Shown: one piece after another, positions 1 to 64,000 of the stretch
How the letters are laid out: the number at the start of each line of letters is the position of its first letter
Numbering within the stretch: the stretch's first letter is position 1
Assembly (NCBI GenBank): GCA_963768035.1
Contig: CAVYGJ010000008.1
Location: 26,710-90,709 of the forward strand
From: an uncultured Chloroflexia bacterium
Lineage (GTDB): Bacteria > Chloroflexota > Limnocylindria > Limnocylindrales > CSP1-4
Reading direction: 5' to 3'
DNA: 64,000 nt
Notes under the pieces: generated by a model
The model's database searches: none
What the model saw: only the letters and a program-made list of their open reading frames with translations
Told to the model about the DNA's origin: nothing
Program-made: the position numbers and the translations under genes

Positions 1-1145
1 ACCCGGGCTGGCTCGGCCCGAGCGGCCAGGTCGCGTGGCACGAGCTCGACGGCCGGTACTACTACGGCGTGTTCTCGGACGCGATGCCGGACCTCAACCT
101 GCGCAGCGGGCTCGTGACCGGCGCGCTCGAGGACGTCGCCCGGTTCTGGCTCGCCGACGTCGGCGTGGACGGCTTCCGGCTCGATGCCGCAAAGCACCTC
201 ATCGAGGACGGCCCGGACGCCCAGACGAACACGCCCGAGACCCACGAGTGGCTGGCCGGCTTCAAGGCGTCCGTGGACGGCGTCAACCCGGACGCGATGC
301 TCGTGGGCGAGGTGTGGGACCCGGCGTCGATCGCGGGCGGCTACGTCCCCGACAGCCTCGACCTGACGTTCGACTTCGGGCTCGCCGGCGCGTACCGGAC
401 CGCCCTCCAGAACGGGCGAGCGGCGCCGATCAGGACCGCGCTCGGGGACACCGCGGCGGCATGGCCGGCGAACCAGGCGGCGAGCTTCCTGACGAACCAC
501 GACCAGACCCGGATCATGACCGAGCTCCGCGGCGACCCGGCGTCGGCCAAGCTCGCCGCGTTCCTGCTGCTCACGGGACCCGGCACGCCGTTCCTCTACT
601 ACGGCGAGGAGATCGGCATGACGGGAACGAAGCCCGACGAGCGGATCCGGACGCCGATGCGCTGGACCGCGGACCCGGCGACCGCGGGCTTCACCACCGG
701 CACGCCATGGGAGGCGCTCTCGGACGACGACCCGGCGACCGTCAACGTCGAGGCGCAGGCCGCCGACCGCGACAGCCTGCTCGCGACGTACGAGGACCTC
801 GTGCGCGTGCGCGGGCAGCAGGCGGCACTGCGCGAGGGCGCCACGACGGTCCTCGACAGCGACGCCGAGCCGGTCATCGGCTGGCTGCGCACGACCGCGG
901 ACGCGACGGTGCTCGCGCTCGTCAACGTCTCGGACCAGCCCGTGGACGCCTACACGCTGACCCTCGCCGACGGACCGCTCTGCGGCGCGCAGGCAGCGAC
1001 GCTCCTCGGGGCCGTGAACGGAGACCCGGGGACGACGCCGGCCGCGCCCGACGTCAACGCCGGCGGCGGCGTGGACGCGTGGACGCCGGTAACCGCGCTG
1101 CCGCCGCGCAGCGGCTTCCTCATCAGCCTGGCGCCCGCACCGTGA
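1..1145 (+). CDS. GH13 alpha-amylase family glycosidase (5'-truncated by window edge)
   Basis: Frame is open from the window start. GH13 motifs MPDLN, GVDGFRLDAAKH, LVGEVW, FLTNHD and PFLYYGEEIGM are present. Confidence 0.9.
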   Translation, partial: PGWLGPSGQVAWHELDGRYYYGVFSDAMPDLNLRSGLVTGALEDVARFWLADVGVDGFRLDAAKHLIEDGPDAQTNTPETHEWLAGFKASVDGVNPDAMLVGEVWDPASIAGGYVPDSLDLTFDFGLAGAYRTALQNGRAAPIRTALGDTAAAWPANQAASFLTNHDQTRIMTELRGDPASAKLAAFLLLTGPGTPFLYYGEEIGMTGTKPDERIRTPMRWTADPATAGFTTGTPWEALSDDDPATVNVEAQAADRDSLLATYEDLVRVRGQQAALREGATTVLDSDAEPVIGWLRTTADATVLALVNVSDQPVDAYTLTLADGPLCGAQAATLLGAVNGDPGTTPAAPDVNAGGGVDAWTPVTALPPRSGFLISLAPAP

Positions 1146-1666
1146 GCGACCCGCGCGCCGGTCGCACCTCCCCGGGCGAGGACATCCTCCCCGACGACGA
1201 CGCCGCGGTCCCGGCGGGCAGGCGCCGGAAGCGCGGCAATCCCTCCGGCCTCCGCAACGCGCCCCGTGGCCCGCAGCGGCCGCCCCGGCCTGCCATGGTC
1301 GAGCTCGCGACCGCGCTGCTCATCGTCTCCGGGCTGGTGAGCCTGTTCCTGAGCCTCGGCGCCGTGTCCACGCTCGCCAACGGCGGGGAGCTGTCGCCGC
1401 TCCTCGCCGTGCTTGCCCTCGCCCTCGGTGTGGCCGTGCCCATCGTCGGGCTCGCCCTGCGCGCCGGGCACTGGTGGCTGCTCGGCGTGAACCTCGTCGC
1501 GGTGGCGTCGTTCCTCGAGCTCACGGCGGGCTCGGCGGAGGGGCTGCTGTTCGGCGGGATCGACCTGTTCGTGCTCGTCGTGCTCATCGCGAACCGGGCC
1601 TGGTTCGCGTGGTCGCCCGAGGGCTACAGGCCCCCGGACGAGGACGCCGGACGCGGGTATCGCTGA
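1142..1666 (+). CDS. Hypothetical membrane protein (about 4 TM)
   Basis: GTG overlaps the upstream stop (GTGA). Hydrophobic C-terminal half of ORF 35..1666. Confidence 0.65.
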   Translation: MSDPRAGRTSPGEDILPDDDAAVPAGRRRKRGNPSGLRNAPRGPQRPPRPAMVELATALLIVSGLVSLFLSLGAVSTLANGGELSPLLAVLALALGVAVPIVGLALRAGHWWLLGVNLVAVASFLELTAGSAEGLLFGGIDLFVLVVLIANRAWFAWSPEGYRPPDEDAGRGYR

Positions 1667-1673
1667 CGGAGCG

Positions 1674-2648
1674 TCAGCCCTTGACGCCGCCGCCCGCGAG
1701 CCCGCCCACCAGGTAGCGCTGGAAGAAGAAGAACACCAGCGAGACCGGGAGCGCGAACAGGATCGCGAACGCCGCGAACTCTGACCACGGCGTGTTCCGC
1801 GCGAACTGGCCGACCATCGAGTTGAGCGCGATCGACAGCGTCCAGTCCGGCACGGTGCCGCCGATGAACATGTACGCCGTCAGGTACTCCGTCCAGCCGC
1901 CCAGGAAGCCGAGGAACCCGGTGACCGCGATCGCGGGCGTGCACAGCGGGAGCACGACGCGGAGGAACGTCTGGTTCTGGGTCGCGCCGTCGACCGCCGC
2001 GGCCTCCTCGAGGTCGCGCGGGATCGTGTCCAGGTAGCCCTTGAGGTTCCAGATCGCGAACGGCAGCTGCGACGAGATCACCGCGAGGCAGACGCCGAGC
2101 AGCGAGGCGCGCAGGTTGAACGAGATGTCGCCGACCGAGAACCGGAACTGGTTGAGGAACGAGTACAGCGGGATGAGGGTCGCGACCGCCGGCAGCATCA
2201 GCACGCCGAGGATGCCGATCATCAGCACCTCGCGGCCGGCGAACTTGAGGCGCGAGAACGCGTAGGCGGCCGTCACGCCGAGGCCGACGGCGATCGCCGA
2301 GCTGAACAGCGCGATCTTGAGGCTGTTGAGCATCAGGCCCAGGAAGCTGATGTCGTTGCTCGTGGGCTGGGCCAGCACCTTCTGGTAGGCCTTGAAGGTG
2401 ATCTCGGGCGGGATGAGGTTGAGGCCGTCGGGCCGGAACAGCCCGCGGGCGTCGATCGAGATGCTGAAGATCCAGAAGATCGGGAACAGCACCGTCGCCG
2501 TGATGACCAGCAGGATCGCCTGGAGCAGGAGCTGCCTGCCCAGCGGCAGCGGCTTCTCCTGCTCGCCGCGACGCGCCCCCGCGCGCCGGCCGAAGCGGAA
2601 GTAGGCGGTGAAGTCCCGGCCGCGCCGGACGTTCGCGAGGTCGCTCAT
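1674..2648 (-). CDS. Carbohydrate ABC transporter permease (MalG-like)
   Basis: EAA loop IPRDLEEAAAVDGA and typical C-terminus FFFQRYLVGGLAGGGVKG. Confidence 0.9.
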   Translation of the reverse strand: MSDLANVRRGRDFTAYFRFGRRAGARRGEQEKPLPLGRQLLLQAILLVITATVLFPIFWIFSISIDARGLFRPDGLNLIPPEITFKAYQKVLAQPTSNDISFLGLMLNSLKIALFSSAIAVGLGVTAAYAFSRLKFAGREVLMIGILGVLMLPAVATLIPLYSFLNQFRFSVGDISFNLRASLLGVCLAVISSQLPFAIWNLKGYLDTIPRDLEEAAAVDGATQNQTFLRVVLPLCTPAIAVTGFLGFLGGWTEYLTAYMFIGGTVPDWTLSIALNSMVGQFARNTPWSEFAAFAILFALPVSLVFFFFQRYLVGGLAGGGVKG

Positions 2649-2678
2649 CGTTCGGTCCTCGTCATCGCAGCGCGCCCG

Positions 2679-3697
2679 TCACTCGGCATAGCTCTTCGTC
2701 GCCTTGGCGAGTCGGTTCGTGATCAGGGTCACGATCAGGAGCAGGAAGAACAGGTAGACGCAGAAGGCGGCCGCGACGCCGAACAGCCGGCGGTCGTTGG
2801 CCAGGCGGTAGGCCTGGGTCACGAGGATCTCGGTCCGCCCGAACGGCTCCCCGCCGGTCATGAAGAACGGCAGGAAGAACAGGTTGAACGTGATGACGAA
2901 GCCGTAGATCGCGTACGGCAGCATCGCGGGGCGGAGGAACGTGACCGTGACGGTCCTGAACTTCTGCCAGGCGTTCGCGCCGTCCATCTCGGCCGCCTCG
3001 TAGAGGTCGCCGGGGATCGACTGGAGGGCGCCCGTCGCGACGACGGAGTTGAGCGGCCAGCCCAGCCAGGTGTTCGCCGTGATCATCGCGAAGTAGGCGA
3101 GCGGCAACGGGATGAACGGGATCGGGTCGTCAACCTGGCGCAGCCAGTCGAGGTTGAGGCCGGGCGCGTCGGCCGGGATGCCGACGATCCCGCCGAGCGC
3201 CTGGAGGAGGTAGTTCACCGCGCCGCCGTCGGGCGTGAACATGTTCCGCCAGACCGTGGCCACGATGATCGACGGGATGACGACCGGGAGGATGAAGATC
3301 GCGCGGTAGATGCCGCGGAACATCAGGCCCTTGGTGTTGAGGAGGACCGCGACGCGCCACGCCGAGGATGACGTGGATGACGACGTTCGAGAGGGCCCAC
3401 CAGAGGTTGAACAGGACGAGCCGGCCGAACTCGAAGTTCGGGATCTGGAGCTTCGACGTCGCGATCCGGACGTAGTTGTCGAACCCGACGAAGTTGGGCG
3501 GCGGCGGGCCCAGCCGGATGTTGAAGTTCTTGTCACCGAAGTCGGTGAACGACATCCACACCTGGTACCCGAGCGGGTAGAAGGTGATGATCGCCATCAC
3601 CGCCAGCGCCGGCAGCAGGTAGAGGTAGGGCTGCGATCGCCTGCGCCAGCTTGCGACGTGGCTTCGCTGGCGGGAGCACCGCGGTCGTCGTGGCCAT
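2679..3697 (-). CDS. Carbohydrate ABC transporter permease (MalF-like), frameshifted in this sequence
   Basis: EAA loop LYEAAEMDGA in ORF 2679..3536. N-terminal part FYPLGYQVWMSFTD..FVGFDNY in ORF 3130..3600. ATG at 3697 with GGAGGAGG upstream. Confidence 0.85.
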
Positions 3698-3808
3698 CCC
3701 TGGACTCGCCTCCTCCTGCGTCGTCGCTCGGAATCGCTCGGTGTTCGGGCCAGTATCGGCCCCGGATCGGGCTCCGTGTCAGGCCGGAGCGCGGACCGGG
3801 GACGATCC

Positions 3809-3831
3809 GGGAGCGCCCGTGGGGCGCTCCC
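3809..3831 (-). terminator. Intercistronic stem-loop after the substrate-binding gene
   Basis: Perfect inverted repeat GGGAGCGCCC-gtg-GGGCGCTCCC. Confidence 0.5.
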
Positions 3832-3852
3832 GTTCGTCGGACGGAGCGAAGG

Positions 3853-5112
3853 CTACTTGCCGTTCGCCTCGTTCATGGTCTTGCAGGCGTTGGCCACGAC
3901 GGTCGTGGCGTCCTCACCCTTGTCGAGGACGAGGTTGAGGCCATCGCCGAAGGGGCCCCAGTAGTTGTTGAACTCGGCGCGCTGCGGTCGTGCGAGGCCG
4001 GCGGCCGCCGCGTCAGCAAAGCCCTGGACGAGGGGCGAGTCGATCGTGACGCCCGGGGCCGCAGGCACGTGGCCGGCGTCCGTCGTCATGACCTGCTCGC
4101 TTGCGGTGCCGACGAGCTGGAGGGCCAGCTGCGTGGCCAGGTCGATGTTCGGGCTGTTGGGGTTGATGTACCAGCCGTCCGTGCCCGTGAGCGGGTTCGC
4201 GGGAGCGGTGCCGGCCGGGATCGGCGCGACGGCGAGCTTGTCGCCGAGGGCCTTGGTGAAGTCAGCGGTCTGCCACGGGCCGTCGATGACGGCGTTCAGG
4301 GCACCCGTCTGGAAGTCCTGCTTGAGGGCGTTGCCGTCCGTGTAGAGCTTGGCGCCTGCGGCCTTGATGTCGGCCTGGTACTTGAACGCATCAGCGAAGC
4401 CCGCCTGGTCGGCGACGCACTTGCCGGTGTCGTCCATGAGCGTGCCGCCGAACGCGCCGCTGAAGCCGAAGCTGTGGTACGCGTTCTGGTTGAGGCCGAG
4501 CTTGATCGAGCCGTCCTTCACGCCCGCCATGAGCGCGTCGAGGGTCGCCGGGACGGTCGGGATCGCCGACTTGTCGTACCACAGCGCGACGGCCTTCAGG
4601 GACTCGGGGACCATGAAGAACTTGCCGTCGACCTTGGAGCCGTCGATCGCGACCTGGTTGAAGCCCTCGAGGTTGCCCTCGAGCGCGGTCGTGAGGTCCG
4701 CGAGGACGCCCGCGTCGGACTGGGTGAACAGGTTGTCGTTCGGGGCGATGAACATGTCAGGGCCGCCGCCGGCGCTGACGTCAGTCGTCCACTTGTTGAA
4801 GATGTCGCTGAACGGCTGCTCGACGACGTTGACCTTGAGGTCCTTGTTCGCCACGAGGATGGCGCCGAGGGCCTTCTGGAAGGCGCCCGTCTCGCCACCG
4901 CCGGAGCCGTAGCTGTGCCACAGCGTGATCTCGCCGCTGAGCGGCGCCGCGGCCGGGGCCGACGGCGAGCCGCTCTCGGGAGCCGTGCTCTCGGGGGCGG
5001 TGCTCTCGGGGGCCACGCTCGCCGGCGCGGTGGTCGCGCCGCCGCCGCCGCAGGCGGCAACGAGGATCGCGGCGCCCGCAAGGAGCGATGCGAATCGAAT
5101 CTTGGTGTTCAT
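3853..5112 (-). CDS. Sugar ABC substrate-binding lipoprotein (MalE-like)
   Basis: MNTKIRF signal peptide with LVAAC lipobox. Motifs ITLWHSY, GPDMFIAPND and IDGPW. Confidence 0.9.
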   Translation of the reverse strand: MNTKIRFASLLAGAAILVAACGGGGATTAPASVAPESTAPESTAPESGSPSAPAAAPLSGEITLWHSYGSGGGETGAFQKALGAILVANKDLKVNVVEQPFSDIFNKWTTDVSAGGGPDMFIAPNDNLFTQSDAGVLADLTTALEGNLEGFNQVAIDGSKVDGKFFMVPESLKAVALWYDKSAIPTVPATLDALMAGVKDGSIKLGLNQNAYHSFGFSGAFGGTLMDDTGKCVADQAGFADAFKYQADIKAAGAKLYTDGNALKQDFQTGALNAVIDGPWQTADFTKALGDKLAVAPIPAGTAPANPLTGTDGWYINPNSPNIDLATQLALQLVGTASEQVMTTDAGHVPAAPGVTIDSPLVQGFADAAAAGLARPQRAEFNNYWGPFGDGLNLVLDKGEDATTVVANACKTMNEANGK

Positions 5113-5290
5113 CCTGGTCTTGATCTCCTCCACGAAGAATTGGTTCCCTGGTAGATGACCGGCGTGGCCGGTCGTCTCTGTCGGGCCGGGCCCTGGCCCG
5201 TGGCCGATTTCGGCAGTCGACTGCCACGACACATGTGATGTGGGCGTGGCGTGCCGGGCGAACGCTCGTCCGCACACCGCCCATCGACCA

Positions 5291-6367
5291 TCAGCTTCGG
5301 ACCCGGTTCACCTCCTGCCGTCGTCGCGGCGCCGGTCCGGTCGATCCCCGCACGATGAGGCGGGTCTCGAGCCGGATGTGCTCGGGACGTTGATCCCGTC
5401 GTTCGACGACGGACAGCAACAGGCGCACCGCGCTCTCGCCCTTCTGGCGGATCGGCTGGTGCACCGTGGTGAGCGGCGGGTTCGTGTGCTGGGAGATGTC
5501 GATGTCGTCGAAGCCGACGACCGACACGTCCTCCGGGACCCGCAGCCCCATCTCGCGCGCGGCGCGCAGGACGCCGATGGCCATCGCGTCGGACATCACG
5601 AGGACCCCGGTCGGCCGGAGCCCGTCCTCGGTCGCCCGGCGCATGGCCGCGATGCCGCCCTCGATGCTCGCCGGCCCGACGACGAACGCGTGCGGCGGGA
5701 GCTCGATCCCCTTGTCCGCGAGCGCCATCACGTAGCCGCGCATGCGCCGCCCCATGACGCCCTCGGGCTCGAGGATCGCGCCGGGCGACGGCGGCTCGAC
5801 GCCGACGACGAGGATGTCCCGGTGGCCGAGCTGGACCAGGTGGTCCGCCGCGGCGCGGGCCCCGCCGACATCGTCGATGTCGACGACGGACAGGTCCTGG
5901 AGCGCGCTCGAGTCGACCATCACCAGCGGCAGGCCCGCGGCCCGGATCTGCTCGACCTCCGGGTGGTCGGCGGACAGGCCGACCGCGACGACCCCGTCGA
6001 CCGTCGCGCGGCCCATCGCGCGGGCCAGGCTGCCGTGGAGCGGGGAGATGAAGTGGAGCGCGTAGCCCTCCTGCTCGGCGGCCAGCGCGACGCCCTCGCT
6101 GAACGCGCCGAAGAACGGGTTCGAGAAGATCACCGAGAGCGCCTGCGGGGTCAGCACCCCGACCGTGTGCGTGCTCCGCTGGGTGAGCATCCGCGCGACG
6201 GGATGGGGGCGATACCCGAGGGAATCGGCAACATCGCGAATCCGGCTGGCCGTCTCGGGCGCAAGCCGGTCGGGGCTGTTGAAGGCGAACGAGACCGCGG
6301 TCTTCGAGACGCCCGCTTCCCGGGCGACATCGGCGATACGCGGCCGGCGCCGGGTCCGCTCCTCCAC
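5291..6367 (-). CDS. LacI-family transcriptional regulator
   Basis: HTH PRIADVAREAGVSKTAVSFAFN and VSVVGFDD..PPLTTVHQP. Start chosen at GTG 6367; the ORF is open to 6457. Confidence 0.92.
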   Translation of the reverse strand: MEERTRRRPRIADVAREAGVSKTAVSFAFNSPDRLAPETASRIRDVADSLGYRPHPVARMLTQRSTHTVGVLTPQALSVIFSNPFFGAFSEGVALAAEQEGYALHFISPLHGSLARAMGRATVDGVVAVGLSADHPEVEQIRAAGLPLVMVDSSALQDLSVVDIDDVGGARAAADHLVQLGHRDILVVGVEPPSPGAILEPEGVMGRRMRGYVMALADKGIELPPHAFVVGPASIEGGIAAMRRATEDGLRPTGVLVMSDAMAIGVLRAAREMGLRVPEDVSVVGFDDIDISQHTNPPLTTVHQPIRQKGESAVRLLLSVVERRDQRPEHIRLETRLIVRGSTGPAPRRRQEVNRVRS

Positions 6368-6467
6368 GGTCTCCTCGGTACGCAGGTCCTGCGAGGGGTC
6401 ACCGGATGCTGGCGGGCTCCGCGCTGCTGGAGTCCCGCGCACCGTGCGCAGGGCCATCGGCTCAGTT

Positions 6468-6563
6468 CAAAACCGGTTTAGCAAACCGGTTTAGCGGACA
6501 GTAGTGGGCGTTTCCCTCCGGTGTCAAGCACCTTGCGCGACGGTGGCGAATGTGAACGTTCAC
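6468..6563 (-). promoter_or_regulatory. Sigma70-type promoter with LacI-type operators
   Basis: Minus-strand TTGACA(6527-6522)-N18-TACTGT(6503-6498). Two tandem AAACCGGTTT palindromes at 6470-6479 and 6483-6492. Palindrome GTGAACGTTCAC at 6552-6563. Confidence 0.75.
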
Positions 6564-6661
6564 GGTCCGTTCCGGGCCCGATTCGGGCCCGTTCGCGTGC
6601 CGTTGAGCGGGTCCGGGCCGGCTCGCCACCCGGTCCCGCGGACGGGTGGCATCATCTGGCC

Positions 6662-7033
6662 GTGCTCGACCAGCTGCGCGCGATGCCCGGCGGCGTCCGG
6701 ATCTTCATCGGCTACGCGTTCCTCATCCTCGGCGTCCTGGGGCTGTCCCTGCGCTGGGTCGTCGACCAGGCGATCAGCGCGCCGATCTCGCCCGTCGGCG
6801 TGGTGGCCATGGTCCTGCTCGCGTACACGATCTTCACCACGACCCTCGTGCTCCAGCGCAAGCAGGCGTCCCGCGGCCTGGCCCTCGGCCTGTCGACGCT
6901 GACGCTCCCCGCGATCCCGCTCGCGATCCTCGCGGCGCAGCCGGTGTTCGGGCTGTTCGCCGCGGTGCTCGCGGCGCTGCTGTTCTTCGGGCTCACCCGT
7001 CCCGAGGTCCGGACCTGGCTCAGCGAGCCGTAG
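6662..7033 (+). CDS. Small hypothetical membrane protein (4 TM)
   Basis: Hydrophobic part of ORF 6521..7033 with host-like codon usage. Confidence 0.7.
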   Translation: MLDQLRAMPGGVRIFIGYAFLILGVLGLSLRWVVDQAISAPISPVGVVAMVLLAYTIFTTTLVLQRKQASRGLALGLSTLTLPAIPLAILAAQPVFGLFAAVLAALLFFGLTRPEVRTWLSEP

Positions 7034-7160
7034 CTCGAACCTGCCCAATCGCGCTGGGCGGCGGTTGCCGCTACCCTTCCCGGAGCGTCGCGCGCCTGTC
7101 GCGACGTCCGACGGCGATCGACCGTCCCGACCGTCGCCGCACCGCACGGAGCAGCAAGCC

Positions 7161-8061
7161 TTGACAGACTCGACGAAGCGGCCCGCCGGGGGCGCCCCCG
7201 CCGGCAAGGGGTCCAGCCGCAAGCCCTCCATCCAGCCCCTCGGGCTCGCCGCGCGCAGGCCGCCGCGCCTCGCAGCGCCGCCGCTACGAGGAGCAGTCCA
7301 CGTTCCAGCGCTTCCGCACGCCGATCGTCGCCTTCGCCGTCGTCGCGGTGGTCGTCGGCGTGAGCGCGTTCGTGTTCGCGTCCGCCGCCCAGCCGACGTT
7401 CGCGTGCACCACGATCGACACCGTCAAGCCGGCCGCGTCCGGCGAGATCGGCCAGATCCAGCCCGACATGGGCAACCAGCACGTGGCCTCCGGCGAGAAG
7501 GTGACCTACCCGGTCTGCCCGCCGGCCTCGGGCAAGCACGTCAACCGCACCGGCTACGGGCCGCTCCAGCCCAAGGTGTACGGGCCGGACGACAGCAGCT
7601 CGCCCACGGGCTGGGTCCACAACCTGGAGCACGGCGGCCTCGTCCTCCTGTACTCGTGCGACAAGGGCGCCTGCGACGACGCCAGCCTCCAGTCACTGCG
7701 CGACTTCAGCGCGGGGTTCCCGACGAGCGCCATCTGCCAGATCCCGCCCGGCGTCCTCGGCCCCGTGGTCGCGCGGTTCGAGCAGATGCCCACGAAGTTC
7801 GCGGCCCTCGTCTGGAACCGCGTCCTGTACATGGACACGCTCGACACGACGCTGGCATACGACTTCTTCACCCAGTACGCCGAGCGTGTCTCGACCGACG
7901 GGCAGTGGATCAGCCCGCCCGAGCCGCAGTGCAACCCGCCGTCCGCGAGCCCCGGCGTGGAGCCCAGCCCGTCGGCGTCCGCGCCGGCCGCCAGCCCCAG
8001 CGCGTCCGCGCCTGCCGCCAGCCCCAGCGTCGAGCCCAGCCCGAGCCCGTCGGCCAGCTAG
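7161..8061 (+). CDS. DUF3105-domain membrane-anchored protein (N-terminus frameshifted)
   Basis: PPASGKH and WVHNLEHG motifs, an N-terminal TM and a Ser/Pro/Ala-rich tail. Confidence 0.75.
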
Positions 8062-8068
8062 CCGTCAG

Positions 8069-9037
8069 ATGCGGCTCTACGCCCACCAGGACCGAGCCGG
8101 CGAGGACCGGATCGGCGCGCTCGTCGACGGCGGCCTGCTGACCGCGGGCCAGCTCCGGAAGCACGAGCGCGATGGCTGGGCGACGGACGCGCAGTCGGTG
8201 TGCTGCCTCGTCAACGTCGACGGCTGGCGGGTCGACCTCGAGGCGACCGTTCGACGAGCGATCGTCAAGGGCGCGCCGCGGATCGACCCGGAGCGACGCC
8301 GCGCGCTGCCCGCGCTCCAGCACCCGGGCAAGATCGTGTGCGTCGGCCTCAACTACGGCGACCATGCCGCGGAGGGCGGCCGCGCGGCGCCCGAGCGGCC
8401 GCTGCTGTTCGCGAAGTTCGGCAACACGATCGTCGGCGACGGCGAGGCGATCGTCCGGCCGCCCGGCACCCACGCCCTCGACCTCGAGGTGGAGCTGGGC
8501 GTCGTCATCGGCACGCGCGCGCGACGGGTCAGCGAGGACGACGCCATGACCCACGTCGCGGGCTATGTCGTGGCCAACGACGTCAGCGCGCGCGACTGGC
8601 AGGGCACACCGCAGGCGCTCCACGACGGCGAGAAGGGCGACGGGCAGTGGCTGCGTGCGAAGGGCAGCGACACGTTCCTCCCGATCGGCCCCACGTTCGT
8701 GACCCCCGACGAGGTGGATCCCGCCGCGGGCCTGCAGATCCGCTCCTGGCACATCCCGGGCAGCGGCGACGGCCCGGGCGAGCCCGTGCTCATGCAGGAC
8801 GGGAACACGGCCGACATGCTGTTCTCCGTGCCCCGGCTCATCAGCCACATCTCGCAGCAGATCACGCTCGACCCGGGCGACCTCGTGATCACCGGCACGC
8901 CGGCCGGCGTCGGCGTGTTCCGCGACCCGCCGGTGTTCCTCGCGCCGGGCGACCGCGTCCGGTGCGAGATCGAGGGCATCGGCGTGGTGGAGAATCCGGT
9001 CGTCGACTGGACCGACGATCCCCGCCGCGACGCCTGA
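8069..9037 (+). CDS. Fumarylacetoacetate hydrolase family protein
   Basis: KIVCVGLNYGDH, DLEVELGVVIG, NDVSARD and LDPGDLVITGTPAGVG. Confidence 0.9.
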   Translation: MRLYAHQDRAGEDRIGALVDGGLLTAGQLRKHERDGWATDAQSVCCLVNVDGWRVDLEATVRRAIVKGAPRIDPERRRALPALQHPGKIVCVGLNYGDHAAEGGRAAPERPLLFAKFGNTIVGDGEAIVRPPGTHALDLEVELGVVIGTRARRVSEDDAMTHVAGYVVANDVSARDWQGTPQALHDGEKGDGQWLRAKGSDTFLPIGPTFVTPDEVDPAAGLQIRSWHIPGSGDGPGEPVLMQDGNTADMLFSVPRLISHISQQITLDPGDLVITGTPAGVGVFRDPPVFLAPGDRVRCEIEGIGVVENPVVDWTDDPRRDA

Positions 9038-9079
9038 CGCGCCGCACCGGGGACGGCGGCAGACCGAGGAGAGGCACCG

Positions 9080-10108
9080 ATGCTCGCTCTCGTGAAGACC
9101 GCGCCGGGGCCGGGCCTCTCGCTCGAGACCGTCCCCGACCCGGAGGTCGGCATCAACGACGTGCTGATCCGCGTCCGCAAGACCGGGATCTGCGGCACCG
9201 ACCTCCACATCGAGTCGTGGGACCCCTGGGCCGCGAGGACGATCAACCCGCCGCTCGTCGTCGGCCACGAGTTCGTCGGCGAGGTCGTCGAGACGGGGTC
9301 CAACGTGTACGACTTCACGCCGGGCGACGTCGTCTCGGGCGAGGGTCACGTCACCTGCGGGCTGTGCCGCCACTGCATGGCCGGCCGCCGCCACCTGTGC
9401 GCCCACACGGTGGGGCTGGGCGTGGGCCGCGACGGGGCGTTCGCGGAGTACGTGGTGCTCCCGATGACGAACGTCTGGAGCCACTGGCCGGGCGTGGACG
9501 AGGAGGTCGCGGCGATCTTCGACCCGTTCGGGAACGCGGTCCACACGGCGCTCGCGTTCAACGTGCTGGGCGAGGACGTGCTCGTGAGCGGCGCGGGCCC
9601 GATCGGCCTCATGGCGACCGCGGTGGCCAGGCACGCCGGCGCGCGGTTCGTCGTCGTGAGCGAGCCGAACCCCGTCCGCCGGGCGCTCGCCGAGCGCATG
9701 GGCGCAACGGTCACGGTCGATCCCCGCGAGCGGGCGCTCGCCGACGTCCAGGCGGAGCTCGGCATGGTCGAGGGCTTCGACGTCGTCCTGGAGATGTCCG
9801 GCAACCCCGCGGCCCTCCGGTCGGCGATCAGCGCGATGGCCCACGGCGGCGGGATCGCGATCCTCGGCATCCCGACGGAGGAGATCGCGATCGACATCAA
9901 CGAGATCGTGTTCAAGATGCTCACGGTCAAGGGGATCTACGGCCGGGAGATGTACGAGACCTGGTACAAGATGACGGTGATGCTCCAGTCGGGCCTCGAC
10001 ATCACGCCCGCGATCACGCATCGCTTCCCGTTCCGCGAGCACGAGGCGGCCTTCGCCACGGCACGCTCCGGCGACTCCGGCAAGGTCATCCTCGACTGGA
10101 CCGCGTGA
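9080..10108 (+). CDS. tdh: L-threonine 3-dehydrogenase
   Basis: [36 protein letters not shown]; adjacent to kbl. Confidence 0.95.
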
Positions 10109-10117
10109 GGGACTGAC

Positions 10118-11340
<1,223 letters not shown>

Positions 11341-11344
<4 letters not shown>

Positions 11345-12279
11345 GCGGCGTCCACCTCGGGCATCCCGACCCCGCCGACACCCGCGAGCGGGCCGACGTC
11401 GAGCGGGACGTCTATCTCGCGGGCCTGGCCGCCGGGCTCGGCGACTCGCGCGACCTGCCGCTGGACACGCACCTCCACACGATCCACTCGCCCGACGCGA
11501 ACGCGATGCTCGACGCGTACTGCGCGCTCGCCCTCGAGCGCGGGATCCCGGAGCTCGCGATCACGGACCACGTGGACTTCGACCCCACGATGCCCGCGTA
11601 CGGGTTCGTGTCGTTCGAGGACCGCGAGCGTGCCGTCCGCGGGGCCGCGGAGCGCTGGGCGGACCGCGGGCTCGCGATCCGGTTCGGCGTGGAGGTCACC
11701 TACGAGCGCGCGTACGAGGACGACATCCGCGGCTGGCTGCAGCGACACCCCCACGACTTCGTCATCGGCTCGGTCCACATCAGCGCCGTGTCGCCGTACA
11801 AGGCGTCCAACGTCGCCGGGTTCGTCGCCGGCCGGCCGCTCCCCGAGGTCGTGGCGCCGTACTTCGACGAGGTCATCGGGGCGGCCCGGTCCGGCCTGTT
11901 CGACACGATCGGGCACATGGACTTCGTGAAGCGCTACCTCGTGCCGCACGTCATGCCCGCCGACCTCGCCGCCGCTCCGGAGCTGTACGAGCCGGCGCTC
12001 CACGCGATGATCGAATCCGGGACGGCGCTCGAGGTCAACGCGTCCGGGCTGCGGCAGCTCCCGCGCGAGACGTACCCGTCCGCGGCGATCGTGGCGCGCT
12101 ACCGCGAGCTCGGCGGGCGACACGTGACCATTGGCAGCGACGCCCACCGAACAGAGTGGTTCGCATATGGGCTCGCGGAGGCGTATCGTCACGCGACGCG
12201 CGCCGGATTCGACGCGCTCACGTTCCGGCGGGGGGCCGAACGCATCCACGTCCCGATGGGGCAAGCGCAGGCGGACTAG
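11341..12279 (+). CDS. PHP-family phosphatase (histidinol-phosphatase HisJ/HisK-like)
   Basis: DTHLHT, ITDH, GSVH, GHMD, LEVNASG and GSDAH metal-binding motifs. Confidence 0.82.
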
Positions 12280-12314
12280 GGCGAGAGCCCTAACACGGGG
12301 GTCCACGGATCGTT

Positions 12315-12902
12315 ATGACGATCGACGACGAGGCGGTCGAACGTCTCGTAGCCGCGGCGAAGGCCGGTGACCCGGAGGCATTCGGGTCGCTCTTCGACGT
12401 GTACTACGGGCCGGTCTACCGATACGTCGCGAGCCGCGTCGGACGCCCGAGCGACGCGGAGGACCTGGCGCAGCTCGTCTTCGTCAAGGTCCTGGAATCG
12501 CTCCCGCGGTATGAACAGCGGGGCGTCCCCTTCGGGGGCTGGCTGTTCAGGCTGGCCAGGAATGTCGTCATCGATCACGTCCGGACACGCCGGGAGCACG
12601 TCACCCTCGACGTCATCGTGGAGAAGTCCACCGACGACCAGGGACCCGACGAGCTGGCAGTGCTCCGGCAGGAGATGGACAGCATCGCGCACGCGCTGCG
12701 GCGGCTGACGCCGGAACAGCGCGAGGCCGTCGAGCTGCGGTTCTTCGCGGGACTGTCCGCGAAGGAGGCGGCCGAGGCCATGGGCCGGCAGGAGGGGACC
12801 GTCCGAGGTCTCCAGTTCCGGGCCATCGCGGCGCTCCGCCGGGAGTTGGGCATCGCGCCCGACATCGATGAGCTTGGCCGGGTTTCGGGGACCGCCCGGT
12901 GA
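12315..12902 (+). CDS. ECF RNA polymerase sigma-70 factor
   Basis: DAEDLAQLVF, GWLFRLARN and region 4 LTPEQREAVELRF..GTVRGLQFRA. Confidence 0.92.
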   Translation: MTIDDEAVERLVAAAKAGDPEAFGSLFDVYYGPVYRYVASRVGRPSDAEDLAQLVFVKVLESLPRYEQRGVPFGGWLFRLARNVVIDHVRTRREHVTLDVIVEKSTDDQGPDELAVLRQEMDSIAHALRRLTPEQREAVELRFFAGLSAKEAAEAMGRQEGTVRGLQFRAIAALRRELGIAPDIDELGRVSGTAR

Positions 12903-13850
12903 ACGAGGACTGGATGACGGAGCTGGAAGTCCGCGCGGGCGAGGAGCTCGAGCGGAAGATCGAACGCTACGCGAGGCTGCGGCTCGACCCGAGCGCGGCC
13001 CAGGCGAAGCGTGCCCGCTCCGTGCTGATGGAGGCCGCCTGGCGGCAGCGCCTCGCCGAGCCGGCCCAGGCGCCGCTGCAATCGCCGCATCCGCCCGGCG
13101 TGTGCGCGGCCCGTTCGCGGGCTGGGGCGCACGGCGTCTTGGCGTCTCGTTCGCCGCCGCGATGCTCGCGGGCCTCATGATCGGCACCACCGCGTTCGCG
13201 ACGTCGCGCGCCGGTGGGCCCCTGTACGCCACGCGGGTCGCGCTCGAGGAGCTGACCCTGCCCACCGACCCGCAGGCGCGGCTCGAGGCGGAGATCGCGC
13301 TGGCCCAGGCCCGCATCGCCGAGATCGCCGACGCGGTGGCGAAGGACGATCCGGGCGCGGTCGCGGCCGCGGTCGGCGCGTACCTGTCGGCGATCGACGA
13401 CCTCGACGAGTCCACGGGCGGCCCCGCCGACCGTGCGTTGAGCGCCATCGAGTCCCACCAGGTCGTCCTCGAGGGCCTCCTGGCCCGGGTGCCCGAGAGC
13501 GCGCGCGCGGGCATCGAGAACGCGATCGTCCGCAGCGGCGCGGTCATCGAGCGGCTGGACGCGGCCGGGACGCAGCCCCCCGGAACGCGAGCGGCGCCGG
13601 CAACGGGAATGGCGGCACCGGTGGCGGCAACGGCGCACGGCGCGCGGCACGGGCGGCGCTGCCGGCAACGGAACGGTGGCGCACGGACCGGGCGGCAAGC
13701 CGGCGGCCGCGACCGCCGAGGCCCACCAAGGAGCCGGTGGTCAAGCCGACCAAGTCGACGAAGCCCGCGGTCAACGAGCGGCCGGCGCGCACGCCGAACC
13801 CGCGATCGAGCGCGGCCCCGGGCCCCGACAGCACCGGCGGACGACCCTAG
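12899..13850 (+). CDS. Probable anti-sigma factor (DUF5667-like), frameshifted
   Basis: Overlaps the sigma stop (GTGA). TM followed by AGGPLYATRVALEELTL, a helical region and a Gly/Asn-rich tail. The end coordinate is uncertain. Confidence 0.6.
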
Positions 13851-13923
13851 GCGCTCGCTGCCGAACCGCTCGCACGGCGCTTCGCCGCCCCGGGTACGCT
13901 CCCCGGACACGGAGGAGGCACGC

Positions 13924-14670
13924 ATGCGGCTGACGGTCCTGGGGGCGGGACCCGCCTACACGGACCGGGAGGGCGCGACAGGGGCGTCCTACCTCGTGAG
14001 CGACGGCGACACCCACCTCCTCCTCGACCTGGGCCAGGGCTCCCTGCCGCGCCTGTTCGCCACGATCGACCCCATCGCGCTGTCGGGCGTGGCCATCAGC
14101 CACCTCCACCCGGACCACTACATCGACCTCGTCCCGTTGCGCCACTACCTGCGCTACGAGCACGAGCCGCCGCGACGCGTCCGGGTCCTCGGACCGGGTG
14201 GCCTCGGCGAGCGGCTCGACGCCCTCCACGACCAGCCGGGCTTCAGCGCCGAGGCGCTCGACACCGAGCAGCTGGGGACCGAGGAGCGCGTGATCGGCTC
14301 GCTCCGCCTCCGTGCCGGGATGGTCCTCCACACCGAGGAGAGCTACGCGATGCGCGTCGCGCCTGTGGCCGGCGGACCGGGCCTCGTCTACAGCGGGGAC
14401 TGCGGGCGGGCCGCCGATCTCGGTCCGCTCATCGAGCCCGGGGACACGCTGCTCACGGAGGTCTCGTTCGGACCCGGCCCGGTCCCGCCGGGCGTCGCGC
14501 ACCTCGACGGGCCCTCGGTCGCGGCGGTCGCGTCGGCCTCGGGTGCCGGCCGCGTGCTGCTCACGCACCTCCAGATGGGGTACGACCCGGACGAGACCGT
14601 GGCATCCGTCCGGGCGGGCTACGAGGGGCCGGTGTCGTTCGTCTGGCCGGGGACCGTCCTGGAGGTCTAG
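13924..14670 (+). CDS. MBL-fold metallohydrolase (RNase Z / cyclic-nucleotide phosphodiesterase-like)
   Basis: MRLTVLG, SHLHPDHYID, YSGD and LLTH motifs; GGAGGAGG RBS. Confidence 0.88.
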   Translation: MRLTVLGAGPAYTDREGATGASYLVSDGDTHLLLDLGQGSLPRLFATIDPIALSGVAISHLHPDHYIDLVPLRHYLRYEHEPPRRVRVLGPGGLGERLDALHDQPGFSAEALDTEQLGTEERVIGSLRLRAGMVLHTEESYAMRVAPVAGGPGLVYSGDCGRAADLGPLIEPGDTLLTEVSFGPGPVPPGVAHLDGPSVAAVASASGAGRVLLTHLQMGYDPDETVASVRAGYEGPVSFVWPGTVLEV

Positions 14671-14680
14671 CAGACAAGGA

Positions 14681-14713
14681 ACGACCCGGATGCGGGATCC
14701 GCACCCGGGTCGT
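14681..14713. terminator. Stem-loop between convergent genes
   Basis: ACGACCCGGATGCGG-gat-CCGCACCCGGGTCGT. Confidence 0.6.
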
Positions 14714-14740
14714 CCGTCGCGTCTCGGGGACAGCGACTCG

Positions 14741-15211
14741 CTAGCGGCGTCGGGCGCCAGGCACTCGCCCGAGCAGCAGGATCAATGCGGACAGCCCGCC
14801 GAGGACGAGGAGGACGGGCTCGAGGCCGCGTCCGGCTGTCGTGGAGCCGGACCCGTCGATGGTGTCCGTCGCGGGCGGCGTGACGTCGGGTCGACCGGTC
14901 ACACCGCGGACCTCGCCGACGGGTGTCGCGACCGGGGCGGGCGTGATGAACACCGGGTCATAGACGACGACCCCGTCGTCGGTCGGCTGGGCGTCGGTCG
15001 GCTGCTCGTCCGTGGGCTGTTCGTCCGTGGGCTGCTCGTCGACGGGCGGCGCGTCCTGGTCGTCGCCGTCCGCTGCGAGCGGGATCGTGACCGGATGCCC
15101 CGCGACGGGCTGGGCGGCGAGCGCCGCGGCCGGCGCCGCGAACGCCGCGACGAGCAGCGCGACACCGGCAAGGGTGCGCGCCATGCGTGCGACGGTGGTG
15201 GTGTACGTCAC
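14741..15211 (-). CDS. Small secreted protein with DEQPT repeats and a C-terminal TPPATDT-TM-ARRR tail
   Basis: Signal peptide ending AALA, 15-bp tandem repeat (DEQPT x3-4), C-terminal hydrophobic helix and basic tail. Confidence 0.7.
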   Translation of the reverse strand: MTYTTTVARMARTLAGVALLVAAFAAPAAALAAQPVAGHPVTIPLAADGDDQDAPPVDEQPTDEQPTDEQPTDAQPTDDGVVVYDPVFITPAPVATPVGEVRGVTGRPDVTPPATDTIDGSGSTTAGRGLEPVLLVLGGLSALILLLGRVPGARRR

Positions 15212-15527
15212 TGGTGGTCCCCGAGCTGCGTGGGTGCGGCGGTTCGTCCGCCCGATCGTCCCCGGGGCCTGACTCCCGGGTCCCGGTGCCTGACGCCGGT
15301 GTCTGCATCCTCGCCGGAGGGGGTGTCGGCGTCCAGTACCCGGGTCCTCCCCCGCTCCGACGCAGACCGCCCTCCTCCGCCCGCGGACCGCCGGAACCGG
15401 TGCCCCGGGGCACCGAAAGTACCGGTCGCCGGCGTGGGACCCTGGTACCAGGGTCGGCGGCGCGCCCGTGCACCATGCTGGGTCCGGCAGCACATGGGCT
15501 ACGCTGCGCGCGATCGACAGGAGGAGC

Positions 15528-17043
15528 ATGGACGCGGGACCCGGACCCAATGACGACGCGCCGGCCGAGGGCACATCGACCCCTGCGGGCGAGGCCCCCG
15601 CGGCCGAGCTGACGACGCCGGATCCGGAGGGCGAGGCCGCGACGGACGCCGTCACGACGGCGGAGCCCACGACCGCCGACGCGACCGACGCCCCTGACGC
15701 GGAGGCCCTCGAGGCCGCCGAGGCCGCTCCCAAGCCCTGGCACCGCCCGATGCCGCGCTGGGTGGGACCAACGGCCACCCTCATCCGCGACTCGACCGAG
15801 AGCCTGCGCGACCCGTACGTCCTCCTCGGCCTGCTCCTGATCTTCTCGTTCGTCACGCGCGTCATCTGGCTCGACCTGCCCAAGGGCGGCACGATCTTCG
15901 ACGAGGCCTACTACGTGAACTCGGCGCGCGTGATCCTCGGGATCGACGTGCCGGAGGGTGGCAAGTACGGCGATCGCGAGAAGTACCTCGACCCGAACAC
16001 CGAGCATCCGCCCCTCGGCAAGCTGCTGATGGCCGGGTCGATGACGGCGTTCGGCGACAACGGCATCGGCTGGCGCATCCCGAGCGTGATCGCGGGAATG
16101 GTCGCCCTCATGGCGCTGTTCGCCACGATCCGCGCCGCTGGCGGCACGGCGTGGCTGGCCCTGCTGGCCGTGTTCCTCACCTCGTTGGACAACCTCACGA
16201 TGGTCCACGGGCGGATCGGCGTGCTCGACATCATGGCGCTCGCGCCCGCGCTGGTGGCCTCGTGGCTCGCGCTGCGCAAACGCTGGGTCCTCGCCGCGAT
16301 CTTCCTGGCCCTCGGCCTGCTCATGAAGCTCACGGCCGTCTATGCGCTCGGCGCGATCCTGCTGCTGTGGCTGCTCCAGGTCGCGCCCGGATGGTGGGCG
16401 GAGCGGCGCATCCACGTCCGCCAGCTCGGCGGTCCCCTCCTGTTCACGGTCCTGAGCCTCTCGCTGTTCGTCGGCGGGCTCGCCGTGCTCGACTCGAGGT
16501 GGTCGGAGTACAAGAACCCGTTCGACGCACATCGAGCGGATGCTCACCTACGGCGCGCGGCTCAACCAGCCGGTCGGCACCGTCGGCATCTGTCCGGCAG
16601 CCGACAGCCGGCCGTGGCAGTGGTTCGGGAACGACTGCCAGATCCAGTACCTGCGCACGGATGTCAGCGTGAACGCCGGCGACAACCTGGTCTCCCGGGT
16701 CGCGAAGATCGACTTCCGCGGCGCGATGAACGAGCTGCTCGTCGGCGCCCTGCCGATCGCCATGCTGTTCACGATCTGGTTCGCGTACCGCCGGCGCGAC
16801 GGGGCGGCGCTGTGGGCGGTCACCTGGGCCGCGGCCAACTGGCTCCCGTACGGGCTCCTGGGCGTGATCTCGAACCGGATCATGTACCTGTACTACTTCC
16901 TGCCGCTCGTGCCCGCTGTGGCAACGGCCATCGCGATCCTGCTCCTCCGCTCGAAGCTGCCCCGCTTCGTGCTGTGGTCGTACCTCGTGCTCTACGTGAT
17001 CGGCTTCATCGCGTACTTCCCGTTCCGGGTGATCCCCGACTAG
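15528..17043 (+). CDS. Protein O-mannosyltransferase (PMT/GT39-like, lipid-carrier dependent), frameshift near 16530
   Basis: IFDEAYYV, EHPPLGKLLMA, GWRIP, SRPWQW and RIMYLYYFLP; split over ORFs 15468..17096 and 16540..17043. Confidence 0.85.
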
Positions 17044-17138
17044 ACGACGAACGACCCGGCGGGCGAACCCTCCGGGTCGTGTCGAGTGCTGGGTGACCGG
17101 TCAGGCCCGCCGCTGTGGCGGGCCGCCGGGTGCGGGGC
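17044..17138 (-). repeat. Conserved double-hairpin 3' element, copy 1 of 4
   Basis: GGCCCGCC..GGCGGGCC hairpin plus ACGACCCGG(A/C)GGG-cgaa-CCCTCCGGGTCGT hairpin directly downstream of the Thr-rich gene. Confidence 0.8.
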
Positions 17139-17923
17139 CTAGCGGCGCTTGCGGGCCGCGGCCGGGATGCCGACCAGGACGAAGGAGAGCACACCTGCCA
17201 GGACGAGCAGCAGGCTCGTCGAGACGGTCGAGCTCGAGGTCGGGCGGCCGATGGTGTCGGTCGCCGGCGGGGTGAGGCCCTCGACGTGGCCGACCGGGGT
17301 CGGTCTCCTGCGAGCTGGTGCTCGAGGTCGTCGTGGTCCCGCCGGTCGACGCCGTGGTCGTCGGCCGACAGCCGAGCTCGTCGTGGACTCGTCGGTGGTC
17401 GTGGACTCGGTGATGGTCGTCGTCGCGTCGGTGGTCGTGGACTCGGTGGTCGGTGGTCTCGTCGGCCGTCGGTCTCGTCGGTCGTGGTCGTCTCGTCGGC
17501 CGTGGTCTCGTCGGACGTCGTGTCGTTGGCCGTCGTCGTCGTGCTGGACGTCGTGGTCTCGGCGAGGCAGACGTGCGACAGGTTCAGGTTGGCGTCGTCC
17601 GAGATGTCATCCGAGGCGGACAGGAGCCTGTCGCTCGGGTCGACGTGGACGTTGTACATCACGATGCCGTTGCCGTTGACGTAGCCGTCGACCTTGACGG
17701 TCCCCGCGTCCTTGAACGTCGCCGTCAGCTCGGACGGAAGCGCATCGGCCTTCGCGCCGACGTGGACGAAGTGCCAGCCCTCGCCGCAGGCGACGATCGT
17801 GCTCTTGAAGTCGGTGCCGACGATCGGCAGCTCCTGGTGGACGTCGTTGGCGAGCGCGGTGCCCGCGAAGGTGAGGGTCAGCATCGTGGCGGCGACGAGT
17901 GCCCCGAGCTTGCGCTTGTTCAT
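17139..17923 (-). CDS. Thr-rich secreted surface protein, paralog 1 (frameshifted)
   Basis: MNKRKLGALVAATMLTLTFAGTALA signal, small Cys-containing domain, T/S/D/E stalk, LTPPATDT-TM-ARKRR. Confidence 0.75.
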
Positions 17924-18097
17924 GTTCCTGTCTCCTGGCGCTGTGTCGCGAGCCGCACGCCCGATGGCGTGTCGACGACGGCTGAAAGCCTCGTGTCGCG
18001 GCGTAGCTCAATCGTCGGGGGACAGGGTCGTCAGCGCCTCGGGCGAAGTCGGACGATCGGAGGCGCACCAACTGCACGGACCGTGCAATGACCGTCG

Positions 18098-18195
18098 CAC
18101 ACAGCGAACGACCCGGAGGGCGAACCCTCCGGGTCGTGTCGGGTGCTGGGTGACCGGTCAGGCCCGCCGCGGTGGCGGGCCGCCGGCGTGCGGGG
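18098..18195 (-). repeat. Conserved double-hairpin 3' element, copy 2 of 4
   Basis: Same two hairpins as 17044-17138. Confidence 0.8.
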
Positions 18196-19117
18196 CTAGC
18201 GGCGCTTGCGGGCCGCGGCCGGGATGACCACCAGGGCGATGCGCGAGGACGCCGGCGAGGACGAGCAGGAGGCTCGTCGAGACCGTCGAGCCCGAGGTCG
18301 GGGCACCGATGGTGTCGGTCGACGGCGGGGTGAGCTCCTCGACGTCGCCGCCGGGGGTCGTCTCCTCGGCGAGGTCGTCGTCGTCTGGTCGAGCACGCCT
18401 CGATCGTGAACGGCACCTCTCGTCGGTCACGGCCACGCCGGCGACGCGGCCAACGCCGATGTAGTCGCCGGGCACGAGCGGGTACGTGCCGTCGGCGTCG
18501 ATGATGACAGTCGTCGCCGGGGCCCGTGATCAGCACGTCGTCCACGTTGGCGGACGCGAAGTTGGTCACCGTGATCGAGCCACCGCACTCGAACGAGGCG
18601 GTCGGGAAGGCGAACAGCGTGCCCGTGGGCGGGTCGTGGTCGAGGTCGTCGTCGTCTCGTCGGAGGTCGTGGTGGTCGATGGTCTCGTCGGTCGTCGTCG
18701 TGGTCTCGTCGTCGTCGTCGAGGTCGTGGTCTCCTCGGTCGTCGTCGTCGTGGTCTCCGGCGCGCAGCCGTGCGTGATCGTCAGCGACGCCGTCATCACC
18801 GGTGAAGTGACGAACGTGGTGTCGCGATCGGGCTCGCTGCCGAAGTCGAGTCGGTGAGCGAACTCGTGCCACGAGCCGTTGCCCATCTGGACCCAGGTGC
18901 CGCGACTGGACCACGCCGTTGACGGTGAGGGCCGTCGGGTTGTCGCCCGTCCAGATCCAGAGCATGGAGCCGGCGAGTGCGTCGTCGCAGTTGCACCGTT
19001 CGGATCGGATAGCCGTTGTGGCCGTCCACGTCCAGCGTGGCTGGCGAGCGCCGTGCCCGCGAAGGTGAGCGTCAGCGCCGCCGCGGCGATGAGCGCCCCG
19101 ATCCTGTGCTTGTTCAT
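18196..19117 (-). CDS. Thr-rich secreted surface protein, paralog 2 (frameshifted)
   Basis: MNKHRIGALIAAAALTLTFAGTALA signal, TTTTEE stalk, TGTLFAFP..ECGGSITVTNF module, LTPPSTDT-TM-ARKRR. Confidence 0.75.
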
Positions 19118-19365
19118 TGGTCCCCTGTCTCCTATGCCGGCTTTCGGCCGGCCTGGCGAGTGATGAGTGCCGTCGTGGCCCACCGCTGCCTGAGTCGCGG
19201 TGGACCTGCATCCTGTGCGACCGGGTCATCCTCGGCGTAGTACCTACGATCCCCCTTAAACCCGGCTTAACCGCACCCGCGTCGCCACGGGCCGTCGTAC
19301 GGGTGCTCGACGCACCACGGGTACTGCCCCATCGGTCCGTGGTACGCCGGTACCAGGACCCCCGG

Positions 19366-19463
19366 ACACAGCGAACGACCCGGAGGGCGAACCCTCCGGG
19401 TCGTGTCGTGGTGCTGGGTGACCGGTCAGGCCCGCCGCTGTGGCGGGCCGCCGGGTGCTGGGG
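19366..19463 (-). repeat. Conserved double-hairpin 3' element, copy 3 of 4
   Basis: Same two hairpins as the other copies. Confidence 0.8.
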
Positions 19464-20394
19464 CTAGCGGCGCTTGCGGGCCGCGGCCGGGATGACCACC
19501 AGGGCGGTGGCGAGGGCGCCGGCGAGGACGAGCAGGAGGCTCGTCGAGACCGTCGAGCCCGAGGTCGGGGCACCGATGGTGTCGGTCGACGGCGGGGTCA
19601 GCTCCTCGACGGAGCCGCCGGGGGTCGTCTCCTCGGCCGACGTCGTCGTGTCGTCGGGCAGGCCTCGATGGTGAAGTCGCGACCTCGTCGGCTCGGCCAC
19701 GCCACCGATGCGGCCGACGGCGTGTACGTCGCCGGGCACGAGCGGGTACGTCCCGTCCTCGGTGATGACCACGGTCATCGCCGGGGCCCGTGATCAGCAC
19801 GTCGTCCACGTCTGGCGGACGCGAAGTTGGTCACCGTGATCGAGCCACCGCACTCGATCGAGAAGGCCGGGAAGGCGAACAGCGTGCCCGTGGGGGCCGT
19901 CGTGGTCGAGGTCGTCGTCGTCTCCTCGGAGGTCGTGGTGACCTCGGTGGTGGTCGTCGTCTCCTCGGTCGTCGTCGTCTCGTCGGAGGTCGTGGTCGAC
20001 TCGGACGTCGTCGTCGTCGTGGTGACTCGTCCGCCGCAGACGTGGCTCATCGTAGGACGCGGTCGTCACCGCGTGAACCCGTGATCGACGCCGAGGTCGT
20101 GCGGGCGTACGGTGCCGATGAGTCGGCGATTCGAAGCTGCCACGCGCCGTTGCCCTGGTTCTGGCGCCGAGCTGGCTGCCGTTGACCGTGAGCCGGCGGT
20201 CGTGAGCTGTCGGCCGCTGGTCGCAGATCCAGAGCATCGCTGCCCGGGATCGCGGCGTCACATTGTCGTTGTCACTTGGCCGGCGCTAGCCGTTGCCGGC
20301 CTCCACGGTGACCGTGCCGCGCGAGCGCGGTGCCCGCGAAGGTGAGCGTCAGCGCCGCTGCGGCGATGAGCGCCCCGATCCTGTGCTTGTTCAT
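19464..20394 (-). CDS. Thr-rich secreted surface protein, paralog 3 (frameshifted)
   Basis: Same signal peptide start at 20394. ORFs 19775..20050 and 19464..19778 give the stalk, the module and LTPPSTDT-TM-ARKRR. Confidence 0.75.
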
Positions 20395-20627
20395 TGAACC
20401 TCTATCTCAGCGATGAGTCAGTCGTGATGAAGCGTTGATGTCGCGCCCGCGACTTCACGCCGACGGCGGACAGGCGGATCATGAGTGCCGGGGCATCGAT
20501 CGGGGGTACTTGTGCGCCCCCTTACGCGCGGCTTAACCGCACCGCAACTATCTTCACCAAACCGAGCCTCGACACAGCAGGATTCGTAGGCGTCCTCGGC
20601 CATGTACGCCCGCTACCAGGACTCCCG

Positions 20628-20725
20628 GACACAGCGAACGACCCGGAGGGCGAACCCTCCGGGTCGTGTCGGGTGCTGGGTGACCGGTCAGGCCCGCCGC
20701 GCTGGCGGGCCGCCGGGTGCTGGGG
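20628..20725 (-). repeat. Conserved double-hairpin 3' element, copy 4 of 4
   Basis: Same two hairpins as the other copies. Confidence 0.8.
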
Positions 20726-21640
20726 CTAGCGGCGCTTGCGGGCCGCGGCCGGGATGACCACCAGGGCGCTGGCGAGGGCGCCGGCGAGGACGAGCAGGAG
20801 GCTCGTCGAGACCGTCGAGCCCGAGGTCGGGGCACCGATGGTGTCCGTGGACGGCGGGGTCAGCTCCTCGACGGAGCCGCCGGGGGTCGTCTCCTCGGCC
20901 GACGTGCGTCGTGGTCGTCGGGCAGGCCTCGATGGTGAACGGGACCTCGTCGGTCTGCGGCGACGCCGCCGATGCGGCCGACGCCGATGTAGTCGCCGGG
21001 CACGAGCGGGTACGTCCCGTCCTCGGTGATGACCAGGTCATCGCCGGGGCCCGTGACCAGCGCGTCGTCCACGTTGGCGGACGCGAAGTTGGTCACCGTG
21101 ATCGAGCCACCGCACTCGATCGAGAAGGCCGGGAAGGCGAACAGCGTGCCCGTGGGGGCCGTCGTGGTCGAGGTCGTCGTCGTCTCCTCGGAGGTCGTGG
21201 TGACCTCGGTGGTGGTCGTCGTCTCCTCGGTCGTCGTCGTCTCGTCGGAGGTCGTGGTCTACTCGGACGTCGTCGTCGTCGTGGTCTCCGGCGCGCAGCC
21301 GTGCGTGATCGTCAGCGACGCCGTCGTCACCCGTGAACGTGACGAACGTGGTGTCGTGGTCGGGCTCGCTGCCGAGCCAGTCGGTGACGAACTGCCACGA
21401 GCCGTTCGGCCGTTCTGGTCCCACGAGCCGGGCTGGACCACGCCGTTGACGGTGAGGCCGGTCGGGCTGTCGCCCGTCCAGATCCAGACGCGTGGTACCG
21501 GCAGCGGCGTCGTCGCAGTTCTCGTTGATCGGATAGCCGTTGCCGGCCCACGGTCTCACGTGCTCGCGAAGCGCCGTGCCCGCGAAGGTGAGCGTCAGCG
21601 CCGCTGCGGCGATGAGTGCTCCGATCCTGTGCTTGTTCAT
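20726..21640 (-). CDS. Thr-rich secreted surface protein, paralog 4 (frameshifted)
   Basis: MNKHRIGALIAAAALTLTFAGTAL signal; 3' two-thirds nearly identical to paralog 3. Confidence 0.75.
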
Positions 21641-22047
21641 TGGTCCCCTGTCTCTCCTGAGTTGCTGTCTTGCGATCAGCCGTCCTATGAATGCTTGCCG
21701 TCGTCGCGTGCCTGAAGCGCGTCGCGGCGGTTGATAACAACCTCAGAGGGCCCGTTTTGGGGGGACGGACGGGACGCACTCAGGCGTGTGCGTCCCGTCC
21801 GGGTCTCGGGGACCCTCTGTTCGGCCGGCGCGCCTCCCCAAGGAAGCCGGATTCCCGCTGGGCCAATGCCCATCGGGCCGCCAAAGGTACTAGTACCAAT
21901 GGGGCTTGCATAGCCCTTTTTCGCAAGATGTCGTGCACGCGACAGTACGCAGGACGCCCTATCCGGTGCGCACGGTCACCGAGCACGACGCGAACGGCCC
22001 AGCCGGTACGATGGCGCCTCCAGTCGCCGTCCTCGCAGGAGCCGCCC

Positions 22048-23745
22048 GTGACCTCCGCCGCCGATCCCGCAACCGCGCCCGAGGCGATCCGCTCGCGGGT
22101 CCGCGCGGCCGTGGAGGAGGCGTGGCGGACAGCCGTCGCATCCGGGTCGCTGCCGCCGGTCGAGGACCCCACGGCGGCACCCGCCGTCGAGGTCGAGCGG
22201 CCCGCGAACGCCGCGTTCGGCGACCAGGCAACCAACCTCGCGATGAAGCTCGCCCGGCCCCTCCGTCGTGCGCCGCTCGACATCGCCGAGCAGCTGGCCG
22301 CCGCCATCGGTGCCGGCGGCTCGAACCCGCTCATCGCCGCCGCCGAGGTCGCCCGCCCCGGGTTCCTCAACCTGCGGGTCGCCGACGCGGCCTACGAGGG
22401 CCTCGTCGCCGGGATCCTCGCCGCGCCCGCCCAGTGGGGCCGGATCCCCGCCGTGAACCCGCGGGCGGTCAACGTCGAGTTCGTGTCGGCCAACCCCACC
22501 GGGCCGCTCACGGTCGGCAACGCGCGCGGCGCGTTCGTCGGGGATCTCCTGTGCCGCGTCCTCGAGGCCGGCGGGCAGACGGTGACGCGCGAGTACTACT
22601 TCAACGACTCGGGCGCGCAGGTGACCCACCTCGGCGACTCCGTGGTGGCGGTCCGGCGGGGCGAGCCGGTTCCGGAGGACGGCTACAAGGGCGCCTACGT
22701 CGAGGACCTGGCGCGCGAGCTGCCCGACGACGTGTGGCAAGCCGCCACGGCCGATGGCGCCGCCGCGGGTGAGGTCGTCGGCGCGTGGGCGAGCGCGCGC
22801 GTGCGCGAGGGCATCGAGGCCTCGCTGACGCGGCTCGGCGTCCGGTTCGACGTCTGGAAGAGCGAGGCGTCACTCCACACCGAGGGCTGGGTCGAGCGCG
22901 CGGTCGCGCGCCTGCGCGAGGGCGGCCACGTCTACGAGCAGGACGGCGCGACGTGGTTCAAGTCGACCGACTTCGGCGACGACAAGGATCGCGTCATCTA
23001 CCGGTCCGACGGCCGCCCGACGTACTTCGCCGCCGACATCGGCTACGTGACCGAGAAGTTCAGCCGTGGGTTCGACCACCTGATCTACATCTGGGGCGTC
23101 GACCACCACGGCACGATCGCGCGGAACAAGAACGCCGCACAGGCGATGGGCTACGACCCCGACGACTACCAGGTGCTGCTCATCGGCTGGGTCCGCTTCG
23201 TCGTGGACGGCGAAGAGGTCTCGATGTCGAAGCGCGCGGGGACGTTCGTGACCCTCAACGACCTGCTCGACGCGGTGGGGACCGACGCCGCCCGCTGGTT
23301 CTTCGCCTCACGGGCGGCACACGTCGCCTTCGACTTCGACATCGAGCAGGCGAAGAAGCAGAGCTCGGACAACCCCGTCTACTACGTCCAGTACGCGCAC
23401 GCCCGGATCGCATCGATCCTGCGCAAGGCCGCGGAGGCGGGTCTCTCCCCCGCTGCCGACGTCGAGGGCCTCCTGGCCGGCGAGCCCGAGGCGGCGCTCG
23501 TCCGCGTCCTGGCGCGGCTCCCCGAGATCGTGGAGGACGCGGTCCGCGCCGAGGAGACGCAGTCGATCACCGCCTACGCCACCGAGCTCGCGACCCAGTT
23601 CCACGCCTTCTACCGGGATGCCCGGGTCGTCGATCCCGCCGAGCCCGAGCGATCGGCGAAGCGGCTCGCGCTCGCCCAGGCGACGCAGGTCACGCTTGCG
23701 AACGCACTCGGACTGCTGGGGATCTCCGCGCCCGAGCAGATGTAG
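22048..23745 (+). CDS. argS: Arginine--tRNA ligase
   Basis: VEFVSANPTGPLTVGNARG, GDDKDRV, YFAADI, MSKRAG and NPVYYVQYAHARIASI. Confidence 0.96.
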   Translation: MTSAADPATAPEAIRSRVRAAVEEAWRTAVASGSLPPVEDPTAAPAVEVERPANAAFGDQATNLAMKLARPLRRAPLDIAEQLAAAIGAGGSNPLIAAAEVARPGFLNLRVADAAYEGLVAGILAAPAQWGRIPAVNPRAVNVEFVSANPTGPLTVGNARGAFVGDLLCRVLEAGGQTVTREYYFNDSGAQVTHLGDSVVAVRRGEPVPEDGYKGAYVEDLARELPDDVWQAATADGAAAGEVVGAWASARVREGIEASLTRLGVRFDVWKSEASLHTEGWVERAVARLREGGHVYEQDGATWFKSTDFGDDKDRVIYRSDGRPTYFAADIGYVTEKFSRGFDHLIYIWGVDHHGTIARNKNAAQAMGYDPDDYQVLLIGWVRFVVDGEEVSMSKRAGTFVTLNDLLDAVGTDAARWFFASRAAHVAFDFDIEQAKKQSSDNPVYYVQYAHARIASILRKAAEAGLSPAADVEGLLAGEPEAALVRVLARLPEIVEDAVRAEETQSITAYATELATQFHAFYRDARVVDPAEPERSAKRLALAQATQVTLANALGLLGISAPEQM

Positions 23746-23950
23746 GCGCTCGGGCGCTTCGTACGCGGGCGCCCTCGCTCGCGGGCGCGATGCCCACGAG
23801 TACTCATTGCCGGGTCGAGACGCTCCGCGGAGGCGTATTCGGGCCGTTGCCATGCCCACCCGGCATCGTCGGGGGCGGAGAGGCGCCCTCGCGGGCGGTT
23901 CAGCCGCTCAATGAGTACCCACAGGCATCGGCCTGGCGCGGACCGGACCC

Positions 23951-25325
23951 TCAGCCGGCGAGGCCGAGGACGTTCGCGACCCGGCTCAGCGTGTCGTCAT
24001 CGTTCGCGCTGATCACGACGACCCGGTCCGGCGCCGGCGTGAGCACCGCGGCGCTGCGGCCCGCGGCCTGGAGCTTCGCCACGTAGCCCGAGAGCGCCTC
24101 CGCGAACTGCGCCGCGTCCGCTTCCGTGTCCCACTTCGTGTCGAGGACCGCCGCGTTCGCGCCGTCCGGCCCGGTGATCCAGGCGAGCCGGTCGCCGCCC
24201 CAACCCGCGGCCGCGTCCGCGGGCGACGCCGCGCCGGCGGCATCGCCGAGCAGGATGCTCAGCTGGTACTCGCCGAGCGTGTCCTGGAGCGCGACCGTCC
24301 AGCCGTCACCGAGGCTATCGCCCAGGTCCTTCGGGAACGCCACCTCGACCCCCGCCTCGCGCGCGGCGAGCTTCTCGGGGTGGAGCAGCTGCTCGGTCGT
24401 GTCGGGCGGGTTCGCGAACAGCTGGTCCACGCCCGCGTAGCCGCCCTGCTGGAACGCGCCGAGCGTGAGCTGGAGGCCCTGCGTGTACGGGAACAGGAGC
24501 GTCGACTTGAGGATCGCCGGCATCTTCGCGAGGATCGCCTCCGAGGCCGGATCGACGGCCGTGGCGACCTGCGACAGCTCCGCCGGCGTGAGGTGCTGCT
24601 GGGCCCAGAGCGACATGAGCAGCGTCGCGTCGCCCTCGACGAGCGTCGTCCGCGCGAGCCCGCGGTCGCCCTGGTCCTTCGCGTCGCCCGTGATGTCCCG
24701 CAGCGTGAACCGCTGGTCCTGGAGCGCGTGCGTGTACTCGTGGGCGTACGTGATCTTCTCGGCGGGTCCGATGTCGCCCGTGTTCGTGACGACGTACATC
24801 TTCTTGGTGTCGTCGTCGTACAGGCCGGCGACCTGGCTGGTGAGCAGCTCGATGTAGAGCTTGAGGAGGTCGGCGTCCTGCGGCATCAGCCCGAGCGCCT
24901 TGTACAGGCCCTCGGTTCCCTTGACGAGCGCCTCGGGGTTGTCCTTCTCGAAGCTCGACGTGATGTAGGCGCACAGGGCGGCCTTGTCGAACACGCCGCG
25001 CTCGACGGGCTTCGTTGCCGTGATGCCCCGGAGCTGGCTGACCTGGCCCTCGATCTCCGAGTACAGGGCGGCGTTCGGATCGTTCGGTGTCGGGGGCGGG
25101 CGTGCCCGGCGACGCCTGGGCGGCCGTGGGGTCGCAGGCGGCCGCAGCCGCGGATGCGGACGGCGACTCGGCCGGCTCGGCCGACGCGGACGGCGCGCTC
25201 GTGGCGGGCGCCTCGCTCGTGGCGGCGCTTGGTGAAGGGGTCGGGGTGGAGGGTCCGCATGCGGCGACCAGCAGCGCGACGACAAGCGCGGCCAGGCCCC
25301 CGGATCGGCGCAGGGGTGCAGTCAT
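23951..25325 (-). CDS. Lipoprotein with zincin-type HEXXH metallopeptidase motif (frameshift near 25110)
   Basis: LVAAC lipobox and S/P/A linker. AHEYTHALQDQ..LVEGDAT, FPYTQG and AAGWGGD motifs. Confidence 0.75.
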
Positions 25326-25378
25326 CGGGGTGGAGTGTGCCATGCCGTCCGGACGAGCCCGGCCAGTACGTTGGTTCC

Positions 25379-25526
25379 CCAATGGAGATGTGCGTTTCTT
25401 AATCGTTCCGTGGCTTCGGGTTGAATCAGGGCGAGCCTAGTGTTCTCCTCGGAACACCCCTCAGTTCCATCCTCCCTCCCTCGAACCGGGGGCGCCGATT
25501 GGGCAGGCGCCTCCGGTTCTTTCGTT
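25379..25526 (+). ncRNA. Candidate small RNA with CU-rich anti-SD-like loops and intrinsic terminator
   Basis: Lower-GC intergenic segment. TACGTT -10-like box at 25367-25372. Hairpin GTGTTC-tcctcg-GAACAC, a CCATCCTCCCTCCCTC tract, and terminator GAACCGGGGGCGCC..GGCGCCTCCGGTTC-TTTCGTT. Confidence 0.45.
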
Positions 25527-25588
25527 GTGTGGCGAGTCGCGCGGCGACCGGCAGTCCCGGGTGAGTGACCCGCCCTACAATCGGTCGC

Positions 25589-26261
25589 ATGGAGCTCACC
25601 TGGTACGGACGGACCTGCATCCGCCTGCGCGGCAAGGACGCCGTCGTCGTCAACGACCCCTACCCGTCGATCGTCGGGCCCACGGGCCGCGGCATCACCG
25701 GCGACGTCGTCACCTTCAGCCACCCCGACGACAACCACCCGCCCAAGAAGGCGACCAAGCTCTCCCGCGACGGCGGCACCGCGATGCCGACGAGCCTCGA
25801 GGCCGCCTTCGTGCTCGACGGGCCGGGCGAGTACGAGGTCCACGACGTGCTGCTCACCGGCGTCCGGACCTACCGGGACAACGAGAAGGGCATCGGAGCG
25901 CGGGCGCCAGACGGCGTTCGTCACCGAGCTGGACGGGATCCACACGATCCACCTGGGCGACATCGGCCACGAGCTGACCGAGGAGAAGCTCGCCGACATC
26001 GGGCGGGTCGAGGTCGTGTGCATCCCGATCGGCGGCGCGCTCACGGCGGCCGCCGCGGCCGCGCTCGTGTCCCAGCTGGACCCGAAGATCGTCGTGCCGA
26101 TGCCGGTCTGCGAGGACGAGGCCGAGTGCGACGAGGCGGTGAAGAAGTTCCTCCACGAGATGGGCGCGGAGCCGCAGGTCCAGGCGAAGCTGGCGATCCT
26201 GCCCTCGAGCCTCCCCGCGGAGACGACGACCGTCCTGCTCGAGTCGCGAGGCAAGGCGTAG
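25589..26261 (+). CDS. MBL-fold metallohydrolase (Lactamase_B_3-like), frameshift near 25900
   Basis: MELTWYGRTCIRL, SHPDDNH, DGPGEYEV, HLGDIGH and PKIVVPM. Confidence 0.8.
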
Positions 26262-26267
26262 GCGCGG

Positions 26268-27635
26268 TCAGCCGGCGCGCCGGTAGACGATCCGCCCCCG
26301 CTTGACGACCACGTCGACGAGGTCCGCGCCGACCCAGTAGGGCAGCTCGGCCACCGACCGCGCCCGCCAGATCACGATGTCGCCCAGCTTGCCGGGCTCC
26401 AGCGAGCCCGCCTGGTCGCCGATGCCCGCGGCGTGCGCCGCGTTGACCGTCACGGCAACCAGCGCCTCCTCGGGCGACAGCCGCATCTCGAGGCACGCGA
26501 CGGTCATCACGAGGGGCAGGTTCGCGTTGGGCGACGTCCCGGGATTGAAGTCGGTGCCCAGCGCCACGGGGACCCCGGCGTCGATGAACCGGCGGGCCGG
26601 GGCGGGCTCGTCGGTCATGAGGAACCAGGTCGTGCCCGGGAGGAGCGTCGCGACCGTCGGGTGCCCGGCCGCGGCCGCGGCGGCGAGCGCATCGAGCCCC
26701 TCGTCGGACGGCGTGTGCAGGTGGTCCGCCGAGACGGCACCCAGCTCCGCGGCAAGCTCGGCGCCGCCGCTCGGGGCGAGCTCGTCGGCGTGGAGGCGGA
26801 CCGCGAGCCCGTAGCCCGCCGCGGCGGTGAGGATCCGCCGGCTCTGGTCGGCCGTGAACACGCCCTCCTCGCAGAACACGTCGCACGAGAGTGCCCGGCC
26901 CTGTGCGGCGACGCCGGGCAGCTGCTCCTCGATGACGCTCCGGACATACGCCTCCGTCCCCTCCGGCCGGGCGCGGTACTCCGGCGGGACCGCGTGGGCG
27001 CCGAGGAACGTGGGCAGGACGTCGACCGGCCCCTCCTTGCCCAGCGCGTGCGCCACCGCGAGGAGCCGCAGCTCCGTCGGCAGGTCGAGCCCGTAGCCGG
27101 ACTTCGCCTCGACCGAGGTGACGCCGTGGCGGAGCATCTCGTCCAGCCAGCGCCGGCCGTGGGCGGCCAGCTCCTCCTCGCTCGCGAGTCGCGTCGCCGC
27201 GACGGTCGAGAGGATCCCGCCACCCGCGGCGAGGATGTCGAGGTAGCCCGCGCCGCGTTGCCGGAGCACGAGCTCGCCCTCGCGCGAGCCCGCGAACAGG
27301 AGATGCGTGTGCGGGTCGACGAGCCCCGGCGTCACGACCCCACCGTCGGCGTCGAGGCGAGCGAACCGCGCGAGCGGCATCCCGTTGCGCTCGAGGCCCG
27401 CCTCGACCTGGTCGCGGGGCCCCACGGCGACAACCCGGCCGTCCCACGTCGCGACGACGGGCGCCTCGGCCGCACCCGGCCCACCGACCGCGGCCGCGTC
27501 GAGCAGCGCGAGGTCGCCCTGGGCGTCGCCCCGCCGGATGCCGCCCGCGAGCGTGGCGACCTGCGACGCGCCGTGGATCAGCAGCCCCGGGGCATCCCCG
27601 CTCGACCGACCGCCCTCGATGAGGCGGAGCGTCAT
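26268..27635 (-). CDS. hutI: Imidazolonepropionase
   Basis: PGLVDPHTHLLFAGSR, GGGILSTV, EAKSGYGL, DVFCE, HADEL, SADHL and GTDFNPG. Confidence 0.95.
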   Translation of the reverse strand: MTLRLIEGGRSSGDAPGLLIHGASQVATLAGGIRRGDAQGDLALLDAAAVGGPGAAEAPVVATWDGRVVAVGPRDQVEAGLERNGMPLARFARLDADGGVVTPGLVDPHTHLLFAGSREGELVLRQRGAGYLDILAAGGGILSTVAATRLASEEELAAHGRRWLDEMLRHGVTSVEAKSGYGLDLPTELRLLAVAHALGKEGPVDVLPTFLGAHAVPPEYRARPEGTEAYVRSVIEEQLPGVAAQGRALSCDVFCEEGVFTADQSRRILTAAAGYGLAVRLHADELAPSGGAELAAELGAVSADHLHTPSDEGLDALAAAAAAGHPTVATLLPGTTWFLMTDEPAPARRFIDAGVPVALGTDFNPGTSPNANLPLVMTVACLEMRLSPEEALVAVTVNAAHAAGIGDQAGSLEPGKLGDIVIWRARSVAELPYWVGADLVDVVVKRGRIVYRRAG

Positions 27636-28609
27636 CCCGAGCCTTCGCGCGCCGCGGCGAGGCGGAGCTCGAGCGCCATCAGCGGGTCGAAGTCGCGCAG
27701 CCGGATCGCCTCGGCGGCGGCGGCGAGGCGCGTCCGGTCGTCGGCGTCGGTCGGGGCGCCCGCGTGGTCGGCGACGTCGAGCAGGGCCGCGATCGGGGCG
27801 AGCCCGATGAGCTCCGACTCGGCGAGCAGGATCCCGTCCTCGGCCGCGAGCTCGCCGACGGCGTCCCACGCCTGCCAGATGGGCGTCGTGCGGAAGTCCA
27901 GGAGGTTCATCGAGACCTGGGCGCGCACGGGGTGGCCGCGGTCCGGCTCCTCGACCCGGAAGCCGTTCGCCTGGACCCGCGGCAGCCCGCCGCCCGACTC
28001 GCGGACCCGGCGCGCGATCCGCTTCGCGAGCTCCACGTCGTCCGAGTCGAGGTTGATGTTCCAGGCGATGAGGAACGGCCGCGCGCCCACGGCGATCGCG
28101 CCCGCCCGCGGGTGCATCCGCGCGGGCCCGAAGTCAGGGTGGCGGCCGTTGTGCCCGATCTCCGCCTTGAGGCCCTCGTACTGGCCGCGCCGCACGTCGG
28201 CGAGCTTGACCCGGTCGGAGCGCATCGCGGCCTGGGCGTAGAGGTAGACGGGCAGGTCCCAGCGCCCGGCGATCCGCTTGCCGAAGTCGCGCGCGAGCTC
28301 CACGCACTCGTCCATCGTCGTGTCGCCGAGCGGCACGAACGGGACGACGTCCACCGAGCCGATCCGGGGGTGCTCGCCCGTGTGCTCGTCCATCGCGATC
28401 TCGTCGAGGGCCGCGCCGACCAGCTCCTCGAGGCCCGCGGAGACGGCGTCGTGCTCGCCGGCGACCGTGAACACGGAGCGGTTGTGGCTCGCGTCCGAGG
28501 TCCGGTCGAGCAGGTACACGCCGGGAACGGAGGTCAGCGCGGTCGCGAGGCGCTCGACCACGTCGAGGCGTCGCCCCTCGGAGACGTTGGGCACGCTTTC
28601 GACCAGCAC
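27632..28609 (-). CDS. Glutamate formiminotransferase (stand-alone FT domain)
   Basis: VESVPNVSEGR, DASHNRSV, HTGEHPRIG, RRGQYEGL and QVSMNL. Confidence 0.92.
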   Translation of the reverse strand: MLVESVPNVSEGRRLDVVERLATALTSVPGVYLLDRTSDASHNRSVFTVAGEHDAVSAGLEELVGAALDEIAMDEHTGEHPRIGSVDVVPFVPLGDTTMDECVELARDFGKRIAGRWDLPVYLYAQAAMRSDRVKLADVRRGQYEGLKAEIGHNGRHPDFGPARMHPRAGAIAVGARPFLIAWNINLDSDDVELAKRIARRVRESGGGLPRVQANGFRVEEPDRGHPVRAQVSMNLLDFRTTPIWQAWDAVGELAAEDGILLAESELIGLAPIAALLDVADHAGAPTDADDRTRLAAAAEAIRLRDFDPLMALELRLAAAREGSG

Positions 28610-28665
28610 GCGCCGATCCTACAGACCCGGGAGACGCCAGATCGGCCGACGGCGCAGCGGCGCGG

Positions 28666-29043
28666 TCAGGAACCGGCGTGTCGCTCGTCGACGGCACACA
28701 CGTACAGCGCGCCGTCGGCACCGCGGCCGCCGAACAGCGTCACCTGCTCGCCGTCCGCCGCGACCTCGCCCGCGCCGGGGTCGCTCAGCCGCACGACGGG
28801 TCCACTTGTGTTGAGGTCGTACCGGTTGAGCAGGAGCGAGACCGCGTCGCCCTCCGCCGTGTCGAGGTGCGGCGGACCGTCGCCGATCCGCAGCGTGCCG
28901 GTCACCACGCTCGCGACCCGCCCATCGCCCTCGTCCCAGCAGCCCTCGCGCCCGCCGAGGACGCTCACGTCACCGGCCGTGCAGGCGCCGGTGACGAGCG
29001 CGAGGCCGACGAGGCCGGAGAGCAGCGTTGCCACACGAGTCAC
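28666..29043 (-). CDS. Small hypothetical lipoprotein
   Basis: Signal peptide with VTGAC lipobox. Confidence 0.6.
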   Translation of the reverse strand: MTRVATLLSGLVGLALVTGACTAGDVSVLGGREGCWDEGDGRVASVVTGTLRIGDGPPHLDTAEGDAVSLLLNRYDLNTSGPVVRLSDPGAGEVAADGEQVTLFGGRGADGALYVCAVDERHAGS

Positions 29044-29128
29044 CGGCCAATCCTCCGTGGGGCGTCAAGAACGTACGTCGGATGCCGGGTCGCGAAGGCC
29101 CGTGGTCCGCCGGTAGACTCCGCCGGGC

Positions 29129-30425
29129 ATGGAGCAACCGTCCCGAAGCCTCCTCCGCCACCCCGACTTCCTCAAGCTGTGGACCGCCGAGACCATCAGC
29201 GTCTTCGGCAGCGCGATCACGCAGCTGGCCCTGCCGATCATCGCCGCGACCACGCTCGACGTCACCCCGTTCGAGTTCGGCCTGCTCACGACGATCGAGT
29301 TCCTGCCGTTCATCCTGTTCAGCCTGCCGGCGGGCGTCTGGGTGGACCGCCTCCGTCGCCGCCCGATCCTCATCGCGGGCGACCTGGGGCGGGCGATCGC
29401 GATCGCGTCGATCCCGGTGGCGTTCGCGTTCGATGCCCTCACGATCTGGCAGCTGTACATCGTCGGCTTCGTCAACGGCATCCTCACCGTGTTCTTCGAC
29501 GTCGCCTACCAGAGCTACCTGCCGTCGGTGGTTGACCGCGACCAGCTGGTGGAGGGCAACTCCAAGCTCGAGATCACTCGGAGCGCCTCGCAGATCCTGG
29601 GCCCCGGCCTCGCGGGCATCCTCATCGGGGTGCTCAAGGCGCCGTTCGCCATGCTCCTCGACTCGGTGAGCTATGTGATCTCGGCCATCTTCGTGTTCTT
29701 CATCCGCCGGCCGGAGCCGCCGGTCGTGGCACACGACGAGGAGGCGCACGGACCCAAGCCGTCGATGCGCCAGGAGATCGCCGTCGGCCTGCGCTACGTG
29801 ACCGGCCACCGCTGGCTGCGCAATGTCGCAGCAACGACCGGCATCTCGAACTTCTTTGGCAACGTGATCAACGCGATCCTCATCCTGTACCTCGTCGACG
29901 AGCGCGGGCTCGGGCCGGAGGCGATCGGGTTCGCGTTCTCGGTCGCGTCCGTTGGGTTCCTCATCGGGGCCTTCACGACGAACCGGATCACGACACCGCC
30001 TCGGGGTAGGACGGATGCTCGTCGCTATCGTCGGTAGGTTTCAGCCTCTCGAACCTGCCGATCGCGTTCGCGCCCGACGAGCTCATCTGGCCCGCGCTCG
30101 CCTCAGCGGCTTCGTCGGCGGGTTCTGCAGCACCGCCTGGAACATCAACCAGGTCTCGCTCCGCCAGGCGATCACGCCGCCGCGCATGCAGGGAAAGATG
30201 AACGCGACGATGCGGTTCATCGTGTGGGGCACGATCCCTCTCGGCGCCATTCTCGGCGGCGCACTGGGCAGCGTGATCGGGCTCCACCAGACGATCATCA
30301 TCGGCGCCCTGGGCGGCCTGATCGCGTTCATCCCGGTGACGCTGAGCTCCGTCCGCCACATCGTGACGATGCCCGACCAGGTCGACGACGAGGCCGGGGC
30401 GACGCCGCTGGCCGCCGGCGCCTGA
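29129..30425 (+). CDS. MFS transporter (MFS_3/EntS-like), frameshifted near 30000-30110
   Basis: DFLKLWTAETISVFG, GVWVDRLRRRP and RQAITPPRMQGKMNA. Confidence 0.88.
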
Positions 30426-30431
30426 CGTCGG

Positions 30432-30948
30432 TCAGGGGCAGTTCGAGGGGGTCGGCAGGTCGTTCGCGGCGTTCGCGGCCTCGTCCGCGCTCGCGACGAC
30501 GTCGGCGGGGATCAGCTGGCCGGCCTCGACATCGGGGCGCGCCTTCGTCCAGCCGTCCCTGACGGTGACGAGGTGGGCGCGGACCTGGTGTGGTAGTCGG
30601 CCCAGCAGGCGGTGGCGGGGTGCGCGTCCAGCCAGGCGACGATGCCGGCCACGCGGGCGATGTCGTCGTCGAGGTCGAACAGCGTCGTCGCGCCGGCATG
30701 CTCCGTCAGGTAGCGAGTCAGGCGGCGCACCTCGTTCGGGACCGTTCTGGGCGCCGAACCCCTGGTGGTCGATCCAGTCGGCCCAGGACGTGGGACCGGC
30801 GGGCGACAGGCGGCGCAGCCGTGACAGGGGCGACCGTCGGTGCGGCAGCCGCGCCGCTGCAGGCCGCGACGCAGCACCGAGGTCGCGAGGATCACGCCCG
30901 GCACCAGCTGCCGGGTCAAGGCCGATCGTGCGTTCTGCGGACGTTCAT
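30432..30948 (-). CDS. Hypothetical lipoprotein, several frameshifts
   Basis: AGGAG RBS with ATG at 30948. Hydrophobic stretch then AACSG in a shifted frame. Coding-like segment EVRRLTRYLTEH..WLDAHPATACWADYH. Boundaries are uncertain. Confidence 0.4.
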
Positions 30949-31099
30949 CTGACGACTCCTCTGGTCCCGCGCCATCGGCCGGGAGCTCGAGGCAGAGGCT
31001 AGGAACCGTGATCGGCCCCGGGCACCGGGCCTGCCCGACAAGCGGGCAAGGGTCTGCCCGGTACATCGCGGCCCACAGGACGTGGCAGCATGCGCCGCG

Positions 31100-32864
31100 A
31101 TGCACGCCGTACCTGCACCCGATCCCCGCCGCGCCGTCCCGGAACCGGACGATCGCGATCGTCGCTGCCGTCGTCGTGCTTGGGCTCGTCGTGGAGCACA
31201 TCGCGGACTCCTGGACGCAGCCCGCGTACATCCCGATCGCCGACCTCGGCGTCGGCTGGCTGATGGTCGCCTGCGGCCTCGTCGCGGCGACCGTGCGCCC
31301 GGGGCAGCCCGCCGGCTGGCGGCTCGTGCTCGCCGGGTTCCTGTGGTTCCTCGGGACGTTCATGGGCGGGCGGGACGGCATCGATCGAGCGCTGGTTCGG
31401 CTTCGGCTTCGGCGGCTACCACGACCTCGCGCTCGCCTGGCTCGCCCTGTCGTTCCCCGACCGGTGGCCCGCGTGGCGCCCGAGCCGGGTGATCCTCGCG
31501 ATCGCCGCCGCGCTCTACGTCGCCCAGACGGTCGCCCGGCTCGTGTTCGCTCGCCCCGGACACGTTCGACGTCACGCTGCTCGCACCGGACACGGCGGTG
31601 AACATCGTCCTGTGGCTGGACGTGATCCGGGCCGCCGCGATGGCCGTGGCGGGCGTCGTGATGCTCGCCCGACTCGCGCGGAGCCACGGCAGCGAGCGCC
31701 GGATGCTCGCCCCCGTCCTGCTCGCCGGGGCCGCGTCGATGGTCTCGGCCGCGTACACGGCCCAGTACGCGATGCAGACGCTCGGCTTCATCCCGGTGGT
31801 CGAGAACGAGACCATCGTGCCCATCGCGTGGGTGTTCAACGTGATCCGCGTCGTCGTCCCGCTGACGATCCTGTACGGCGTGCTGCAGCTGCGGGGCGCG
31901 CGGTCGGCGATGGCCGGCGCGGTCGCCGACGTCGGGAAGGCGCCGACTGCGTCCGCGCTCCGGGACGCGCTGGCGACGGCGCTCGGCGACCGCGACCTCC
32001 AGATCCTCGCGTGGGACCACGGCGCCGGGACGTTCCGCGCGACGGACGGGACCGCGGTGCCCGACGACGAGCTCGCAGCGCCTCGCGCACCAGCCGGACC
32101 GTCGCGCGGTCCGGGTCGACGCGGACGGCGACCCCCTCGCCGTCCTCGTCGTCACGCGCGCGGTGGCGGAGGATCCGGCGCTCCTCGGGGCGGGCGTCTC
32201 GCTCACGAGGCTCGTCGTCCGCAACGAGCAGCAGGCGGCCCGGATCCAGGAGCAGCTGGTCGACGTGCGGGCGTCCCGCGCCCGCATCGTCGAGGCGGCG
32301 GATGTCGAGCGGCGGCGGATCGAGCGCGACCTCCACGACGGGCTCCAGCAGCGGATGGTGGCGCTCGCGATGCAGCTCCGGGCGGCCGAGGGTGCCGACG
32401 ACCGCGACGCGGCGCTCCAGGCGGGGAGCACCGAGATCCTCGCGATCCTCGAGGACGTGCGCGAGCTGGCCCGCGGCATCCACCCGGCGGTGCTCACGGA
32501 GGCGGGCCTCGCGGCGGCGATCCGCGCCGCGGCCGACCGGTCGCCGGTGCCCGCCGAGGTCGACATCCGGCTCACCGGCGTGGGCAGCCCGGCGGCACAG
32601 GCGACCGCGTACTACGTCGTGTCGGAGTCGCTCGCGAACGTGGCCAAGCACGCGGCCGCGGCGAGCGCCGTGTGGATCGAGGCCGACGACGCCGGCGGGC
32701 GCATCCGCGTCGTCGTCGAGGACGACGGCCCCGGCGGCGCCGACGCGACCGGGCACGGCCTGGCCGGCCTCGCCGACCGTGTCGCGGCGCTCGACGGCCG
32801 GTTCAGCGTCGGTGCGAGGAACGGCGGCGGGACGCGCGTCGTGGCGGAGGTACCCGTGGCATGA
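31100..32864 (+). CDS. Membrane sensor histidine kinase (HisKA_3), frameshifted
   Basis: ERRRIERDLHDGLQQ, ELARGIHPAVL, ESLANVAKHA, EDDGPGGA and GLAGLADRV; multiple N-terminal TMs. Confidence 0.88.
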
Positions 32865-33523
32865 GCGACGTCCTGCGGATCGTGGTCGCCGACGACGCGG
32901 TCCTCCTGCGCGCCGGGATCACCCGCATCCTCGAGGCAGCCGGGTGGGCGGTGACGGGCGAGGTCGACAACGCGGACGACCTGCTCGCGGCGGTCCGGCG
33001 CGACCGGCCCGACGTGGCCGTCGTCGACATCCGGATGCCACCGGGCCACTCCGACGAGGGGATCGTCGCGACCCACGCGATCCGCGAGGAGTTCGGCGAG
33101 GAGGTCGCGGTGCTCGTGCTCTCGCAGTACCTCGAGCCGGACTTCGCGATGCGCCTCCTCGACGAGTCCGGGCGTGGCGTCGGCTACCTGCTCAAGGACC
33201 GGATCGCGGACGCGGCGACGTTCACGGACGCGGTCCGGCGCGTGGCGGCCGGCGGCCAGGTCATCGATCCCGCGATCGTCGCCCGGCTGCTCAACCGGCG
33301 CCGGCGCGAGGACCCGCTCGACGCCCTCACCGAGCGCGAGCGCGAGGTGCTCGCGCTCATGGCGGAGGGGCGCTCCAACCAGACGATCGCGGACACGCTG
33401 TTCCTCGCGCCGAAGACGGTCGAGGCGTACATCTCGTCGATCTTCTCCAAGCTCGCCCTCGAGCCGGCGGCGACCGATCACCGCCGGGTGCTCGCCGTGC
33501 TCGCCTACCTCCAGGCGCGCTGA
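32861..33523 (+). CDS. NarL/LuxR-family response regulator
   Basis: RIVVADD, VDIRMPP, GYLLKDR and LTEREREVLALMAEGRSN. Confidence 0.93.
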   Translation: MSDVLRIVVADDAVLLRAGITRILEAAGWAVTGEVDNADDLLAAVRRDRPDVAVVDIRMPPGHSDEGIVATHAIREEFGEEVAVLVLSQYLEPDFAMRLLDESGRGVGYLLKDRIADAATFTDAVRRVAAGGQVIDPAIVARLLNRRRREDPLDALTEREREVLALMAEGRSNQTIADTLFLAPKTVEAYISSIFSKLALEPAATDHRRVLAVLAYLQAR

Positions 33524-33529
33524 CGGCGG

Positions 33530-35215
33530 TCAGCTGTCCAGCATCGGGATGCGGACGCCCCGCTCGCGGGCGACGTCGATCGCGCGCTCGTAGCCCGCGT
33601 CCACGTGCCGGACGACGCCCATCCCGGGGTCGCTCAGGAGCACCCGCGACAGCTTCTTCGCCGCGAGCTCCGTCCCGTCCGCGACCACGACCATCCCCGC
33701 GTGCTGGCTGTACCCGATGCCCACGCCGCCGCCGTGGTGGATCGAGACCCAGGTCGCGCCGGCGGCGATGTTGACCATCGCGTTGAGCAGCGGCCAGTCG
33801 GCGACGGCGTCGCTGCCGTCCTTCATCGACTCCGTCTCGCGGTTCGGGGAGGCGACCGAGCCCGAGTCGAGGTGGTCGCGGCCGATGACGATCGGCGCCT
33901 GCACCTCGCCCGCCGCCACGAGCCGGTTGAACTCGAGGCCCGCGAGGTGGCGCTCGCCATAGCCGAGCCAGCAGATCCGGGCGGGCAGGCCCTGGAACGG
34001 GACCTTGGACTCGGCGAGCTCGAGCCAGCGGCGGAGGCCGCGGTCGTGCGGGAACAGCTCGAGCATCGCGCGGTCCGTGCGCCGGATGTCCTCCGGGTCG
34101 CCCGACAGGGCCGCCCAGCGGAACGGCCCGCGGCCCTCGCAGAACTGGGGCCGGATGAACGCGGGCACGAACCCCGGGTAGTCGAACGCGTTCTCGACGC
34201 CCGCCTCCTGGGCCTGCGCACGGAGGTTGTTGCCGTAGTCGAACACGATGGCGCCGGCCGCCTGGAACGCGAGCATCGCGCGGACGTGGGCAGCCATCGA
34301 CGCCTTCGAGCGCATCTCGTACACGTCCGGCTGGCTCACGCGCAGCACGTGCGCGTCGTGGAGGCTGATCTCGCCGGGGACGTAGCCGGCGAGCGCGTCG
34401 TGCGCGGACGTCTGGTCGGTGACGACGTCGAAGTGCTCGCCCGCGGCGGCCCACGCGGGCTCGATCTCCGCGGCGTTGCCCACGAGCGCGATCGAGGTCG
34501 CGTCGCCGGCCGCGGCCGCCTGGCGCGCCATCGTGAGCGCATCCAGCGGGGAGTGCGTGAGGTGGTCCACGTAGCCGATCTGGTGGCGGCGCTGCGCGCG
34601 CTGCTCGTCCACCTCGATCGCGATGCACACGCCCTCGTTCATCGTGACCGAGAGCGGCTGCGCGCCGCCCATCCCGCCGAGGCCCGCGGTGAGCACGATG
34701 CGCCCCCGCAGCGACCCGCCGAAGTGCTGGCGCGCGAGCTCGGCGAACGTCTCGTACGTGCCCTGGAGGATCCCCTGCGTCCCGATGTAGATCCACGAGC
34801 CCGCGGTCATCTGCCCGTACATCATCAGGCCGTCCCGCTCGAGCTCGCGGAAGTGCTCCCAGGTCGCCCACTTCCCCACGAGGTTCGAGTTGGCGATGAG
34901 CACGCGCGGCGCCCACTCGTGGGTCCGGAAGACCGCGACGGGCTTGCCCGACTGGACGAGGAGCGTCTCGTCGTCCTCGAGCCGGCGCAGCTCGCGGACG
35001 ATGGCGTCGAACGCCTCCCACGACCGCGCGGCCCGACCCGTCCCGCCGTAGACGACGAGGCTGTCGGGGTCCTCGGCCACCTCCGGGTCGAGGTTGTTCA
35101 TGAGCATCCGCAGGGCCGCCTCCTGCTGCCAGCCCTTGGTGCTCAGCGTCGTGCCACGCGGAGCGCGGACGGGGCGCGGGCCGGAGACCGGCTCGGGAGG
35201 CGTCTCGGTCGTCAT
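33530..35215 (-). CDS. hutU: Urocanate hydratase
   Basis: [39 protein letters not shown] and HHGGGVG. Confidence 0.97.
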
Positions 35216-35252
35216 GCGCCCGAGTCTAGGCCCGGGGTCGCGGCGCCGTCGC

Positions 35253-35900
35253 CTACGGCCGCAGGCCGCGGATCAGTCGCTCGCCGTAGCGGCCCTCGCC
35301 GAGCGAGAACAGCGAGACGATCACGTCCTGCTCCTCGAGGTAGGTGTGGTAGACGAGCATCCCGCCCGCGCACGTCGTGACGTAGACCGTCCGCCCGTCG
35401 AGGGTCGTCTCCGCGTTCGTGGCGACGCCGCCCGCCTGCGCACAGGCGCCCTCGTTGTAGGTCTCCCGCCAGTCGGCGAAGAACCCGTCGCCGAACACGC
35501 CGTCGCGGAGCTTCGCGACGACGCCCGAGGCGAGGTCGGTCGGCGTCGTGACGACGGCGAACGCCGCCCGGTCGACGTTGGTCGCGAAGGCCGGGTCCGC
35601 GGCCGCCTCGGCGAACGACTCGTCCTCCACCGTGACCGGCGCGCCGTCGATGTCGGACGGCAGGATCGCGAGCAGCGAGTCGTCGCGGACGACGGCGTCG
35701 CCGGAGGTGGGTGGGGCCGACGTGACCGCCGGGCTCGACGGCGCGGACGTCTCCGGCGGCGGGAGGGTGGCGGGCGGGCCGACGGGCGTGGCCGCGATCG
35801 TCGGCGGCGTCGAGGGCCCGGTGGTGCCGCACGCGGCGACGGCGAGCGCCAGGATCACGAGGACGCTGACGGGTCGGCCGATGCGGATCGCCTGGCTCAC
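35253..35900 (-). CDS. Hypothetical lipoprotein
   Basis: AVAAC lipobox, P/T/S linker, and a globular domain with two Cys. Confidence 0.7.
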
Positions 35901-36661
35901 GCGAGCTCCCGGCGCATCACCGGGAAGCGGTCGTCGGCCGCGGCGACGGTGAACCCGAGGTGCTCCCAGAAGCCGGGCGTCGCGGCGCTCGTCGCGTTCT
36001 CCCGCGCGCCACGCTCGGGGTAGGTCTCGACGGCCGCGAACCCGCGGCCCGCGAGGTCGTCGATCACCGCCTCGACGAGCAGCACCGCGAGGCCGCGGTC
36101 ACGCGCGGCCGCCGTCGTCGAGATGCAGGTGATGACCGCCGGCAGCGGCGAGACGGGCAGCTGCGGGTAGAGCTCGCGGGTCCGGAGCGCGCGCGGGTAC
36201 GCGGACAGCGGCCCGAACTGCGCGTAGACGGCCGGAGCGTCGTCCTCGAGCAGCACCTTCGCGTACGACCCGAACACCGCGAGGCCGCGACCCAGGAGCT
36301 GGAGCTTGCGCGGCGCGTCATGCCCGACCGCGGGGCCGGTCCTGGGTGGCGGCGCGAACGGGTTCACGGGCGCGTCGTCGTCGTCGGCGAGGAACGGGTT
36401 GAAGGTCGTCTTCGGCGGCGGCGCGAACGGGTTGATCGCGGGCTCGTCATCGTCGTCGTCGGCGAACGGGTTGCGCGGCCGCGCGGGCGCAGCCGGGGCA
36501 GGGGCCGCGGCGGGATCGAACCACGAGGCGCGGGCGGCCTTCGAGCCGCGGTCGGCGTCCTCCCAGTAGTCGCACGACCGGTGGTCGAACCCCGGGTCCG
36601 CGCACGGCGGGAGCAGCGCGAACGTGGCGCCGTCGGTGACGTCGACGATCCGGATGGCCAT
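35897..36661 (-). CDS. GNAT-fold protein with acidic NPF-repeat insertion
   Basis: CDYWE, YAQFGP..YPRA, ITCI..RDRGLA, AVETYP and FWEHLGF; four NPF motifs. Confidence 0.7.
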   Translation of the reverse strand: MAIRIVDVTDGATFALLPPCADPGFDHRSCDYWEDADRGSKAARASWFDPAAAPAPAAPARPRNPFADDDDDEPAINPFAPPPKTTFNPFLADDDDAPVNPFAPPPRTGPAVGHDAPRKLQLLGRGLAVFGSYAKVLLEDDAPAVYAQFGPLSAYPRALRTRELYPQLPVSPLPAVITCISTTAAARDRGLAVLLVEAVIDDLAGRGFAAVETYPERGARENATSAATPGFWEHLGFTVAAADDRFPVMRRELA

Positions 36662-36698
36662 GCCGAGAGTCTACGAGAGCCGCCGGTCGCCTCGGCGG

Positions 36699-38327
36699 TC
36701 AGTCCCCGACGAGGTCGACGAGCGCGCCTTCCTTGACGATCGCGAGGGTCGCGGCGAGGTCCGGACCCGGCTCGCGGTCCTGGACCAGGTGGGTCACGCG
36801 TTCCCGGATCCGCTCGTGCGCCTCGGCGACGCCGGCGCCGGGCAGCGGCGCCTCGAGCCCGCCGGCCGTCAGCGAGGCGAGCCGCAGGTCGAGCGCCTGG
36901 GCCGCCGCGAGCAGCTCGATCGCGACGATCTGCTGGACGTGCCCGAGGACGGTCCGCGCGTGGCGGGCCGCGGCCGCGCCCATCGACACGTGGTCCTCCT
37001 GGTTCGCGGACGTCGGGATGGAGTCCGCGGACGACGGGTGGGCGAGCACCTTGTTCTCGGACGCGAGCGCCGCCGCCGTGTACTGGACGATCATCAGGCC
37101 GCTGTTCCGGCCCGGGTCGGGGGTCAGGAAGGCGGGCAGGCCGCCGTTGAGCCGCGGGTCCACGAGCAGCGCCGTCCGCCGCTCCGAGATGGCGCCGAGC
37201 TCCGAGAGCGCGAGCTTCGCGAAGTCGAGCGCGAGCGCGATCGGCTCGCCGTGGAAGTTGCCGCCGCTGATCACGAGCCCGCCCCCGGTCGCGAGGGCGT
37301 CGACCGGGACGTCGCCGCCGGCGGGGAACACGAGCGGGTTGTCGGTCGCGGAGTTGAGCTCGATGTCGAGCACCCGCCGGAGGTGGTCCAGCGCGTCGCG
37401 GACCGCGCCGTGGACCTGCGGCACGCAGCGCAGCGAGTACGGGTCCTGGACCTTGTGCGCCGAGTCGTGGTGCCCGGTCTGGAGCCCGGAGTCGCGCAGC
37501 AGGTGGCGGAGCTCGCCCGCGACCGCGACCTGGCCCGGGTGCGGCCGCGCGAGCTGGTACGGCGCGGCGAACGCGACCTCGGTCCCGAGCAGCGCCTCGA
37601 CGGACATCGCCGCCGCGACGGACGCGGTCCGGGTCAGGCGGTCGGCATCGGCCAGCAGGAGCGCCCCCAGCGCCGACATGAGCTGGGTCCCGTTGAGGAG
37701 CGCGAGGCCCTCCTTCGGCTGGAGGGTCAGCGGCTCGAGCCCGTGCTCGCGGAGCGCGACGAGCGCGGGGACCACCTGTCCGGCGACCTCGACCTCGCCG
37801 CGCCCGATGACCGGCAGCGCGAGGTGCGCGAGCGGGGCCAGGTCCCCCGAGGCGCCGACGCTCCCCTGCTCCGGCACGACCGGGTGGATCCCGAGCTCCA
37901 GGAGGCGCAGCAGGAAGTCGACGAGCTCGGGCCGGCAGCCGGAGTGGCCCAGCGCGAGCGTGTTCGCCCGCAGCAGGAGCATCGCGCGGACGACCTCGCG
38001 CGGGAACGGCGCACCGACCCCCGCGGCGTGCGACGCGATGAGGTTCTCCTGGAGCACGGCCGCGTCGCCGGGCGGGATGAACGTCGTCGCGAGGTCGCCG
38101 AAGCCCGTCGTGACGCCGTAGACGACCTCGCCGCGCGCGACGAGCGTGTCGATGACGTCGCGCGCCTCCTGCATCCGGTCCCGTGCGTGGAGGTCGAGCG
38201 CTGCGCGGACCCCGTGGCGGGCGACGGCCTCGACGTCGGCGATCGTGAGGTCCGCGCCCGTCAGGACGACCGGGTCGGTGGGCTGGGGCGTCCCGGGCCG
38301 CGCTGGTACGAAGTGGGCATCGGTCAC
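36699..38327 (-). CDS. hutH: Histidine ammonia-lyase
   Basis: VYGVTTGFG, MIO motif GSVGASGDLAPLAH, KEGLALLNGT, QDPYSLRC and ANQEDHVSM. Confidence 0.96.
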   Translation of the reverse strand: MTDAHFVPARPGTPQPTDPVVLTGADLTIADVEAVARHGVRAALDLHARDRMQEARDVIDTLVARGEVVYGVTTGFGDLATTFIPPGDAAVLQENLIASHAAGVGAPFPREVVRAMLLLRANTLALGHSGCRPELVDFLLRLLELGIHPVVPEQGSVGASGDLAPLAHLALPVIGRGEVEVAGQVVPALVALREHGLEPLTLQPKEGLALLNGTQLMSALGALLLADADRLTRTASVAAAMSVEALLGTEVAFAAPYQLARPHPGQVAVAGELRHLLRDSGLQTGHHDSAHKVQDPYSLRCVPQVHGAVRDALDHLRRVLDIELNSATDNPLVFPAGGDVPVDALATGGGLVISGGNFHGEPIALALDFAKLALSELGAISERRTALLVDPRLNGGLPAFLTPDPGRNSGLMIVQYTAAALASENKVLAHPSSADSIPTSANQEDHVSMGAAAARHARTVLGHVQQIVAIELLAAAQALDLRLASLTAGGLEAPLPGAGVAEAHERIRERVTHLVQDREPGPDLAATLAIVKEGALVDLVGD

Positions 38328-38422
38328 GACAGCGAGCATAGGCTACCCTTCCGCCCGTGTTCGACTTCGACGACGGCCCCGTCCGCTCGCGGCCCGGCGC
38401 CGCGCACCCGGCGGCGTAGCCC

Positions 38423-39127
38423 GTGCTCACCTTCATCGACGAGATCGTCATCCCGTTCCTCCAGCAGCTGTACGGCGCGCTGGGCTACCTCGGCGTCGGC
38501 CTCGCGATGGCGATCGAGTCCGCGATGGTCCCGCTGCCCTCGGAGCTGATCCTCCCGTTCGCGGGCTTCATGGTCTCCGACCCCACCCAGATCGAGCCGA
38601 TCACCGGCCTGCCGTGGAACTTCTGGATCGTCGTCGTGGTGGCGACGGTCGGGAACACGATCGGCTCGCTCGTCGCGTACGCGATCGGCGCCTGGGGCGG
38701 CCGCCCGTTCCTCGAGCGCTACGGGAAGTACCTGCTGATCCGCGACCACGAGATCGAGGCGGCCGACCACTTCTTCGCGAAGTACGGCTCGGCGACGGTG
38801 TTCTTCGGCCGGCTGCTGCCGATCGTCCGGACGTTCATCTCGTTCCCGGCCGGGGTCACCCGGATGCCGCTCGGCAAGTTCATCCTGTTCTCGACCCTCG
38901 GCGCGCTGCCGTGGTCGATCGCGCTCGCCTACGCGGGCACGGTCCTCGGCGCGAACTGGGTCGACATCCGGGAGGCGCTCAAGCCGTTCGACCTGCTCAT
39001 CGCGGCGATCGTCGTGCTGCTCTTCCTGTCGCTGCTGTGGTGGCGGTTCGGGATGCCCGGCATGCCCAAGAAGGCGCCGACGCCCGCCGTCGAGGCCGCG
39101 GCCGATCCCGTCGAGACCGAGGCGTAG
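38423..39127 (+). CDS. DedA family protein
   Basis: IESAMVPLPSELIL and FFGRLLPIVRTFISFPAG. Confidence 0.92.
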   Translation: MLTFIDEIVIPFLQQLYGALGYLGVGLAMAIESAMVPLPSELILPFAGFMVSDPTQIEPITGLPWNFWIVVVVATVGNTIGSLVAYAIGAWGGRPFLERYGKYLLIRDHEIEAADHFFAKYGSATVFFGRLLPIVRTFISFPAGVTRMPLGKFILFSTLGALPWSIALAYAGTVLGANWVDIREALKPFDLLIAAIVVLLFLSLLWWRFGMPGMPKKAPTPAVEAAADPVETEA

Positions 39128-39133
39128 CGGGGG

Positions 39134-39841
39134 CTACTCCCAGGGAAGCGCGTCCGGGCCGCGGAGGTGGCCGAGGTCGTTGGCGACGATGAGCTTCGCG
39201 TCCTCTGGCCCGTCGCCGTCCTCCCAGCGGAGCACGGTGAGGTTGCCCTGGCCCTGGAGGAACCGCTTGCGGTAGTCGCGGACGTCCGTGCCGAGGGCGA
39301 CGCACAGCAGGATCCGGTTCGTCGACGAGTGCCCGACCGCGAGCACGGGACGGTTCTCGGGCGCCGCGGCCGGACCGCCCGGCCTCGTCGCCGCCCGGAA
39401 CGAGGCCCTCGCATACCAGGCGCGATGCTCGTCGATCAGGTCGGACAGGAACGAGCGCACCCGCTCGGCGACCTCGTTGCCGGACTCGCCGCCCGGGCAT
39501 GCCAGCCGGTCCGGCGCGAGCTCCCACTCGCGGCGCGTCGCGACGTCCTGCTCCTCGAGCTGGGTGTAGGTCAGCCCCTCCCAGGCCCCGTAGTCCATCT
39601 CCTTGAGCCGCGGGTCGGCCTCGACGTCCACGCCCGGGACGATGATCCCGGCCGTCTCGCGGGCCCGGAACAGGGGGCTCGTGATGACCCGGTCGAAGCG
39701 CACGGCCGACAGCCGGTGGGCGAGGGCCTGCGCCTGCGCGCGGCCGGCCTCGTTGATCGAGATGTCGATCCGCTGCCCGAGGTGCTGTTCGGGATCGGAG
39801 CGGTCGGTGAGGCCGTGGCGGGTGAGGACGAGGGTGAGCAT
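39134..39841 (-). CDS. Histidine phosphatase family protein
   Basis: RHG motif, SPLFRARET, LKEMDYGAWEG, PGGES and VGH. Confidence 0.9.
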   Translation of the reverse strand: MLTLVLTRHGLTDRSDPEQHLGQRIDISINEAGRAQAQALAHRLSAVRFDRVITSPLFRARETAGIIVPGVDVEADPRLKEMDYGAWEGLTYTQLEEQDVATRREWELAPDRLACPGGESGNEVAERVRSFLSDLIDEHRAWYARASFRAATRPGGPAAAPENRPVLAVGHSSTNRILLCVALGTDVRDYRKRFLQGQGNLTVLRWEDGDGPEDAKLIVANDLGHLRGPDALPWE

Positions 39842-39890
39842 CGCGGACCAGTCTAGGGGCAGCGCCTAACGCGATCCCCCACAATCGGCC

Positions 39891-40717
39891 GTGATGCCCG
39901 CCAAGGTCGAACGCGCCGTCTCCTTCCACCCGCGCGGAACGCTGATCGCGAACGCGCTCGGGCGTGCGATGCGCCGGCCGAGCTGGGCCGGATCGATCGT
40001 CACCGGCGTCCTCGCCGTCGTCTTCGCGACGGCCGTGCGGGATCGCGGCTTCGGCGTCGTCGTCGCGGCTGCTGGCGTCGCGACGTGCATCGGCGTGCTC
40101 GTCGCCTATCTCGCGATGCCGGGGCGCACCCGCAAGACCCTCGAGACGTTCGCGTGGCTCGGGCGGCGCGAGCTCGACCGGATCCGTGAGCAGACCGGCG
40201 CCCGGTACACGGGGACGACGCCCGACGGCGCGGCGCGCTGGCTGGTCGACAACCCGCGGTCGTCGGTCACCGCCCTCGCGAGGATCGATGTCCTCACGAT
40301 CCTCGGTCGCATCGACGAGGCCGATGCCGAGGCCACCCGATTGCCGCCGCCGCGCGACGACATCGAGGCGGTCGGGCAGGTCCTCAACCGGGTCAACGTG
40401 CGCTTCGTCGCGGACGAGCCGATCGACCAGGCGCTGCAGTGCCGAGGTCGTCGAGCTCGCGGCAGCGGCTGGACCCGAGGTCGGAGGCGGCGGCAGAGAT
40501 GCGCGTGGGTCTCGCGATCGTGACCGCACGCGAGCGCCTGGCGGCGGGCCGCGGCGACTGGGACGAGGAGCTCCTCGTGGTGCGGCCGACCCTGGGATCG
40601 GCGCCGGCATGGGTCCTGCTCCGCGACGTCTGGTCGAGGCTCGTGGTCTCGTTGTTCTGCGTCGCGCTCGCCGTCGGGCTGATCGTCGCGGTCCTCCCGG
40701 GGCTGGTCGGCGTGTGA
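39891..40717 (+). CDS. Hypothetical membrane protein, frameshift near 40440
   Basis: ORFs 39891..40523 and 40439..40717 join into a protein with N- and C-terminal TMs. Confidence 0.55.
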
Positions 40718-40745
40718 GAATGGCGCCCGGAGGTTCCGACGAGAC

Positions 40746-40985
40746 ATGAGCGACACGCACGCTGCGGCCCAGACCCCGGAAGAGCACGGCCATGCCCCCG
40801 ACGCGCACGGCGCGGCCACGGGTCACGCCGAGGGCGCCCACTCGCACGACGACCACATGCACGCGGGGATGGGTCTCGGCCCGTTCGACCTGCGGATGTG
40901 GGCGGTCGGGATCGTCGGCGTGATCTGGGCGCTGATCATCACGGCGGGCTTCGTGGCGGCGACCGGCTTCCAGTTCAACGCCTGA
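40746..40985 (+). CDS. Small His-rich single-TM protein
   Basis: His-rich N-terminus followed by LGPFDLRMWAVG and a TM. Confidence 0.65.
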   Translation: MSDTHAAAQTPEEHGHAPDAHGAATGHAEGAHSHDDHMHAGMGLGPFDLRMWAVGIVGVIWALIITAGFVAATGFQFNA

Positions 40986-42129
40986 CCGGAACGGTCAGCC
41001 GGCGGTCACCCCGGTCGGCATCGGTCAGCTCGGGCTCGTCGGCGGCGCCGGCCGCGGCCGCGGTCTCAGGATCCGGCTCGTCGGTCACGTACGCGGAGTG
41101 CATCGGCCGGTCCCACCACGGCGTCGGCGCCATCGTCAGCTTCTCGAGCTTGCGGAGCACCGAGTCGTAGTTGACCCGCCAGCCGTTGAAGTCCCGCCAC
41201 GCCTGGTCGCGGTCCTCGACGACGGGCACGCCGGATGCCGCGAGGACATCGAAGGCGCGGTCGAACCGCTCTCGATCGATGCTCGTCGCGTCGGTTGGCA
41301 ACGGGTGCGGGTCGAACGCGATGTTGAAGAACGTGCCGATCCGGCGGAGCGCGATGTAGCCGGCCCGGATCATGAGGTCGGCCTGGACGTCGGGCGGCAC
41401 CGCGACGGCGGAGCGCATGAGCGCGGCGGCGTCCATCATCGCGCCCGCCGCGTTGACCCACGACTTGTCGTGCTGCTGCGACCGGTAGAACACGAGCACC
41501 GGCAGCGAGCTGTGGGTCTCCTCGAGCTCCGCGAACCAGTTCTCCCACTTCTCGTACATCTCGTGCATCACGTCGAGGCCGGAGACGCGGTGCATCCGGG
41601 TGATCATCACGACCGGCGACGGCGGTGAGTCGGCGCGGACCTCGAGCAGGCTCACGAGCAGCTCCCGGCGTGAGAACGCGCTGTAGATCGTGGGCAGGTA
41701 CGAGATCAGGAGCGCGACGAGCGCGAGGCCGATCGCGGCCTCGATGAACGCCAGCCCGTCGCCCCCGGCGACGCCCGGCTCGCGGAAGCCGAGCGTCAGC
41801 AGCGAGGAGCCGCTGACCACGAGCGCGTCCTCCATCGGCAGGCCCAGCGACCAGTAGATCGCCCCGAAGCCGAGCACCAGCAGGAACAGCCACCACGCCG
41901 GCAGGAGGACCAGGGCGATCGGGCCGTAGTAGGCCATGATCCGGTCGCGGTACTCGTACGGCCGGGTCGCCGGCGCGGCGAGGTCGAACAGCTTGCGGAT
42001 CGCCCGGAACGCGTACCGGGTGAGCGCGTCGTTGTCGCCGCGGGGCACGACGAACGTCCGGATGGCGCTCAGCACCGTCCGCACGATGACGAGGAGCCCG
42101 AGCAGCCCGACGACGACCTGGAGGATCAC
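40975..42129 (-). CDS. Membrane protein with ion-channel pore-like motif
   Basis: SGSSLLTLGF pore-like segment, EAAIGL..LLISYLPTIYSAFSRRE, and ETHSSLPVLVFYRS. Confidence 0.75.
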   Translation of the reverse strand: MILQVVVGLLGLLVIVRTVLSAIRTFVVPRGDNDALTRYAFRAIRKLFDLAAPATRPYEYRDRIMAYYGPIALVLLPAWWLFLLVLGFGAIYWSLGLPMEDALVVSGSSLLTLGFREPGVAGGDGLAFIEAAIGLALVALLISYLPTIYSAFSRRELLVSLLEVRADSPPSPVVMITRMHRVSGLDVMHEMYEKWENWFAELEETHSSLPVLVFYRSQQHDKSWVNAAGAMMDAAALMRSAVAVPPDVQADLMIRAGYIALRRIGTFFNIAFDPHPLPTDATSIDRERFDRAFDVLAASGVPVVEDRDQAWRDFNGWRVNYDSVLRKLEKLTMAPTPWWDRPMHSAYVTDEPDPETAAAAGAADEPELTDADRGDRRLTVPVRR

Positions 42130-42183
42130 CGCCGGAGCATAGGCCGGGTCGCGCCCCGCGCCCAGCGCGAACCGGTCACGCGG

Positions 42184-43899
42184 CTAGAACAGGCCGACGA
42201 CGTTCCCGTCCGCGTCGATGTCGATCCGCTCCCCGCCCGGCTTCGAGTTGAGCCCCGGCATCGTCCGCATCTCGCCCGCGATCGGGGTGATGAAGCCCGC
42301 GCCCGCCGCCAGGCGGACCTCGCGGATCTGGACCCGGAAGCCCGTCGGCCGCCCCAGCAGCTTGGGGTTGTCCGACAGGCTGTACTGCGTCTTCGCCATG
42401 CAGATCGGGAGGTGCCCGAAGCCCATGTCCTCGTACTGCGCCAGCTGGCGCTTCGCGGCGGGCAGGTAGTCGACGCCGTCGCCGCCGTAGATGCGTGTCG
42501 CGATCGCCTCGATCTTCTCGGCGAGCGGGGCCTCGTCCGGGTAGAGCAGCTGGAAGTCGGGCGCGCCCTCCTCGGCCGCGGCCCAGACGGCCTCGGCGAG
42601 CGCCTCGGCGCCGGCGCCCCCGTCGACGAAGTGACTCGCGACCACGGCGTCGCGCGCACCCGCGGCGAGCGCGACCGCGCGGACCGCCTCGATCTCCGCC
42701 GCGGTGTCGGTGGGGAACGTGTTGATGGCCACGACCGCCGGCACGCCGAACGCCCGGACGTTCTCGATCTGCTTCGCGAGGTTCGCCCCGCCGAGGCGGA
42801 CGGCCTCGGGGTTGTTCTCGAGCAGCGCCGGGTCCAGCGGCTTGCCCGCGACGATCCGCCCCACGCCGCCGTGCATCTTGAGCGCGCGGATCGTGGCGAC
42901 GAGGACCGCGGCATCGGGCTTGAGCCCGCTCGCCCGGCACTTGATGTCGAAGAACTTCTCCGCGCCCATGTCGGCCCCGAACCCGGCCTCGGTCACGATG
43001 ATGTCCGTCGTGGCGAGCGCGGCACGGTCGGCGAGGACGCTGTTGTTGCCGTGGGCGATGTTGGCGAACGGGCCGCAGTGGACGAAGGCCGGCCCGCCCT
43101 CGAGCGTCTGGAGCAGGTTGGGCTTGATCGCGTCCTTGAGCAGGACGGTCATCGAGCCCGCGACCTTGAGGTCCTCGGCCGTGATCGGCGTCCCGTCGCG
43201 ACGGGTGGCCAGGACGACCCGCCCGAGACGCGCCCGGAGGTCGTGGATGTCCGACGCGAGGGCGAGGATCGCCATGACCTCGGAGCCGACCGTGATCACG
43301 TACTGGGTGGACCGCGCGTAGCCGTTCTCGGTGCCGCCCAGCCCGACGACGACCTCGCGCAGCGCCCGGTCGCTGATGTCGACGACACGCGGCCACAGGA
43401 TCCGGTTCTGGTCGATCCCCAGCTCGTTGCCGTGGTGGACGTGGTTGTCGATGAACGCCGCCGCGAGGTTGTGCGCGGCGCCGATCGCGTGCACGTCGCC
43501 GGTCAGGTGGAGGTTGAAGTCCTCCATCGGGATGACCTGGCTGTGGCCGCCGCCGGCCGCGCCGCCCTTGATCCCGAACACCGGCCCGAGGCTCGGCTGG
43601 CGGATCGTCACCGCGGCCCTGCGGCCGATCCGGTTGAGGCCCTGGGCGAGCCCGACGACGGTCGTGCTCTTGCCTTCGCCGAGCGGCGTCGGCGTCATCC
43701 CGGTCACCACGACGTACTTGCCGCGCGGGTTCGCGGCCTCGAGGCGACGGATCCCCTCGATCGTGACCTTGGCCTTCGTGTTGCCGTACGGCTCGACCTC
43801 GTCGGGCGTGAAGCCGAGGTCGTGCGCGACGTCGGTGATCGGGCGGGGCGTCGCGGCGCGGGCGATCTCGAGGTCGGACGGGAAGGGCGCGGCGCTCAT
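42184..43899 (-). CDS. fhs: Formate--tetrahydrofolate ligase
   Basis: TPTPLGEGKST, GIKGGAAGGG, FNLHLTGD, PFANIAHG, TEAGFGAD and CMAKTQYS. Confidence 0.97.
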   Translation of the reverse strand: MSAAPFPSDLEIARAATPRPITDVAHDLGFTPDEVEPYGNTKAKVTIEGIRRLEAANPRGKYVVVTGMTPTPLGEGKSTTVVGLAQGLNRIGRRAAVTIRQPSLGPVFGIKGGAAGGGHSQVIPMEDFNLHLTGDVHAIGAAHNLAAAFIDNHVHHGNELGIDQNRILWPRVVDISDRALREVVVGLGGTENGYARSTQYVITVGSEVMAILALASDIHDLRARLGRVVLATRRDGTPITAEDLKVAGSMTVLLKDAIKPNLLQTLEGGPAFVHCGPFANIAHGNNSVLADRAALATTDIIVTEAGFGADMGAEKFFDIKCRASGLKPDAAVLVATIRALKMHGGVGRIVAGKPLDPALLENNPEAVRLGGANLAKQIENVRAFGVPAVVAINTFPTDTAAEIEAVRAVALAAGARDAVVASHFVDGGAGAEALAEAVWAAAEEGAPDFQLLYPDEAPLAEKIEAIATRIYGGDGVDYLPAAKRQLAQYEDMGFGHLPICMAKTQYSLSDNPKLLGRPTGFRVQIREVRLAAGAGFITPIAGEMRTMPGLNSKPGGERIDIDADGNVVGLF

Positions 43900-44816
43900 T
43901 GACGACTCCCGACGGGCTGCAGGACCCCGTTGCGTCGACCCGTGGCGGCGTCCGCCTGATCCTGGGCCGCGTGGACGAGGTGGGTGAGGAGGAGGGCGTT
44001 GGTGACGGGGCCGACGCCGCCCGGGACCGGGGTGATCGCGGAGGCGACCTTGCTGGCTGACTCGAAGTCGACGTCGCCGACGATCCGGCCGTCGACGACG
44101 TTGATGCCCACGTCGACGACGACGGCGCCCTTGCGCAGCATCTTTCCCGTGATGAGTCCCGGCTTGCCGGCGGCGACGACGACGATCTCCGCGTCCTTGA
44201 CGTGGCGCGCGAGGTCGGCCGTCTTCGAGTGGCAGATGGTGACCGTCGCGTGCTCGCGCATCAGCAGCAGCGCGGCGGGCTTGCCGACGACGTTGGACCG
44301 GCCGACGACGACCACGCGCTTGCCCGCGAGCTCGATGCCGGAGCGCTTGAGCAGCTCGACGGCGGCGTGGGCGGTCGTCGGCAGGAAGCCGTGGTAGCCG
44401 AGCGTCAGGAGGCCGGCGTTGCGGGGGTGGAGGCCGTCGATGTCCTTGGCCGGATCGAGCGTGTCGATGACGGTCGAGAGGGGGATGCGCTTGGGCAGCG
44501 GCATCTGGACGATGATCCCGGCGACCTGGCTGTCGGCGTTGAGCCGCTCGATCTCCTCGCGGACCGCGGCGGCTGACGCGCGGCCGGGCACCTCGACGAG
44601 GCGTCCCTCGATGCCGACCTTCGCGCACGACTTGAGGATCTGGTTGAGGTAGACGGCCGACGGCGCGTCGCGCCCGACGATGAGGACGGCGAGGGCCGGG
44701 GTGTAGCCGCGCTTGCCACGGAAGGCGAGGACCTCACGTTCCACGGACGCGCGGATCTCGGCGGCGATCGGCGCCCCGAGCAGGAGCCTCGGCCCCGTGC
44801 CGGATGCGGAGCTCAC
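43896..44816 (-). CDS. folD: Bifunctional methylene-THF dehydrogenase/cyclohydrolase
   Basis: GIIVQMPLP, KDIDGLHP, GRSNVVGKP, VVDVGIN and TPVPGGVGP. Confidence 0.95.
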   Translation of the reverse strand: MSSASGTGPRLLLGAPIAAEIRASVEREVLAFRGKRGYTPALAVLIVGRDAPSAVYLNQILKSCAKVGIEGRLVEVPGRASAAAVREEIERLNADSQVAGIIVQMPLPKRIPLSTVIDTLDPAKDIDGLHPRNAGLLTLGYHGFLPTTAHAAVELLKRSGIELAGKRVVVVGRSNVVGKPAALLLMREHATVTICHSKTADLARHVKDAEIVVVAAGKPGLITGKMLRKGAVVVDVGINVVDGRIVGDVDFESASKVASAITPVPGGVGPVTNALLLTHLVHAAQDQADAATGRRNGVLQPVGSRQ

Positions 44817-45481
44817 GCCCCGGTCGCCTCCAGCGGTTCCCGGGTCTTGTCGCTCCGGACGACCTCGCGGACCGTGTCCGCGAGTCGCTCGATCTCGTCG
44901 GCGAGGTCCTCGGTCCGGCCGAAGAGCTCGCGGGCCGCCTCCTCGTCGCCGATCGACGGCAGGTTGATGTAGACGTTGGCGGCGGCCGCGCGCGAGGCCG
45001 CGACGCTCAGCAGGGCTGCGACCTCGAGGTCCGAGCTCGCGTTGCGGTTGCTGCGGCCCGCGAGCGCCTCCGCGTACGCGACGATGTCGACGCACGCCTG
45101 GACGGTCCGGAACGGGGCCTCGGAGGACGCACGCGCCGACTGGGCGATCGCCGCGCTGCGGACCTCTCGCTCGCGCTCGGTGTCGCGCGGGAGCTTCATC
45201 GCCGCGACGTAGCCCGTGTACGCGACGGCGTCCTCGTCAGCGAGCTCGAGGAAGCGGTCCACCAGCTTCCGTGCCGCGACGATCGCCTCCGCGTGGAGCG
45301 CCGCGTGCTGGGCGTACTTTGGCCGGTCCTGCGACAGGGAGGCGACCATCGCCACGAGGCCCGCGGCGAGGCTCGCCGCGACCGCCGCGGCACTCCCCCC
45401 ACCGGGGACGGGCTCTGCGGACGCCAGCCGGTCCACGAAGGCAGCGACCGTCAGGTCGCCGAAGCGCGTGCTCGGTTCCAC
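44813..45481 (-). CDS. Formiminotetrahydrofolate cyclodeaminase / cyclohydrolase family (FTCD_C)
   Basis: LASAEPVPGGGSAAA, LADEDAVAY, NAS SD and NVYINL. Confidence 0.88.
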   Translation of the reverse strand: MEPSTRFGDLTVAAFVDRLASAEPVPGGGSAAAVAASLAAGLVAMVASLSQDRPKYAQHAALHAEAIVAARKLVDRFLELADEDAVAYTGYVAAMKLPRDTEREREVRSAAIAQSARASSEAPFRTVQACVDIVAYAEALAGRSNRNASSDLEVAALLSVAASRAAAANVYINLPSIGDEEAARELFGRTEDLADEIERLADTVREVVRSDKTREPLEATGA

Positions 45482-45717
45482 CCGCCGATTGTAGGGACCG
45501 CGCCAACGCCCGGGGCGAACGGGTGCGGCCCACGGTCCATTGACCGTCCCGCCTGAAAGGCCCTGAACGCCCGTACCCGCCACGACGAGCCCGTAGGTCC
45601 CGTTCGTGGCGTGGTCAGGCGGGTTCAGTGGCCCGCGGGGCGAGCGTCTGTGTGCGCCCGCCCCGCAGCCGACCCCACGAGGCCGACGGGGAGGAGCCGC
45701 GACCCCGGTATCTGGTA

Positions 45718-45987
45718 TCAGGCGGCCGGCGCGAGCTCGTCCAGGCCGTCGATGGTCCACCGCTTGGAGCGATGGAGGTAGGTGAGCGCGAGGCGCACGC
45801 CGGGCGTGTCGACCTCGAACAGCGTGCGGGGGCCCGTGATCGCGGGGTAGGCGGACCGCTCGTCGCGGATCGCCACGAGGCGGGTGACCGGAAGGGTCTC
45901 CTCGCCCCACGTGATCTCGCGCGGCGTGCCGCTGAACCAGTCGGTACGGACCTGGACCTTGACGGGTGCGACGCGAACCATCGCCAT
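45718..45987 (-). CDS. Small LexA-controlled hypothetical protein (DUF6504-like beta-rich domain)
   Basis: AAGGAG RBS with ATG at 45987. Sequence P..I.W..E...V..L....ER..YP...GPRT.FEV..W; two LexA boxes upstream. The family assignment is tentative. Confidence 0.7.
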   Translation of the reverse strand: MAMVRVAPVKVQVRTDWFSGTPREITWGEETLPVTRLVAIRDERSAYPAITGPRTLFEVDTPGVRLALTYLHRSKRWTIDGLDELAPAA

Positions 45988-46036
45988 GTCGTTCTCCTTC
46001 GGCGCTTGGTCGTGCGACCCGGGGGCACTCCGGATG

Positions 46037-46091
46037 CGAACGCTTGTTCGTTTCTGGTGCCACCGTAGATCGAACAGGCGTTCGATGTCAA
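46037..46091 (-). promoter_or_regulatory. SOS promoter with two LexA boxes
   Basis: CGAACgcttGTTCG at 46037-46050 and CGAACaggcGTTCG at 46071-46084. Minus-strand TTGACA-N18-TACGGT brackets the second box. Confidence 0.85.
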
Positions 46092-47482
46092 GTGGTCCTG
46101 ACCGGAGAATCGCGCTCGGCTGTGACATCTCTCGTGTCACTGCAGCGACGTGCGACCGTCAGTCGTCCTCGCGCCGGCGGATCGATCCCCTCGTCGGGAT
46201 CCGGTGGCGCGTCCGCGCCGACCTTCGGGCGGCGCTTCGGCCCGGTGGGCTCGTCCGGCACGCCGATGCGGCCCTCGATCGCGGAGTTCGGGTCGCGCTC
46301 GAAGACCGTCGGGACGCCAGCCCGCACCAGCCGGCCGCGGGTCACCGCCCGCTCGCCGTACTTGCGCCGGATCACGTCCATGGCCTCGGCAGCCTGGTGG
46401 CGCCTCGGCTCCTCTGGCCCGGCGAACATCGCCAGCTGCTCGCGCTCGCGGAAGTTGGACGCGGTCACGCCCACGAGGCGGATCCGCTGGCCGTGGAGCT
46501 CGCGCCGGAGCAGCCCGATCGCCGCCTCGTAGATCGGCTCGGTGAGGTCGGCCGGCGTGTCGAGCGTGGTCTGGCGGGTGATCGTGACGAAGTTCGTGTC
46601 GCGCAGCTTGAGCGTGATCGTCGCGGCCTTGAGACCCGCGGCGCGGAGCCGCCAGGCGACGCCATCGGCCATGCCGAGGACCGTCCGCTCGATCTTCTCG
46701 CGCTCCGACGTGTCCGTCCCGAACGTGTGCTCGTGCCCGACCGACTTCGCCGGGTCGCCCGTCGCGACCGGGTCCGCGTCGAGGCCGTGCGCCCGGGCGA
46801 CGAGCGCCGCCCCGTGCTTCCCGAACCGGCGCTCCATCGCCGCCGGCGGCAGCGACGCGAGGTCGCCGATCGTGACGACGCCGAAGTCGCGGAGGACCGC
46901 GGCGGTCTTCTCGCCGACGCCCCACAGCCGGCTGATCGGGAGCGGCGCGAGGAACGCGGCCTCCTCGCCCGGCGGCACGACGACGAGCCCGTCGGGCTTG
47001 CGCAGGTCGCTGCCGATCTTCGCGACGAGCTTCGTGCTCGCGACGCCGACGCTGGCGGTGAGGCCCACCTCGTCGTGGACGGCCTGCTTGATCGACGTGG
47101 CGATCGCCGCGCCGTCGCCGAACAGCTGGCGGGAACCCGTCACGTCGAGGAACGCCTCGTCGATCGAGATCGGCTGGACCTGGTCCGTGAACCGGCGGAG
47201 GATCGCCATGACCTCCTTGCTCGCCCGCTGGTACTTGCGCCCGTCGACGGGCAGGAACACGCCGTGCGGGCAGAGGCGGCCCGCGGTCCTGAGGGGCATC
47301 GCGCTGTGGACGCCGAACGCCCGCGCCTCGTAGCTCGCCGCGCTCACGACGCCCCGCTCGTTCGGGCCGCCACCGCCGACGATCACCGGCTTGCCGCGGA
47401 GCTCCGGCCGATCGCGCTGCTCCACCGCCGCGAAGAACGCGTCGAGGTCGACGTGGAGGATGGTGCGGATCCCGGCGCTCAC
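46088..47482 (-). CDS. dinB: DNA polymerase IV
   Basis: ILHVDLDAFFAAVEQ, SAASYEAR, SIDEAFLD, SDLRKPDG and KSVGHEHTF. The C-terminal tail may be extended by an indel. Confidence 0.95.
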   Translation of the reverse strand: MSAGIRTILHVDLDAFFAAVEQRDRPELRGKPVIVGGGGPNERGVVSAASYEARAFGVHSAMPLRTAGRLCPHGVFLPVDGRKYQRASKEVMAILRRFTDQVQPISIDEAFLDVTGSRQLFGDGAAIATSIKQAVHDEVGLTASVGVASTKLVAKIGSDLRKPDGLVVVPPGEEAAFLAPLPISRLWGVGEKTAAVLRDFGVVTIGDLASLPPAAMERRFGKHGAALVARAHGLDADPVATGDPAKSVGHEHTFGTDTSEREKIERTVLGMADGVAWRLRAAGLKAATITLKLRDTNFVTITRQTTLDTPADLTEPIYEAAIGLLRRELHGQRIRLVGVTASNFREREQLAMFAGPEEPRRHQAAEAMDVIRRKYGERAVTRGRLVRAGVPTVFERDPNSAIEGRIGVPDEPTGPKRRPKVGADAPPDPDEGIDPPARGRLTVARRCSDTRDVTAERDSPVRTT

Positions 47483-47742
47483 ACGGCGGATTGTCGCCCC
47501 GCCGCGCGACAGCGTCGTGTCACGAATGCCTCGGCCGGTTCGCGGGCCGTGTGGTCCATGACACCGTGAGATCGCCCACGGCGCGCGACGAATCGCCGGA
47601 TTCGCGGTCCTGAAAGCCGCGAAAGCACCCGGCCGGCGCGACCGGAGGCGGATCCGGGGTCCGTGGCACCGCACATCCGCCTGTCGTGGCGTCACGTGGG
47701 CGAAGTCATGGTCCTGGAGACCTCGCCGAGGACCGAAAAACG

Positions 47743-47776
47743 AAACCGCCCGGTCCGCGAACGGTCCGGGCGGTCG
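47743..47776 (-). terminator. Intrinsic terminator after rplI
   Basis: Minus-strand ACCGCCCGG..CCGGGCGGT followed by TTCGTTTTT. Confidence 0.7.
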
Positions 47777-47800
47777 ATGTGTCGATGAACGACGCCGGGG

Positions 47801-48247
47801 TCAGCCCTTGGGCTCGACGATGATCGTCACCTCGGGCGTCATGCCCGAGTAGACCTTGATCGCCACCTTGTAGGTGCCCAGCGACTTGATCGGCTGCTCG
47901 AGGTCGATCTTGTGGCGGTCGACCGTGATCCCCCGCCGGCCGAGCGCCTCGGCGATGTCCTGGTTGTTGATCGAGCCGTAGAGCTTGCCGCCCTCGCCGA
48001 CCTTCACGCCCATCGTGAGCGTCGTGGACGCGATGCGGGTGGCCGCGATCTCGGCCTCCTCGCGCTCGCGCTTGCGCTTGTCCTCGCGGGAGGCGATGTC
48101 GTGCTGGTACGCGCGATAGGCACCGCCCGACGCCGGAACGGCAAGCTTCTGCGGGATGAGGTAGTTGGTGGCGAAGCCGTCGGCCACCGTCTTCATCTCG
48201 CCCGTCTTGCCGATCTTGTCGACGTCCTTTGTCAGGATGACCTTCAC
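47801..48247 (-). CDS. rplI: 50S ribosomal protein L9
   Basis: MKVILTKDV..G..GE...VADGFATNYLIP, GKLYGSI and PIKSLG. Confidence 0.96.
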   Translation of the reverse strand: MKVILTKDVDKIGKTGEMKTVADGFATNYLIPQKLAVPASGGAYRAYQHDIASREDKRKREREEAEIAATRIASTTLTMGVKVGEGGKLYGSINNQDIAEALGRRGITVDRHKIDLEQPIKSLGTYKVAIKVYSGMTPEVTIIVEPKG

Positions 48248-48771
48248 GCGGTGTGTTCCTCCTTGGTGTTGATCCAGGATCGAACCCGTGGGCCGACCCT
48301 GCTGTTTTCAAGCGTATCGCCCGCGAACGAGACGAGCTCGGGGGCGCGCCGCATGATGCGGCGAAGCGAGCCCGGCGTAAAGCGCCGGATGCGACGCACG
48401 TCTTCCATGAACGCGCCACGGTCGATGCCGAGCGCGTCGAGCTTCTCGTCGAGGACGTCCTCCGGGACGCCGTCCAGGAACAGGTCGACGGCGAGGATCA
48501 CGACGACGAGGTCGTCGAGGCCGCCCACCACCGGGATGTCGTCGGGCACGAGGTCGCGTCCGACGAACAGGTAGCCGAGCGCGCCGGCGAGCATCGCCTT
48601 GCGCCCAGCGGGCGTGCGATCGTCCCGGATGAGCTCGTAGAACAGGCGCCCGTACATGGGCGCGCGACTCGCGAGCGGCAGGAACGCGGCCCACCCCAGC
48701 AACCGGCGAATGCCGATCCGCTGCGGCGAACGCTCCTCCCCCGATGCCCGGCGAGCCACCCTGTCCCTCAC
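48244..48771 (-). CDS. YkvA/DUF1232 family protein
   Basis: DLVPDDIPVVGGLDD motif. Confidence 0.85.
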   Translation of the reverse strand: MRDRVARRASGEERSPQRIGIRRLLGWAAFLPLASRAPMYGRLFYELIRDDRTPAGRKAMLAGALGYLFVGRDLVPDDIPVVGGLDDLVVVILAVDLFLDGVPEDVLDEKLDALGIDRGAFMEDVRRIRRFTPGSLRRIMRRAPELVSFAGDTLENSRVGPRVRSWINTKEEHTA

Positions 48772-48852
48772 GCGCGACGCGCGAACCGAATCTCGGATCG
48801 CGGACGGCCGATGGTAGCACCGGCCCTGTTCAGGTCCGGGAGCGGGTGCCGG

Positions 48853-49690
48853 CTAAGGGCCCGGAGCTGCCTCCCGGCGGAGCCAGTTGGGCCGGGCGTA
48901 GGCGAGGGTGAAGCCCGACCGGAGCATGTTGCGGTACGAGTGGTTGACCGGGTCCTCGGGCGTCTCCTCGCCGGTCTCGGTCACGGCGAGCGTGCAACCC
49001 AGGGCGCGCGCGTCCCGTAGCCTGGCCGCGAACAGCGCCGACTGGCCGCCCCGTCCGCGGGCAGCCTCCCGCGTCGCGCCGAAGCCGAACCACGCGGTGT
49101 CGCCGTCGACGAACATCGCGGCCGCGGCCACGGGCGTCTCCCCGTCGTAGCCCATGTAGTGGCGCCACCCATAGACACCGACGGTCGCCGCGGCCAGGGG
49201 GAGGACCTCGTTGGGAAACTCCATCGCGTCGACGACGATCGACGCGAAGGCGTCGGCCTCGTCCGGTCCGATCTGGGCGATGCGAAGGGACGTGTCCGCG
49301 TCGCGGATGTCATCGAGGGGGTGCCACAGCTTCACCCAGTTGCGGCCCTGCTGGTAGCCCGCATCGCCGAGCCACGTGGCGAGCTCCGGCGTCATGACCT
49401 CGGACGGCACCTGGATCATCGACTCGCCCAGGCCCAGCGACCGGAACCAGGCCGAGCGCGGCCTCGACGTCGGCGACGGTCACGGGTCCCTGGCTGCCCA
49501 GCCCGAGGACACGGTTGAAGAACGCCGAGTCGATGACGGTCAGGGCCGTGAGTGCTGCACCGGCGATGGTTGTCTCGCGTGCGCCGACGGCATCGATCGC
49601 GCCCCGGGGACCGTCCCGGTAGATGCTCGCCGCTGCGACTGCCTCGGCTCGTTCGAGCCGGGCGGCGAGGGCGATTGATGACGAGTCCAC
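48853..49690 (-). CDS. GNAT-family acetyltransferase, frameshift near 49455
   Basis: FFNRVLGLG, ATREAARGRGGQSAL and SYRNMLRSGF. Confidence 0.8.
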
Positions 49691-49739
49691 GGTGGCATTC
49701 CTCTTCGGCATCCCCGGCGAGCCCGGATTGTGGCGCAAG

Positions 49740-49767
49740 TTGACATCGAACGTCCGTTCGGTATGAT
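49740..49767 (+). promoter_or_regulatory. lexA promoter with autoregulatory LexA box
   Basis: TTGACA(49740)-t-CGAACgtccGTTCG(49747-49760)-g-TATGAT. Confidence 0.88.
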
Positions 49768-49790
49768 GCTTGCAACCAGTAGGAGAGCCC

Positions 49791-50441
49791 GTGACCCGTC
49801 ACGACGCCGAACGCAAGCGCAAGATCCTGGACGTGATCGCCGCCACGATCCGCGCGCGCGGCTATCCGCCGAGCGTGCGCGAGATCGCGAAGGCCGTCGG
49901 CCTTGCCTCCACGTCTGCTGTCCACCACCACCTCCAGGTCCTCGAGAAGGAGGGCTACCTCGAGCGGGGTGCCGCGCAGTCGCGCGCGATCCGGCTCACG
50001 CCGCAGGCGGCGCTTCGGCTCGGGCTCTCCGCGGAGCTGACGCCCCAGTCGCAGCCCAGCGAGTCACACAGCCTCCCGGTGATCGGCGAGATCGCGGCCG
50101 GTGGGCCGATCGAGGCATACCAGGACGCGTCGGAGACGCTCGCGGTCCCGGACATCCTCGCGCCGGCCGGCGACGCCTACGTGCTGCGTGTCCGCGGCGA
50201 CTCGATGATCGAGGCGCACATCGCGGACGGGGACTTCGTGGTCATCCGGCCGCAGGAGACCGCGCGGGACGGCGACATCGTCGTCGCCCAGGTCGAGGAG
50301 AACGCGGTCACCCTCAAGCGGTTCTTCCGTGAGAAGGACCGGGTCCGCCTCCAGCCCGCCAACCCGAACTACCCGCCCCAGTTCTATCCCTCGGTGCGGA
50401 TCCAGGGGAAGCTCATCGGCGTCATCCGCCGCCTCGACTGA
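49791..50441 (+). CDS. lexA: SOS repressor LexA
   Basis: GYPPSVREI, IAAG cleavage site, VRGDSMI catalytic Ser and TLKRF catalytic Lys. Confidence 0.96.
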   Translation: MTRHDAERKRKILDVIAATIRARGYPPSVREIAKAVGLASTSAVHHHLQVLEKEGYLERGAAQSRAIRLTPQAALRLGLSAELTPQSQPSESHSLPVIGEIAAGGPIEAYQDASETLAVPDILAPAGDAYVLRVRGDSMIEAHIADGDFVVIRPQETARDGDIVVAQVEENAVTLKRFFREKDRVRLQPANPNYPPQFYPSVRIQGKLIGVIRRLD

Positions 50442-50569
50442 GCGGCGCTGATCTGGCCGATCCGCCGCGTTGCCGCGCTGCGCTCCTCGCTCACGCACAT
50501 GAGTGCGCTCGCTCCGGTGCTCACGGCGTCGCCTTCGGCTCGGCGCAGCCGATGCGCGATCTCCGGAAC

Positions 50570-50623
50570 GTTTCCACATCGGTCGTCCACAACGCGTCCA
50601 CATCGGTCGAAAGCCGTGGACGG
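50570..50623. promoter_or_regulatory. Cluster of degenerate DnaA-box-like nonamers upstream of dnaB
   Basis: GTTTCCACA(50570), TCGTCCACA(50583), GCGTCCACA(50594) and inverted CGTGGACGG(50615). Confidence 0.55.
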
Positions 50624-50718
50624 GGCGGCGGTGGGCTCGCCGCTCTCGTTGACCCGAACGGGGTCCGCACACCGGACCATTCCGGGACCGCCCTGACCTT
50701 CCGGAGCCCAATGCCGCT

Positions 50719-52068
50719 GTGATCGATCGTCTGCCGCCGCAATCCATCGAGGCCGAGCAGTCCGTGCTCGGCTCGATCCTCATCGACCGCGACGCGGTCA
50801 TCGAGGTCGCCGAGTTCCTCAAGGCGGACGACTTCTACCGCCAGGCGCACGGCAAGGTCTACGCGGTCATCCTGGGCCTGTTCGAGCGGCGCGAGCCCAT
50901 CGACATCGTCACCGTCGCCGAGGCGCTGGAGCGGGACGGCGACCTGGAGGCGGTCGGCGGTCGCGCGTACCTGGGCACACTCTCGAATTCCACGCCCACT
51001 GCCGTCCACGCGACGCAGTACGGGCGGATCGTCGAGCGCAAGGCCCTCCTTCGGAACCTCATCGGCGCCGCAGGCAAGATCGCCGGGATCGGCTACGAGG
51101 ATCCGGCCGAGATCGCGGAGGCCATCGATCGCGCGGAGGCCGAGCTGTTCGCGGTCAGCCAGCGCCGCGTGGCCGCCGGCTTCTCCCCGCTCAAGACGCT
51201 GCTCCACGACGCCTACGACCGGCTCGACTACCTCCACGCCCACCGGGGCGAGATCAGCGGCATCCGCAGCGGCTTCCAGGACCTGGACACGCTCACGACC
51301 GGCTTCCAGAAGAGCGACCTCGTGATCCTCGCGGCCCGTCCGTCTGTCGGCAAGACGAGCTTCGCGCTCAACATCGCGGAGCACGCGGCGGTCCACGACA
51401 AGAAGAGCGTCGGGATCTTCAGCCTCGAGATGAGCAAGGAGCAGCTCGTCCTGCGCCTGCTCTCGTCGGTGGCGAACATCGACTCCCAGCGGCTCCGGTC
51501 GGGGTTCCTCGAGGAGCTCGACTTCGCGCGGATCGCTCCCGCGATGAACACGCTGTCGGAGGCGCCGATCTACATCGACGACACGCCCAACATCACGACG
51601 ATGGAGCTGCGCACCAAGGCGCGCAGGCTCCAGGCCGAGTCGGGGCTCGACCTCGTGATCGTCGACTACCTCCAGCTCATGCAGTCCTCGACCACGACCC
51701 GCGATGCGAACCGTGTGCAGGAGGTCGCCGAGATCTCGCGCGGCCTGAAGGCGCTCGCGCGCGAGCTCAAGGTGCCGGTCATCGCCCTGTCCCAGCTCTC
51801 GCGCCAGCCGGAGATGCGCGAGTCGAAGGAGCCCCGGCTGTCCGACCTGCGCGAGTCCGGCTCGATCGAGCAGGACGCGGACCTCGTGACGTTCCTGTGG
51901 CGCGAGAAGGAGCGCGGCTCCGACGACCAGGTCACCGACGGCGAGGTCGTCAAGCTCAAGCTCGCGAAGCACCGCAACGGCCCCACCGGCGAGATCGACC
52001 TGTGGTTCAAGAAGGCCCAGACGCGCTTCGTGAACTACGCCGGGGAGCGCTTCGCCGACGTCAGCTAG
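50719..52068 (+). CDS. dnaB: Replicative DNA helicase (no intein)
   Basis: PPQSIEAEQSVLG, AARPSVGKT, FSLEMS, VDYLQLM, SDLRESGSIEQDAD and KHRNGPTG. Confidence 0.97.
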   Translation: MIDRLPPQSIEAEQSVLGSILIDRDAVIEVAEFLKADDFYRQAHGKVYAVILGLFERREPIDIVTVAEALERDGDLEAVGGRAYLGTLSNSTPTAVHATQYGRIVERKALLRNLIGAAGKIAGIGYEDPAEIAEAIDRAEAELFAVSQRRVAAGFSPLKTLLHDAYDRLDYLHAHRGEISGIRSGFQDLDTLTTGFQKSDLVILAARPSVGKTSFALNIAEHAAVHDKKSVGIFSLEMSKEQLVLRLLSSVANIDSQRLRSGFLEELDFARIAPAMNTLSEAPIYIDDTPNITTMELRTKARRLQAESGLDLVIVDYLQLMQSSTTTRDANRVQEVAEISRGLKALARELKVPVIALSQLSRQPEMRESKEPRLSDLRESGSIEQDADLVTFLWREKERGSDDQVTDGEVVKLKLAKHRNGPTGEIDLWFKKAQTRFVNYAGERFADVS

Positions 52069-52074
52069 CGGCGC

Positions 52075-52974
52075 CTACGCCTTCTCGTCGGGGAGCAGCG
52101 GCCGGAGCACGAACGAGTAGACCTTGCCCGCGTCGTCGCGGAGGTAGATCCCGGACGCGATCCCGTTCTCGAACCCCTCGACCCCGAGCGCTGCCGCCTG
52201 CTCCGGCGTGAGCGTCGCCGTGCCCTGCGGGAGCACGTTCGGGTCGCTCGGCATCGAGAAGTCGGCGGGGGTGAGGTCGGTCCACGGCCAGTCGCGGATC
52301 GCGACGCCCGCGAGGCCCTGCTGCTCCTGGAGCACGCCCCGGTAGGCGGTCGGCTCGTACGGCGTGCTCTGCAGGCTGCCGCCGGCGTCGAAGTCGCGGA
52401 GCCGGTTGCCGAGCGCGGCCATCGCCTGCTTGATCGCCGAGTCGGCGTTGAGCTCCTGGTCCTCCATCCCGAGCGCCACGACGCTCACCGTCTTCTCCGC
52501 GCCGTCGGCGTTGAGCGTGAACACGGCAGTCGGCGCGTCGGCCACGAGCGGGTTCTGGTACTCGGCGCGTGCGGACCCGAGCCCGCCGTCGCGGATCGCG
52601 ACCTCGAGGAGCGACTGGACCTGGTCCTCGGTCAGCTTCCCGGTCCGCACGGGCGGGCTCGTCATGATCCCGTCTGCGCGCGCGGGGAGCGTCGCATTCG
52701 ACTGGACGAACACGACCGTCCCGTCGCCGTAGAGGGTGAACATCGGGACGTGGGCGGCGAGGAACTCGGGCGGGACGAAGCCGCCGGACTCGTCGAACCG
52801 GAGGACGATCTCGTCGGCGCCGGTCGGGTGGGCGATGCCCTCGATCGACGGGCTGGGCGCGGTCGTGGGGTCGGCGGTCGAGGCGTCGCCAGGTGTCGAA
52901 CCGCCGCCGCCCGTGCAGGCGGTGACGGCGAGGGCGACGAGGGCGAGGGCAGTGGCCAGGATTCGTGTCGACAT
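52075..52974 (-). CDS. Hypothetical lipoprotein
   Basis: AVTAC lipobox. GGFVP..P.FTLYGDG, VADAPT and RPLLPDE motifs. Confidence 0.75.
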   Translation of the reverse strand: MSTRILATALALVALAVTACTGGGGSTPGDASTADPTTAPSPSIEGIAHPTGADEIVLRFDESGGFVPPEFLAAHVPMFTLYGDGTVVFVQSNATLPARADGIMTSPPVRTGKLTEDQVQSLLEVAIRDGGLGSARAEYQNPLVADAPTAVFTLNADGAEKTVSVVALGMEDQELNADSAIKQAMAALGNRLRDFDAGGSLQSTPYEPTAYRGVLQEQQGLAGVAIRDWPWTDLTPADFSMPSDPNVLPQGTATLTPEQAAALGVEGFENGIASGIYLRDDAGKVYSFVLRPLLPDEKA

Positions 52975-53210
52975 GGGGCACGGGACGCGAGGAAGCCGGG
53001 CGCGGTTCCACGAGCGCCTTGGGAAAGGCGACCGAAACCGGATCGCAAGCCGATCTCCGGGAATCGGGGGCTTGACGAGCGGCGTATTGTCCGCGAAAGA
53101 GTTCCGCCCCCAGCCGCCCTGCTCCGCGCGCCGATCCTCCTGGCGACGCCGGCGCCGGTCCCCGTCGACGGACCGGAGCTCCCGGTGCCCACTATGGAGG
53201 AAACCGAGGG

Positions 53211-53513
53211 GTGTTCCAGGATCGGTCGCTGACTTGCCGCGATTGCAGCGAGTCATTCGTGTTCTCGTCCGGCGAACAGGCATTCTTCGCGAGCAAGGGC
53301 CTCACCAACGATCCGCAGCGGTGCACGACATGCCGTGCCGCGGCGAAGACCGCGAGGAGCGCCAGTCCCGGCGGATCGCGCGAGTACCACGCGGCGATCT
53401 GCAACAGCTGTGGCGGCCAGGCGATGGTCCCGTTCCAGCCCCGGAACGACCGCCCCGTCTACTGCAGCACCTGCTTCGACAAGGTGAAGTCCGGGCCCGC
53501 CGTCACGGCCTGA
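53211..53513 (+). CDS. Zinc-ribbon / CxxC-x17-CxxC domain protein
   Basis: DRSLTCRDC..FSSGEQAFF..PQRCTTCR and CNSCG..VPFQP..RPVYCSTCF; GGAGGA RBS. Confidence 0.9.
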   Translation: MFQDRSLTCRDCSESFVFSSGEQAFFASKGLTNDPQRCTTCRAAAKTARSASPGGSREYHAAICNSCGGQAMVPFQPRNDRPVYCSTCFDKVKSGPAVTA

Positions 53514-53639
53514 CTCCTCGACCCACCACGAGCACGCGCCGTCGGGCTGCCCGGCGGCGCGTTTCGATTCGCGACGCACGACCGCGCTCCGGCCCGCCCG
53601 GCCTATGCTGGCCCTGCTGAAGCATCGAGGAGGAGCCAC

Positions 53640-53843
53640 GTGGGCGTCATCATCATCCGGGAGATGGTCGGATCGAGTCCCCGATCCTGGTCCGACGCCG
53701 CCCGACAGGCGGTCGCGACGGCCTCGAAGACCGTCCGCAACATCCGCACGATCGAGGTCGTCCGGCAGACCGCCAAGATCGAGGACGGCGACATCGTGGA
53801 GTACCAGGTCGAGCTCAAGATCGGGTTCGAGTACGAGGGGTAG
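53640..53843 (+). CDS. Dodecin family protein
   Basis: EMVGSSPRSWSDAARQAV..ASKTVRNI..EYQVELKIGF; GAGGAGGAG RBS. Confidence 0.88.
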   Translation: MGVIIIREMVGSSPRSWSDAARQAVATASKTVRNIRTIEVVRQTAKIEDGDIVEYQVELKIGFEYEG

Positions 53844-53920
53844 CCCCCGCTGCGCGTTCGGCGATCGGGAGGCCAGTCCCAGATAAGTCCGCGGTGAGCC
53901 GCACAGGGCATCCTGCGCGC

Positions 53921-56900
53921 ATGGCCTCGCCCACGACGTCCCTCACCGGCCCAGCGCCTCGCGCGCCGCGGCCGAGCACGTCGCCCACGGCCGAGGATCG
54001 GGGGCCGCTCGAGCCCCCGCCCCCTCCCGCGCCGCTGCCGCTCGAGCAGCACCTCCGCAACTTGGGCAATCCGGCGGCGCTCGGGTCCGTATCATTCGCG
54101 CCCAGCGGAGTGCCGCATCCGGGGAACCCGGCGGCGGCGTCGGAGTGGGGAGCGGAGGGGCATGCGCTCATCGGCGTCGGACCCGGGCGGCCTGGACGCG
54201 GGCTTCGTGCGGGCCTGATGAGCCAGTACCCGTTCCCCATCACAGGCGCGAAGATCCATTCGCCCCTCCTGCGATCGGACACACTGTCGCGGCCGCGGCT
54301 CAACGACTGGCTGGACCGCGCAGCGGCGGGTCGCGTGGCGCTGATCGTCGCGGAGGCAGGGTTCGGGAAGACGACGCTGCTCGCGGACTGGGCGGCCCGG
54401 ACCCCACGTCGGATCGCGTGGTATCGACTCGAGCCCGATGACAAGGACTGGCTCGTCTTCCTGCGCCACCTGGTCGCCGCCGGTCGCGAGCTCGACCCCG
54501 ACTTCGCCGCCGACTCGCTGGAGCTGATCCTCGCGCTCGGGTCCGGCGGGCCGCAGCAGGAGGACATCGTCGCGTCGCTCGTGCGCGAGTACGGCGACTT
54601 CGCGGCGACGCAGCCCGATGGGCTGACCCTCATCCTCGACGACCACCACGCCATCGATGGCTCGACCGGAGACCGACGCGATCCTCCGGTCGCTCATCGA
54701 GCGGACGGGCAGCGGGTTCTCGATCGTCATCGCGTCACGCGCGGCGCCGAAGGTGCCCCTCGGCCGGCTGCGCGCACGAGGCGGCCTGAGCCGGATCGAG
54801 GGCGAGGACCTCTGCTTCGACGTCCCGGAGACGGACCGGCTGTTCCGCGAGGCCTACAACCGGCCGCTCGAGCCCGACATCGTCGCGGAGCTGATCAAGC
54901 GGACCGAGGGATGGGCCGCCCTCCTCACGCTCGTGCGCACGAGCCTCGAGGACAAGGACGCGCCCGAGGCCCGGGCCCTCGTCGCCCAGCTCAGCGCCAC
55001 CCACGGCGACCTGTACGACTTCCTCGCGGAAGAGGTGCTCGAGACGCTGTCGCCTTCGCAGCAGCGCTTCCTCACCCGAGTGTCGGTCCTCGTCTCGGTC
55101 GATGCGGAGACGGGCTCCCTCGTCGACGGCCGGCCGCCCGCCGAGCTCGCGCCAGTGATCGCCGAGGCCGAGACGCTCGGCCTCCTCACCCGTCCCGACC
55201 GCGAGTCCCCGCACCGCTTCCATCCCCTGGTCCGCGACTTCCTCGTCGCCCGCCTCCGCGAAGAAGTCGGCGACGCACGAGTCCGAGAGATGCACGCGAT
55301 GGTGGCCGAGGCATCTCGAGTTCCGGCGACTGGTACGGCTCAGCTTGGCACTACCGAGCGGCCGGCCGACGGTCATGGATGCGGAACGGGTAGTCGATGC
55401 AGCGGTTGGCGACATCATCGCAACTGGAACGTTTGAGCGCGCGGCGCCGTTTCTCGATGGGTCAGCAGGGTCGATTGATCGACCAGCTGCGCTGATCTTG
55501 CTCTCGCGGCTGGAGTTCGGTCGCGGTCAGATCGCGACGGCACTCCGACTCGCACGAACCGCGGTCGAGCGTTCATCAGGTATCCGCGTATTCGGCACCG
55601 CGCTGCTGAACCTAGCCTGGCCTGCAGGGCGTAGCGGGCTACAGTGACGACGGGGTTGCCCTGGCGACGCAAGCCTTGAGTGCCGACCTTCTGACTCCGA
55701 GCGGGCGATCGCTCAAGCGATCGTGTCACTCAGGACTCTCGCCGACGACGGTGATCTCGAGGAGGGTGCGGCGTTCCTTCGCAACCTCGCAAGCCAGCAG
55801 ATCCGAGATGGGCAACGACGGTACGCGGCTATTACGTTGCTTATCCTCTCCTCGGCCTTGACGTGGCTCGGTCGACCCAGCGAGGCGCTCGATGCTGCCA
55901 ATGCAGCGAGTGTCGAGATCCTCGCCAGTGGGGCTAGGGGCGTGGAGCTCGTGTCCATCCTGCTCGCCCGCGCGGCGGCATACCTTCACCTCGGCATGAG
56001 AGAGCGGGCCGAGTCGGCTCTGGCTGAGGCGGCGAGCGCGAGCTCCGACCTCACATCGGACGAGGTCCACCTCGAGACTGGTCGCCTGTTCGCGGCCCTC
56101 GGCGCGTTGGCGCCGGCAGAATCTCGCTCTGAGCAGGGTCGCCGAGGACGGCTTGGCCGATGGATATGCAACGATCTACGCAGCGTCAATGCTCTCCTTA
56201 GCAATTCGCAGGCGCACCCTCGACGAGTCAACGACCCGGCTCGAGATCCTCCGCCAGCATGCGAACACCGAGATCGCCGAGCCGACTGCAACTGGAGATC
56301 TTCGCGATCCGCGTCGCCCTGCTCCGTGGTGAGAACGCGACGTCTGCGATCGAGGCTGCGGCCACCCTTGCCAGGAGCAGCAGTCGAGGGTCGGTCGCGC
56401 GGCTCATGCAGTTGCTAGCTGACGTAAGTGACGAGCGGGCACACTGCACTCGTCGATCACCAGCATCCCGGACGAGCTCAGCTACTGCCTCTCACTCGTG
56501 GCTGAGGAAGTTGCTCACGCGGCTCACCGGCTGTCGCCCTCAGCGTCCGCACGCGTTCGTGACGAAGTTGAGCTTCGCCCTGATCGATGGCGTGAGGCGT
56601 TGCGGTCTGAGATTGAGCAAGGTGGCCTGAGCGCCTTGGCGTGCGCCGAGTTGCTGCTCGAGATTGGCACGAACGAGGATGCCGCAGCGCTCCGAGCAGT
56701 TGCCGCCAAGACAAAGGAGCTCCGTCCTGCCGCGCTAGCGACTCACGAATCGACTAGCCGAGCCAGTAGTCGTTCACGATCTCGGCCCAGTGACGGTAAG
56801 CCTGGGTGATACGACCGTTCGCATTGTTCGTCGCAAGGTGCTGGCGCTCCTGTGCTTCCTAATCACAAAGCCCAACATGGCGGCAACCCGCGACGAGATT

Positions 56901-57465
56901 CTTGAGGCCCTGTGGGCTGACCTGACTCCCGACACAGCAGGCAACTCACTGCACCAGACCATCTACTTCCTTCGGCGAATATTTGAACCGGACTTCCGAG
57001 AAGGGCTCAGCGCCAAGTACGTCAACTACGACGGTGAGATTGCCGGCCTCAATCGCCGATCGCGTGTCAAGTGACAGTCGCTCCTGCTGGAGGTCGATCG
57101 AGGCTGGCACAGCGGACGTGGCTGCGTTCACCGAGCTCCTCTCGACCTATCGCGGCCGCTTCGCGCTTGACTTCGCGTATGAGGAGTGGGCGACCGACTA
57201 CCGAGACACACTGCACGCGGCCGTGCTGTCGGCTGCGGAGGCCGCGGTCGTGCGGGCGACCAGCGAAGGCGATGTCGACACGGCAGTGCTCATCGCTCAG
57301 CGGATTCTCGAGGTCGATCCAGAGGCCGACGCGATCGAGGCGAGCCTTCTGCGAACGTACAGGGAGGCGGGCCGAACGGCCGCCGCGGCGGAACAGTACG
57401 CCCACTACTCGTCCGCGCTTCGCGACGATCTAGGCGTCGAGGCGCCGACCTTGGAGGATGTCTAG
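53921..57465 (+). CDS. Large regulator: MalT-like ATPase + TPR-like helices + C-terminal wHTH/BTAD (many frameshifts)
   Basis: KIHSP..RPRL, Walker A AEAGFGKTTLL, LILDDHH, RTEGWAA, YDFLAEEVL and RFHPLVRDFL. C-terminal DLGP, RRKVLALLCFL, RDEILEALW, NSLHQTIYFLRR and YRGRFALDFAYEEW. The start could also be 54218. Confidence 0.75.
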
Positions 57466-57530
57466 GATCGCGTGGCAGCCGGCAACGGCATCGCCACCCA
57501 CGTACCGGTGGGCATAGGTAGGGTTGCGTA

Positions 57531-57560
57531 TTGACCGGTGTAGACGGCCAAACCTAGAGT
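57531..57560 (+). promoter_or_regulatory. Sigma70-type promoter upstream of the riboswitch
   Basis: TTGACC-N18-TAGAGT. Confidence 0.55.
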
Positions 57561-57589
57561 ACGGCCTGCACTAGTACGAACGTACGGTG

Positions 57590-57676
57590 CATCAAGGAAA
57601 CGCTCGGACGCGCTGATACCACCACCTGAATTGGGCACTTAGGGTGGAGGTGGAGCGAGTAGTGCAACCGACCGAC
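57590..57676 (+). ncRNA. c-di-GMP-II-like riboswitch aptamer
   Basis: GGAAAC(57596)..AATTGGGCACTT(57629-57640)..GAGCGAGTAGTGCAACCGACC(57653-57673). GCACT/AGTGC pseudoknot pairing matches class-II hallmarks, and it lies upstream of an HD-GYP gene. Confidence 0.75.
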
Positions 57677-57697
57677 TTTCGAGTCTGGTCGGTTTTC
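57666..57697 (+). terminator. Riboswitch expression-platform terminator
   Basis: AACCGACC-GACT-ttcg-AGTC-t-GGTCGGTT-TT; its 5' arm overlaps the aptamer 3' end. Confidence 0.75.
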
Positions 57698-57736
57698 GTG
57701 TTCCTACGGACACGGAGGCCGCAAGGAGGAACGAGC

Positions 57737-57769
57737 GTGGCACCCAACAAAGGCCTCAAGGGCTGGTAG
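57737..57769 (+). CDS. Micro-ORF, 10 aa MAPNKGLKGW
   Basis: AAGGAGGA RBS 6 nt upstream of GTG. GTG GCA CCC AAC AAA GGC CTC AAG GGC TGG TAG. Shares LKG-aromatic with the next ORF. Confidence 0.55.
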   Translation: MAPNKGLKGW

Positions 57770-57790
57770 CAGGACTCGGAGGATCGACCG

Positions 57791-57882
57791 ATGAAGGATC
57801 GCCTCATGCGAGTCCTGGCTCTCGATTAGCGCAGTCGCCGCTGTTGGCGCTCGCTGGCGGGGCATCGCTAAAGGGCTTCTGT
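57791..57882 (+). CDS. Putative peptide-signal precursor, reconstructed MKDRLMRVLALISAVAALALAGGASLKGF (needs indel correction)
   Basis: GGAGGA RBS with ATG at 57791. As sequenced it stops at 57829, but consecutive frames read ISAVAA and LALAGGASLKGF followed by TG. Neighbouring genes are equally indel-rich. Confidence 0.5.
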
Positions 57883-57970
57883 CAGGGACTACACCTCAGT
57901 ACTCAAGTCCTCTTCACCCACTCGGGTGATGGGGCTAGAGTCCGCGCAAGTTGCGTGAACTGAGGTGCTG

Positions 57971-59387
57971 ATGCCGAGACAGCTGAAGCTCTACATCACT
58001 GGGGTCGTGGCAGTCGGCGCACTCGCGCTGGTCGTCACGACCCTTGTGATTCCCGTTGATCCGCTGATCGGCTGAGGGGTTCGGACGCACTCGGGCCTGC
58101 AGCCACAGCAGTTGGCTCTGCTCGTTCTGGACCCTGCGTCACCCTTGTCGCGTCGGCGCTGCCGGTGCCGGATGCCCCGCGGAACGATGGTCGGCGTATC
58201 CATCGCACCATCTGATCGCCGCAACAGCCCTTGGTGGCCCGACCGCCGGCGCCTGGGTCGCGCTCTTGGGACCACCGAGATGCGCGAGCTGCGCGGCCGC
58301 ATCCCTTGGTACGGAACGCTGGCAAATCACGCCGGCCTGCTGCTACCCACGTTCGCAGCGGGCATGGCTGATGCGCCTGTTCCACGTTCCGAGCGCTGAA
58401 GCCTCGGTGTTCGCTGACTCTCGTCGCCACGATGTTCGCGTCCGTCGTCTTCTTTGCTCTCAATGCGACGCTCATCAGCCACCCTCGTTGCCCTCCGCAC
58501 CGAGCAGCCCTTCGAGACCGTCCTGCTGGGTGACACTCGGGGCTTCGCGACCAGCCTCGTGGGCCTGCGCCCCGATCGGTTGGCTGATGTCACAGATGTA
58601 CGTGGTCGCGTGGTGGGCGAGCCTGTTGTTCGTCGTGCCGCTCTACACGACCCGGCTCGCGTACCACAACTTCATCGAGATGCGGGAGATGTTCACCCAG
58701 ACGATCACCGCGCTGGCCGGCGCGGTGGACAAGCGGGACCCGTACACGAGCAAGCACAGCTGGCGCGTGAAGGAGATCGCGGGGGACATCGGGCGGGCGA
58801 TGCGCCTGGGCGAGGCGGACCTCGAGGCGCTCGAGTGGGGCGGCCTGCTCCACGACGTCGGCAAGATCGGCGTGCCGGACAACGTGCTGCACAAGCAGGA
58901 GCGGCTCAACAAGGAAGAGCGGATGCTCATGAACGCGCACCCGGTGCTGGGCGCGCAGATCATCCAGCCGGTCACGCGGCTGTCCCGCGAGCTGCCGATC
59001 ATCCGCCACCACCACGAGTGGTACAACGGCTCGGGGTACCCGGACCGGCTCATCGGCGACGAGATCCCGCTGCTCGCGCGGATCCTCCACGTCGCGGACG
59101 CGTTCGAGGCCATGACCGCCCAGCGGCCGTACCGGATGACGCCGCTCACCGCAGAGCAGGCGCTCGGCGAGCTCCGCAAGTTCGCCGGCATCCAGTTCGA
59201 TCCCAAGGTCGTGGACGCGTTCGTCCGCACGACCTGGGTCGAGGGCGTGAACGACCCTGGCCGCACGGTCCAGTCCCGCCCGATCCCGATGATCAGCCAG
59301 CACGCGAACCGCGCGGCGGCCGTCCCCTCCCCCCTCGCCGTCAACAGCAATCTGCCGGTGCCGGGCTCGCCGGCCGACGTGTCCTGA
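57971..59387 (+). CDS. Membrane-sensor HD-GYP phosphodiesterase (N-terminal multi-TM domain frameshifted)
   Basis: GAGGTG RBS with MPRQLKLYITGVVAVG. TM segments VASALPVRMPRG..ALGGP..PWYGTLANHA. Catalytic motifs KRDPYTSKHS, LLHDVGKIG, HHHEWYNGSGYP and VADAFEAMT..RPYR. Confidence 0.88.
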
Positions 59388-59466
59388 GGGCTCGCCACTC
59401 CGCCGACCCCGCTGACGGCGACGCGATCGCCGCCACGCGACCCTCGATGCACCGCAGAATCGGCCG

Positions 59467-61599
59467 ATGCTGATCGGCGGTATCGCGCTCGGACTGGTGC
59501 TGGGCCTCGTGCTCGGCGGCAGGCTCGACCGCCTGGCGGACATCCGCCTCCAGTACCTGCCGCTCCTGTTCCTCGCGGTCATCGTCCGCTTCGGGACGGA
59601 GATCCTGCTGGGCCGCGGCGTCGAGATCGTCGACACGCTCCGGATGCCGCTCCTCGGCACGGCCTACGGCCTCCTGCTGTTCACGCTGTGGCACAACCGG
59701 ACGTACCCGGGCCTCGCGCTCGCCTTCGTCGGCATCGCGAGCAACGGGCTCGTCATCCTCGTCAACGGCGGCCGGATGCCGGTCTGGATGGACGCCTACC
59801 GGCTGAGCGGCCTCACCGGCGACCTCAACTCGGTCCTCCACGTCCCGCTCGAGACGCTCGACGCGGAGTTCTTCCTCCGCCTCGGCCCGCTCGCGGACAT
59901 CATCCCGCTCCCCCTCCCGCCATTCCAGAACGTCGCGTCGATCGGCGACCTGTTCCTCACCGCGGGCCTCGGCTTCTTCCTGTTCGCGACGCTCCTGCGC
60001 ACGCCCGCCGAGGCACAGCAGGAGCTCGACGAGGCGCGCGAGGGACACCTCGTGGGCGTCAGCGGGACCGCCCGCCTCCGCGCACCCGGCGCCCATCCGG
60101 CCGGCACGGCGGCGACGATCCCGGCGAGCACCGGCCTCAGCCCGGCACTCGAGGAGTCGGCCGCGCTCGAACGGCCGCTCCGCCTCGGGTCGAGCGGGGC
60201 CGGCCTCGCCTCACCCGCCCTCAGCGTTCGTCCCGAGGCCGCGCTCGAGGGTGCCGGCACCGCCGGAACCGCGGGCGCAACCGCCGTCGGTGTCGGACGT
60301 CCCCGTCGCTCCACCCTCGCCAGGGTCCGCCGTCACCCGTACGTGCGCCTCGCGCTCAACGGCTCGTTCTCCGCGCTCTGGTTCGGCCAGCTCATCAGCC
60401 TGTTCGGCGACCGGGTCAACCAGATCGCCCTCATCTACTTCGTGTTCGAGATCACGAAGTCGCCGCTCCACGTGGCGCTGTTGTTCGTCGCGTTCAACGT
60501 GCCGAACCTGCTCTTCTCCCCGGTCGCGGGCGCCCTCGTGGACCGCTGGGATCACAAGCAGGTCCTCGTGGTGTCGGACATCCTCCGGGCATCGCTGGTG
60601 CTCCTCGTCCCGGTCGCGATCTCGATCAACATCTGGCTCGCCTACCCGATCGTGTTCCTGATCACGACCGTGTCGCTGTTCTTCCGACCCGCCCGGATCT
60701 CGATCCTCCCGCGCCTCGTCCGCGACGGCGAGCTGCTCTCGGCCAACTCGGCGATGTGGGTGGGCGAGACGATCGCGGACGTCGTCAACTACCCGCTCGC
60801 CGGCCTGTTCGTGCTGTTCCTCGGCAGCAGCGTGGCGTTGGCCTTCTGGTTCGACGCGGTGACCTACCTCGCCTCCGCCGTCCTGCTCGGGACGATGGTC
60901 GTCCCGCCGGTCGTCCGCCGGACGCGCGCCGCCGTCGACGCCTGGGGCGAGCCGGTCGAGGGCGCACCGGCCGAGCCCGCGGGCCCGCCGACCGTCGCCG
61001 ACATCCGACGCGACCTCAAGGAGGGCTGGGGCTTCCTGCGCACCGAGGCGACCCTCCTCGCGAACACGCTCCAGGGGACGGCGGCACAGTTCGCGGTCGG
61101 CGTCGTGACGGCCTTGAGCTTCATCATCGCGGAGCAGATCGATCCGACCACGAAGGCCGCCACCTACGCGTTCATGGAGACCGCGATCGGCGTGGGCAAC
61201 CTCGTCGGCGGCTTCGCGCTGGGGCTCATCGCGACGAGGGTGGCCAAGGGTCGGCTGATCATCGCCGCGTACACGATCTTCGGTTTGCTCGTGATCCTCG
61301 TGGGCTTCATCCCGACGCTCCCGGTGATGCTCGGGCTGATGTTCGGGATCGGCGTCGCGAACATGGCGTTCGTCATCCCCAGCCAGACGCTGTTCCAGGA
61401 GCGCACGCCGCCCGAGCTGATGGCACGTGTCGTGAGCTTCCGGTTCGCGCTCGTGTTCGGCGGGATGACGATCGCGACGACCTTCGCGGGCCTGGTGGCG
61501 AACGTGACCGGCGTCGGGCCGGTGATCGTGGTCGCGGGTCTCATCTCCGTCGTCGCCGGTCTCGCGGGCCTGTTCTTCAGCGCCGTCCGGGACGCCTGA
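59467..61599 (+). CDS. DUF5317-domain / MFS transporter fusion protein
   Basis: N-terminal GGRLDRLA, NGLVILVNGGRMPV, LADII and SIGD motifs of DUF5317, a low-complexity linker, then MFS_3-like FSALWFGQLISLFGD, GALVDRWDHK and QERTPPELMARV. One uninterrupted 710-aa ORF. Confidence 0.85.
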   Translation: MLIGGIALGLVLGLVLGGRLDRLADIRLQYLPLLFLAVIVRFGTEILLGRGVEIVDTLRMPLLGTAYGLLLFTLWHNRTYPGLALAFVGIASNGLVILVNGGRMPVWMDAYRLSGLTGDLNSVLHVPLETLDAEFFLRLGPLADIIPLPLPPFQNVASIGDLFLTAGLGFFLFATLLRTPAEAQQELDEAREGHLVGVSGTARLRAPGAHPAGTAATIPASTGLSPALEESAALERPLRLGSSGAGLASPALSVRPEAALEGAGTAGTAGATAVGVGRPRRSTLARVRRHPYVRLALNGSFSALWFGQLISLFGDRVNQIALIYFVFEITKSPLHVALLFVAFNVPNLLFSPVAGALVDRWDHKQVLVVSDILRASLVLLVPVAISINIWLAYPIVFLITTVSLFFRPARISILPRLVRDGELLSANSAMWVGETIADVVNYPLAGLFVLFLGSSVALAFWFDAVTYLASAVLLGTMVVPPVVRRTRAAVDAWGEPVEGAPAEPAGPPTVADIRRDLKEGWGFLRTEATLLANTLQGTAAQFAVGVVTALSFIIAEQIDPTTKAATYAFMETAIGVGNLVGGFALGLIATRVAKGRLIIAAYTIFGLLVILVGFIPTLPVMLGLMFGIGVANMAFVIPSQTLFQERTPPELMARVVSFRFALVFGGMTIATTFAGLVANVTGVGPVIVVAGLISVVAGLAGLFFSAVRDA

Positions 61600-61697
61600 C
61601 GGCCGCGTTCGTCGCGGGACGGCGCGTGGTCGGTACACTGTCGGCCGCGTGAGGCGACGCCCGCAGGCGCACCCGCGATCAGGAGACGGACCACCGC

Positions 61698-62369
61698 ATG
61701 ACCGACCAGGAGCGTGACCCGGAGAGCGCCGCCGGCGCCGAGGGCACGACTGACACGCCCGCCGACGACGCCCCGACGGAGGCGATCGAGACGCCCGTCG
61801 CCGCGCCCGAACCCGAGCCGGTCGTCGAGGCCGAGCAGGCCGAGGTCGAGGCTGAGGTCGAGGCCGAAGCCGAGGTCGAGGCGGCCGCCGAGGCCGACGA
61901 CGAAGCCGACGCCGACGAGGTCGAAGCCGAGGCCGAGGCCGACGACGAAGCCGACGAGGCCGAGGCCGACGAGGCGCCGGTCGCCGCCGCAGCCGCCGGT
62001 GCGGCCGTCGCCGCCGGGGCCAGCCGCAAGACGCCGCGTGGCGCCCCCGCCAAGAAGCCCGCCGCCGCGCCGACCGTCTCGGAGCAGGCAGTCCGTGTCG
62101 ACGACCGCGCGTCGGGCATCTTCGTCCTCACGATCGTCGGCGTGTTCATCGCGATCTTCGTGTTCGCGATGCTGTTCGGCTACGGCAGCTTCTTCGGCAA
62201 CGTGTTCAAGGCGGCGCCGACGCCGACCCCCGTCGTGACGCCCGCTCCCTCGGCGAGCGCGTCCGCCTCCCCGAGCGCGTCCGCCGCGCCCAGCGTCTCC
62301 GTGGCACCCAGCGCCTCGCCGGTCGCCAGCCCGTCGGCGGCACCCTCTCCGAGCCCCTCGGCGAGCTGA
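61698..62369 (+). CDS. Single-TM protein with acidic E/A/D-rich N-terminus and Ser/Pro/Ala tail
   Basis: AGGAG RBS, low-complexity ends, and core SEQAVRVDDRAS plus TM. Confidence 0.7.
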   Translation: MTDQERDPESAAGAEGTTDTPADDAPTEAIETPVAAPEPEPVVEAEQAEVEAEVEAEAEVEAAAEADDEADADEVEAEAEADDEADEAEADEAPVAAAAAGAAVAAGASRKTPRGAPAKKPAAAPTVSEQAVRVDDRASGIFVLTIVGVFIAIFVFAMLFGYGSFFGNVFKAAPTPTPVVTPAPSASASASPSASAAPSVSVAPSASPVASPSAAPSPSPSAS

Positions 62370-62380
62370 CGCCCGGTCCG

Positions 62381-63043
62381 ATGACCCGCCGCCCGGAGCC
62401 AGCGAGCGCGGCCCGGGCACGGATGGTTCGCACCCAGCTCCGCGATCGCGGCATCCGGGACGAGCGCGTCCTCGACGTCATGGGCAGGCTCGCGCGCGAG
62501 GCCTTCGTCCCCGACGACGAGCGCGGCGACGCCTACGCGGACAACCCGCTCCCGATCGGCGCGGGGCAGACGATCAGCCAGCCGTACATCGTCGCGCGCA
62601 TGACCGAGCTCCTGGCGGTCGCGCCCGGCGAGCGCGTCCTCGAGGTGGGCACCGGGTCCGGCTACCAGGCCGCGGTCCTCGCGGAGCTCGACTGCCGGGT
62701 CACCACCATCGAGCGCGACACCGGCCTGGCGGCCGCGGCCCGCGAACGCCTCGAAGGACTGGGCTACACGCGGGACCGCATCGACGTCCGAACCGGCGAC
62801 GGGACGCAGGGACTCCCGGACGAGGCGCCGTGGGACGGGATCCTCGTCGCCGCGGCCGCCCCGGAGATCCCGGATCCGCTCCGCGAGCAGCTCGGCGAGG
62901 GGCGCCGGCTGGTCATCCCGGTGGGCTCGCGCCACGAGCAGCAGCTGCTCGTCGTCGAGCGCCACGGGACCGAGTGGCGGGAGTGGTCGGACGGTCCCTG
63001 CGTGTTCGTCCCGCTCATCGGGGAGGCGGGCTGGGAGGCCTGA
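62381..63043 (+). CDS. pcm: Protein-L-isoaspartate O-methyltransferase
   Basis: QTISQPYIVA, VLEVGTGSGYQAA, GDGTQG and FVPLIG. Confidence 0.94.
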   Translation: MTRRPEPASAARARMVRTQLRDRGIRDERVLDVMGRLAREAFVPDDERGDAYADNPLPIGAGQTISQPYIVARMTELLAVAPGERVLEVGTGSGYQAAVLAELDCRVTTIERDTGLAAAARERLEGLGYTRDRIDVRTGDGTQGLPDEAPWDGILVAAAAPEIPDPLREQLGEGRRLVIPVGSRHEQQLLVVERHGTEWREWSDGPCVFVPLIGEAGWEA

Positions 63044-63077
63044 TCGGCGCCTGCCGGAACCGTATACTCCGGCTGCC

Positions 63078-64000
63078 ATGACCCACGTCTTCATCGCGCC
63101 CCACCCGGACGACGTCGCCCTCTCGTGTGGCGGCCTCATCGCCAGCCTCCGCGAGCTCGGCCAGAACGTGGCGATCCTGACCCTCTACTCGGGGACGGGC
63201 GCCGGCACGTCGGACGGACCGGGCCAGCGCGAGGCCCTGGGCTTCGGCTCCAAGACGATCTGGCCGGTGACCGAGGCCTTCAACCGGGCGCACCTCATCG
63301 CGGACTACCCCGAGGACTCGTCCGCGGCCCCGTGGCAGGCGACGAAGGAGGGCCTCGAGGCGACCCAGGGCGACGCCGACGCCGCCGCGAAGCGGTTCTG
63401 GCAGCGGTCCTCGTGGTACCGCCGGGCGAACATCCACAACGAGAGCCTCGCCGGCCAGCCGCTCATCGACGACGTGTCGGCGCAGGGCGCGGTCCTCACG
63501 AGCGAGCGCGTCGACGCCGCCGAGGCGGGCGACCTCATGGCCCTCCGGCGACTCGAGGACGAGCGCTACGCGGCGTTCGCCGAGGTGTCGATGATCTGGC
63601 TGGACCTCGCCGACGCCGTCTACCGCGGCTACGAGGGCGACGACGCGCTCCTCGGCGAGCCGCGCGCCGACGACCTGGCGCCCGTCGACCTCCTCCGCCG
63701 CGAGATCGTCCGGCTCGAGCCGCAGCGGGTCTACCTGCCGCTCGCCGTCGGCGGCCACGTGGACCACCGGCTGACCCGCGACGCCGGCACGGCGCTCCTC
63801 CACGACGCGCGGCGCTGGGTGATGCCCGGGCCCGACTACGTCGGCCAGATCGCGTACTACGAGGACTTCCCGTACGCCTGGTGGGACGAGTTCACGCGCA
63901 TCGAGGAGCTCCCGGGCGGCGGGCTTCCCGGGCTCCCGGAGGGCGTCTCCGTCGCCGCCGAGTACGCGGACGTGAGCGACATGCTGGAGCGCAAGATCCG
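63078..64000 (+). CDS. PIG-L family deacetylase (3'-truncated by window edge)
   Basis: Read directly from the sequence: MTHVFIAPHPDDVALSCGG..RRLEDE..DAVYRGY..PLAVGGHVDH..YYEDFPY. TATACT lies 9 nt before the ATG. Confidence 0.85.
   Translation, partial: MTHVFIAPHPDDVALSCGGLIASLRELGQNVAILTLYSGTGAGTSDGPGQREALGFGSKTIWPVTEAFNRAHLIADYPEDSSAAPWQATKEGLEATQGDADAAAKRFWQRSSWYRRANIHNESLAGQPLIDDVSAQGAVLTSERVDAAEAGDLMALRRLEDERYAAFAEVSMIWLDLADAVYRGYEGDDALLGEPRADDLAPVDLLRREIVRLEPQRVYLPLAVGGHVDHRLTRDAGTALLHDARRWVMPGPDYVGQIAYYEDFPYAWWDEFTRIEELPGGGLPGLPEGVSVAAEYADVSDMLERKI

What the first reader, a model, noticed from the sequence alone, without database searches (positions are those of the whole stretch)
57721..57882. 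Two tandem micro-ORFs sharing a C-terminal LKG-aromatic motif
Seen: AAGGAGGA-N6-GTG encodes MAPNKGLKGW* (57737-57769). 21 nt later GGAGGA-N7-ATG begins MKDRLMRVLAL..ISAVAA..LALAGGASLKGF, which needs two single-base corrections and a restored stop. Both are below the ORF-track cutoff. Inference: the long ORF is an exported precursor (basic n-region, hydrophobic h-region, AGGA cleavage zone, short tail). The 10-mer is a leaderless cytoplasmic copy of the mature tail that could act as intracellular ligand or antagonist for the adjacent TPR regulator, reminiscent of pheromone/inhibitor pairs in RRNPP systems.
Basis: partly seen in the sequence, partly recalled or inferred. Interest (0 to 1): 0.85.

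Follow-up and report, generated by a model that had tools for sequence, protein, structure and literature searches.

The report
Riboswitch-controlled twin micro-peptide genes
Two tiny genes (10 and 29 codons) whose products end in the same few amino acids sit behind an RNA switch that senses cyclic-di-GMP and ahead of the enzyme that destroys it; they are conserved across a group of uncultured soil bacteria, which points to a peptide layer in second-messenger signalling.

Summary
ORF1 (57737-57769, MAPNKGLKGW*) and the broken ORF2 (from 57791) both exist.

A c-di-GMP-II riboswitch (57597-57680, 62.1 bits) with a terminator lies just upstream, and a MASE9/HD-GYP c-di-GMP phosphodiesterase gene lies just downstream. 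The upstream "TPR regulator" is a MalT-like STAND ATPase with a SARP DNA-binding end.

The whole cassette recurs in two families of one uncultured Chloroflexota class, in 92 distinct leaders.
- ORF2 shows codon periodicity and looks like a signal peptide.
- ORF1 keeps only its start, its frame and the tail hydrophobic-K-x-W/F.
- In three species ORF1 is an in-frame tandem repeat of that unit.
- In several lineages the last five residues of the two ORFs are identical and change together.

I read them as riboswitch-gated, trans-acting peptides with a common, unidentified partner. A purely cis-acting leader role is the main rival.

The window's ORF2 lesions are probably assembly indels. ORF2 is already deposited as "hypothetical protein". 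This scan met the same operon before on other genomes (three notes).

The parts
53894..57465 (+). Large regulator gene, split over several frames in this window. It encodes a MalT-like STAND ATPase (AAA_16), a helical/TPR-like sensor, and Trans_reg_C plus BTAD (SARP-type DNA-binding end).
   Evidence: Pfam on the pieces. tblastn with the intact 1195-aa orthologue P0010 puts the window's pieces in frames 2, 3, 1, 3, 1. The orthologue's residues 124-492 match MalT 8bob at E 4e-24. BTAD lies upstream and co-oriented in 59 of 66 loci. Pfam shows BTAD in 3 of the remaining f4 loci.
57513..57560 (+). Promoter P1. A conserved upstream box CATAGGTAGGGTTGCGTA is followed by -35 TTGACC (57531-57536), 18 nt, and -10 TAGAGT (57555-57560).
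   Evidence: Promoter scan: 1 site found against 0.1 expected. The box, -35 and -10 are nearly invariant in 25 genus loci and kept in other genera. Function is inferred.
57567..57591 (+). 5' leader hairpin (GCACUAGUAC-GAAC-GUACGGUGC).
   Evidence: MFE fold. The lower stem changes in a compensatory way in other genera while GUAC..GUAC is kept, read. No formal covariation count was made.
57597..57680 (+). c-di-GMP-II riboswitch aptamer.
   Evidence: RF01786, 62.1 bits against a gathering score of 53.5, E 1.6e-13, full model 1-84. It is the only hit above cut-off in the own genome.
57667..57702 (+). Terminator-like hairpin (ACCGACCGAC / GUCUGGUCGGU) followed by UUUUCGUGUU. Its 5' arm overlaps the aptamer's P1 3' strand (57672-57680).
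   Evidence: Read. It forms in the MFE fold. The stem is conserved with variable loops in other genera. The simple terminator scan did not list it, because the stem is bulged. The ON-switch logic is inferred.
57723..57769 (+). SD1 (AAGGAGGA) plus ORF1, GTG 57737 to TAG 57769, encoding MAPNKGLKGW*.
   Evidence: ORF1 was called in 85 of 92 distinct leaders. Lengths were 9 or 10 codons in 81 of the 85, 8 in one, and 24, 28 and 37 in three tandem-repeat forms. The tail hydrophobic-K-[GSPA]-[WF] is kept in both families.
57778..57882 (+). SD2 (GGAGGA) plus ORF2, ATG 57791. In this assembly it is broken: stop at 57827-57829, about 2 extra bases, and TGT in place of the stop at 57880-57882. Orthologues encode the 29-aa MKDRLMRxLAALxAVAAxALAGGASL[KR]GF*.
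   Evidence: Codon-position entropy is 15.1/7.4/33.2. Near-identical short-read contigs carry gaps against the window only beyond 57818.
57894..57965 (+). Spacer between ORF2 and the HD-GYP gene. It holds CCUCAGU (57894-57900), which can pair with ACUGAGG (57959-57965, covering the HD-GYP SD), and TTCACC-17 nt-TAGAGT (57913-57941), a possible internal promoter P2.
   Evidence: Alignment and alifold. Cognate 5'/3' duplex energy is -16.7 kcal/mol against -14.4 for non-cognate pairs, which is weak. The TAGAGTCC hexamer and discriminator equal those of P1. Both readings are inferred and unresolved.
57971..59387 (+). MASE9/HD-GYP c-di-GMP phosphodiesterase gene (MPRQLKLYI...). The N-terminal part is frameshifted in this assembly.
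   Evidence: HD_5 at E 1.4e-40. MASE9 is found in orthologues. tblastn frames are 2 then 3, with 39% identity in the N-terminal part against 89% in the C-terminal part. A long frame with this N-terminus follows ORF2 in 61 of 66 loci.
59467..61599 (+). DUF5317 + MFS (MFS_1/MFS_3) fusion membrane protein. It is the next gene on the same strand and is intact.
   Evidence: Pfam. It is in the same position in L059/L080. It was not examined outside the genus.

Best explanation
The flagged stretch is the translated leader of a c-di-GMP-gated operon of an uncultured Chloroflexota lineage.

Shown:
- A class-II c-di-GMP riboswitch with a terminator-like hairpin is followed by two real micro-genes, each with its own strong Shine-Dalgarno site.
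- Next come a MASE9/HD-GYP phosphodiesterase gene and a DUF5317-MFS gene.
- A MalT-like STAND/SARP regulator gene always lies just upstream.
- ORF2 is under protein-level purifying selection.
- ORF1 keeps its frame, its start and its tail.
- Both products end in hydrophobic-[KR]-G-[WF].

Inferred:
1. c-di-GMP binding holds the strand that would otherwise form the terminator. High c-di-GMP therefore switches on ORF1, ORF2 and read-through into the phosphodiesterase gene, giving negative feedback.
2. ORF2 is a Sec-type precursor. Its last 5-8 residues (GGASLKGF or SLKGF) are released outside the cell.
3. ORF1 supplies the same tail inside the cell, or after cleavage of multi-copy forms.
4. Both tails act in trans on one common partner. 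Candidates are the sensor domain of the adjacent STAND regulator or the membrane sensor of the phosphodiesterase.
5. ORF2 translation may also unmask the phosphodiesterase's ribosome-binding site.

In this window ORF2 is broken, most likely by assembly indels.
For: Riboswitch: RF01786 at 62.1 bits, E 1.6e-13. The terminator arm overlaps P1.

ORF2 conservation and spread:
- Intact 29 codons in 22 of 25 genus loci.
- An ORF2 profile hits 52 of 70 genomes of the genus.
- It hits 83 of 301 genomes of the class: f1 51/91, f4 27/103, f3 5/92, f2 0/12.
- In a phylum sample it hits 23 of 401 genomes, all in f1 (13/23) or f4 (10/16).
- Of 20 loci picked by the ORF2 hit alone, 17 carry RF01786 above cut-off just upstream on the same strand.

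Coding signal: ORF2 entropy by codon position is 15.1/7.4/33.2.

ORF1:
- Called in 85 of 92 distinct leaders. Lengths were 9 or 10 codons in 81 of those 85, while the ORF1-ORF2 spacer varies from 2 to 33 nt.
- Forms as short as 6 codons (MTLKPW*, MVIKAW*) keep the tail.
- In three species it is an in-frame tandem repeat: MESTSVTKGW(TVLAVTKGW)x3, MEIQSVTKGF(TSVTKGF)x2 and MEILAITKGW-SLLSITKGW-GIRSITKGW. The periods are 27, 21 and 27 nt. The third has only 80% DNA matches, yet ITKGW is kept in every unit.

Tails move together:
- 8 of 76 distinct tail pairs are identical over the last 5 residues: SLKGF, SLKGW x3, SIKGW, SAKGF and TLKGF x2.
- Mean identity is 2.22 against 2.04 in shuffles, and 1 of 5000 shuffles reaches the observed value.

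Stop codons: ORF1 uses TGA in 2 of 85 leaders, against 65% of 1836 long frames of the genome. That fits a need for an exact C-terminus.

Synteny: the regulator lies upstream in 59 of 66 loci and the HD-GYP gene follows in 61 of 66.

Assembly errors: short-read contigs nearly identical to the window show 0 gaps over 57716-57818 but 4 gaps over 57716-57904.
Against: - No experiment, Ribo-seq or peptide data exist for this uncultured group.
- No signal-peptide predictor was available. The hydrophobic core could equally be a membrane anchor.
- No partner is identified.
- In the window's own genus the tails usually differ (FKGW against LKGF or LRGF, 0-3 of 5 identical). A common receptor is therefore not forced.
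- The shuffle test ignores relatedness, so its 1 in 5000 overstates the case.
- ORF1 shows no codon periodicity (6.6/6.0/4.9). Conservation concentrated next to the stop codon is also what a ribosome-arrest leader would show.
- The hairpin's U-tract is short (4 U), and in family f4 it is weaker. Control might be translational rather than by termination.
- The window's lesions sit in a 4.5-kb stretch full of frameshifts. That could be real decay.
Confidence: 0.5

Rival explanations
1. The two ORFs are purely cis-acting translated leaders. Ribosomes translating them, perhaps pausing at the conserved K-G-W/F-stop, set the translation of the next cistron. ORF2 translation melts the helix that hides the HD-GYP Shine-Dalgarno site. 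The peptides have no role once released.
For: - The position fits: the ORFs lie between a riboswitch and the main gene.
- The ORF2 stop lies 0-17 nt before the 5' strand of a helix that covers the HD-GYP SD. That helix is CUCAGU/ACUGAG in the genus and GUACG/CGUAC in other genera.
- Cognate duplexes are 2.4 kcal/mol better than non-cognate ones.
- ORF1 conservation is confined to the residues next to the stop, as in arrest peptides.
- In L043 the ORF1 stop is 2 nt from the ORF2 start.
- A precedent exists for riboswitch-controlled uORFs that are needed for the main gene, in M. tuberculosis ppe2 (PMC11260477, abstract only).
Against: - ORF2's whole signal-like sequence is conserved across two families with synonymous turnover. 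A coupling uORF does not need that.
- A 29-residue chain would still lie inside the ribosome tunnel, so it cannot work as a Sec-monitoring arrest peptide.
- In-frame multi-copy ORF1 forms keep the tail in each diverged unit.
- The two tails change in step.
- ORF1-ORF2 spacing varies from 2 to 33 nt, which argues against a fixed stalled-ribosome geometry.
- The helix support is weak, and the same spacer may hold a promoter.
Confidence: 0.22
2. ORF2 is not cleaved. It is a single-pass membrane micro-protein that modulates the neighbouring MASE9/HD-GYP enzyme (or the DUF5317-MFS protein) within the membrane. ORF1 is a soluble competitor or helper.
For: - ORF2 sits directly upstream of a membrane-sensor gene in 61 of 66 loci.
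- MASE9 has been proposed to bind its ligand within the membrane (bioRxiv 10.1101/2021.11.05.467447, passages only).
- Membrane-associated small proteins behind c-di-GMP riboswitches are known in C. difficile (PMC13724677).
Against: - The most conserved part of ORF2 is the extramembrane tail AGGAS-x-[KR]-G-[FW], not a helix face.
- The hydrophobic core is only about 14 residues.
- ORF1 shares the tail but has no hydrophobic segment.
Confidence: 0.15
3. In this particular genome the cassette is a decaying pseudogene cluster. The frameshifts in the regulator, ORF2 and the HD-GYP N-terminus would then be real mutations, not assembly errors.
For: - At least 4 frame changes in the regulator, 3 lesions in ORF2 and a frame change in HD-GYP all fall within 54.1-58.6 kb. 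The flanking DnaB-like gene and the MFS gene are intact.
- No run held more than 0.23 of the sampled words, so the source reads were not examined.
Against: - Short-read contigs from three runs differ from the window by 1-8 substitutions each. They carry 4-7 gap positions exactly where the lesions lie, and none over 57716-57818.
- The riboswitch, both SDs and ORF1 are untouched.
- In the genus, partial or split ORF2 hits were mostly in few-contig genomes (G000, G025, G076, G078, G080, G083, G087, G088, G090), several with modest completeness. That is a pattern typical of indel-rich long-read assemblies.
Confidence: 0.2
4. The ORFs are chance open frames in a non-coding leader.
For: Within the window alone the SD+start motifs are not beyond chance.
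Against: - Conservation of frame, length, start, SD and tail in 85-92 distinct leaders from two families.
- Codon periodicity in ORF2.
Confidence: 0.01

Closest known systems
C. difficile CD1980.2 family: small membrane-associated proteins encoded behind c-di-GMP riboswitches (PMC13724677, Nat Commun 2026; abstract and sections 7 and 14 read)
   Same: Small unannotated or 'hypothetical' proteins are the direct cargo of c-di-GMP riboswitches that act by transcription termination. The proteins have a hydrophobic segment and no known domain.
   Different: - That family is 58 aa, multicopy, sits behind class-I OFF switches, promotes sporulation, and is reported to have no homologues outside C. difficile.
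- Here there is a class-II, probably ON, switch and a pair of ORFs of 6-10 and 29-32 aa that share a tail.
- The pair lies in an operon with a phosphodiesterase, next to a STAND regulator, in Chloroflexota.
- The sequences could not be compared, because the paper's alignment figure and supplements are not held.
Class-II c-di-GMP riboswitch (Rfam RF01786). The C. difficile class-II ON switches before pilin and adhesin genes are recalled, not read here.
   Same: The aptamer scores above the curated cut-off. The terminator competes with P1, so an ON switch is expected.
   Different: - The cargo is two micro-peptide genes followed by the enzyme that degrades the ligand.
- The host is Chloroflexota.
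RRNPP peptide signalling (PlcR-PapR, PrgX with cCF10/iCF10, Rgg-SHP, AimR-AimP); recalled, no call
   Same: A short secreted precursor gene lies beside a repeat-containing cytoplasmic regulator. The active part is the extreme C-terminus. A second peptide has a related tail, as in the pheromone/inhibitor pair.
   Different: - The regulator is a MalT-like STAND ATPase with a SARP DNA-binding end, not an RRNPP fold.
- ORF1 has no export signal.
- Both peptides are gated by a riboswitch.
- No import system was identified and no binding was shown.
Riboswitch-controlled translated uORFs upstream of M. tuberculosis metE and ppe2 (PMC11260477; abstract and outline read)
   Same: Short translated ORFs lie between a riboswitch and the main gene and modulate its expression.
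   Different: Here the peptide sequences are themselves conserved, share a tail, and occur as multi-copy repeats.
MalT, the E. coli maltose regulon activator (PDB 8bob)
   Same: The regulator's nucleotide-binding/oligomerisation module matches at E 4e-24 over residues 124-492. It has a long helical sensor region, like MalT.
   Different: - The C-terminal DNA-binding part is Trans_reg_C + BTAD (SARP type) instead of LuxR type.
- The ligand is unknown.
Multi-copy peptide precursors (yeast alpha-factor, multi-core RiPP precursors); recalled
   Same: Tandem in-frame units each end in the conserved motif in 3 of 92 leaders.
   Different: - No processing enzyme is encoded nearby.
- The units are 7-9 residues long.
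- The precursor has no signal sequence.

Membership tests
c-di-GMP-II riboswitch (RF01786) | Covariance-model score above the curated gathering score over the full model | tested here: met
   62.1 bits against 53.5, model positions 1-84, E 1.6e-13.
c-di-GMP-II riboswitch (RF01786) | Binds c-di-GMP and changes expression of the downstream genes | not testable with these tools
   Only the overlap of the P1 3' strand (57672-57680) with the terminator 5' arm (57667-57676) is seen.
RRNPP peptide-sensing regulators | The receptor is an RRNPP-type TPR protein (HTH-TPR or phosphatase-TPR) | tested here: not met
   The regulator has AAA_16, TPR-like repeats, Trans_reg_C and BTAD. Its only PDB match is MalT.
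RRNPP peptide-sensing regulators | A small precursor gene lies next to the receptor gene, and the active peptide comes from its C-terminal end | tested here: inconclusive
   Adjacency holds in 59 of 66 loci. The C-terminal tail is the most conserved part. Processing is unknown.
RRNPP peptide-sensing regulators | The peptide binds the receptor after re-import | not tested
   No binding test was made with the regulator and no oligopeptide permease was looked for.
Sec signal peptide with a signal peptidase I site | Basic n-region, hydrophobic h-region, small residues at -3 and -1 | tested here: inconclusive
   By inspection of A1 and A3: M-K/R-x-R..R, a 14-residue core, then A-L-A|G-G or G-G-A|S. 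No predictor was available.
Riboswitch-coupled leader uORF (cis-acting) | The uORF lies between the aptamer and the main ORF, and its translation unmasks the main ORF's SD | tested here: inconclusive
   The position criterion is met. A helix over the HD-GYP SD is present, with only 2.4 kcal/mol of cognate advantage.
Riboswitch-coupled leader uORF (cis-acting) | The peptide sequence is free to drift, and only translation matters | tested here: not met
   ORF2 is under purifying selection. The tails are conserved and repeated.
C. difficile CD1980.2 small-protein family | Sequence homology to the 58-aa proteins | not tested
   Their sequences are not held (figure and supplements). The paper states there are no homologues outside C. 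difficile. Lengths differ: 29-32 aa against 58 aa.
Any curated protein family for ORF2 | Match to a Pfam or NCBIfam model | tested here: not met
   0 families at E up to 10 in Pfam and up to 1 in NCBIfam, for a 29-aa and a 32-aa form.

The most novel reading that the evidence does not exclude
The cell turns its internal c-di-GMP level into a peptide signal. The riboswitch gates a secreted oligopeptide (the ORF2 tail) together with a leaderless, sometimes multi-copy, twin (ORF1) that carries the same tail inside the producer. Both are read by the sensor domain of a MalT-like STAND/SARP activator. That would be a peptide-sensing regulator class unrelated to RRNPP, letting a cell tell its own signal from its neighbours' and feeding back on c-di-GMP breakdown.
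Probability: 0.15. Interest if true: 0.9.

Novelty: new variant of a known kind. Interest (0 to 1): 0.72.

Why it matters
Riboswitches are usually read as switches for enzymes, transporters or adhesins. Here the first and best-conserved cargo of a c-di-GMP riboswitch is a pair of peptides of 6-10 and 29-32 residues with a common tail. They are flanked by a large signal-sensing regulator and by the enzyme that removes the ligand.

If the peptides act in trans, this links second-messenger signalling to peptide signalling in a phylum with no known peptide communication. It would also suggest candidate ligands for two orphan sensor modules, the MASE9 domain and the sensor arm of a MalT-like STAND protein.

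The finding also shows that 10-codon genes can be recognised by comparative signals: a fixed frame, avoidance of the leaky TGA stop, in-frame repeat expansion, and tails that change together.

For annotation, the frameshifts here should be treated as probable assembly errors, not as decay.

Tried and rejected
- Complex prediction of ORF2 (alignment A3) with the MASE9 part of the HD-GYP protein (A2, residues 1-240): score 0.01 against a mark of 0.32, no verdict, controls not run. This counts neither for nor against binding.
  - An exact look-up instead found ORF2 sequences already deposited, called 'hypothetical protein' or unnamed; one form occurs on 21 contigs.
  - The protein atlas gave only unnamed 29-32-aa clusters.
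- Pfam and NCBIfam: no family for ORF2.
- General C-terminal tag idea: only 7 of 16135 stop-to-stop frames of at least 120 aa in the genome end in [KR]G[FW]. Rejected.
- SD+start motifs within the window alone are not beyond chance.
- Sequencing runs: no run held more than 0.23 of the sampled words.
  - The laid records are contigs, so the high word depth of RNA run X17 over the riboswitch (515-2031, against 8-13 downstream) sums other organisms. It is not used as evidence of expression or termination.
  - The positions of the gaps in the near-identical contigs were not printed.
- ORF2-to-HD-GYP spacer: I could not decide between an SD-masking RNA helix and an internal promoter.
  - TTCACC-17-TAGAGT scores 8 of 12, below the scan's threshold.
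  - The conserved TAGAGTC sits in stems, loops or internal loops in different genera, which favours a DNA-level motif. A -35 element is not conserved outside the genus.
- Rfam at E up to 10 finds no known family in the spacer.
- Residue-for-residue covariation of the tails is not general. In the window's genus the tails mostly differ.
- Literature: searches for 'DUF5317' and for 'Limnocylindria' with 'c-di-GMP' found no paper. Searches combining c-di-GMP-II riboswitch, small ORF, HD-GYP, Chloroflexi, leader peptide and uORF found no description of this operon in the held library. Supplements are closed and were not seen.
Full report
**What is in the window**

- AAGGAGGA (57723-57730), six bases, then GTG at 57737, and the frame MAPNKGLKGW ends at TAG 57767-57769.
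- Twenty-one bases later comes GGAGGA (57778-57783), seven bases, then ATG at 57791. That frame stops at TAG 57827-57829 after 12 codons.
- Within this window alone such SD+start motifs are not beyond chance. The case rests on comparison with relatives.

Rfam places a class-II c-di-GMP riboswitch at 57597-57680 on the same strand (62.1 bits against a cut-off of 53.5, E 1.6e-13, full model). It is the only hit above cut-off in this genome.

The elements around it are:
- **Promoter.** A promoter-like site, TTGACC-18-TAGAGT (57531-57560), precedes the riboswitch. The scan found 1 site against 0.1 expected.
- **Terminator-like hairpin.** ACCGACCGAC/GUCUGGUCGGU plus UUUUCGUGUU (57667-57702) follows. 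Its 5' arm overlaps the aptamer's closing helix (57672-57680). It forms in the unconstrained fold.
- **Inferred logic.** I infer an ON switch: the bound ligand holds that strand, the terminator cannot form, and transcription runs on.
- **Downstream genes.** ATG 57971 opens a MASE9/HD-GYP c-di-GMP phosphodiesterase gene (HD_5 at E 1.4e-40; MASE9 in orthologues). A DUF5317-MFS fusion gene follows at 59467-61599.
- **Upstream gene.** The "TPR regulator" has AAA_16, a long helical/TPR-like region, Trans_reg_C and BTAD. Its ATPase module matches MalT (8bob, E 4e-24).

**Relatives**

Record titles of related loci name uncultured Chloroflexota and 'Candidatus Limnocylindrales' MAGs.
- RF01786 is found in 32 of 61 related genomes: 31 of 36 in the genus and 0 of 24 in a small-genome sister family.
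- In 25 aligned genus loci the order is the same throughout: promoter, riboswitch, hairpin, SD, ORF1, SD, ORF2, spacer, HD-GYP.
- ORF1 has 10 codons in 23 of 25. ORF2 is an intact 29-codon frame in 22 of 25.
- The window differs from the alignment by one extra base near 57824-57826, one extra T near 57844-57845, and TGT for the stop at 57880-57882.

**Are they genes?**

*ORF2.* Entropy by codon position is 15.1/7.4/33.2 over 22 sequences, and the C-terminal half varies almost only at third positions.
- A profile of ORF2 hits 52 of 70 genomes of the genus.
- It hits 83 of 301 genomes of the class: f1 51/91 in many genera, f4 27/103, f3 5/92, f2 0/12. One weak hit is in a genome marked unpublished.
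- It hits 23 of 401 genomes sampled across the phylum, all in f1 or f4.
- Of 20 loci fetched only because of an ORF2 hit, 17 have the riboswitch above cut-off just upstream.
- ORF2 matches no Pfam or NCBIfam model. Some copies are already deposited as 29-aa 'hypothetical protein'.

*ORF1.* It shows no periodicity (6.6/6.0/4.9). Over 92 distinct leaders it was called in 85, with lengths of 9 or 10 codons in 81 of those 85. The spacer to ORF2 ranges from 2 to 33 nt.
- Its constant parts are the SD, the start (GTG in f1, ATG in f4) and the tail hydrophobic-K-[GSPA]-[WF] before the stop.
- Two divergent genera have 6-codon forms, MTLKPW* and MVIKAW*.
- ORF1 uses TGA in 2 of 85 leaders. By contrast, 65% of 1836 long frames of this genome end in TGA.

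**The tail**

ORF2 ends in AGGAS-[LFI]-[KR]-G-[FW] in both families. In f4 both ORFs end in KGW.

Three further observations argue that the tail is selected as a peptide.
1. **Tandem repeats.** In three species ORF1 is an in-frame tandem repeat in which every unit ends in the tail: MESTSVTKGW(TVLAVTKGW)x3, MEIQSVTKGF(TSVTKGF)x2 and MEILAITKGW-SLLSITKGW-GIRSITKGW.
   - The periods are 27, 21 and 27 nt.
   - The third array has only 80% DNA matches, yet every unit keeps ITKGW.
2. **Tails change in step.** Of 76 distinct tail pairs, 8 are identical over the last five residues. These include rare states present in both ORFs: SAKGF/SAKGF, SIKGW/SIKGW, and TLKGF/TLKGF beside SLKGF/SLKGF within one genus.
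   - Mean identity is 2.22 against 2.04 in shuffles, and 1 of 5000 shuffles reaches it.
   - The shuffle ignores relatedness, so this is a hint, not a probability.
   - In the window's own genus the tails usually differ (FKGW against LKGF or LRGF).
3. **No general tag.** The tail is not a general C-terminal tag in this genome (7 of 16135 long frames).

**How it most likely works**

ORF2 has a basic start, a 14-residue hydrophobic core and small residues at ALA|GG or GGA|S. By inspection this is a Sec-type precursor that would release the last 5-8 residues. ORF1 offers the same tail without an export signal. I therefore read both as trans-acting peptides with one partner.
- Two candidate partners are fixed neighbours. 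The regulator lies upstream in 59 of 66 loci, plus f4 loci confirmed by Pfam. The HD-GYP gene follows in 61 of 66.
- MASE9 has been proposed to bind its ligand within the membrane (bioRxiv 10.1101/2021.11.05.467447, passages only).
- None of this is shown. One complex prediction gave no verdict and is listed only under what was tried.

**The main rival**

The main rival is a purely cis-acting leader role.
- The ORF2 stop lies just before a strand that can pair over the HD-GYP SD: CUCAGU/ACUGAG in the genus, GUACG/CGUAC elsewhere. The cognate advantage is only 2.4 kcal/mol.
- The same spacer holds TAGAGTCC, which equals the -10 and discriminator of P1. It may be an internal promoter.
- Riboswitch-controlled uORFs that modulate the main gene are known in M. 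tuberculosis (PMC11260477, abstract).
- Conservation of the whole ORF2 sequence, the repeat forms and the matching tails are not expected for a mere coupling uORF.

**State of this copy**

The regulator lies in frames 2, 3, 1, 3, 1, and the HD-GYP N-terminal part is also shifted.
- No run held the stretch well; the best held 0.23 of the sampled words.
- Short-read contigs nearly identical to the window show 0 gaps over 57716-57818 (X17, 1 substitution). They show 4 gaps over 57716-57904 (X1, 2 substitutions). They show 7 gaps over each of 57790-57993 and 57789-58072.
- In the genus, partial or split ORF2 hits were mostly in few-contig genomes, this one included.
- I take the lesions as assembly indels at about 0.75. 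The positions of the gaps were not printed, so this is not proven.

**Known relatives of the idea**

- The nearest published case is the C. difficile family of 58-aa membrane-associated proteins behind class-I c-di-GMP OFF switches (PMC13724677; abstract and sections 7 and 14 read).
- No paper in the held library describes the present operon. Supplements could not be seen.
- Three earlier notes of this scan describe the same operon on other genomes. They agree with this reading, but they are not independent evidence.

Noticed in passing
window 54100-58650: The frameshifts are concentrated here: at least 4 in the regulator, 3 lesions in ORF2 and a frame change in the HD-GYP N-terminus. Flanking genes (DnaB-like 50719-52068, MFS 59467-61599) are in single frames.
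   Followed up: partly
G000:C7:123644-123722 (L002); L094, L095 and many sub-threshold hits: A second, lower-scoring kind of c-di-GMP-II-like element (29-50 bits) occurs up to 10 times per related genome, sometimes in arrays 0.6-3 kb apart (for example G021:C243, G013:C5, G027:C7). In the two relatives examined (L094, L095) it precedes genes with signal-peptide-like starts. In L002 (own genome) the first bases downstream open no clear frame and no signal-like start was seen.
   Followed up: partly
window 57567-57591 and the same place in relatives: A leader hairpin has invariant GUAC..GUAC at the top and a lower stem that changes in a compensatory way between genera. An AGUAC motif recurs just after the ORF2 stop in many genera.
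   Followed up: partly
window 57513-57530: A nearly invariant box, CATAGGTAGGGTTGCGTA, abuts the -35 of P1 across genera of family f1. It is a likely operator for the adjacent SARP-type regulator. Family f4 has a different upstream sequence.
   Followed up: no
L066 (2.5-kb contig of a MAG titled Sphingomicrobium sp.): This contig carries the Chloroflexota ORF1 tail, ORF2 and the HD-GYP gene. It is probably a mis-binned contig rather than gene transfer.
   Followed up: no
window 53211-53513: A 100-aa protein with two treble-clef zinc-finger domains (zf_Tbcl, zf_Tbcl_2) lies just upstream of the regulator.
   Followed up: no
window 61698-62369: This ORF has a long acidic Glu/Ala-rich region, one hydrophobic segment and a Pro/Ser/Ala-rich tail. 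It was not submitted to any family search here.
   Followed up: no
L108 (G262): ORF1 ends in KGC instead of KGF or KGW (MGPEFGTKGC*). This is one base away from either usual ending and may be an error or a true variant.
   Followed up: no

Follow-up and report, generated by a model that had tools for sequence, protein, structure and literature searches.

Described systems and the locus

Several described systems resemble parts of the locus analysed here, which lies in a window of 64,000 nucleotides of DNA from an uncultured Chloroflexia bacterium. Small membrane proteins feed back on sensors and pumps, as MgrB does on PhoQ and AcrZ on AcrB. Signal peptidase II (LspA; MEROPS A8, PF01252) is a small polytopic membrane protein of four helices, whose substrates carry a lipobox Cys and whose Asp residues in the VVDF and NxAD motifs we take to be the catalytic dyad. 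The MASE domains (MASE9-12) are N-terminal parts of the c-di-GMP enzymes themselves (10.1101/2021.11.05.467447).

In the window, an RF01786 riboswitch is followed by a micro-protein gene of ~29 codons, an HD-GYP gene and a gene joining DUF5317 to an MFS transporter, all on the plus strand. DUF5317 resembles the MASE-type sensors MASE9-12 (10.1101/2021.11.05.467447) in being embedded in the membrane, in having conserved polar residues and in accompanying HD-GYP and GGDEF-EAL enzymes; unlike them, it is a separate polypeptide or fused to a transporter. Comparison of its profile with that of the HD-GYP membrane domain shows no similarity (hhalign 0.2%), again unlike MASE, and a detached copy of that domain was rejected as an explanation of its origin. 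The micro-protein resembles MgrB and AcrZ in being a single-helix product of ~30 aa, induced by a pathway that it may itself regulate, with a gene next to that of its likely partner in the membrane; unlike theirs, its induction would go via a c-di-GMP riboswitch and its partner would be DUF5317.

The DUF5317-MFS fusion

The reading frame at 59467-61599 encodes 710 aa without interruption, and Pfam places on this protein DUF5317 (PF17248) at aa 26-172 (E 1.8e-24, 86.9 bits, cut-off 25), covering profile positions 2-150 of 151, together with MFS_1 (PF07690) at 304-660 (97 bits) and MFS_3 (PF05977) at 299-704 (69.9 bits), both exceeding their cut-offs. The DUF5317 domain (aa 1-185, 59467..60021) and the MFS domain with the stop codon (aa 283-710, 60313..61599) share one frame, with GC3 at 0.93-1.00 in both. 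In the linker region (60000-60300) GC3 falls to 0.80-0.90, without a stop or a frame switch. The linker itself (aa 191-281, 60037..60309) is Ala/Gly/Pro-rich and predicted to be disordered (pLDDT 30-38 in the full-length model), and A, G, P, S and T account for 0.62 of the residues over aa 186-282. It was thus confirmed that a single uninterrupted frame joins the two domains, as the preliminary description had stated.

How often the fusion occurs, a point raised in that description, was surveyed in relatives, where it is not absent: it was found in 119 of the 120 best homologue clusters and in 28 of the 30 sampled genomes of the host's class. In the tree, the fusions form one clade (support 100/98) and, to judge from the sequences, the fusion is of single origin. 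The unbroken frame and its GC3, the homologue clusters, the sampled genomes and the single clade rule out an assembly artefact, and the fusion is genuine, old and conserved. The Rosetta-stone value attributed to it also stands, since the same MFS neighbours a stand-alone DUF5317 in another family. Additionally, the full-length model reaches a pTM of 0.74 with an MFS part of only ~415 of the 710 residues, which hints that the two membrane domains may dock onto each other.

The C-terminal part, in which the model places 12 long helices between residues 299 and 703, was typed as a DHA3-like transporter. Its likeness to DHA3 family members such as Mef(A), EntS and LplT lies in this 12-helix domain, which matches MFS_1, MFS_3 and TIGR00900 (DHA3). 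In contrast to that family, the window protein carries an N-terminal DUF5317, sits in a c-di-GMP operon and scores 201 bits with TIGR00900, its best NCBIfam match, short of the cut-off of 319.6, so that the DHA3 subfamily label is not secured. Public names given to these transporters, such as 'macrolide efflux protein-like', rest on similarity alone.

Fold and invariant residues of DUF5317

The AF2 model of the DUF5317 domain (pLDDT 95.4, pTM 0.87) has five long helices, at residues 2-15, 31-49, 59-75, 83-99 and 159-177 in the numbering of the window protein, which is used throughout; helices 4 and 5 are separated by a small beta-sheet. In two diverse alignments, of 23 and 30 members, N77, N93, N100, M104, P105, D144, S158, G160 and D161 were invariant; in a first alignment of 28 members, N93, N100, M104 and D144 were invariant and N77 and D161 were conserved in at least 90%. 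Through these three alignments, the motifs pointed out earlier (GIASN..NGG.MPV / LADII / SIGDLF...G) proved to be the conserved core of the family. D144 and D161 are 17 residues apart and flank a predicted beta-hairpin just ahead of the last helix. In the model D144 opens a strand and D161 opens the last helix, and the two may be close because they mark the strand start and the last-helix start of the hairpin. Judged from the MFS fusion and from charge, the cluster of N100, D144 and D161 would lie at the outer membrane face. The set of five invariant polar residues (N77, N93, N100, D144 and D161), two of them Asp and putatively at the outer face, would be as compatible with catalysis or ion binding as with sensing.

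The exhaustive search gave 1,928 representative clusters of DUF5317, and 92 of the 301 genomes sampled from the phylum carry the domain. The name DUF5317 was absent from the papers of the library that was searched.

The operon upstream of the fusion

A full-length match to the cyclic-di-GMP-II riboswitch aptamer (RF01786, model positions 1-84) was found at 57597..57680, scoring 62.1 bits (gathering score 53.5; E 4e-13). A promoter-like site precedes it by about 37 nt, TTGACC, 18 nt, TAGAGT (57531..57560), which is a pattern match only, one site in a consensus scan for which shuffled sequences gave 0.2. No terminator was found after the riboswitch within 57400-58000. RF01786 occurs at the same place in three of four relatives of the family and in four of five sister-family loci; within the class, the scores of L076 and L098 fell under the gathering score. 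Outside the class, a riboswitch reached the gathering score at one of 14 wide loci (L082, with the variant RF03169, 40.9 bits against 40), at none of four loci of family f17, and at none of L080, L081, L083-L093 and L094-L097.

The micro-protein gene (57791..57879) is broken in this assembly, where it differs from the related loci L076-L079 by two 1-nt insertions and the loss of the stop. The preliminary description had placed here a precursor ending in LALAGG, and this stood in part: the coding letters are present at 57844, 1.6 kb upstream of the fusion, and relatives hold an intact conserved gene of 29-36 codons at the same place, but in the assembled window there is no intact reading frame. 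Translation from the ATG at 57791 meets a TAG after 12 codons, the LALAGG part is in a different frame, and the stretch has no codon periodicity. Contigs of sequencing runs X1 and X3 are without the extra bases at 57819 and 57844; none of the sequencing runs held half of the sequence words, the best reaching 0.37.

In relatives, the gene encodes a single helix in 29 codons with the conserved end ...ALAGGASL[KR]GF, and it is intact in four of four family loci and present in five of five sister-family loci. Substitutions among these genes fall on the three codon positions as 38:14:81, and an A-x-G-A core is invariant across 15 aligned micro-proteins. None of the 15 contains a Cys and, therefore, the micro-protein is not a lipobox substrate. 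In other lineages, a hydrophobic small reading frame precedes the module in 13 of 15 loci, versus 117 of 934 background windows. From these sequence comparisons, the small upstream peptide gene is judged a true, conserved companion of DUF5317.

The two proteins were also modelled together, with both sequences taken from L100 and three controls. The complex score was 0.55, versus 0.00 for the best control. In the benchmark, 58 of 80 solved complexes and 2 of 110 mismatched pairs came up to the mark. Only seven of the 80 solved complexes, and both passing mismatches, did so at 0.60 or less, and a pass in this range is false more often than true unless the pairing was already likely. The runs share at least 97% of their contacts, with a partner pLDDT of at least 73, and the prediction lends weak support to a contact between DUF5317 and the micro-protein.

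The HD-GYP gene lies directly upstream of DUF5317-MFS in the window and in relatives. Its catalytic part, the last TM helix plus HD_5, is intact (58587..59387; GC3 0.93-1.00), with HD_5 (PF13487) at E 6e-41 and 140.4 bits, and the translation of 58266-59387 holds HD..GK and HHHE...GSGYP motifs of the HHExxxGxGYP type. An NCBIfam model for c-di-GMP phosphodiesterase matches the protein under its cut-off. Domain and motifs identify it as a predicted c-di-GMP phosphodiesterase; the host genome has only three HD_5 genes in 3.6 Mb. What precedes this part (57971..58586) is what is left of the multi-TM N-terminal domain, spread over three frames, interrupted by an in-frame TGA and without GC3 periodicity, as seen when its three-frame translation was compared with the intact proteins of L076-L078 (459-480 aa). 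In the X1 contig, 20 gaps fall within 57713-58603. MASE9 (PF20972) scored 22.4 bits, below its cut-off of 24.3, in the N-terminal domain of one of three full-length relatives, with no match in the other two. With the micro-protein gene and the sensor domain of HD-GYP both disrupted in this assembly, the window copy may not work as it does in relatives.

Neighbourhoods across the phylum

The context evidence comes from one phylum, Chloroflexota, and its synteny counts come from kin and hence are not independent evidence. Stand-alone DUF5317 has an HD-GYP gene within 1.5 kb in 14 of 30 loci, and one more turned up at 1.3 kb when the flank was widened (L092); in type-A loci the gaps between the two genes are 2-30 nt or the genes overlap. 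Nine of the 30 loci have no c-di-GMP enzyme in the flanks examined; at L093, 10 kb held a histidine kinase and an unknown protein and no c-di-GMP enzyme. An MFS gene is absent at 25 of the 30.

A different fusion occurs in family f17, where TM-HD-GYP-MFS forms a single protein of 844-847 aa followed by DUF5317 in five of six genomes. HD_5 lies upstream of a DUF5317-matching stretch within the same protein in two of 53 longer representatives. In addition, a paralogous module has the order GGDEF-EAL, stand-alone DUF5317, RF03167 riboswitch and micro-protein gene in four of four loci. Beyond the phylum, a search with a single distant protein as query gave 116 pattern matches, none of which was confirmed, while Thermotoga and Thermus genomes gave a signal in a control for PF17248. 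The literature search returned no paper describing the module, and the supplementary figures of an HD-GYP census preprint may show related neighbourhoods.

A proposed c-di-GMP signalling module and its alternatives

The presence of a riboswitch and an HD-GYP gene at the locus makes signalling, rather than the processing and export of a peptide, the likeliest role. With moderate confidence, DUF5317 is regarded as the conserved membrane core of a c-di-GMP signalling module that also comprises the micro-protein, the membrane-anchored HD-GYP protein and the MFS domain and that, in the host's class, forms a single operon with the riboswitch. The predicted RF01786 riboswitch would bind c-di-GMP and thereby set operon expression. 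The micro-protein, to judge from its charge, would insert with its N-terminus inside and its C-terminus outside, so that its small-residue motif and short tail would lie at the outer membrane face, where it could meet the Asn/Asp cluster of DUF5317, as the predicted contact weakly suggests. Conserved adjacency and the alternative fusions suggest that DUF5317, with or without the micro-protein, may modulate its partner HD-GYP protein and, in the paralogous module, the GGDEF-EAL enzyme. The outcome would be a c-di-GMP feedback loop, linked to transport by the MFS fusion.

The preliminary description had instead considered DUF5317 an intramembrane aspartic peptidase on account of a motif parallel with LspA. 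That parallel is a resemblance by eye which no alignment program reproduced, and kinship with peptidase A8 found no support. When two DUF5317 alignments were compared by hhalign with an alignment of LspA from 12 relatives, the probabilities were 9.2% and 1.1%, over 18-20 columns of helix 1 only, the wrong region. At E<=0.01, Pfam gave neither PF01252 nor any other peptidase match for the 710-aa protein; a PDB sequence profile search gave unrelated chains (best E 0.24) without LspA. Foldseek had no PDB match at E<=0.001, LspA was not among the 50 matches listed in a wide structure search, nor among 49 chains compared further, and a feature search of the ESM Atlas that excluded PF17248 gave no usable match. 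The model has five helices rather than the four of LspA, the other residues conserved in the 12-relative LspA alignment have no counterpart in DUF5317, and its companion peptide, in contrast to LspA substrates, has no Cys. Moreover, the host genome and 31 of 31 relatives have a canonical LspA, and the two distributions are independent (LspA in 31/31 genomes, DUF5317 in 21/41).

A convergent peptidase is a separate matter. DUF5317 could be a new intramembrane aspartic peptidase that cuts the micro-protein at ...A-G-G | A-S... and frees a peptide of 5-8 residues at the outer face, which the MFS domain exports or handles and the HD-GYP membrane domain may sense. We consider this unlikely. In its favour, DUF5317 and LspA are both small polytopic membrane proteins with two invariant Asp 17-19 residues apart, 17 around the predicted hairpin of DUF5317 and 18 in our LspA alignment, in each case around a short beta element ahead of the last helix and probably on the outer side of the membrane. 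DUF5317 is constantly accompanied by the micro-protein, whose invariant motif should share the membrane level of the cluster, the complex score adds weak support, and MFS is linked via two different fusions. However, sequence and profile similarity to LspA is lacking, the invariant small-residue motif would equally suit plain helix packing, and processing and export leave the steady c-di-GMP enzyme partner unexplained. In addition, most DUF5317 modules have no MFS, so peptide export by MFS cannot be general.

A clearance unit is somewhat more doubtful still: high c-di-GMP would turn on the HD-GYP protein together with an MFS expelling c-di-GMP or a breakdown product, with DUF5317 and the micro-protein as accessory subunits of the transporter. 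MFS pumps of Listeria expel cyclic dinucleotides, which counts for it, as do the shared operon of riboswitch, phosphodiesterase and MFS and the direct HD-GYP-MFS fusion of family f17; most pairs of DUF5317 and HD-GYP, on the other hand, are without MFS, the MFS scores under the curated DHA3 cut-off, and the leader has no terminator-like site in the region searched.

It is quite improbable that the operon encodes a riboswitch-controlled pro-peptide, in which DUF5317, as an unrecognised intramembrane aspartic protease convergent on the active-site layout of LspA, would clip the A-G-G junction, MFS would help to export the 5-8-residue peptide and the HD-GYP membrane domain would sense it; if true, a cell-to-cell or autocrine peptide signal would be wired directly into c-di-GMP turnover. 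Finally, it is very improbable that DUF5317 is an envelope or lipid enzyme with a flippase-like MFS, as in LplT-Aas fusions, and merely a co-regulated c-di-GMP output, since the NCBIfam matches of the MFS part that favour it along with the invariant polar cluster at the membrane surface (LplT, 36.9 bits; MFS half of the acyl-ACP-phospholipid acyltransferase fusion, 65.6 bits) fall far short of their cut-offs and below the generic DHA3 match, and the tight pairing with HD-GYP without MFS is left unexplained.

Implications for the family

DUF5317 is a widespread family without an assigned role, and the context of this locus supplies a testable one, in c-di-GMP signalling. The analysis also uncovers a family of membrane micro-proteins of ~30 aa and, in the host's class, it is their genes that come first after c-di-GMP riboswitches of two classes. 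The alternative fusions, DUF5317-MFS and HD-GYP-MFS, tie a transporter to second-messenger turnover and, should the role in c-di-GMP signalling be confirmed, the 'macrolide efflux-like' labels that databases attach to these transporters would be misleading. If confirmed, the module would represent a new bacterial way of closing a c-di-GMP feedback loop at the membrane.

Conservation and origin of the DUF5317-MFS fusion

The DUF5317-MFS gene lies at 59467-61599 (+) as a single open frame of 710 codons, in which Pfam recognizes DUF5317 (PF17248) at residues 26-172 of the fusion protein (86.9 bits vs a cut-off of 25), MFS_1 at residues 304-660 and MFS_3 at residues 299-704. Third-position GC is 0.93-1.00 across the DUF5317 and MFS parts, with the frame unchanged, and 0.80-0.90 in the linker (60000-60300), where neither a stop nor a switch of frame occurs. 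Thus, the single frame claimed in the preliminary description of this DNA was confirmed, and the DUF5317 motifs highlighted there proved to be the conserved core of the family, since N77, N93, N100, M104, P105, D144, S158, G160 and D161 (numbering of the 710-aa protein) do not vary in either of two alignments, which comprise 23 and 30 diverse members. Directly 3' of the fusion gene, a 223-aa protein without a Pfam match is encoded (61698-62369); its N-terminal half is very acidic and rich in Ala and Glu, and it has a single hydrophobic helix and a tail rich in Pro, Ser and Ala.

The same description had called for a survey of the fusion's frequency, in which PF17248 and MFS families were found together in 119 of the 120 best homologue clusters, several of which are carried by Mb-sized contigs; the exception, P0059 (585 aa), is without the N-terminal domain. 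A further representative, P0155 (673 aa), combines DUF5317 with part of an MFS and, overlapping the MFS region, a match to Metalloenzyme (PF01676); it is likely to be a chimera or a miscalled metagenome protein. In the phylum, DUF5317 is present in 92/301 sampled genomes, a tally that takes in one unpublished genome (G266). By table count, frames of the fused size (at least 600 aa) occur in 15/15 genomes of the window's family and 13/15 of a sister family of the same class, the two exceptions being frames of 432 aa, located at a contig end, and of 203 aa; outside these two families, DUF5317 frames in the 301-genome sample are mostly 185-260 aa. In a DUF5317 domain tree, built from 78 domains reduced to 57 rows by merging identical sequences and leaving out domains below 120 profile positions, all 21 fused rows and one row of L011, a locus whose frame is interrupted, form one clade with support of 100/98, which indicates a single origin of the fusion.

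The riboswitch, micro-protein and HD-GYP genes upstream

A cyclic-di-GMP-II riboswitch, the sole Rfam match of the 64-kb window, was found at 57597-57680 (+; 62.1 bits vs a gathering score of 53.5), with a promoter-like site about 37 nt 5' of it, and it recurs at the same place in 3/4 long loci of the family and 4/5 of the sister family. Just 5' of the riboswitch, a SARP-like regulator (56790-57465) is apparently split over two overlapping frames, with Trans_reg_C in 56790-57074 and BTAD/TPR in 56983-57465, which may be another frameshift. Elsewhere in the window's genome, a weak RF01786-like match of 29 bits, which does not reach the gathering score, was found at C7:123644-123722, 2.7 kb 5' of another HD-GYP gene (C7:126430-126909, in a 696-aa frame).

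In relatives, an intact 29-codon micro-protein gene is present 3' of the riboswitch in 4/4 family loci, and a 32-45-codon gene occupies the same place in 5/5 sister-family loci. The encoded proteins begin with basic residues, followed by a hydrophobic helix, and end in a conserved motif that reads AGGASL[KR]GF in the family and, in 4/5 sister-family loci, AGGAS[FL][KR][GL]W; in L098, the frame continues past the motif. Substitutions among relatives fall on codon positions 1:2:3 as 38:14:81 (six non-independent pairs), a pattern that would be expected of a translated gene. The peptide precursor of the preliminary description holds as a conserved gene in relatives, but its copy in the window is broken, with two 1-nt insertions and a lost stop. 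Beyond these families, 13/15 loci of other lineages have a small hydrophobic ORF of 18-70 codons no more than 500 nt 5' of the first module gene, against 117/934 background windows of the same loci; with a motif filter defined after the sequences were seen, the counts are 10/15 and 18/934. An end-to-end alignment of 15 micro-proteins, drawn from four lineages, shows an invariant A-x-G-A core, and none of the 15 contains Cys. In L082, a locus of a distant family, a c-di-GMP-II-GAG variant riboswitch (6875-6958, -; 40.9 bits vs a gathering score of 40) precedes two identical tandem 31-codon micro-protein genes (6604-6696 and 6448-6540, -), followed by TM-HD-GYP and DUF5317.

An HD-GYP phosphodiesterase with intact catalytic motifs (58587-59387, +; HD_5, E 6e-41) directly precedes the fusion gene. 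In relatives, the micro-protein gene is followed by a 459-480-aa HD-GYP protein with a multi-helix N-terminal domain, which gave a weak, sub-threshold MASE9 match in 1/3 proteins; in the window, this membrane domain is scattered over three frames, with a TGA. The extra bases at 57819, 57844, 57954 and 57967 are missing from 91-97% alike contigs of two independent public runs; one contig shows 20 gaps over 57713-58603, and the listed pieces 3' of 58677 have none. The single-base indels across the micro-protein gene and HD-GYP membrane domain (57790-58586; about 20 relative to the 91%-alike contig), beyond which the sequence is clean from 58587 onward, stem either from faulty local assembly or from genuine decay of the module's sensor half.

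Gene neighbourhoods of DUF5317

The 1.5-kb flanks of exactly 30 stand-alone DUF5317 genes, sampled across the phylum, contain an HD-GYP gene in 14 cases, a homologue of the same MFS in five and a GGDEF-type gene in two, one of them also with HD-GYP; none of these three lay within 1.5 kb in 10/30. Since HD_5 genes number only three in the 3.6 Mb of the window's own genome, HD-GYP stands next to DUF5317 far more often than expected by chance. Two gene orders recur: a multi-TM HD-GYP gene followed by DUF5317 after 2-30 nt or with overlap, and DUF5317 followed about 300 nt on by a soluble HD-GYP, in one case with PAS and GAF domains. When the flanks of two earlier-negative loci were widened, L092 gained an HD-GYP gene at 1.3 kb, and L093 showed an unknown protein and a histidine kinase instead.

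In the five MFS-neighbour loci, the MFS is the C-terminal half of an 844-847-aa protein comprising a membrane domain, HD-GYP and a 12-helix MFS, followed by stand-alone DUF5317 (L090 5172-7709, -; L094 2086-4617, -; L095 2858-5398, +; L096 2119-4653, -; L097 4243-6783, -). This protein occurs in 5/6 genomes of its family; in the sixth, the order is retained, with a change of frame. Therefore, two lineages join the same three modules in two different ways. Within single proteins, HD_5 lies upstream of the stretch matching the DUF5317 query in 2/53 longer representatives, and Pfam calls DUF5317 in only one of the two, P0218.

A paralogous module in the window's genus combines, in 4/4 loci, a GGDEF-EAL gene, an overlapping stand-alone DUF5317 gene, an RF03167 riboswitch and a micro-protein gene of the same type as that of the DUF5317-MFS locus. 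RF03167, a variant c-di-GMP-I-GGC riboswitch, stands directly before the micro-protein gene in these loci (L016 2101-2178; L005 2070-2149; L006 2150-2227; L007 1246-1323). Further matches in the window's genome lie at C12:62342-62439, with a 31-codon hydrophobic ORF behind it, at C2:627534-627608, with a protein of at least 495 aa behind it, and at C6:170815-170894.

Comparison with LspA and predicted topology

In the preliminary description, DUF5317 was proposed to be an LspA-like intramembrane aspartic peptidase acting on the neighbouring peptide. The profile comparison with LspA asked for there (LspA alignment from 12 of the relatives' genomes) did not bear out such kinship: the probabilities were 9.2% and 1.1%, over 18-20 columns of helix 1, outside the region originally aligned, and a DUF5317 profile search of PDB sequences gave no match below E 0.24. 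Moreover, a canonical LspA with the usual motifs and gene context is encoded on another contig of the window's genome, and LspA occurs in 31/31 relatives vs 21/41 for DUF5317. Residues 1-185 were modelled confidently by AF2 (pLDDT 95.4, pTM 0.87), with five helices and, between the fourth and the fifth, a sheet of four strands. D144 and D161, 17 residues apart, may be near each other in this model, as they start a strand and the last helix of a predicted hairpin; in the LspA alignment, the Asp residues of VDF and NxAD, the two LspA motifs matched in the preliminary description, which reportedly contain the true catalytic pair, are spaced by 18. DUF5317 might conceivably be a peptidase convergent with LspA, in favor of which the peptide gene is real and conserved; however, the lack of detected kinship to LspA and the c-di-GMP context speak against it.

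MFS proteins begin in the cytoplasm, and therefore DUF5317 helix 5 must run from outside to inside. With this topology, D144/D161 and the beta region (residues 100-158, of which 6 are acidic and 3 basic) would lie at the outer face, and loops 1 and 3, which are rich in Arg, would lie inside. The micro-protein, predicted to be N-in because of its basic start, would have its conserved motif level with D144/D161 at the outer face. A complex prediction for the DUF5317 domain and micro-protein of locus L100, each supplied with an alignment, scored 0.55 (best of three controls, 0.00), with runs agreeing in at least 97% of contacts and partner pLDDT of at least 73. The complex mark was reached by 58/80 solved complexes and 2/110 mismatched pairs, and at 0.60 or less by only 7 of the 80 and both passing mismatches; the prediction weakly supports a contact. 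In the full-length model, the linker (residues 191-281) is disordered (pLDDT 30-38), and the pTM of 0.74 hints that the two membrane domains may be docked, since it exceeds what the MFS alone (about 415/710 residues) could give.

A proposed role of DUF5317 in cyclic-di-GMP signalling

Public databases already show the fusion, as 'MFS transporter' or 'macrolide efflux protein-like'. In the literature searched, DUF5317 was not found by name, nor was a description of the riboswitch/micro-protein/HD-GYP/DUF5317 module or a printed one of the 844-847-aa membrane-HD-GYP-MFS architecture. An HD-GYP census preprint describes N-terminal MASE domains, and the word 'neighbor' is absent from the available portion of its text (10.1101/2021.11.05.467447).

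DUF5317 has two constant partners, a c-di-GMP enzyme and the micro-protein, and the MFS is a lineage-specific addition. For this reason, the best-supported explanation is that DUF5317 would form part of a membrane signalling module on the c-di-GMP pathway, onto which, in this class, riboswitch-driven feedback would act.
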